Source of the DNA: Macrostomum lignano
Lineage: Eukaryota
Direction: 5' to 3'
NCBI GenBank assembly: GCA_002269645.1
Contig: NIVC01001485.1
Location: 124,001-188,000, forward strand
Length of the DNA stretch: 64,000 bases
Shown: piece by piece, positions 1 through 64,000 of the stretch
Position numbering within the stretch: the first letter of the stretch is position 1
Layout of the letters: each line of letters starts with the position of its first letter
Translations under genes and position numbers: made by a program
Notes under the pieces: generated by a model
The model's database searches: none
What the model saw: the letters and a program-made list of their open reading frames with translations, nothing else
Told to the model about the DNA's origin: nothing

Positions 1-998
1 TTTGCATGTACATGCAATGCGGACAGGAGATAAATATTGATATGATGACTCTGGTGTATGTAAGTGTATATCTAAAACGCACAAAAACAACACATATTAA
101 AAAGAGTGCAAGGCAATATAATTTTAAATAACAATGGCTAAACTGAATTTATATTTGCTTACCGTTGCAAGTTTTTTACAATTATAATTCCCATATAGAG
201 TAAATTATGTTGACAGAAGCTGATGAAGGGGTGCAGTATGTACACAACTCGGAGAAACAGGCCATGATATACGCTATTAATAATTAAAGTGTTACAATTG
301 CACACAGGTAAGCGTGGCTCCCGATTGCTGTTTTAATTGTGTCTCTGAACTCTGGTAATTAAAAGAGTTCCTTGAATAATTTAACTGAATACAAACAATA
401 CACCTACAACACAGGTAGACAGTGAATGACAAAACACCTAAATAATTAGTAACATAATTATTGCATTGCCAGGACTTTGACCAACAATTATCATAAATAT
501 TTATAATTTCATAAATTAATTAAGGAAAGTATAGGAGAGATTAAAAGACACACAGACAGAGCAGAATCGCAAACGCTGAAAAAAGAAAACAATTGTAAAA
601 ATGCAATTCTACACCAATTTTTATGTTTCTGATCAAATTAAAATACGACTGATCAACCAGCCAGTCCGATTAAACATAGAGAGACTAACAGCAACGTTAA
701 ACAGAAAAGAATCAACAAACAGAGGCGGGCGACTGATTAAAAAACACAACAGACAAAGCAATATGCTTTTATTAGCCGTTGAAAGCAAAAAAATGGAGAA
801 AAAATCCTGATAAAATTGCAGCGAAACCACAAAATAAACTGACAGCACAGAGCAAGAAGACAACAATGAAAGCAGAAAGAAGCAAAGCAAAAAAATCAGC
901 TGATTGCGAATGTAGGATCCAAAATGTATTGCGCGTCGGAAAACGTCATTACAGAGAAAGAACTCTTTCTTTTATTTGATAGTTGAATAGATAGACTT

Positions 999-1665
999 TG
1001 GCTGGGGTGTGTGTACTCTGGGGTTAGAGGGATAGGGCTTGGCTGGGGTGTGTGTACTCTGGGGTTAGAGGGATCGGGTTTGGCTGGGGTGTGTGTACTC
1101 TGGGGTTAGAGGGATAGGGCTTGGCTGGGGTGTGTGTACTCTGGGGTTAGAGGGATCGGGTTTGGCTGGGGTGTGTGTACTCTGGGGTTAGAGGGATAGG
1201 GTTTGGCTGCGGTGTGTGTACTCTGGAGTTAGAGGGATAGGGCTTGGCTGGGAGTGTACTCTGGGGTTAGAGGGATAGGGCTTGGCTGGGGGTGTGTGTA
1301 CTCTGGGTTAGAGGGATAGGGCTTGGCTGGGGTGTGTGTACTCTGGGGTTAGAGGGATCGGGTTTGGCTGGGGTGTGTGTACTCTGGGGTTAGAGGGATA
1401 GGGTTTGGCTGGGGTGTGTGTACTCTGGAGTTAGAGGGATAGGGCTTGGCTGGGAGTGTACTCTGGGGTTAGAGGGATAGGGTTTGGCTGGGGTGTGTGT
1501 ACTCTGGAGTTAGAGGGATAGGGCTTGGCTGGGAGTGTACTCTGGGGTTAGAGGGATAGGGCTTGGCTGGGAGTGTACTCTGGGGTTAGAGGGATAGGGC
1601 TTGGCTGGGGGTGTGTGTACTCTGGGTTAGAGGGATAGGGCTTGGCTGTGGGTGTACTCTGGAGT
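999..1665. repeat. G-rich minisatellite, ~41-bp unit (ggctggggtgtgtgtactctggggttagagggatagggctt), ~16 copies
   Basis: Directly visible tandem units with minor indels; lies downstream of the CHD gene 3' end. Confidence 0.95.
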
Positions 1666-2248
1666 AGAAAAAAGGACGCACAATAGTAAAAATCAGTTAA
1701 GCTACATTAAATATTGAAAAAAATGTGCCGGTACAATGGTAATAAACGTGCAGCTGTACTAGTGATACATAGCAAAAGCGAGATAAGCGGCGGTGTACAT
1801 TGAATGCGCATAATCTAGCGAGATAGCTAGCTAGTTGATGTATAAATAACAATTGCAAGCTATTGCTAACCATACTACTAATAACTAGTATATAGTAGTA
1901 AATACAAAGAATGTTAAGCGAGGAAAGCGGGTTGACTTTATTTTTATTATATAACTTAATAAGAACTCTGACTAGCATTATTAAGAAAGTTAAGATCGAA
2001 GTACGAAGTCAGTAGTATAAGTAAAATGAAGCATTAAATAAACAAATAAATAAACAAATAAGCTGAATAACGCTCCATAAAGTTTTTCAAATCAGCTGAT
2101 TGTAGTAAAAAAAGAAATTTGTTTTAACTAAATTTACAATCCAAAAGACAACACAATATTAGCGAACACAAACAACATATATGATTATTAATACTGTATA
2201 TCATTAATCAAGTAAATCGGCGAATGATGATTAAAAAGTACAATTTCT

Positions 2249-28721
<26,473 letters not shown>

Positions 28722-30883
28722 GCCCGCCAGCAGATGATCTCTTGGTAGAGTTGGAAAGAAAAATTGACTTTACAATAAGATTGCTTCGGCTAAAGAATTC
28801 TCTTGATGTGACAAAAACCTGTTGATCAATTTTATTAACAAACTCATACTATCATGCTTTACTCAGAGTTGGCAAAGGTCTCATCCAAAATCTATGGATT
28901 GGCTGGTGCAGTCTGTGCTCTGCAAAGGATATTATTTTAATGTCAAACATTTTTAACTCATATTTTACTATACAAATAATAGAAAAGCAAGCTAACTAAG
29001 GTAGACTAGGTATACTTGTATAATCAAAGATTATCTCTTAGGTCCTAAATTATGCTTGAATATTTACCCACTAATTAAAGACTTTGGACAAAATATGTAT
29101 TGTCACAAAGTGAAAAAGCTTTAATTTATCCTTCTTGGCTTTTATTAGAAGGACATATACCCCTTTTCTCTTTAGTGCTAATGCCTTTATATATTATATA
29201 AAAGTATGAGTTAGGTTGATATTCAATTTAGATAAAAGTACTCTTGTTAATTTATCTATAGATTCTTTTGATAGAAGTTTAAACTAGGGCCTATATAGAG
29301 TAACTAAAAAGAATAACTGTTTTTATTTTTGTTCACACAAAATTTTCATTACTTTTAAATATATATCTACAATGTGTATTTAGCATATACAATGAATATC
29401 CACTTTGATAACTAATACTTTGAAAAATATCACATTGATAATATAGCAACTTCAGTTTAGTAACAAATAAATTATAAACTTTGTGTAAAATATTACCAAT
29501 GACAAAATTGATTAAATAAGGCATAGTAGTATTATAGTATAATATATCTTATTAAAGTACATGGTAAAATGTGCTTAATAACTATCTTAACTATGTTATA
29601 TCAATAGAGCAATTGGGAGGTCACAACTTGGGATTTTACAGTATATAAGGCCTATGTAATAGTCTATTATTTGTAACAGTTATCCATGTATAACTGTATC
29701 TGTATGTATCTATAAATATATGTATCTATATATAAATATTAGTTTTTGTATATAAAAAATAGTTAACAATAGCCAAAGTTAAATCTATGCAAAAACTAAG
29801 AAATAATGTTATAGTTGTTTTAATAAGCAAATTTTTTTGATAGTTATTTTTTATTATAAACATTTCTCCCAAAAACCTTATATACTAGACTATACATACA
29901 TGCACAACTTCCAAAATTGGTCAGCCATGCAACTTAGTTTTAACAAAAATGTGATATAGTTTTGGCCAAAAATGCAACTAACATGTAAAAGAAACCCTAA
30001 AGCAAAATTAATGCAACTTTGGGTAAATGGTAGGAGTAATTATGATTGTCTTATTAAGGCAAAATGCCTCATCATCTACTTAGTACTACTTGGGTATTTA
30101 TTTGGTTGGGAATTTTTGTGACTTACCTTGGTTGGCTGCCAAATTGGTTGGCTAGATCAGCCAACTTGGCCAATTATTGTGTATGTATGAGACTATATAA
30201 CAAATATACATGGCAATCATGGCAAATAAACTAGACTACTTTTATTTTGCAAATTGTTTCATTTATATTCTGACTTATAGTCATAAAAACTTACTTAGAA
30301 ATATTTTAACAAGTTATTCACATTAAACTAAATAGGGCTTGAAGTGCTAATAAAAATACTAAGAGAGAATTAGAGAGTTATACAAAATAAGTTCAGAGAG
30401 TAATGTTGTGACTTTCTAATCTAGGCAATGTCTAAAGGACTAGAAAAAAAATAAGACCACTTATAGGCTTTTAATATTATCGATTCCAGAACCAGAATCA
30501 GTTTAAAGCTTTTCATATTGTCTGTTATGTTTTCAAAAATGGTTCTAGAACCGTGATCCAATTCTGGAATTTGGTTCAAGAAATTTTCTCAATCTATTGT
30601 CATATGTCTTTCAGTGTTGCCACTACAACAACCAAAGAAATTATCGCAGGATAAGAAAAAAATCGCAGGAACAAATTTCTTATTTATCATAGAGAAAAAG
30701 GTGCCAGTATGCGAAAACAGCTTTCTTTTTTAGCTTTCCATTTCTAATTCCATATTCTATTTGACTAAAAAAACTACTACAATTTGCAATAACTGCATTC
30801 AACTCTCACTTACGCCGAATCAGTGAAGGTGAAGTAGTAGTATACAACACAAGCATTTTCTTAAGGGAAAACAGGCATACATA

Positions 30884-31473
30884 CACTCAGCAACAGTCGA
30901 AACTGCCACCCTACCGAGAGGCAACTTCTCTCTTACCTCAACTGCAAGTGACATAACTTGCACCATGGCATGGCTAAAGCTGGGTGAGAGTGAATTCCAG
31001 GGTGAGAGTACAAAAGGGACTGGGGTTGGGGTTGGGGGTACAACAATACACGTGACAATGGTCAGGCATATGATAGACGCTGAACGATGGCGCGCTGTTG
31101 GCATGCTAGAAGCTGGTGCATCCATCAGTGCAGTTGCACTGCAGTCGCTGTTAACGAAGTCCCAAGATACTGGTAGTGTTCAGCACGCAGCCATAGGCAG
31201 CCAGCACCATGATCTCTGCGGCTCAACAGCCAGGGCAAATTGACGTCTGCTGCGGATTGTCAGGCGAACTCTGACTGCACCAGCCACCCTGCTCCATCTA
31301 ATGTGGGGTGAAAGAAGCAGATGGGGCATCCCCTGCATCCCCTGATTGCCCTCTCCTGCATTCACTCACACTCAGCTTTAGCCACGCCGTGGCGCAAGTT
31401 ACGTCACTGCAAGTTGAGGTGAGAGAGAAGTCGCCTCTCTCGGTAGGGTGGTGGTTTTGACTGTTGCTGAGTG
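30884..31473 (+). mobile_element. Non-autonomous Tc1/mariner deletion derivative with ~112-bp TIRs and TA target duplication
   Basis: TA|CACTCAGCAACAGTC...GACTGTTGCTGAGTG|TA. The internal relic MVRHMIDAERWRAVGMLEAGASISAVA resembles the Tc1 transposase N-terminal HTH. Confidence 0.85.
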
Positions 31474-32668
31474 TATAATATAGATTACTGATGTTCATTA
31501 TGGAACTGACCCGAGCAACCAACTAAAACACAAGACGCTACCTACGACTGCTGATGAGTAATAACAATTTTACAATTAAATTTTGTGCTATATTCCAGTT
31601 GTTTGAATCTGTTCTCAATTCTATATAGCTGAAATGAATTCTTTTAATATTTTAATTGTTGATCAATGTTGGTTACTGAAAAAATACTTTTATGTGAATC
31701 TTTGTTTGGCTAGTCAAACATTAGTAAGGCAAAACTGCAGGCTCTTCAGTGGATGTTCATTTTTTCTTTGGAACCTTTGGCAGGACAGATCGAGCGCCGA
31801 ACTCTGGCTGTCTCTTTCGCCAAGTCATTTTGTTAGCAGCTTTCTTCAGTGCTCACTCAACTGCAGCATGCTCAATCTCCTTTTGCCAAGCTTTAAAACC
31901 GGAGGCTTGCACAGCCTCACGCTATATTGATGACATTTATAACACTTAAATTGAGCACAACATGAAACACAGTACTTGAAAAAGTTGAAAGTACTGGTGT
32001 CCACAAAAAATTGAAGGAAATGAGCAAAATAGACAAAATTATCGCTGAGCAATAAAAAAATTGCAGTGGTGGCAACACTATATGCTTATTTAATGCTTTT
32101 TAAAAACTTGGCACACAAACTGGTTTTTAAAAACCATTTTTTTATAAAAGGCAGTTTTCAAACTGGTTAACCAGTTCTCAAATAGGGCCAGTTTTTCGCA
32201 ACTCTATTTGCGGCCTATATGGCATATGTTGAATGTACGCCAACTGTTGCAAGGCAGACCAAATGTATACCAAATATATGCCGAATATCTTTGGCTATGC
32301 CGATGCATGCTGGAATTTTTGACAAAAAGGCCACCTTCCTGACTATAGGGCATATAATCATAGCCTAGGCCTATAGAAGGAATCTACAGTGCTCTTGGAC
32401 TCTTGGTACATAATCATAATATACAATACACAAAAAGGTTCCTCTCCTTCCTGATGCAGTGATGCACTTGGTACATAAAAACTTAAAAGATTTATAAATA
32501 GTATATAAAATATGAAAAAAATTTTAATGACAATACTCAATAGGTTTATTTAAGATGTACTTAGATTACCTATTTAAAATATGTATGAATGGATGTCAAT
32601 TTTTTAATTTTAACAATAGAAGCTAACAATAAAAGTATAGAAGCACTTATTTTTGTAAGGTTTACAGT

Positions 32669-35600
32669 CAGTGGCGTATCCAAGGGGGGGATGGGGGGGA
32701 TACATCCCCCCCGAAGGGCTGAAGAAAAAAAATTTAGGTAATGAATTTTTTACACTTTTGCTTATTTTATCAGTGACTGGAGTGACAGGAGCCTGCCTGC
32801 CAAGTGCCACTGCCAGTAAATGTACGAGCAGATTACAGAATAGTGAGAATACAGATGGCATAATGAGATTTGAAAAGACTCTTGCCCTTCATTTAGAGTT
32901 AAGTTCCTCAACTCTAAGTTCCTTGCCGGGGGGAGGGGCAAGGGGGACGGGTGGGGGGAGGGTTGAAGGAAGAAAGCTAGCTATTTTTCAATTCCTGCCC
33001 TGTCTTATAGATTATATGTACTATCATACTATGTATGTACATTAACATTTCCTTCCAATCTATGGGCTAGCTTAGCTGTGGCTAACATGTTTTAAAGGCC
33101 CTGCCCCAGCCCAGGCCTAGCACAAACCACGAATTAAAAAGCTAACCAATATGGCTCCACCTCCAAGCAAACAACTGAAGCTTGATCAGTTCTTTAGAGC
33201 TTGTACTCCTCCGGCTCCTATGCAGCAACAACAATTACAAAACGAGGACCAACATCAATCAGCTCCTGTTCCTGAAGAGATTATTCTCAATGACGACAAT
33301 GACAGTGACTGCCATCCTAATAGTGACACTGACAGTACTAATAGAAGTTCTACATCTGCGACTGCAACTGCAGAACCTCAATGCCAAGACCTACCAGCAC
33401 AACTACCAGCAGCAGCAGCTATAGAGCCTACAGCTACAGGATTAGCTGGAATTGCCTCTCGTGATATTGATGATGCTGTACAACTGCGCATCCAAGGCAA
33501 GCTGACTGCCGAAATTTGATGGCTCTTCATGAAAGAAACATTAAAGGTTTCTGTGGAATACGAGCTACCTTTCACAGAGGGAGCAAAGCAGAAATTTAGA
33601 CTGAATCACCATCACCTTAATGGGGCAAACAGCTGCTTCTACTTTTTGCCAAGGAAACAAGGTGTTTACTGCCTGCCGTGTGTTCTTTTTGCACCATCGA
33701 CTGGCGCAGGCCAGAAGAACAATCAAGAGTTAGGCAGACTGGTCACTATTCCAGTTACTAACTTTAAGAAGATCACTGACTTCTACTCTAAGCATTGAGA
33801 CTGCCAGTACCATGCGCAAGCATGTGACGCATTCCAAAAAGTTCTGCAGCAAGAAGAATCTGGTGATATATTGGCGCAGCTAAAGACAACTGCCCATGCA
33901 GCTCTTCAGGACAACAGGTACATCTTCAAGGCTGTTCTACATGCTATTGAGTACCTTGGTCGCACAAACCAGGGTCTTCGTAGCCATTGAGAAGATGTTG
34001 GGCGGCTTAGGCTTCCAGACGCACCCGAACTTATTGATTACACACAAGGTAATCTACGTGCCCTTTTGCAGAGAGATGCTCTAAAGGATAGCAAGCTGGC
34101 TACATTGCTCCAAAATAGGCCTTTAAACTCTACTGGTCTGTCACCTGTTGTACAGAACAGGATGATTGAGTGTATTGAAGCTGTAGTTATTCATGATGTA
34201 GTTAAGCCAATCAAGTCATTCTACGCCATAATTGCTGATGGAACTAGCGATATATCCCGTAACGAGCAGCTGTCGATTAACATACGCTATGTTGACGAAA
34301 GTGGAAATGTCCAAGAACGCTTTATTGGTTTCGTTGAACTCAAGAAGCAAGATTCAGCGGCAATTGTCGATGCCATTAACCAGAAGCCCGATATTCTTCA
34401 GCTTGACAAAGATCGGCTTGTTGCCCAAGGCTATGATGGTGCCTCTGTCATGAGTGCTGAAGGAGTTCAGGGCCGGATACGAAGAACTTGTCCAAATGCA
34501 GTCTATGTACATTGCTTCAGTCACTGCCTGAACCTGTGCATTAAGGCTGCAGTGGATGGCCGGCACGGCATTCGAGAACTCAAGGCTGCATTTGCAACAA
34601 TTGATGCTGCATCAAATCACTTCTCACATTCTTCCGTAAGAATGCAGCAATTTTCTGAAGTTGTGGCAAGAAGTCAGAATAACTCAACAAACAAAACACG
34701 ACTAAAGCGGTTCTGTCCCACGCGCTTCATTGATGGCCTGGATAGTGTGTTTAACTTTCTCGAACTCTTTGATGCAGCAGTAGAGTACTTAAATGATGCT
34801 GACCAGTCAGTGTACAATAACATTGTCAATCCGGTGACAATTGTGGCACTGCACGTTCTTCAGGCCTTGCTTGGTGCAATACGCAGTCTTGCAGTTGTGC
34901 TTCAGGTAAGAGGCACCTACAACAAATGCAATAAAAATATAATTTTACAGATAAAATACATGTATGTGCTATGTGTATCAATAACAATATCAAATATAAA
35001 GTACTGGTTTCCTCACCTATCAATATCTAGCTTATATAATACCAGTATGTATGGTGTATATTTTACATGAGAGTGTTGATTATGTAGTAGCAGTACATAA
35101 CATGTACATATTTGAGGTACTTACAATGGTATATTCAAGGTACAGCAAACAAGCAAATACTAAATTATATATGCTTTGTCTATGCATCTTTATTTCAGGG
35201 AAAGGCAATGGATCTTATTGCTGCCAGTGAGGAGGCCAATCGCATTCTCTGTCTCTTGAAGGCTTGGCGTAGTGACTGTGAAGATGCCAAATTCAAGGAA
35301 GTCTTTGCCGCAGCTGAGGAACTTCACAAGAAGCACCACAGAGATCAGCCAATTCCAGATAAGTATCGGGCATTAGCATCCCATCGCAGCCAACATCGTA
35401 GCAATGCCCAAGGCGCTAGTGTTTCTGATACATTCAAGCTGAACATCTGGTATCCAGCCCTTGATCTAATAATTATTGAACTCAGCGAGCGCTTTTCTAA
35501 GTCGGCCAAGGTTGCCACGCAAATGGCAAAGCTGCTACCGGCTTTTTGTGCAGGCCCTGACTCAGCTGAGTCTACTCTAGCAGCAGCCAAAGCATTCGAG

Positions 35601-36529
35601 GAGTATGCGGCATTTTTAGATATGCCTGCAGTTTGCCTGGCAGAATTCGAACGCTGGCAAGCATTCTGCTGCGATTTGCCAGAAACTGAGCGAAATGATA
35701 TGACCATCTCATAAGCAATCAAGCGGTGCAATCCTAGCTTGTGGCCAAATGTCTGCAAACTGCTGACAATTTTCCTTACGACTCCAGTCACAACATGCAC
35801 TGCTGAAAGGTCATTCAGCACCTTGCGCCTTCTGAAGATGTATACCCGATCAACCATGGGCAAACGCCGGCTTAATGGACTTGCCCTACTGGCTATTCAC
35901 AAAGATATCCTGCTTGACTACAATCGAGTAGTTGAGGAGTACTCACGGAGGTTTGACCCGCGGCTCCGTCTACTTTAAGCCATGGACTCAATGACTCATA
36001 ATCATGCAAAAGTAATGTAATATTGTAATTTGAATTTAAATTTTACTAAAAATTTTCTAACTTGCCATCTTGTATCAATCATATTTCTATTTTTTAATTT
36101 CTATGGCCTATTGTACTACTTGTTATTTCTGATTTACATGTACATGCAAACGTAAAATTGTAGTGGTGAATGTCTGGTAAATTATTCATACTCATAGTTT
36201 AATACTTAATAGTTTATCCAAATTATTATCCTACTTATCCAAGTTTGAATTTGCTTATCTGATTAGCTAATTAACTGGAATAGAATGCATAGCTGGTCGA
36301 CTTTTTACATGCTTAATAAAATAAACAATGATTGATGTTGATGTCTCATCCTTAGTAGCAACATTTAATTGAGTTAAACTTGGAGAGGTCCGGTCCTCAT
36401 CAATTTTGTTTTATACGAGTACAATAAGGATAAAAGAAAAACGAAAATAGAGTGCAATCGTTTTCAAAAGTAGGGCCTACTTTGTCTTTTGCATCCCCCC
36501 CCCAAAACAAAATCCTGGTTACGCGCCTG
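32669..36529 (+). mobile_element. Full-length hAT DNA transposon (3861 bp), 8-bp TSD TTTACAGT
   Basis: Perfect TSD at 32661-32668 and 36530-36537. Imperfect TIRs cagtggcgtatccaag / caggcgcgtaaccagg. Internal transposase gene. Confidence 0.93.
33151..35978 (+). pseudogene. hAT transposase (ZMYM1/THAP12-like group), two exons (33151-34905, 35199-35978), four in-frame premature stops
   Basis: TTF-type zinc finger YCLPCVLF, catalytic IADGTSD and GYDGASVM, HCFSHCLNL, RFCPTRF, dimerization motif PVTTCTAERSFSTLRLLK. Intron CAG|GTAAGA...TTTCAG|GGA. Stops at 33517, 33796, 33988 (TGA) and 35712 (TAA); no frameshift. Confidence 0.9.
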
Positions 36530-37387
36530 TTTACAGTTTAAAAAAAATCAATTAGGCCTACTATAATTATAAGAATTATGATAGATTAAGATTAGATATA
36601 GTTTAAGTTTGTTATCATTGTAATAAAAGGCTAAAAATGTTTTTTATGACAATTAAAGACAAAGTAAGTGAGTCAGTAAGTCTATTTCTCTTTTCTTTCT
36701 AGTTTATACTTAAAGGCCTTTTTTAACAGATTCTTAATTTAAGACTTTAATATTGTTAGCATACGCCTAAGCCCTAACGGCCAAAGTAAGCCAGTCTGCC
36801 TGTTGACGGTAAAGAAAGTTTAAGAGTTTACACGTGTGCGGCCGCGTCCGGTGACCTATTATTAAGCTTTACACCTGGACCTACACTTGTGACTCATCCT
36901 GGCATGCATCCCTGGCATGTCCGAAAGCCCTGTAGTAAAATGTTTACTATAAACCAAAGTGACTTTACAGCATGTAATGTTGACGAGCTCAAATACTTTA
37001 GATAATGATGCCTTTCCAAGAACAATTTCAACAACAAGTTAAACCTACACGTAATAATATATAACAAAGTTTTACGCTCTTGTATACTACAAAGAAAATA
37101 TCATATTAAAATATCCTAAATGTTATAAGAAGGTAAAAAACTTTTTAGCAGTAAGTATATGAATTTTGGACTTAACTTTATTTTACTAAAAAATTACTTC
37201 TAACTTGATTTTCTCTCATTTCGTTGAAAAAACACCTGACGCGGGACGAGCAGCAGAGCGCTAAGTGCTGCTTTAGTTAGTCTGGCGTACTACTACCAAT
37301 AGTTTTTTGACTTTACGTCTACAGTGTTCTTATATTCGGCCCAACAATAAGAATTAATATAAATTGCGCACACTAAATCAGTGGGTC

Positions 37388-40300
37388 ATGATTTATGAGC
37401 AGCTTCAGTTGTAAGTGAATGCATCATGCAATCCATGCATGTCTCTGTGAAATGTCACTTAAAGACTAAAGTTTATTTTAATCGCAATAGGCCTATGCTT
37501 ATTAAAATAATAAAATAATTTTCAGCTTTCCTAAAATATCTGGCTGTTTTTGTTACTTAGTCAAAAAAGCTTTACTTTTCTGTGCCATTATCTGTATGGT
37601 AGGCCCACTATTCCATAGCCGGATCATGGCAAGTGTATGCTGGAATGAAAATTCATGTTTTTTCAATTTTACACTAACATAAATTAAAAAATATTTTTTA
37701 CACCAAGACTAAAATTGATTATATGCCATTTTTTAAAGAATATATATTTTTAAGAATTCAAAACTTTTATTTTACTAAACTTTAAAATGGCTCAGCCTAT
37801 TTTTGCTAAAAACTAATATTCTTTGTTTTAATTTGACTTTCTTGTAATTGAATTCTTTTCTATTTTAGTTTTCAATTATTTTTAAAAAGTGAGTACACTT
37901 TATGTTGAACTTAAAAATTCTATATACCAAGTGTATGCTAAGATTGTCAGCGAGAGCAAAAATACACTAGAAAATCCCTATTCTATACCTATTCTATAGG
38001 TGCAGTTTTATTTCTATTTCCTACCACTATCAGTGTTGGGCAAGTTACTCTGAAAAAAGTAACTTCCAGTTAAGTAAACTTTCAATTCTAAGGAAAGTAA
38101 CTTCTGGCACTTGTTCTAACACCGGTAAGCCCTACTTTAAAAAAAGTAACTTCCGGTACTTCCATTATTGGTCCTTTCTAATTTTAAAGAACTGCTAATT
38201 AAAAAGTACTTAAACTTGTCTTCATGAAAAAAACAAAAACATGTGTTAGTCTAGAGTAAAATATAATGTTATTCCTCAAATATAGATGCTATATAATGTT
38301 TTTTGTTATTATCACATCCAAAAGTTAAGTGAATAAATAAGACCTTTACAAAACAAAGATTAACAGTATATCAAGATGATTTGCATAAAAAAATTGGAGT
38401 CTAATTTTCAAATATTGATTCAAACTCTTCAGAGAAGTATATATAGAGATAATTTTTGTCCAATAGATATATCATAATGATCAGTATAAAATACTTCAGG
38501 CAACTCTTAGTTTTTATGGGCCATTCTCTTGTTGCCCTATTATATATAGTATTGTGCTATAGTTTTTTAGCAGCTATATTTTTACAGTAGTATAAGTATA
38601 CTTTTGTACTGCTGACTCATTTAGAATCAATAATAATATTCTGGGAGCCTTAGAAATGCAAGTTAATAGTAAACAAAAAAGATACCAGACATCAAATGGC
38701 TAAGGAATTTGATAGATAGACCAAAGCCTCAAAGGAATTAAAACTCAAAACCTTCTTAGAATGCATCACTTGTATTGTCCTGCACAAACATTGAAATGAA
38801 GAAATTGTGGCCTTCAAAAAATGTTCCACAAATCACAAGTATAGCATCTGAATGTATTGTTAGTTATGCTTGTTAGAAAACTTGCAAGGAGTTGTTAAAA
38901 AAGGATGTTAATTGTTTTGAATGTGTCATGTTTCAGCAATAGTAATACCAATAATTACTTCATTCTATGATTTTATATGATGCTTAAAATGTGCTTTAAC
39001 CTTAAAAGTAAAAACCACATGATCTAGGATCATCATTTTTATATTTTTATCATTGTACTATGTCTATGAGTATTTTGGTAAATTTTTTGCACTTTTGGGA
39101 AATATTTAATGCTAATTGACTGTTTGGCACCTAAAATTTTATGTTTAAGTACCAGAAGACCAGACTTATCAAAAAGTAACTTCCATTACCATTTAGACAG
39201 TATAAAAATATAAAGTTGAATAAAAATTGTGCCTGCAGTTTTAAAAGTTTCAAAATCTTACTGGAGTCCCTAATAAAAGCATACTAAAATAACATATACA
39301 TGTATTCTAATTTGGTAAATATGCCAATTTAAGAATCTAGCCACATTCCTATCTCTAGAAGATATAATATAAGCCAGAATTTTTTGTGTGCATTTGAAAA
39401 TGTCAGCATGCACAGTGTGTATTTTAAAATATCAGTGTGCAATTGAAAGAAAGTATAGTAGGCCTAAATTTTGAGTGTGTGCAAATGGCATGAATGTGCA
39501 TTATAGTGCATCTGTGTAGGGCATATGATAGATAGGCATTCAAAGTTATTTACCATAGATTTTTTTTTACAATTCAAGGCTAATTAGAACATGCCTCCCC
39601 TGAAGAGAGAATTCGGTCGATACAATATGCCCTGAAAACTTCTGAGGCTCTGGCAGAATGGATTAGTTTCATTCTATACCGATATCAACTAAAGTCACTG
39701 TAATATTTTGCATACCTGTACACTGTGCAGACAATGCGATAGGATTTCTAGGATTGCTTTTTTGGACTTCTGCTGGGTCATGGATTCATGGGAAATCAGT
39801 AGTTTTCAGGGCATATTGTATCGACCGGGTTCTCTCTTCAGGGGAGGCGTGAGAAGAGTTATTTTTCTAAAAGTATTAACTTGGATAAATCAATCTAAAT
39901 AGTAGAAAAGATATCAATAGTTTATTGTTAGTTTGTTGCATTTGCAAAGGCCCTTTATTGTTGCAACTGCAATTGGTATCAGTATGCATTTACTTGGCAT
40001 TAGCATGCATTGATTCAAAGCATTCTGGTATGTACTCAGTATGATCTAGACTATGGGCCACTCAGGAAGGCATATATTAAGGTAGAAAATGCCAACACAC
40101 ATAAACAAAATGTGTGCAAAATGGCATACACAGCACACAAAAAAGATAAATAGAAATCTTTAGCACAGTAGGGTATAACAAAAGCTGATCAGAAAGATTT
40201 AGCTTATAGCTAATCACCTAAAATTGATAATTTATATTTTATTTATACAAAAGCTGATCAGAAAGATTTAGCTTATTGCTAATCACCTAAAATTGATAAT

Positions 40301-40566
40301 TTATACCATATATATCTGGGTATAAATTATCAATTTTAGGTGATTAGCTATAATAAATCAATTAATTAATCAATTTTAGGTGATTAGCCATATATATCTG
40401 GGTATAAATTATCAATTTTAGGTGATTAGCTATAAGCTAAATCTTTCTGATTAGCTTTTGTATAAATATATATTATACAAAATTTATTACAAAATTTACA
40501 AAATTACAAAATTTACAAAAATTTACAAAATTACAAAATTTACAAAATAATTTTTATATTTAGGTA

Positions 40567-40612
<46 letters not shown>

Positions 40613-43600
40613 GGGTATAAATTATCAATTTTAGGTAATTAGCTATAAGCTAAATCTTTCTGATCAGCTTTTGTTATACCCTATTATGTGCTAAAGATAG
40701 TAGCACATAGCACATAGCTTCATATATGCCCTACATTAAATATGCTTTTAATTGATCCATGTTAAAAGGCCTTAAAAAGCAGTAAAAATTGATCTGTTAT
40801 TTCCAGTTTTGATTTATTCCAAATTTTTATTAGATTTTTAGTATTACTAACTATGCATTAGTGCTCTATTATGCATATGCTCGTATATCAATAAATGAAT
40901 TTAGAACTTGGTATACAGGTTTATACTTAAGCTTCATGCATAGTACATACCAAAAATATTCTAAAATATATCCTTGTACACATGCAATACCTTCATGAGT
41001 GTAGGAATATAGTCCATTTTGGCAATAGACCATTACCTATGAAAGAAACCCTAAAGCAAAAATGAAAGCAATTTTAGATAAACAGCAAGAGTTACTTTGA
41101 TTGTCTTATTAAGGCTAAATATCTTGTCATCTAATTAGTAGTATGTCTATTCTGGTGGGAATTTTTGCAACTTACCTTGGCTAGGCCCCTTGCTAGCTAG
41201 CTAGATTGGTTGGTTTGGCTTGGTGTTGCACTTATATAATTAGGGGCAGATCTGGGTACTAATCATTTTGGAAAATTACCACTTTAAGGAATCCATTCTG
41301 GCATATGGTTTGTGACAAAATGTTATGCTTTGCATTTTTGCCAACATGTTATATATTGTGTTATAATATACAAAAAGTATAAGAATATAGCAAAAAACTG
41401 CATATGTTTCAACCTCTATAATAAAGATCAATGGACTTTTAGCTCCTAGAGAGCTACTAAAGTTTGGTATAATTAGGCTTGATTACTATTCATTATATAT
41501 ATATATTTTTTTATTTTGGTTGCTATAGTATCATGGCATTATATGCCTCTAGTCTTTTTTATGTATGTATTTAGTAAGCCTAGTTTGTTTTTTTCAGTTA
41601 TTTTATTAAATAAGTATAAATTTGCTTTGGTATCAAACAGTAATTTTTTAATATTTTAATTATAAATGTATAGTATTTAATAAATAAGTTTTTTTTCTAG
41701 TAAATGTAAATATTAAGTAATCACAACTCAATTTATAGCAAACTATTAACTTTTACTTTTATGTGATTTTCAGCTTTTGCCTTATTTAAATGCTTAAGAA
41801 TTATGGTATGTAATAATGAATACTTTGTAGCTTTAGTAATATTTTGTAGTTCATAATGGTATAATTTAGCCTTTTTCCATTACCAACAGCTGGCAAACAA
41901 GCTGGTTCAATTAATACTTTAATTAATGTTTTTAGATACTCAACCACAGAGAAGTTTATAATTCAGCCAGTTGATGGTAATGAAATTCTGGTTATTGACA
42001 AACAGACAACCGATGTTTCTGTCACTGGTGAGTTGCACTTCGTTAGAATTGCAAAATATCTACAGATTGAATGAAGATACTTTATTCACAAAAATGCTAG
42101 TAGTCTACTTTTAGTAGCAAAGATAAGTATTTTTAAATTTATAAACGCCTAAAAAGCAAAAAGCATTGATCTGTTATTTTCAATTTTGATTTAATTTAAA
42201 TTTTATTGGATTTTTGTCTCCCTGTGTCTCCCTGTCTTTTCTCTGTGTCTCCCTGTCTTTTCTAGGTGTCTCCCTGTGCCTTTTCTCTGTGTCTCCCTGT
42301 GTTTACCTGTCTTTTCTCTGTGTCTCCCTGTCTTTTCTAGGTGTCTCCCTGTGCCTTTTCTCTGTGTCTCCCTGTGTTTACCTGTCTTTTCTCTGTGTCT
42401 CCCTGTCTTTTCTAGGTGTCTCCCTGTGCCTTTTCTCTGTGTCTCCACTCTCCCTGTGTTTACCTGTCTTTTCTCTGTGTCTCCCTGTCTTTTCTAGGTG
42501 TCTCCCTGTGCCTTTTCTCTGTGTCTCCCTGTGTTTACCTGTCTTTTCTCTGTGTCTCCCTGTCTTTTCTTTGTGTGTCCCTGTCCCTGTGTAGGAATGG
42601 GGTGATGGGTTGGTGGGACATCGACCCTTGGCGGTGGGTGCAGTAGTCTACTGTTATTAGCAAAGATTAGTATTTTTTTAATAATTTCAAAGTTTAATTT
42701 TGCTACTTTCAGTAGGTAAAACAGCTTTTCTAGCTGTTTTTTTAACACCCCTTCTTGTACAGCTGATCGGTCCATTGTGCCAACAACAACTGGCACTCAG
42801 CCAACTACAATCTACGGCCTGTGGGGCATCATCCGTCTGCCTCCTCCAACGGGGCCTCAGCTGTTAACTATTCGATCTCGAGCTCTAGTTGGCAATCTGT
42901 GGGGTCACAATGTCTGGCGCGTCGATGCCACCGACGTGCTGCCGTTTCAACGCCAATCAGCCAGCCTGTCGCCGCAGCAGGCCTCCGACGCGGCCGCCTA
43001 TCTAGCCATGGTGCAGGAGGTTCTCAAAACTCCCAATTATTATTTCTCCTATACGTTAGACGTGACTCATTCCGCTCAACGTCTAGCCGACACCAGCCCG
43101 GAGTTTCGCAGTCTGGCCTTAGCCGAACGCGCCGACGAACGATTTGTTTGGAATCACCAGTTGCTAGGCGATTTAAGAGGCTTTTCCCGGTTTGCTTTGC
43201 CAATTATGCACGGATTTGTCAGCATTTGGAGTTCGGTTTATCGGGTAGGTCTGGCGCGTTGTTGATCTATGAAATATTCTGTTTGTATTTCTGCTCCTTT
43301 CCAGCAAATCTCACTCCCCATTCTTCCCCATCCTCCCAGTGATCCCTAATCCTGCTTCCCATTCTTTCCATTCCTCCCAGTGAAACCTAATCCCACTACC
43401 CATTCTCTCCATCCTCCCAGTGATCCTGATCCCTTTCTCCCTTCTTCCCCATCCTCCCAGTGATCCTGATCCCTTTCTCCCCTCTTCCCCATCCTCCCAG
43501 TGATCCCTAATCCCACTACCCATTCTCTCCATCCTCCCAGTGATCCCTAATCCCTTTCTCCCCTCTTCCCCATCCTCCCAGAGATCCCTAATCCCACTAC

Positions 43601-46600
43601 CCATTCTTCCCCATCCTCCCAGTGATCCCTAATCCCACTACCCATTCTCTCCATCCTCCCAGTGATCCCTAATCCCTTTCTCCCCTCTTCCCCATCCTCC
43701 CAGAGATCCCTAATCCCACTACCCATTCTTCCCCATCCTCCCAGAGATCCCTAATCCCACTACCCATTCTTCCCCATCCTCCCAGTGATCCCTAATATCC
43801 CACGCTCATCTCTTAACCATGTTTCTAGTGATTCCTCTATGACTCTTTATCTCCTTCATACCCCGATTATCCGATTATCCCGAATCCCATTCCCCGCGTC
43901 CCAATCCTTACAGGACCGGGCATTCGACTACGCCCTGATCAGCCGGCGCTCCCGATTCCGGGCCGGGGTTCGATTCTACATGCGCGGCGCCGACGAGAAT
44001 GGCTGCGTGGCCAATTTTGTAGAGACAGAGCAGCTGGTCCAGGCGCAGGGTCAAAAGTTCAGCTTTGTGGTGACTCGCGGCTCCGTGCCGCTCAGCTGGT
44101 CGCAGTATCCCAATTTAAAGTACAAGCCGAAACCGGACCTGGCTAAGGAGGCCCATCTGCAGGCGGCCGTGTTCTCCGCTCACTTCAATAATCAGGTTTG
44201 GAAATTTTATCGTTTTTTTATTTAGTTAACGCCAAGTCCTTGTGTGACGCCAAATCCAATCCAGTAGAATTCCGGCTGTTTATGGTGCCAAATCCAATTT
44301 AGTAGAATTCCAGGTGTTTTATGGCACCAAATCCAATCCAGTAGAATTTGAGGTGTTTATGGTGTCAAATCCAATCCAGTAGAATTCCAGGTGTTTTATG
44401 GCACCAAATCCAATCCAGTAGAATTTGAGGTGTTTTATGGTGTCAACTCCAATCCAGTAGAATTTCAGGTGTTTTATGGTGTCAAATCCAATCCAGTAGA
44501 ATTCCGGCTGTTTTATGGTGTCAACTCCAATCCAGTAGAATTCCAGGTGTTTTATGGTGTCAACTCCAATCCAGTAGAATTCCAGGTGTTTTATGGTGTC
44601 AACTCCAATCCAGTAGAATTCCGGCTGTTTTATGGTGTCAACTCCAATCCAGTAGAATTCCAGGTGTTTTATGGTGTCAACTCCAATCCAGTAGAATTCC
44701 AGGTGTTTTATGGTGTCAACTCCAATCCAGTAGAATTCCAGGTGTTTTATGGTGTCAACTCCAATCCAGTAGAATTCCGGCTGTTTTATGGTGTCAACTC
44801 CAATCCAGTAGAATTCCAGGTGTTTTATGGTGTCAACTCCAATCCAGTAGAATTCCGGCTGTTTTATGGTGTCAACTCCAATCCAGTAGAATTCCAGGTG
44901 TTTTATGGTGTCAACTCCAATCCAGTAGAATTTCAGGTGTTTTATGGTGTCAACCCCAATCCAGTAGAATTCCGGCTGTTTTATGGTGTCAACTCCAATC
45001 CAGTAGAATTCCGGCTGTTTTATGGTGTCAACTCCAATCCAGTAGAATTCCAGGTGTTTTATGGTGTCAACTCCAATCCAGTAGAATTCCGGCTGTTTTA
45101 TGGTGTCAACCCCAATCCAGTAGAATTCCAGGTGTTTTATGGTGTCAACTCCAATCCAGTAGAATTCCAGGTGTTTTATGGTGTCAACTCCAATCCAGTA
45201 GAATTCCAGGTGTTTTATGGTGTCAACTCCAATCCAGTAGAATTCCAGGTGTTTTATGGTGTCAAATCCAATCCAGTAGAATTTCAGGTGTTTTATGGTG
45301 TCAACCCCAATCCAGTAGAATTCCAGGTGTTTTATGGTGTCAACTCCAATCCAGTAGAATTCCAGGTGTTTTATGGTGTCAAATCCAATCCAGTAGAATT
45401 TCAGCTGTTTTATGGTGTCAACTCCAATCCAGTAGAATTCCAGGTGTTTTATGGTGTCAAATCCAATCCAGTAGAATTTCAGCTGTTTTATGGCGCCAAA
45501 TCCAGTCCAGTAGAATTCCAGCTGTTTTATGGCGCCAAATCCAATCCAGTAGAATTCCAGCTGTTTTATGGCGCCAAATCCAATCCAGTAAAATTCCAGC
45601 TGTTTTATGGCGCCAAATCCAGTCCAGTAGAAAGCCATCAAACTCCTATCCCACATCGCAGGTGTTCACTCACAGGTACGGCAAGCAAATAGTAATCAAT
45701 TTGCTGGACACCAAAGGCGCCGAACGCGAGCTGTGCGCCAGTTTCAGCCGCAGCTGCTCTCAGCCGGAGCTGCTCGGCGCCGCCGAGGTTCGCTACGAGC
45801 ATTTCGACTTTCACAAGGAGTGCAGCCGGATGCGCTGGGACCGGCTGTCTCTGCTCATGGACCGGACCGAGCCTGATCATCAGGCTATGGGATATTTTCA
45901 TATTGCAGCCGATGGTCAGTCAGCCTCCGATCGTTATGCTTACGCCTTATCTAATTATTCTCCCATTGTACTCTCAACCCGCCTCGTCTTCCCCTCGTCA
46001 CCGGTCTTTTCTTACCCTCTCTTCACCTACCTTGCTTTACCCTCTCTTCACCCGCCTTACCTTACCCTCTCTTCACTCGCCTTGCTTTACCCTCTCTTCA
46101 CCCACCTCGCCTCACCCTCTTCACCCGCCTCTCCTTACCCTCTCTTCACCCGCCTTGCTTTACCCTCTCTTCACCCGCCTCTCCTTACCCTCTCCTCTCA
46201 CCCGCCTTACCTTACCCTCTCTTCACTCGCCTTGCGTTACCCTCTCTTTACCCACCTCGCCTCACCCTCTTCACCCGCCTCGCCTTACCCTCTTCACCCG
46301 CCTCGCCTCACCTTCTTCACCCGCCTCGCCTTACCCTTTCCTTACTCGCCTTATCTAGCCCCTATCTAACTCTCCTCATCGCCTCATCCGTCGCCTCATC
46401 ACTTGGCAGGCTCGGTGGCTCTCCAACAGAAGAGTGTATTCCGGGTGAACTGCATAGATTGCCTAGACCGCACCAATGTAGTGCAAGGCATGCTGGCTAG
46501 GCGGGTACTGCTAGACCAATTCCGTTCTCTTGGCTGGCTAGAAGACGGCGCCAATGGCCGCCTATCCGACGATGTTGAACGATTTCTAAAGAACGTCTGG

Positions 46601-47564
46601 GCCGACAATGCAGACACGCTGGCCCAGCAGTACACGGGCACTGGCGCTTTGAAGGCCGATTTCACGCGCACTGGCAAGCGCACTAAATACGGCGCACTGA
46701 TGGACGGCTACAACAGCATGGTCAGATATGCTAAGAATAATTTCACCGATGGATTTCGTCAGGACGCTATCGATTTGTTTTTGGGCAATTATCAACCGGA
46801 ACCGGGTGCGGCTAGTCCCTTTGAAGTTGCCGCCGAATCGGCTAGCTTGATGAAGAGAGCCCTACCAGCTGCCGCTTTGATTGGCCTGGCTCTGCTAGTG
46901 ATGCGAATTCTGCTACCAGCTGGTGAGTGACAGTTTGGGATGCTGTTCTTTAAGGTGGGGTTCTTCTGGTGTACTTTTACTGGGATTCCTTAAATGATTT
47001 CCAAGATTATTGAATTAGGGATAAAGGGATATTCTTAGAATGATCTGTTAGTAAGATTCTTAAAATAATCCCCAGTGGGATTCTTGGAATGACCCGAAAG
47101 TGGGATTCTTTAAATTATCGCTAAGCTTTATTTTTATAATGATTCTAAAGTAAGATCAGTAAGTATATCTAGAAATAGAATGTTCCCACTGATGAAAATT
47201 TTCTGTATCGACATGTCAAATGCAGTGCATTTTGCCCGCGAGCGAATTGCCCGCCGAGTTTTTTCTCGCCGTGAATGGCCGCAAATTTTTTTTGGGGGGG
47301 GGGGGCATTGCAGACAGAATCTAGCTGCCAAATGCGCTGGACCCTGTTTATGTGATGTTTTTTTTAAACTCCATTGGATTTTCACCCCCCCCCCTCCATT
47401 TCTCTTCTCTCCGCACAGAGCGCTGGACAGACACGGTACTGCACTGTCTGATATTCATCGGCCTGATAGCGCTGTCGCTGTTCGGCATTGTCCGCCATGG
47501 CGACGAGTTCGTGGACCGGCCTCGCCTGGCCCTGAAAATTGACCGGCAAAAGAAGCGTCAGTGA
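37388..47564 (+). CDS. SAC1: SAC1 phosphatidylinositol-4-phosphate phosphatase (SACM1L ortholog), ~596 aa. Exons 37388-37410, 41936-42027, 42763-43244, 43914-44195, 45662-45914, 46410-46922, 47419-47564
   Basis: [64 protein letters not shown], catalytic CX5R motif [16 protein letters not shown], two C-terminal TM helices. All splice phases close (1791 nt). Confidence 0.95.
39590..39851. mobile_element. MITE-like element, 262 bp, ~56-bp TIRs
   Basis: catgcctcccctgaagagagaattcggtcgatacaatatgccctgaaaac matches the reverse complement of 39796-39851 with 4 mismatches; AGAA on both flanks. Confidence 0.75.
40156..40698. repeat. Foldback/palindromic element with internally duplicated ~65-bp arms and a (TA)n centre
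   Basis: caaaagctgatcagaaagatttagcttatagctaatcacctaaaattgataatttata occurs twice direct and at least twice inverted. Confidence 0.8.
42215..42590. repeat. Pyrimidine-rich intronic repeat with a 75-bp higher-order unit
   Basis: SAC1 intron 42028-42762. Confidence 0.9.
43305..43790. repeat. C-rich intronic minisatellite, ~38-40-bp unit (ccatcctcccagtgatccctaatcccactacccattct)
   Basis: SAC1 intron 43245-43913. Confidence 0.9.
44245..45635. repeat. Intronic minisatellite, 39-bp unit (ggtgtcaactccaatccagtagaattccaggtgttttat)
   Basis: About 35 copies filling SAC1 intron 44196-45661. Confidence 0.97.
45985..46370. repeat. Degenerate C/T-rich intronic repeat (cttaccctctcttcacccgcc)
   Basis: SAC1 intron 45915-46409. 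Confidence 0.85.
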
Positions 47565-48339
47565 ACTTTACATGCAAAAAGCTATAATGCTAAATACCAT
47601 TGGCTAGTAGACGTGCGATGTTAAGACTTGGTAATTAAATTATTTTTACGTTCGCAAAAATTTATTTTTTCCTAATGGTCATTGTGCGCTACTTGCTCTA
47701 CTGACGAGTAATAGCAGTAGTATCTGCAACATATAAATCAAGATTTGGACTATTTCTGTTATGTGCTAGCAACGTAAATGATCACTCTCATAATTTCCCA
47801 CCTGGTGACCGGTAAGGCCTCCATAATAGAATTTGTGCTGTGATTGAACTATTTATTTGACTTTTCTCCCATAACAGCAATCCATGTTTGAATCATATTA
47901 TACATCTAATCTGTATACATTCTAATGCTTGATAGCAAAGTATTAAATATTTTATTCGTACTGAATTAGCGCTAATTAATGGTTGAGTTCTCCAAAAAGC
48001 CCACTGTTATAAACCAAGGCCGTTGATACATGTTTTGTTAATTAGCTATCGTTTAAGCGCCCTATATTGATCCGTTATTCGCTTGTTGTAAGAGTAGTAT
48101 AGCATAAACATTTGTGAACATTAACATGATTCGTATTTACTATTCGTTATTATCAATCAATAATTGTCCTACTCATCAATGTGACGACTAATGATGATGA
48201 TTAATATATGCAAAAAAATTATTGAGTCTACTTTGAGTTACAGTATTCCAAATCAGTCTTTTTGTGGTTCTATCAAGCGTTGTGGTTGGAAAAAATTTAT
48301 CCTCAGGGTTCTGTGTCTCCCTAGCAACTCACGAGTCCT

Positions 48340-48850
48340 CGAAGTTGTGTTTCCCCAGCAACTCATCAGCTGGACAGGATTGTTTCCCCAGCAACTCATC
48401 AGCTCCTCAGGATTGTTTCCCCAGCAACTCATCAGCTCCTCAGGATTGTTTCCCCAGCAACTCATCAGCTCCTCAGGATTGTTTCCCCAGCAACTCATCA
48501 GCTGGACAGGATTGTTTCCCCAGCAACTCATCAGCTGGACAGGATTGTTTCCCCAGCAACTCATCAGCTCCTCAGGATTGTTTCCCCACGTCTCATCAGC
48601 TCCTCAGGATTGTTTCCCCAGCAACTCATCAGCTCCTCAGGATTGTTTCCCCAGCAACTCATCAGCTCCTCAGGATTGTTTCCCCAGCAACTCATCAGCT
48701 CCTCAGGATTGTTTCCCCAGCAACTCATCAGCTCCTCAGGATTGTTTCCCCAGCAACTCATCAGCTCCTCAGGATTGTTTCCCCAGCAACTCATCAGCTT
48801 CTCAGGATTGTTTCCCCAGCAACTCATCAGCTCCTCAGGATTGTGTATCC
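48340..48850. repeat. Intergenic minisatellite, 33-bp unit (cagcaactcatcagctcctcaggattgtttccc)
   Basis: Lies between the SAC1 stop and the KPTN start. Confidence 0.95.
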
Positions 48851-49048
48851 GTAGCTCCTCATGACGCATTTTTTTTCATATCTTTAACGCAGTTGATTCT
48901 ATCTAGTACCAGCGCTGTTGTGTATCAATAGCTGCTTTATTGTTTTTTTTCTAGTCGTGCTTCTTGTAAAATAAAGTCAAGTCGCTTTAAAATTGTACCC
49001 GCAGCGGTAGCGGAAATCTCTTAACAGCGCCCCAGCAGCGCCAGCGCC

Positions 49049-52000
49049 ATGCACTATAACGAGCTGCAATTTTCCCCGCTAGACAGCGCCGGAAATGCTT
49101 ATAGCATCTGTCTTGTTGAGCCGGACTCCGCCGGTTCTAAACCGCTCGGTCCCAACGCCGATCGCGCTGTCTGCTTAGTCGCTATCGCCGGTGGCATAGT
49201 CTACGCTATCCGTTTCGCCGATCTTGACAATCGTCAGCGTTGCACTCCGCTGGTAGTCAGCCGTTATATTCTGTTGGATTTGAAGTCTAATTTCCATGCC
49301 AAACGCAAGATGTTTGGTATGTTGTCTCGAGTACACGCAGATAGGCTTGCTAAATTAATTACTTTCGTGTTATATAGTATTTATATAAAAAAGGTTGTAT
49401 TTCTGTCAATCTTAATTTTAGCTTATTCGTCAGTTTGTCGTGATTAGATCTGTTATTAGTTGGAGCGGGGGCTATATCGAGGTTTAGAGTTCGAGTGGTG
49501 AATTCGCGTACATCGGGGGTAAAGAGTTATAAAGCGGTCAATTTGCGTACATCGGGGGTAGAGAGTTATAGAGCGGTCATTTTGCGTACATCGGGGGTAG
49601 AGAGTTATAGAGCGGTCATTTTGCGTACATCGGGGGTAGAGAGTTATAAAGCGGTCAGCTTGCGTACATCGAGGGTGAAGAGTTATAGAGCGGTCATTTT
49701 GCGTACATCCGGGGTAGAGAGTTATAGAGCGGTCATTTTGCGTACATCGGGGGTAGAGAGTTATAAAGCGGTCAATTTGCGTACATCGGGGGGTAGAGAG
49801 TTATAGAGCGGTCAGCTTGCGTACATAATGTAAGTTGCCACTGTGTGTACGAATTTTAGGTACAAATTTATAAACATGCTTCTTTGTTAATTACAAAGTA
49901 CTCAAAAAATGAACACGAACAATTCCAGACGAAGTTGTTGCTTTCGACGTTGAAATCTGCTCAATAGACTCATTGCAAGCGAATGGCAAGACTTTTGTAG
50001 GCTTGACGTTTTCCAAGGTAATTGATAATTAATTTAGTAAATGTTATTATTAAAGCCTATTGTCATTACCAAAGAAAATCATTAATCTTTTAATCTCCAG
50101 GCCACCAGGAAGCCAGATAGCAACGAGCCAATTACGTACGGGTTCGCCCTATTCGAATTGGTTCGCTCAAGCGAAACTAAAAAGATGGAGCTTGTCTATT
50201 TATTCAAGCACAAGCTGGCTTATATGCCGTCGTTACTAACCCATACAAAGTAAGCTCTGATTGTTTCAGCGTCTTGTTGGTATTTCTTCGGCAAATAGAT
50301 AACTATATTTAGCATAGATACTAGATAGCCTCTTATAAATGTTTGAGTTCAAACTTTCATCCATAATATTTTACTTTAGAATATACCGGCTACACGAGAG
50401 CAAGCTCGAAGATGTATTTGTGTGTTTCTGCTTTGAAAAATCGCGCCACGATATGGGCTGCGATTGCGAAGTGTTCTCGCTAAATCAGGCAAGTTAAATA
50501 ACACTTAATTGAGCCTTTTTGGTGCAAATTTTACCATTATTTTAATAATTTGTGTCGTATTTTGCTGCCAGCTTAATTCTTTCCTTTATGGATAGAAAAA
50601 TGTGGTAATCTATAAATGCATGAATTATCGCGAAAAGTGCAATTTATTTTTGTTAATCTTTTGCGCACAGTTTGTTTATAAATGAACATAAACAATTAAC
50701 TACGAGTATTTTATTCTACAAGACAAAAAAACAATGAGTCATCAGATTCGATTATAAAAATGCTACTTTCACACCCAATAACAGCATTTGCGTGATCTAG
50801 TCGTTTTAATCGTGTTTTGTCCCCGTGTCCGTTTGATTTTATGGGTCAATTGGTGGTTTTTACTTTTTAACAAGGCTCAACTCAACATACTTTCTGAATC
50901 TCTTCTAATCTACAAATCTGGTTGCGTGTGTTAGTATGATTTATCTCGCTAACCATTTTATGGTCTGTTTTATTATCCGGCCTGCCTCGCTGGCTAATGT
51001 TGTGCAGTGTGCTGGTTATCGATTTTTTCTTTTGATTGGCCTGCCGCACTTGATTTAGCTCGTAACCATCTTCTATTTTCACCGTGTTTACCAGTGCCCA
51101 GTAAGGCTTGTCTAATGACTGTTTTCCGTCCCTCCTACCCTCTAACCCCACCCCCTCTCCTTTCCCTCTCTGACCCCTATATGTGTACATTGCGACTAGG
51201 ACTTATCGATTTTAGTAACAGTCTTCCAACCACAGTACTCTCACCCCTCTTCTCTATCCACGCTAATCCACACTTTTATTGTCGCGTAGGCTTTTAAAAA
51301 GCTTTGATCGCAGCCTTGCCACAATAGTTCTTGTAAAAAGTCTCTTAAACTCTACAAACTAATTACTGACTACCAGTGGATAGATAGCCTATTTCAGCTT
51401 CAACTCTAACATATGCAGTTATGTTTTGTTTATTTATTTTACAATCAGTTGGCATTGCCATGTACTCACTGCAATGCCTCTATTAAGTAAAATTTAACCC
51501 GTAGTCTTTTAATCCTTTTGATAATTTTGAACTGTTTTAACTAATTTTTTCAGATAAGTAGTGCTAAGTGCCCTACTGGTAATTATTATTGAATGCAGAT
51601 ATCAGATAACAAGATTGCAAAGCTTGCTTTTTGCGTATGATTTTTTACCGCATACTAATGTATAGATAAACGCTTTTATTGATTTTCCTTGGAGCATTTT
51701 AAGAGAATTAATAAAGATCTAACTAGCAGTTTTTGCTGTTTTAACTGTTCGATAAAAAAATTAAACTAATTTTTACTGTTAATGCAGTACGGTATTTACG
51801 CTAGTTGATTGTATATTATACCCTTAATTTTTCTCTTATCTAATCGCGCTACCCTGAATTTTATTATGTTTTTCAGCACGAAAAAGAAAATCTTCGACAG
51901 CAGTACTTTCCGGATATTGAGCATCCACTCAAAAAGTAAGTTTTAGCGACACAATAGTCTGTCAAAATCGTTCTCTAAGCTACAACTTGGAAGTAGAGCT

Positions 52001-55000
52001 CAGTGGTAGACGCATCATCAAACTCTGGCGCCATTGATTGACATTGACATTGGGTTTGTGCAGGAAACCATAGGCGCAGGAGCGGGGGGTGGATAGTGGG
52101 GCCATGCCCCCCCCCCACATTAAAAAGTCGGGGGGGGGGGGGGCGTAATGTTATCTGGCCCCTCCACATTTTAAATGCAAAATGTAGACTTCTTATTTTT
52201 TACTCTTATTTCTGATTTTTGCTGCTTTGCATTAATGCATTTTGCTGCAGGGCGACAAAACATAGCGCCAAATTGAGTGCCTGCGGCGCCAAAATGAGTG
52301 CCTGCGGTGCCAAATTGAGTGCCTGCGGCGCCAAAATGAGTGCCTGCGGCGCCAAAATGAGAGCCTGCGGCGCCAAAATGAGTGCCTGCGGCGCCAAATT
52401 GAGTGCCTGCGGCGCCAAATTGAGTGCCTGCGGCGCTAAAATGAGTGCCTGCGGCGCTAAAATGAGTGCCTGCGGCGCCAAAATGAGTGCCTGCGGCGCT
52501 AAAATGAGTGCCTGCGGCGCCAAATTGAGTGCCTGCGGCGCCAAAATGAGTGCCTGCGGCGCTAAAATGAGTGCCCGTGGCGCCAAAATGAGTGCTTGCG
52601 GCGCCAAATTGAGTGCCTGCGGCGCTAAAATGAGTGCCTGCGGCGCTAAAATGAGTGTCTGCGGCGCTAAAATGAGTGCCTGCGGCGCTAAAATGAGTGC
52701 CTGCGGCGCCAAAATGAGTGCCTGCGGCGCCAAAATGAGTGCCTTCGGCGCCAAAATGAGAGCCTGCGGCGCCAAAATGAGTGCCTGCAGTGCCAAAATG
52801 AGTGCTGACAACACCGATTCTAAAAATAATCGGTACATGATAATGTGCAGTTCCCATATAAAAAATAACAAAAATCTACCTCGACGGGGGGCGTGCGTCC
52901 TGTGCGCCCTCCCCCCACTCAAATCCGCCACTGAACCTGCCCCCCCCACTCTTTGAAACGTTCCTAGAAACTAAGGTCGGGCCTGTGCAATTCATGCTTA
53001 TGAGGACCAATCCTGCCGTGGTATAGTGTACAATGCTGTACATGTCTGAAAGAAAATTGTTATAAGAAAAATGATTCTATTTATTCAATTCAATTTGGGG
53101 CTGAATTGGAATCTCGGCTTGGCTCTGCTCGTGCAATTAACGGCCTTGAGAGCCAACCCCCAAGGCGCAGTGAAGTGTACATGCCTAACGATAAAATAAA
53201 AGTTAGGGCCGCTGTACACTCCTGTGTGAGTGTGTGCCTGCGTACGTATCCGCGCGCTTGTGTGCCTGCTCAGGGGAGTCTGCGGAATGGGCAGTAATGC
53301 CTCTCGCCGGTTGTGTGCCTATGTCGCTTAAAGTGCGCCAGGGTGCACACAACCCCCTGCCTCTAAAAAAATTGCCCGTCCCATCCCCAATCCGCAGCGT
53401 TTTCCAAGCGCAATTCGCCTTGGCCAATGAAAACAAAATCCGACTGAGCGCATGGGGCACTGACACTGGCAGTCTGAGAGTGTGCGCACTCGACCTGCTC
53501 AGCCTAGATCTACTCGCCACCTGCAGTCTGGAATACGATACCAGCATACTTAATTGTAGATTCCTCTGGCCAGCGCATGCCAGCTCGACAGTCGGTGCCT
53601 CTGATCGGGACTATCGCGATCCGCAACTTGGCTTACTTGTTTCAGCAATTACCGAACCAGTAGTACTTTTCACCGGCTTGTTTGCTTCTAGTAGCAGCAG
53701 CAATAGTAGCGGTAACAGTTCAATTCCGCAGCGCCAGGTGGCTCTGCCAGGCACCAGAGATTTGGACTGTCCAGCGTTTCTATGCGTACTGGATGTTGAC
53801 GAAGATGGCGAAGATGAAATTGTTGTTGGCAGCTTCTGTCAGCGGATTCAGATTTATAAACGACAGTCGGAGACTGGTGGGTAGCCTTGGTTTGTTGGTT
53901 TTTTCTTGAAAATCGCCCTTCAAGCTACAACTCGCTTTGAGAATCAGCCTCCAAGCTACAACTCACTTTGAGAATCAGCCTCCAAGCTACAACTCACTTT
54001 GAGAATCAGCCTCTAAGCTACAACTCACTTTGAGAATCAGCCTCCAAGCTACAACTCACTTTGAGAATCAGCCTCCAAGCTACAACTCACTTTGAGAGTC
54101 AGCCTCCAAGCTGCAACTCACTCTGAGAATCAGCCTCCAAGCTACAACTCACTTTGAGAATCAGCCTCTAAGCTACAACTCACTTTGAGAATCGCCCTCC
54201 AAGCTACAACTCACTTTGAGAATCAGCCTCCAAGCTACAACTCACTTTGGGAATCAGCCTCCAAGCTACAACTCACCTTGAGAATCAGCCTCCAAGCTAC
54301 AACTCACCTTAAGAATTACCCTCCAAGCTACAACTCACTTTGAGAATCAGCCTCCAAGCTACAACTCACTTTGAGAGTCAGCCTCCAAGCTACAACTCAC
54401 TTTGAGAATCAGCCTCCAAGTTACAACTCACTTTGAGAATCAGCCTCTAAGCTACAACTCACTTTGAGAATCGCCCTCCAAGCTACAACTCACTTTGAGA
54501 ATCAGCCTCCAAGCTACAACTCACTTTGGGAATCAGCCTCCAAGCTACAACTCACCTTGAGAATCAGCCTCCAAGCTACAACTCACCTTGAGAATTACTT
54601 TTCAAGCTACAACTCATCTTGAGAATCGCCCTACAAGCTACAACTCACCTTGAGAATTACCCTCCAAGCTACAACTCATCTTGAGAATTACCCTTCAAGC
54701 TACAACTCACCTTGAGAATTACCCTCCAAGCTACAACTCATCTTGAGAATTACCCTTCAAGCTACAACTCATCTTGAGAATTACCCTTCAAGCTCCAGCT
54801 CATATTGAGAATCTAATCTTGCTTGCGAGACTTGCGCAAAAGGCTTGATTAGCTGAAAAAGCCTCAATGTTACCTAATCTCAGCCCTCAATTTATCACCT
54901 GTCTTAACTTGTCATGCATCAGGTGAGTACAGCCTCACCTTTGAACGGCTATTCAACACGCCAGTCCAGTGCGTGGCCCACGCCGACGTAACTGGCGACG

Positions 55001-55158
55001 GTGTACGCGAACTGCTAGTGCTGACTGTCACCGGGCTGCATGTGCTCCAACGCAGTCGGGCCGACATCGACACCAAACTGCGGGACCGACTCCGCCAACT
55101 TGGCTGTCTGTCATCGGCTAACGAAGATGCGGTCAGAACTGCTAAGTCAGCATCGTGA
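49049..55158 (+). CDS. KPTN: Kaptin (KICSTOR complex subunit), ~462 aa. Exons 49049-49316, 49929-50017, 50101-50249, 50380-50488, 51877-51935, 53398-53876, 54923-55158
   Basis: Colinear with kaptin as I recall it: DVEICSID...FVGLTFSK, QQYFPDI, RLSAWGTDTGSLRV, LLVSAITEPVVLF, LPGTRDLD...LDVDEDGEDEIVVGSF, FNTPVQCVAHADVTGDGVRELLVLTVTGLHVLQ (FG-GAP-like repeats). Phases close if intron 4 is GC-AG. Confidence 0.85.
49495..49830. repeat. Intronic minisatellite, 39-bp unit (tgcgtacatcgggggtagagagttatagagcggtcattt)
   Basis: KPTN intron 1. Confidence 0.93.
52255..52805. repeat. Intronic minisatellite, 21-bp unit (gcgccaaaatgagtgcctgcg), flanked by G/C-run transposon-end-like sequence
   Basis: KPTN intron 51936-53397; about 26 copies. 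Confidence 0.95.
53925..54810. repeat. Intronic minisatellite, 31-bp unit (gagaatcagcctccaagctacaactcacttt)
   Basis: Fills KPTN intron 53877-54922. Confidence 0.96.
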
Positions 55159-55242
55159 GCACATAATTTGAAACAGTCTTCTTTTAAAAAAGAGAAAATA
55201 TTGCTCATGTATAATATAGCATTTTGCTGTTCAATTGAGCAT

Positions 55243-55435
55243 TGAATTTGATCCCAGATATGTTTGCCAAACTAATGGAAGCTTTTGTCTACTCATATGT
55301 TAGCAAGGCTGGCACAGCAAGATTTAATTTGGTCCATAGCGTCTATGAAACCCAGTCATGAGTTACAGCTGTGACTCACATTGCCAAAGTATTGGGAGCT
55401 TTTGTTTATGGCAAACATATCTGGTATTAAATTCA
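55243..55435. mobile_element. Small MITE-like inverted-repeat element (~190 bp)
   Basis: tgaatttgatcccagatatgtttgcca is near-identical to the reverse complement of tggcaaacatatctggtattaaattca. Confidence 0.5.
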
Positions 55436-55757
55436 TTGCGTGTAAACCCAAATGGGCTGCAAAAAGCTATATAATAAATAAATTCTACGGAGCAAGCAGT
55501 TGAATCCACGATATGAAAATTTTGTCATATGTCACCTCTAAAACCATATTGTACCATGACCTTTGTGCCCGCTAGGCACTTATTCTTGCCTTTTACTGCC
55601 ATAGACTACATTTAAGCCCGCTTGCAGGAAAGAAATACCGAAATTAGCGGGCATTTAATCACATACTGACCTCAAACCCATAGAATATCTTATACTTAAC
55701 GCCCGATTATTTTGTCCCACTTTGTCAAGGACACAAATGTCTATGGCACAAAAATAG

Positions 55758-55841
55758 TAATACCCATGCTTTGCGGGCGTTGATGAGAAATCCCGGGCAC
55801 CCTCTGATTTTCTCATTGATGCCCTTAAAGCATGGGTATTA
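55758..55841 (+). ncRNA. Candidate pre-miRNA-like hairpin (35-bp stem, 13-nt loop)
   Basis: Arms pair with 4 G:U wobbles, 1 mismatch and 1 bulge on the plus strand. Could equally be a decayed DNA palindrome. Confidence 0.3.
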
Positions 55842-56589
55842 ATGTACTATTGACAGTCTAACATTATTCTATGTTCCACAACAAGTAGTGTTGTTCACCG
55901 CTTCATTATCGCCTATCGAATTACGATAAATACTGAATTTGTTTACTTGTTCGCAGTTACCTCTAGCTCGCAAAATGCTCATAATTCGTTTAATTATTTG
56001 AAAAAAAATGCGTCTTTCAAAGTAATAATGACATCAACTTTTTCAAAGTGCTGTTTTTCATCTACGCTCGTAAAATGTATGTAATGCGTATCTAGTTGTA
56101 ATTGCTACAATGATACGAAAGCATGCATCTTGATTCCTTTATTATTATTAATATTATTGTTATATTTCATACTTTCAAACCTGATCGCTAATAACGTACT
56201 GAGTAAATGTATTTATTCCAGGCGTTGTTTGTGTACGTATCAATAAGGATACGTAATTGATTTTTTAGCATGCAGAAAAAATATATACCAAGCTTTGTAG
56301 TTCTTTCTTAGATATCTTAGTTTTCTATTATACAGACAGTTATAATTGACAATTGTCTGAAAGATGCTATTGTTTAAAAACGTTTCAACTTACTTTTAAA
56401 AAATATCTCTACATCAAATTATTAGAGTGAAGACAACCATAATTTTTATGTACTATAAAACAATTTCAGAACTGTAAATAGTGAAGCCACTTTGAAGGAA
56501 ATTATCAAGTTTTGATACGCTGGAATGCATTGACGTTTTTATGGTTTATGGTTATTAGCTATAAATTTTAGGTAAATCAAGATCAGACG

Positions 56590-57312
56590 GGCAAGCGTAT
56601 AGGCTGGTAGATAGACAGGTAGACAGACATGTAGGTAGATCGACAGACAGGAAGATAGGCGTGTAGGTAAATAGACAGACAGATAGACAGGTAGTTAGGT
56701 AGATAGACAGGTATGTAGGTAGGTAGGTAGATAAACAGATAGTCAGGTAGGTATAGGTAGGTAGATAGACGATAGGTAGGTAGGTAGATAAGTAGATAGG
56801 TAGATGAACAGATGGACTGGTAGGTAGGTAGGTAGGTAGGAAGGTAGATAAACAGATGGACAGGTAGGTAGGTAGGTAAATAGGTAGGTAGATAAAAAGA
56901 TAGACAGGTAGGTAGGTAGGTAGGTAGATGAACAGATGGACAGGTAGGTAAGTAGGTAGGTAGATTAAAAAGATAGTCAAGTAGGTAGGTAGGTAGGTAG
57001 GTAGGTAGGTAGGTAGATAGAAGATAGGTAGGTAGGTAGATGAACAGATAGTCAGGTAGGTAGGTAGGTAGGTAGGTAGGTAGATAGACAATAAGTAGGT
57101 AGGTAGGTAAGTAGGTAGGTAGATGAACAGATGGACTGGTAGGTAGGTAGGTAGGAAGGTAGATAAACAGATGGACAGGTAGGTAGGTAGGTAGGTAGGT
57201 AGGTAGGTAGGTAGGTAGATAAAAAGATAGACAGGTAGGTAGGTAGGTAGACAGACTGGTCGATAGACACACAAACAGACACGAAATCACCTGGCACAAA
57301 GACAGACAGACA
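56590..57312. repeat. (GTAG)n/(ACAG)n degenerate microsatellite
   Basis: Directly visible; ends ~35 bp before the SDHAF2-like start codon. Confidence 0.95.
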
Positions 57313-57345
57313 GGCTTGACTAAAACAATCCTATTGGTTCACCTC

Positions 57346-58533
57346 ATGCTACCTATCAGTCGTCATTTAATTCGCGGCTCGGCTTCGCTGCCACAGCTGC
57401 TGCCGCTACGCCTGCGACCGAATTTCCGCTTCAGTCGACAATCAACGTACTGGTCGAGGTATTTCGATCCACCGCTGGGCGACGCCACCACGGAGCCGCC
57501 GCAGCCGGTGCACCCGGAACCGGAGGGCCTGGAGAACCTGCCGGACAAGAAAGCCCGACTGTTGTTCGCAAGTCGCCAGCGTCGTCTGCCAGACTGCGCC
57601 GGCCTGTTGCACGCGTTCGCCGACGCCAGGCTAGAGAGCATGTCGGCTGGACAGACTGACGAATTCGATCGGCTGCTGCGGCTGCAGCTGCCCGACGAGG
57701 AGCTGCTGGCCTATGCGCACGGCTCGCTGACTCCGCCGCCACCGCAGCTGAACTGTTTGAGCGCATTTCACGAGCTGGTTGAGTTCGCTAGGTTAGTCGT
57801 CTACATAGGAGTTGTAGCCTAGTGGTTGTGTGTGGCGACCCACCAGTCCTTGGACTGAACAGCCGTACGCAGCCTTCAGATGCGCCGCGCAATTATAGCT
57901 GCAGCTGAGCTGTCGGTTGCACACCTGACCATTAGGGCAGGTGTAATGAATTATTATTATTATATGTAGCTTTAAGATATTTAAACTCTAATAATCTCCA
58001 GTCCAATGGGGGAATTAGCATTCAAAGCCTGTGGCACATCCTTCTTCAGTTGCTTTGTACATTGGTGGCGTGATTCAGATGGTGTTCAAACTTATTTAAA
58101 GAGGGCGTTGCACCCTTATAATAGCAGCATTAACTGCGGCTAGAAACAATGAATACAATGAGTCGCAAAATCGCTTTTTAGATCGCCGCCGCTGCCTCTG
58201 CGCAAGCGACAGCAGCAGCAGAATTCCGCTGTCGAGTCCGTTGAACAGCAGCGTCAGCGCCTGCTCTATCAGAGCCGGAAACGCGGCATGCTAGAGAACG
58301 GTCTGCTGCTGAGCTGCTTCGCCGATCGGCATCTACCTGGCATGTCGCCCGCACAGCTGGACATGTACGACGCAATCATTAACGAACCGTCGAACGATTG
58401 GGACATTTTCTATTGGCTAACCGGGGCTAAACCGTTGCCTAGTCGCTATGACAACGAGGTAGCCAAGGCTATGATCGAGTTTGTTCGCAATGAAGATCGC
58501 GAATCGCGTGTTCGTCAGCCGGATTTGCGATGA
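57346..58533 (+). CDS. SDHAF2: SDHAF2/Sdh5-family succinate dehydrogenase assembly factor with two tandem Sdh5 domains, ~265 aa. Exons 57346-57791, 58182-58533
   Basis: Exon 2 has the canonical [18 protein letters not shown]...[12 protein letters not shown]...RQPDL. Exon 1 has an Arg/Leu/Ser-rich presequence-like N-terminus and a degenerate Sdh5 copy. Phase-2 intron GCTAG|GTTAGT...TTTTTAG|ATCG joins them in frame. Confidence 0.85.
57808..57965 (+). mobile_element. Internally deleted SINE copy with (ATT)n tail, in the SDHAF2 intron
   Basis: A-box-like gttgtagcctagtgg joined directly to the shared 3' body (tgtggcgaccc...gctgtcggttgc); tail attattattattat. Confidence 0.6.
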
Positions 58534-58919
58534 TTTATTAGCAAGCTATAATTTGACCATCTATATTTGTATTATCATCTCTGTTGCAAAGAAATGCTTT
58601 TCGTGTCGTAAATACACCGTCTTTACTACTATCTGTAGCTGCAGTAGTGATCACTATTATAGATCAGCTTACTTAAGGCTTAGTTAAAACTTCTTTGACT
58701 TTTCTGCTCAAGTTTCTATTTGCGTGTCTTCACGATTCCCACCCGTAAGGGCCAGCCCCAAAAGGTACAGACAGTTTGCATGTCTGACGATTGGGCAGAA
58801 TTTCCTGTCGCCGAAGGCGTCACCCACCCTCCCGCAAATGCATATGAGCTAATATCATATGCATGTATATCCGAGATCATTGCGACTGCTAGCAAGGCTG
58901 TCTGTAAATGCTGTCGTTA

Positions 58920-59750
58920 ATGCTACAATTACTGACCATGTCTGTCACGGCCGTTAACCAACATTTCATGCTCAGGCTAGGCCACGCACTGCTGTCAGCA
59001 GCTTTAGCTACTAGTAGAGCGGCAATGAGCAGCTGGACTCACCTAGGCCAGGCATCGGCTGTTCGAATTGACGAGCAGCTGTTCGCGGAGTACGGTTTCA
59101 GCGTTGAGCAGCTGATGGAGCTGGCCGGATTAGCCTGCGCCCAGGCTGTGCACCGGGCCTACCCGCCGGCCTCTGAACTGGACGGCAGCACCAGCTGGCC
59201 GCGGGTGCTGATCTGCTGCGGCCCCGGGAACAACGGCGGCGACGGCCTCGTGTGCGCCCGCCACCTCGGCCAGTTCGGCTACTCGCCGTCAGTTTATTAT
59301 CCCAAGCGGACGGACAAGCCGTTGTACCGCAATCTGCTCAAGCAGTGCATTGGCTCCGGTATTCCTATAGTTGAATCGCATCCCACCGCTGCCACAATGG
59401 CCGCTGATTACGATATCGTTGTTGACGCTCTGTTTGGCTTCTCATTTAAGCCGCCAGTCAGACCGGAATTTGAGGCGGTGATGTCGGCACTGTCTGGTGC
59501 CAGTGTTCCCGTTGTCAGTATTGATGTGCCCAGCGGTTGGGATGTGGAACTTGGTCCCGTGCTGGAGACTCAGTCTATCCAGCCCGACTGTCTCGTATCG
59601 TTGACGGCGCCTAAAATGTGCGCCAAACATTTCACTGGTAGGCATCACTTTTTAGGCGGCCGGTTTGTGCCGCCAGAACTGGCCAGATCGTTTAGCCTGA
59701 ATCTGCCGCGCTATCCAGGCTGCGAGCAGATCGTGTCTCTGAATAATTGA
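58920..59750 (+). CDS. NAXE: NAD(P)HX epimerase (YjeF N-terminal domain, APOA1BP), intronless; start codon uncertain (58920, 58938, 58968 or 59025)
   Basis: IDEQLFAEYGFSVEQLMELAGLACAQA, CGPGNNGGDGLVCARHL, IVDALFGFSFKPPVR, SIDVPSGWDVE, LVSLTAPK, HFLGGRFVP. Confidence 0.95.
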   Translation: MLQLLTMSVTAVNQHFMLRLGHALLSAALATSRAAMSSWTHLGQASAVRIDEQLFAEYGFSVEQLMELAGLACAQAVHRAYPPASELDGSTSWPRVLICCGPGNNGGDGLVCARHLGQFGYSPSVYYPKRTDKPLYRNLLKQCIGSGIPIVESHPTAATMAADYDIVVDALFGFSFKPPVRPEFEAVMSALSGASVPVVSIDVPSGWDVELGPVLETQSIQPDCLVSLTAPKMCAKHFTGRHHFLGGRFVPPELARSFSLNLPRYPGCEQIVSLNN

Positions 59751-60042
59751 ATTATCAACTTTCGCTTTTTTTCGGTAGTCCTACTCATCTGATTTGTAGT
59801 GCAGTTCCAGTTGGAGCTAACTCCTTGTAGAATACCCAACAAAATGTGATTTTTATACCTATTACTAGTGGGAAAAGTTAATAAACTTGATTCGTTCAGA
59901 AGATGAAAAGAACGCTCTCGTTCTGTTAAAGTTGCAGCTTTGAACATAAATGCAAATTCGGTGCTCAGATTTCGTCTTTTAACATTTTGCTAAACGTGGA
60001 TTTGTGGGTGTCTTTGTCTACAGATGACAACTGGCTTATTCA

Positions 60043-60681
60043 GGGTCGTTTCACAAACCCTAATTTTCACAACGTCGAAACCAGAACCTTTCATAAGACC
60101 TATATTTCATAAACCCTAATTTTCACAACGTCGAAAATAAGCAATGCAGCAGATTTCACAAGACCTAAATTTCACAAGCCCTAAATTTCATAACACCTAA
60201 AAGGCATGCACAGAATTTCAAAAGCCCTAAATTTCACTATCTCTAAATTTCACAAACCCTAAATATCACAACGTCGAAAATTTAATTTGCTTCTATTTTC
60301 AGAAGCTCTAAATTTCACAAGCTCTAAATTTCACAACGCCTAAAAACACTATGGAGATACAATCTTTCACAAGACCTAAATTTCACAACGCCTAAAAACA
60401 CTATGGAGATACAATCTTTCACAAGACCTAAATTTCACAACGCCTAAAAACACTATGGAGATACAATCTTTCACAAGACCTAAATTTCACAACGCCTAAA
60501 AACACTATGGAGATACAATCTTTCACAAGACCTAAATTTCACAACGTCTAAAAGCACGTCTGAAAGATTGTATCTCCATAGTGTTTTTAGGCGTTGTGAA
60601 ATTTAGGGTTTATGAAATTTAGAGCTTATGAAAGTTTGTGTCTTGCGACGTTGTGAAATTTAGGGCTTGTGAAAGCGACCC
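60043..60681. mobile_element. MITE / foldback element with ~37-bp TIRs, near-perfect 9-bp flanking duplication (Mutator-like) and internal 52-bp tandem repeats
   Basis: Left gggtcgtttcacaaaccctaattttcacaacgtcg vs right reverse complement gggtcgctttcacaagccctaaatttcacaacgtcg. Flanks gcttattca / gcttattct. Confidence 0.85.
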
Positions 60682-60740
60682 GCTTATTCTAGCAATCATT
60701 CTTAAACGATCATTATTATCCCTGGATACATCATTCGTCA

Positions 60741-61040
60741 GTGGGGTTGTAGCTTAGTGGCTAGAGCGTCGGACTCAGAACTCAGGACTGAGAAGTCGGG
60801 GGTTCGATTCTCGACCAAATCGGAACAACTCTGCATTGCTTCAGTTCACCTGGTTAATTGAGGGGAAATTAGTTGGCTAAATCATCGCAAGTTGGCTGCG
60901 AACAAACTCTATCACAGCTTTGGCTACCTGGCCCTAATCTGCAGATGAGCAACCGACAGCTCAGCCGCAGCTATAATTGCGCGGCGCATCTGAAGGCTGC
61001 GTACGGCTGTTCAGTCCCAAGGACTGGGGGTCGCCACACC
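60741..61040. mobile_element. tRNA-derived SINE head (+) joined to an inverted SINE 3' body (-)
   Basis: A box tagcttagtgg and B box ggttcgattct; 60925-61040 is the reverse complement of the body seen at 57830-57935. Confidence 0.7.
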
Positions 61041-61872
61041 CATATATATGGATTTTAATTTCTTTTAGAGTTGTTTTTCATTGAATTTTGAATTTCAAAA
61101 ACATTTTTACAAGGGAATAACAAAAAAAGACTATTCTTTAGCTTACGATCTGTTTCCATTGACTGATTTTATAAGTTTAATGCATGCATTTGCAAGTACT
61201 GTACTCATAGTGTGAGCCCGCTTTCTCGGCGTGAGCTCTTGTAACTTATTAAACTAATGTATACTCCGCTACAGTTAAACCCCTAACGCTGTCACGCGTC
61301 TCAAAATTTGAGGAACATTTTTAATCATCCAAATATTGTTTTAGTATCGTGAGCCGTCATGATGCACCGATGAGGCACCGATGGCATGAAAAAAGCTTTA
61401 TTGAGCAGTGGCGCATTAAGCTGACGTCAGTCGATGCTTCTTCATAACCCGCTTAGAAAACTATTGGCTCCGATACAGACTCTCTGTCTCCAATTTCTGG
61501 CTGAAATTGACATCCCTTTTGCCATCAAACCCGGTGGGCCATGTTTATCGCTTTTTCTTGCCAAGCTTCAAGAACCTTTTTCGCTATTATACTTGTAGAA
61601 TAAAAGCCAATAGTGTCCCGAAATCGTGTAGAAACTTTTCAACTCTTTACCTCTTCAACTTCTCAGATGTCATTTCTGTTTTTTTGCCGACACTCCATAG
61701 GAGGGTGACAAATTTATGATGCCGATTCTGTCATTGAAGAAAAAACCGTCAACAACTTTTTCCTCTATTTAATGAGAGCCCTAATCGAGACAGCTTCCTA
61801 CTAGCTATTTAGCCGTGGGAAACCGGTACTCAGTTGGGAAGCATTCAATACCTACAATTTCCTAGAAGCAAA

Positions 61873-62721
61873 ATGTTCCCATGCGTTCAACTCCGTGCGA
61901 TTGTTCCCCTGCTCATGCCGCTGCTGCTGCTGACTCGGCCCGCGACCTGCTGCAGGCAGCGAGTCGCCTTCCACCCGATCCTCACCTCGAACTGCGTGTC
62001 CCCAGCTCACTACCAGCTGCTCGACCTTGACATCGCGGCCTGTGCGCTTCGATGCGGAGCGGCTCCGAAATGCAGAGCCTTCGCCATGGAAGCTGCGTCC
62101 TCCTCAGACCGGCAGCTCTGCCTGCTGTTCGCCTTCGATGCCTGCAGCTCGCAGCTGCTGCTCGATCCCGGCTCGTGGAGCAGCGGCTGCAGCAGCAGGA
62201 GGCTTCGAGTCTTCGTCAAGCAGTCGGAGGGTCTCGAGCCGGGCCGGCTCTGTCCCGACGACTATCGCTGGGTGTCCGGCGTCAGCGGCAGCCGCTTCAA
62301 GGGCTCGCTGTACAAGGCTGCTGGGAACGGGCTGTTGGCCAACTGGAGCGCTCAGGCCGTCAGCTGCCGGAGCTTCCTGAGCACCTCGGACGGGTCCGCC
62401 ATGCCGCTGACGAAGCTCGCCGACCTGAGCAGCGTCGAGGAGCTCCAGGATGTGAGGGCGTCAACTGGCCTGACTGGCAGCCAAAGGATCTGGGTGGGCG
62501 CCTCGATTCTTGGCAACGGCAGCTGGGCGTGGGCGGACTGCGGCTGGCCGCTGCCGCTGCTGGACGCTGACAGCGGCGGATTGTGGAAGTCTGGGGAGCC
62601 GAATTCCAAGGATGACGTTATAATTCGTGGCAGAATTTCGGACTCTGCGTTGACCGACCGGGATTATGCAGACCCCTTTCGCGGAGCTTGTGAATGCCTT
62701 GATCCATTCATCGAATTTTGA
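61873..62721 (+). CDS. Secreted protein with signal peptide, PAN/apple-like module and C-type lectin domain; intronless, ~282 aa
   Basis: Hydrophobic N-terminus (IVPLLMPLLLLTRPATCC), PAN-like CALRC..KCRAF...CLL, CTL-like WSAQAVSC, LADLSSVEE, IWVGAS, WAW, WKSGEPN. GC-rich coding composition. Confidence 0.75.
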   Translation: MFPCVQLRAIVPLLMPLLLLTRPATCCRQRVAFHPILTSNCVSPAHYQLLDLDIAACALRCGAAPKCRAFAMEAASSSDRQLCLLFAFDACSSQLLLDPGSWSSGCSSRRLRVFVKQSEGLEPGRLCPDDYRWVSGVSGSRFKGSLYKAAGNGLLANWSAQAVSCRSFLSTSDGSAMPLTKLADLSSVEELQDVRASTGLTGSQRIWVGASILGNGSWAWADCGWPLPLLDADSGGLWKSGEPNSKDDVIIRGRISDSALTDRDYADPFRGACECLDPFIEF

Positions 62722-63229
62722 AACATTTTGCGTAAACTGCGTTGCAAAAAGAATTTTTTTGTAGTGTGTGGTACGCAGGATGAATGAGAAACTTGTATCG
62801 CGTGAAATCGGACCCATTATTACTTGGTATTCCTATAAACCAGTGCAGTTAAACCTGATTAAAATGGCAGAACATGAAGAGTTTCTATCTACGCCCGAAG
62901 TTAATTTTGCGAGCTTTTTCTTTGTGGCTTTTGCTTTAAAAAATTTCCAATGTTCCCTGCAATTTTTATCTACTAATTAAATGCGTAATCATATTTCTAA
63001 CAGGTAATATTTTTATGTCCCGGAACTTTCCACCAACCACTTTATTAAACCGAAGTTGTTTCAACTAATCGAAAGCAATAAATACTATTTTGTTGGAGCT
63101 CTGTAAGAGCGGGTCTAAATTGCAACTTAAATACCGTTTTTGCAATAGTTTTGCTGCTTCTTTATAGTACAAAGGGGTGTTAAATGTAAAAGTTTCTGGA
63201 CTGTGTTTACTCTTAGTCAGTTTACTCTC

Positions 63230-63372
63230 AGTGGGTGTAGCCTAGTGGGTTTGAGCGTCGGACTCGCGACACTGGAAGGTCGGGGGTTCGATTCTCGACC
63301 CAGTCGAAACAATTTGTGTCCTTGAGCAAGACACTTAACTCTGCATTGCTTCAGTTCACTCACTCAGCTAGT
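63230..63372 (+). mobile_element. tRNA-derived SINE 5' part with CORE-like central block
   Basis: A box tagcctagtgg and B box ggttcgattct, then tgtgtccttgagcaagacacttaactctgcattgcttcagttcac. Confidence 0.75.
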
Positions 63373-63374
63373 TG

Positions 63375-63750
63375 GGGGTGTGGCGCAAGGCAAAGTGCCT
63401 CCAACGGAAAGCTCGCAAGAGCAAGGACCCAGCTGACCTGGTCGCCTATCAAGACGCGATTCGCGACTTTAAGCGTGAAACCAGGAAAGCCAAGTCCGAC
63501 AAGTGGCGCCAATACTGCGCGGAGTTAGAAGGCACCCGCCCTACTTCACGCGTGGTTAAGGCTCTCACCCTCGACAAAATGTCAAAGCTCTCAGTCATTA
63601 AAAGACCGGATGGCCGGCTCGCTGAGAACCCCGGGGAATCGCTGGACATCATGCTCACCAGCTCTTTCCCACGTACCGCACCGCAGCTAGGCCCACCGGA
63701 CCACTCTCCGGGTGGACAGATCCTGGCTTCGACCATCATTACTAGAGAGA
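63375..63750 (+). mobile_element. Non-LTR retrotransposon ORF2 fragment (endonuclease-RT linker, R1/LOA-like)
   Basis: YQDAIRDFKRETRKAKSDKWRQYCAELEG...IKRPDGRLAENPGESLDIMLTSSFP is typical of the region just upstream of RT in I-group LINEs. No RT motifs follow within the window. Confidence 0.65.
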
Positions 63751-64000
63751 GGACGGCTCGTGCCGCAAAACCCGGACCTCTCCGACGTTTTCAGGCCCGA
63801 GAATCTCTGCCAGCTCGTCCGCTACTCTAAGGGCTATACCGGGCGAGCGACAGTCCACCTCCTGGACCCTCCGGAGGGGGACCGCGCTGCGGACACCGGC
63901 ACCACCGGAACTCCCTGCGCGACACCGCAGCACTATAGCTGCCCGTGGTCGCCAGGGGTTAGCGAAATGGGCGGCAACGCCTCCTTGCTGTTTCCGGACG

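What the first reader, a model, noticed from the sequence alone, without database searches (positions are those of the whole stretch)
57346..58533. Double-domain SDHAF2: a degenerate Sdh5 copy with the G78R-equivalent change fused to a canonical copy
SDHAF2/Sdh5/SdhE proteins are normally single-domain. Here exon 1 encodes a presequence plus [57 protein letters not shown], colinear with exon 2 [57 protein letters not shown]. In copy 1 the RGxxE flavinylation motif is RRxxD; the Gly-to-Arg (CGT at 57583-57585) is at the position of the human paraganglioma loss-of-function mutation G78R, and the conserved Trp residues are lost. The frame is intact and the intron joins the two in phase, and exon 2 has no in-frame start before its motif, so the fusion looks functional. 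A catalytically dead module could be a regulator, a second SDHA-binding arm, or an adaptor for a rhodoquinone/fumarate-reductase-type complex II (speculative).
Basis: partly seen in the sequence, partly recalled or inferred. Interest (0 to 1): 0.75.

Follow-up and report, generated by a model that had tools for sequence, protein, structure and literature searches.

The report
Flatworm SDHAF2 with degenerate extra domain
The flatworm Macrostomum lignano makes its succinate-dehydrogenase assembly factor (SDHAF2) with a second, degenerate copy of its own domain in front of the normal one; no other protein found in the searches has this layout, and what the extra domain does is untested.

Summary
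Window 57346-58533 (+) is a two-exon gene of the flatworm Macrostomum lignano. Exon 1 is 57346-57791 and exon 2 is 58182-58533, joined in phase 2 by a GT-AG intron, giving 265 aa. Two public protein entries carry the same joined product: UniRef A0A1I8FZS1 and NCBI PAA66961.1, the latter from RNA-seq-based gene models.

Both halves pass Pfam Sdh5 (PF03937, cut-off 27 bits): domain 1 scores 36.2 bits and domain 2 scores 84.9.
- **Domain 2** is canonical. It has RGMLE, and its G184 corresponds to human G78.
- **Domain 1** has RRLPD, with R80 at the G78 position. It has lost both Trp residues and has no C-terminal RxxQPDL tail. It keeps only 16 of 43 near-invariant animal SDHAF2 positions.
- **Domain 1 still looks folded.** It models as the five-helix Sdh5 fold (TM 0.83 to yeast Sdh5).
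- **Exon 1 looks constrained.** Against a ~97% identical second genomic copy it shows 8 synonymous and 2 non-synonymous changes (omega 0.08) and no indels.

No other tandem Sdh5 protein and no separate single-domain M. lignano SDHAF2 turned up.

Most likely this is a lineage-specific internal duplication: domain 2 does the flavinylation job and domain 1 is a retained accessory pseudo-domain of untested role. An in-phase alternative donor at 57459 could also give a normal 154-aa isoform. This is a new variant of a known kind, of moderate interest.

The parts
57346..57791 (+). Exon 1 (CDS aa 1-148 plus 2 nt of codon 149): presequence, spacer and degenerate Sdh5 domain 1
   Evidence: First ATG of the ORF that opens at 57316. 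Donor is TAG|GTTAGT at 57791|57792. Same structure in L001. Omega 0.084.
57346..57465 (+). Probable mitochondrial presequence (aa 1-40: 8 Arg, 1 His, no Asp or Glu)
   Evidence: Composition read directly from the translation. Disordered in the AF2 model. No targeting predictor was run, so this is an inference.
57459..57460 (+). Candidate alternative 5' splice site (GAG|GTATTT), same phase as the annotated donor; would give a 154-aa single-domain isoform
   Evidence: Enumeration of phase-2 GT sites. Conserved in L001. No transcript evidence; hypothesis only.
57538..57786 (+). Domain 1: degenerate Sdh5 five-helix domain (aa 65-147; Pfam match aa 70-135 = 57553-57750)
   Evidence: Pfam 36.2 bits against a cut-off of 27. 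AF2 pLDDT 84 with five helices. Foldseek TM 0.83 to 2LM4 and 0.79 to 6VAX_B. Keeps 16 of 43 near-invariant positions.
57580..57594 (+). RRLPD (aa 79-83), in place of the RGxxE motif; R80 (57583-57585, CGT) sits at the human G78 position
   Evidence: Alignments. Human numbering taken from 6vax_B.
57792..58181 (+). Intron (390 nt, GT...AG, 44% GC against 56-63% in the exons)
   Evidence: Against L001 it has 3.4% substitutions and 141 gap columns, while exon 1 has none.
58182..58533 (+). Exon 2 (aa 149-265 plus stop at 58531-58533): linker, canonical Sdh5 domain 2 and C-terminal tail
   Evidence: Matches human SDHAF2 (8dyd_B, 6vax_B) at E 1e-34.
58255..58482 (+). Domain 2: canonical Sdh5 domain (Pfam aa 174-249)
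   Evidence: Pfam 84.9 bits. Keeps 42 of 43 near-invariant positions. AF2 pLDDT mostly above 90.
58282..58296 (+). RGMLE motif (aa 183-187); G184 (58285-58287) corresponds to human G78
   Evidence: Role of this Gly is described in PMC5773532.
58492..58530 (+). Eukaryotic SDHAF2 C-terminal tail ([14 protein letters not shown]), present only after domain 2
   Evidence: Alignments. The N- and C-termini of SDHAF2 bind SDHA (PMC10784507).

Best explanation
**What it is.** This is the SDHAF2 gene of Macrostomum lignano. As far as the searches show, it is the organism's only kind of SDHAF2 gene, present in at least two ~97% identical genomic copies. It encodes a 265-aa mitochondrial precursor laid out as: presequence, spacer, degenerate Sdh5 domain, about 24-aa Pro/Gln-rich linker, canonical Sdh5 domain, C-terminal tail.

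**Shown.**
- The two-exon, in-phase gene model.
- Both domains belong to the Sdh5 family.
- Domain 2 is fully canonical.
- Domain 1 keeps the helical core but has lost the RGxxE Gly and Glu, the DWDIxYW Trp residues and the tail.
- Exon 1 is under purifying selection.

**Inferred.**
- Domain 1 arose by duplication of an animal-type SDHAF2 domain within this lineage and then diverged fast.
- After import, domain 2 does the usual job. It docks on SDHA so that the Gly carbonyl of RGxxE contacts the FAD-ligand His, which promotes covalent flavinylation.
- Domain 1 cannot do this job itself. It is kept as a folded accessory module that replaces the usual short N-terminal lead-in. Its most likely role is an extra or altered contact surface that affects how the factor binds SDHA or is released from it.
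For: **Gene model and organism.**
- Gene model.
- Organism and existing joined proteins: UniRef A0A1I8FZS1 at 100% identity and PAA66961.1.
- Mlig_3_7 genes derive from RNA-seq and a transcriptome assembly (PMC5730564).
- The second copy, L001, has the same exon and intron structure.

**Family membership and fold.**
- Both Pfam hits are above the cut-off.
- Domain 1 aligns with domain 2 at E 3e-10.
- Domain 1 model: pLDDT 84, TM 0.83, 0.79 and about 0.7 to yeast Sdh5, human SDHAF2 and E. coli SdhE.
- Domain 1 is still predicted as five helices when it has no alignment depth.

**Divergence of domain 1.**
- Near-invariant positions kept: 16 of 43 for domain 1 against 42 of 43 for domain 2.
- Domain 1 has the animal-type loop length, not the shorter fungal or bacterial one.

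**Selection on exon 1.**
- 8 synonymous and 2 non-synonymous changes, omega 0.084, p 0.0006.
- Non-synonymous rate 0.6% against 4.4% in non-coding flanks, p 0.0004. No indels, against 141 gap columns in the intron.

**Exon 2 cannot stand alone.**
- It has no ATG ahead of the motif.
- The M. lignano spliced leader ends in ATG (PMC8629364). Read by hand from the sequence, that ATG would be out of frame at this acceptor.

**Uniqueness.** With a tandem domain-2 query only the M. lignano protein scores 291 bits. All 1255 other hits score 140 bits or less.
Against: - I saw no RNA-seq reads myself. The transcript support is second-hand, through the annotation.
- The selection test rests on 16 substitutions between two very close copies. 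For domain 1 alone it is 4 synonymous and 2 non-synonymous, p 0.04.
- No ortholog from another Macrostomum species or other flatworm was available. So the age of the duplication and long-term constraint are unknown.
- The domain 1 model was built on an alignment of canonical family members, which biases it toward the family fold.
- The accessory-binding role is inference without any direct evidence.
- The phase-matched alternative donor at 57459 could make domain 1 optional.
Confidence: 0.65

Rival explanations
1. **Alternative splicing makes domain 1 optional.** The donor GAG|GTATTT at 57458|57459 would be joined to the same acceptor. That gives a 154-aa canonical single-domain SDHAF2 (presequence aa 1-37, Arg, exon 2) which does the housekeeping job. 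The 265-aa form would be a minor or condition-specific isoform.
For: - The site is in exactly the same phase as the annotated donor.
- It lies right after the presequence.
- It is conserved in L001.
- The product has the normal animal SDHAF2 length of 145-165 aa.
Against: - The match to the donor consensus is weak (6 of 9, against 7 of 9 for the annotated site).
- By my rough estimate, an AG|GT in the right phase somewhere in 446 nt is close to an even chance.
- Both public protein entries carry the long form.
- Codons 38-149 show 6 synonymous and 2 non-synonymous changes and no indels, so the stretch is translated.
- This rival is compatible with the main explanation.
Confidence: 0.15
2. **Domain 1 is a functionless relic.** It would be a decaying duplicate tolerated as a spacer between the presequence and the working domain. 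It stays open only because a stop or frameshift there would destroy the essential domain 2.
For: - 27 of 43 near-invariant positions are lost, including the whole functional motif and the tail.
- No relative of domain 1 was found outside M. lignano.
- The selection signal for domain 1 alone is weak: 4 synonymous and 2 non-synonymous changes, p 0.04.
Against: - Merely keeping the frame open does not explain the deficit of missense changes. The non-synonymous rate is 0.6-1.0% against 4.4% in non-coding DNA.
- The hydrophobic core and several conserved Arg residues are retained, and a five-helix fold is still predicted.
Confidence: 0.17
3. **Gene-model artefact.** There would be two adjacent genes, a divergent paralogue in exon 1 and a canonical SDHAF2 in exon 2, wrongly merged. 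Or exon 2 would get its 5' end by spliced-leader trans-splicing or from an unseen first exon.
For: - M. lignano has many polycistronic units and much trans-splicing.
- The NCBI locus tag ends in g2, which I read as the second gene cut from a transcriptional unit.
Against: - Exon 2 has no in-frame ATG before Met185, which lies inside the motif, and so has no presequence.
- Read by hand, the spliced leader's terminal ATG joined at 58182 is in the wrong frame and meets TGA after about 21 codons (SL sequence, window sequence).
- The donor and acceptor are canonical and in phase.
- The same structure is kept in two genomic copies and in two separate database entries.
- The intron is AT-rich and full of indels.
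Confidence: 0.03

Closest known systems
Animal SDHAF2 (human SDHAF2; PDB 6VAX, 8DYD)
   Same: Domain 2 plus its tail matches human SDHAF2 at E 1e-34 over 103 aa. It has [13 protein letters not shown] and RQPDL, and keeps 42 of 43 near-invariant positions. There is an N-terminal presequence. Domain 1 has the animal-type loop length.
   Different: Human and all other hits are single-domain proteins of 113-210 aa. Here a second, degenerate Sdh5 domain sits between the presequence and the canonical domain. It replaces the short N-terminal lead-in that contacts SDHA in the human complex.
Yeast Sdh5 (PDB 2LM4) and bacterial SdhE/YgfY/CptB (PDB 1X6I, 6C12)
   Same: The same five-helix fold is predicted for domain 1: TM 0.83 to 2LM4 and about 0.7 to SdhE. 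Like bacterial SdhE, domain 1 has no eukaryotic C-terminal tail.
   Different: All of these keep RGxxE. Domain 1 has RRLPD instead. The motif's Gly carbonyl contacts the FAD-ligand His, and mutating it reduces flavinylation in bacteria and yeast and is linked to paraganglioma in humans (PMC5773532).
Human SDHAF2 G78R (paraganglioma loss-of-function allele; Hao et al. 2009, cited in PMC5773532)
   Same: Domain 1 carries Arg at the homologous position (R80), by alignment through domain 2 and 6vax_B.
   Different: In the flatworm the change sits in a duplicated domain next to an intact copy. It comes with about 26 other losses at conserved positions. So it marks a diverged pseudo-domain and is not a single disabling mutation.
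Separate SDHAF2-A / SDHAF2-B paralogues in some arthropods and molluscs
   Same: These are also lineage-specific duplications of SDHAF2. The names appear for Octopus, Trichogramma, Lutzomyia and Haemaphysalis.
   Different: Those are separate single-domain genes of 148-160 aa. Here the duplicate is fused in one polypeptide and is degenerate.

Membership tests
Sdh5/SDHAF2/SdhE (Pfam PF03937), domain 2 (aa 173-265) | Profile HMM score above the gathering cut-off | tested here: met
   84.9 bits against 27. E 1e-34 to human SDHAF2 chains.
Sdh5/SDHAF2/SdhE (Pfam PF03937), domain 2 (aa 173-265) | RGxxE motif with the conserved Gly (human G78, E. coli G16) | tested here: met
   RGMLE at aa 183-187. 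G184 aligns with residue 78 of 6vax_B.
Sdh5/SDHAF2/SdhE (Pfam PF03937), domain 2 (aa 173-265) | Eukaryotic features: N-terminal mitochondrial presequence and conserved C-terminal RxxQPDL tail | tested here: met
   The tail RVRQPDLR is present. The presequence lies on exon 1, is Arg-rich and has no acidic residue in aa 1-40. No targeting predictor was run.
Sdh5/SDHAF2/SdhE (Pfam PF03937), domain 2 (aa 173-265) | Promotes covalent FAD attachment to SDHA | not testable with these tools
   Needs complementation of a yeast sdh5 deletion or an in-vitro flavinylation assay.
Sdh5/SDHAF2/SdhE (Pfam PF03937), domain 1 (aa 65-147) | Profile HMM score above the gathering cut-off | tested here: met
   36.2 bits against 27, E 5.9e-9, profile positions 1-63 of 76. 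13 library hits at E 1e-3 or better: the M. lignano protein itself plus 12 single-domain proteins that all carry a canonical RGxxE motif.
Sdh5/SDHAF2/SdhE (Pfam PF03937), domain 1 (aa 65-147) | Five-helix bundle fold | tested here: met
   AF2 pLDDT 84.4 with five helices. Foldseek TM 0.83 to 2LM4, 0.79 to 6VAX_B and about 0.7 to 1X6I/6C12. This is a prediction guided by a canonical alignment. The five helices recur at pLDDT 52-74 without alignment depth.
Sdh5/SDHAF2/SdhE (Pfam PF03937), domain 1 (aa 65-147) | RGxxE motif | tested here: not met
   RRLPD: Gly to Arg at position 80, Glu to Asp at position 83, plus a Pro at 82.
Sdh5/SDHAF2/SdhE (Pfam PF03937), domain 1 (aa 65-147) | Conserved DWD(I)(Y/F)YW segment and C-terminal tail of eukaryotic SDHAF2 | tested here: not met
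   PDEELLAY: W to E at 118 and W to Y at 123. No RxxQPDL, because the domain ends at EFAR and runs into the linker.
Sdh5/SDHAF2/SdhE (Pfam PF03937), domain 1 (aa 65-147) | Binds SDHA/FrdA flavoprotein and promotes flavinylation | not testable with these tools
   No complex prediction or assay was available. Loss of the motif predicts no flavinylation activity. Whether it binds is unknown.

The most novel reading that the evidence does not exclude
Domain 1 is a working pseudo-chaperone module, and tandem Sdh5 is a real new architecture for a complex II assembly factor. For example, domain 1 could hold a second flavoprotein surface or a second partner, such as an SDHAF4-like step, SDHB hand-over, or a fumarate-reductase-mode complex II in a hypoxia-tolerant sediment worm. 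It could also gate domain 2 within the same molecule. A further variant is that the linker is cut after import, so one precursor releases two separate Sdh5-fold proteins. None of this is excluded, and none of it is supported beyond the purifying selection and the retained fold.
Probability: 0.2. Interest if true: 0.6.

Novelty: new variant of a known kind. Interest (0 to 1): 0.4.

Why it matters
SDHAF2/Sdh5/SdhE is treated as a strictly single-domain factor from bacteria to humans. Its RGxxE glycine is the textbook disease residue, G78R. Here nature supplies a construct in which an intact domain is permanently tethered to a copy that carries the G78R-type change and has lost the other signature residues, yet is still held under selection.

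If domain 1 binds SDHA or another partner, binding could be studied apart from flavinylation activity. It could also show how the N-terminal extensions of eukaryotic SDHAF2 control hand-over during complex II assembly.

If domain 1 is only a spacer, the case is a tidy example of how a duplicated domain decays inside an essential gene. In either case the public entries record one Sdh5 family hit (or 'hypothetical protein') and do not flag the second domain.

Tried and rejected
1. **Relatives of domain 1 elsewhere.**
   - A word-indexed search with exon 1 found only the M. lignano cluster.
   - A full HMMER scan of 1.84 billion representatives gave 13 hits at E 1e-3 or better. Apart from the M. 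lignano protein itself they are single-domain RGxxE proteins.
   - A JGI metagenome scan found nothing.
   - So no ortholog was available for a deeper dN/dS test.

2. **Other tandem Sdh5 proteins.** An artificial domain-2-domain-2 query ranked only the M. lignano protein at the two-domain score level.

3. **Direct transcript evidence.**
   - P0001 has no contig on record.

4. **Horizontal origin of domain 1.** Its best outside hits are fungal or bacterial at 38-42% identity. I rejected a foreign origin because domain 1 has the animal-type loop length. The resemblance fits a long branch with GC-rich composition.

5. **Spliced-leader ATG as the start for exon 2.** Rejected because it is out of frame (hand-read).

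6. **tRNA or SINE in the intron.** ARAGORN and Rfam found nothing.

7. **Literature.** No paper discusses a flatworm SDHAF2.

Full report
**What is in the sequence.** Window 57346-58533 (+) holds two open stretches separated by 390 nt of AT-richer DNA.
- Exon 1 runs from the first ATG of its ORF (57346) to a canonical donor, TAG|GTTAGT, at 57791|57792.
- Exon 2 begins after TTTTTAG| at 58182 and ends with TGA at 58531-58533.
- The lengths are 446 + 352 = 798 nt. The split codon AG+A gives Arg149, and the product is 265 aa.
- Exon GC is 63% and 56%, against 44% for the intron.
- Exon 2's reading frame opens only at 58162. Its first in-frame ATG, 58288, is the Met inside RGMLE, so exon 2 cannot make a targeted, motif-bearing protein on its own.

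**Where it comes from, and whether the join is real.**
- The joined protein is 100% identical to UniRef A0A1I8FZS1, 'Succinate dehydrogenase assembly factor 2, mitochondrial', from Macrostomum lignano.
- Its 90% cluster also holds NCBI PAA66961.1 (BOX15_Mlig033141g2), a 266-aa near-identical copy.
- That second copy lies on NIVC01001519.1 (locus L001). It has the same exon 1, intron and exon 2 structure, the same splice sites and the same neighbours: a 461-aa gene upstream and a YjeF_N gene downstream.
- The Mlig_3_7 gene set was built from RNA-seq (StringTie/TACO) and a mapped de novo transcriptome. Transcriptional units were cut into genes at trans-splice and poly(A) signals (PMC5730564). 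The join is therefore transcript-derived, although I could not inspect the reads.
- M. lignano trans-splices many mRNAs to a 35-nt leader that ends in ATG (PMC8629364). Read by hand against the window sequence, that ATG joined to the exon 2 acceptor falls in the wrong frame and meets a stop after about 21 codons. Trans-splicing therefore does not rescue a stand-alone exon 2.

**Two Sdh5 domains.**
- Pfam PF03937 (cut-off 27 bits) matches exon 1 at 36.2 bits (E 5.9e-9, aa 70-135) and exon 2 at 84.9 bits.
- The halves align with each other at 29% identity, E 3e-10.
- *Domain 2* matches human SDHAF2 (6VAX_B, 8DYD_B) at E 1e-34. G184 falls on residue 78 of the full-length human chain.
- *Domain 1*, in an alignment with 44 animal SDHAF2 proteins, keeps 16 of 43 near-invariant positions: R71, L72, L73, S76, R77, R79, L88, F91, A92, L96, D108, L110, D117, P132 and two lead-in residues.
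- Domain 1 has changed Y74F, Q75A, K78Q, G80R, M81L, L82P, E83D, N84C, G85A, W118E, W123Y and others, and it has no RxxQPDL tail.
- Domain 2 keeps 42 of 43.
- In the E. coli FrdA-SdhE complex the motif's Gly carbonyl hydrogen-bonds the histidine that carries FAD. Mutating that Gly reduces flavinylation in bacteria and yeast and is linked to paraganglioma in humans (PMC5773532).

**Fold.**
- With an alignment of canonical relatives, AlphaFold2 gives domain 1 a five-helix bundle (pLDDT 84.4).
- Its best PDB matches are yeast Sdh5 2LM4 (TM 0.83), human SDHAF2 (0.79-0.80) and E. coli SdhE/YgfY (about 0.7). Everything else is noise.
- That alignment biases the result toward the family fold.
- In a full-length run the relatives aligned only to domain 2. 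Domain 1 was still predicted as the same five helices, at lower confidence (pLDDT 52-74). Residues 1-56 were disordered and domain 2 was mostly above 90.

**Selection.** The window and L001 copies differ by 16 coding substitutions.

| Region | Synonymous | Non-synonymous | Omega | p under neutrality |
|---|---|---|---|---|
| Exon 1 | 8 | 2 | 0.084 | 0.0006 |
| Exon 2 | 5 | 1 | 0.058 | 0.003 |
| Domain 1 alone (codons 61-149) | 4 | 2 | 0.17 | 0.04 |

- Substitution rates are 2.2% and 1.7% in the exons, 3.4% in the intron and 5-6% in the flanks.
- Exon 1 has no indel, while the intron has 141 gap columns.
- The non-synonymous rate of exon 1 is 0.6% against 4.4% for non-coding DNA, Fisher p 0.0004.
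- This argues that exon 1, domain 1 included, is translated and constrained. The sample is small and covers only recent divergence.

**Uniqueness and origin.**
- A search with exon 1 alone found only the M. lignano cluster among 5.8 billion proteins.
- A full HMMER scan of 1.84 billion representatives gave 12 further weak hits (E 1e-6 to 1e-3). All are single-domain RGxxE proteins from fungi, bacteria or animals.
- With an artificial domain-2-linker-domain-2 query, the M. lignano protein scored 291 bits. The other 1255 hits scored 140 bits or less, and the 119 of them listed are 113-210 aa long.
- Within the reach of these searches, then, no other tandem Sdh5 protein exists, and no separate canonical M. 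lignano SDHAF2 shows up.
- Domain 1 is no closer to domain 2 (28-29%) than to other family members (up to 40-42%), which suggests a long branch.
- Domain 1 has the animal-type loop length ([10 protein letters not shown] = [10 protein letters not shown]). Fungal and bacterial proteins are two residues shorter there. This points to duplication of the animal gene and not to foreign origin.

- GAG|GTATTT at 57458|57459 is a donor-like site in exactly the same phase as the annotated donor, and it is conserved in L001.
- Spliced to 58182 it yields a 154-aa protein: presequence aa 1-37, Arg, then all of exon 2. That is the ordinary animal SDHAF2 size.
- It may be the ancestral exon 1 donor, a live alternative site or chance. 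No transcript data were available to decide.

**Most likely mechanism.**
- *Shown:* a two-domain, in-phase, transcript-annotated gene with a canonical C-terminal domain and a degenerate but folded and constrained N-terminal domain.
- *Inferred, domain 2:* after import and presequence removal, domain 2 and its tail bind SDHA and promote covalent FAD attachment as in other eukaryotes.
- *Inferred, domain 1:* it lacks the Gly/Glu motif, the Trp pair and the tail, so it does not flavinylate.
- Domain 1 sits where canonical SDHAF2 has a short N-terminal segment that becomes ordered on SDHA. The N- and C-termini of SDHAF2 are critical for SDHA maturation (PMC10784507).
- It therefore plausibly alters or adds to SDHA contact or release.
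- The rivals are an optional isoform, a functionless relic and a model artefact. They are weighed in their own sections.

**Verdict.** The functional ideas remain speculation. The protein is already in public databases, filed as SDHAF2 in UniRef and as a hypothetical protein at NCBI, but its tandem, half-degenerate architecture appears undescribed and unique in the searches run. I rate it a new variant of a known kind, with interest about 0.4.

Noticed in passing
window 56555-57250 (and L001 upstream of 9998): About 700 bp of imperfect (AGGT)n microsatellite with interspersed GATAGACA-type units lies immediately upstream of the SDHAF2 start. It is conserved in the second copy. It creates long spurious minus-strand ORFs (56555-57274 and 56583-57299). 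It may be repeat-filled intergenic spacer inside a polycistronic unit.
   Followed up: partly
window 58908-59750 (+); L001 11800-12579: A YjeF_N (PF03853) gene, which looks like NAD(P)HX epimerase / NAXE, starts only about 375 nt downstream of the SDHAF2 stop on the same strand. The NCBI SDHAF2 locus tag ends in g2, which I read as the second gene of a transcriptional unit. The two genes may therefore share an operon-like unit.
   Followed up: no
L001 about 10470-10595 (intron), absent from window after 57829: The paralogous copy has a 123-nt insertion in the intron with a tRNA-like box B (GGTTCGATTCC), possibly part of a SINE. Alternatively the window copy has a deletion. ARAGORN and Rfam find no tRNA.
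   Followed up: partly
window 54000-54813: Tandem array of a 31-nt unit (TGAGAATCAGCCTCCAAGCTACAACTCACTT), at least 26 copies at 92% match. It starts at or before the edge of the scanned stretch.
   Followed up: no
window 60089-60500: Nested tandem repeats of 16, 52 and 62 nt (TTTCACAAGACCTAAA-type units) downstream of the YjeF_N gene. They run to the edge of the scanned stretch.
   Followed up: no
window 58207-58218 vs L001: The poly-Gln stretch of the interdomain linker differs by an in-frame 6-nt indel between the two copies (QQQQ against QQQQQK). This is the only coding indel in the gene.
   Followed up: yes
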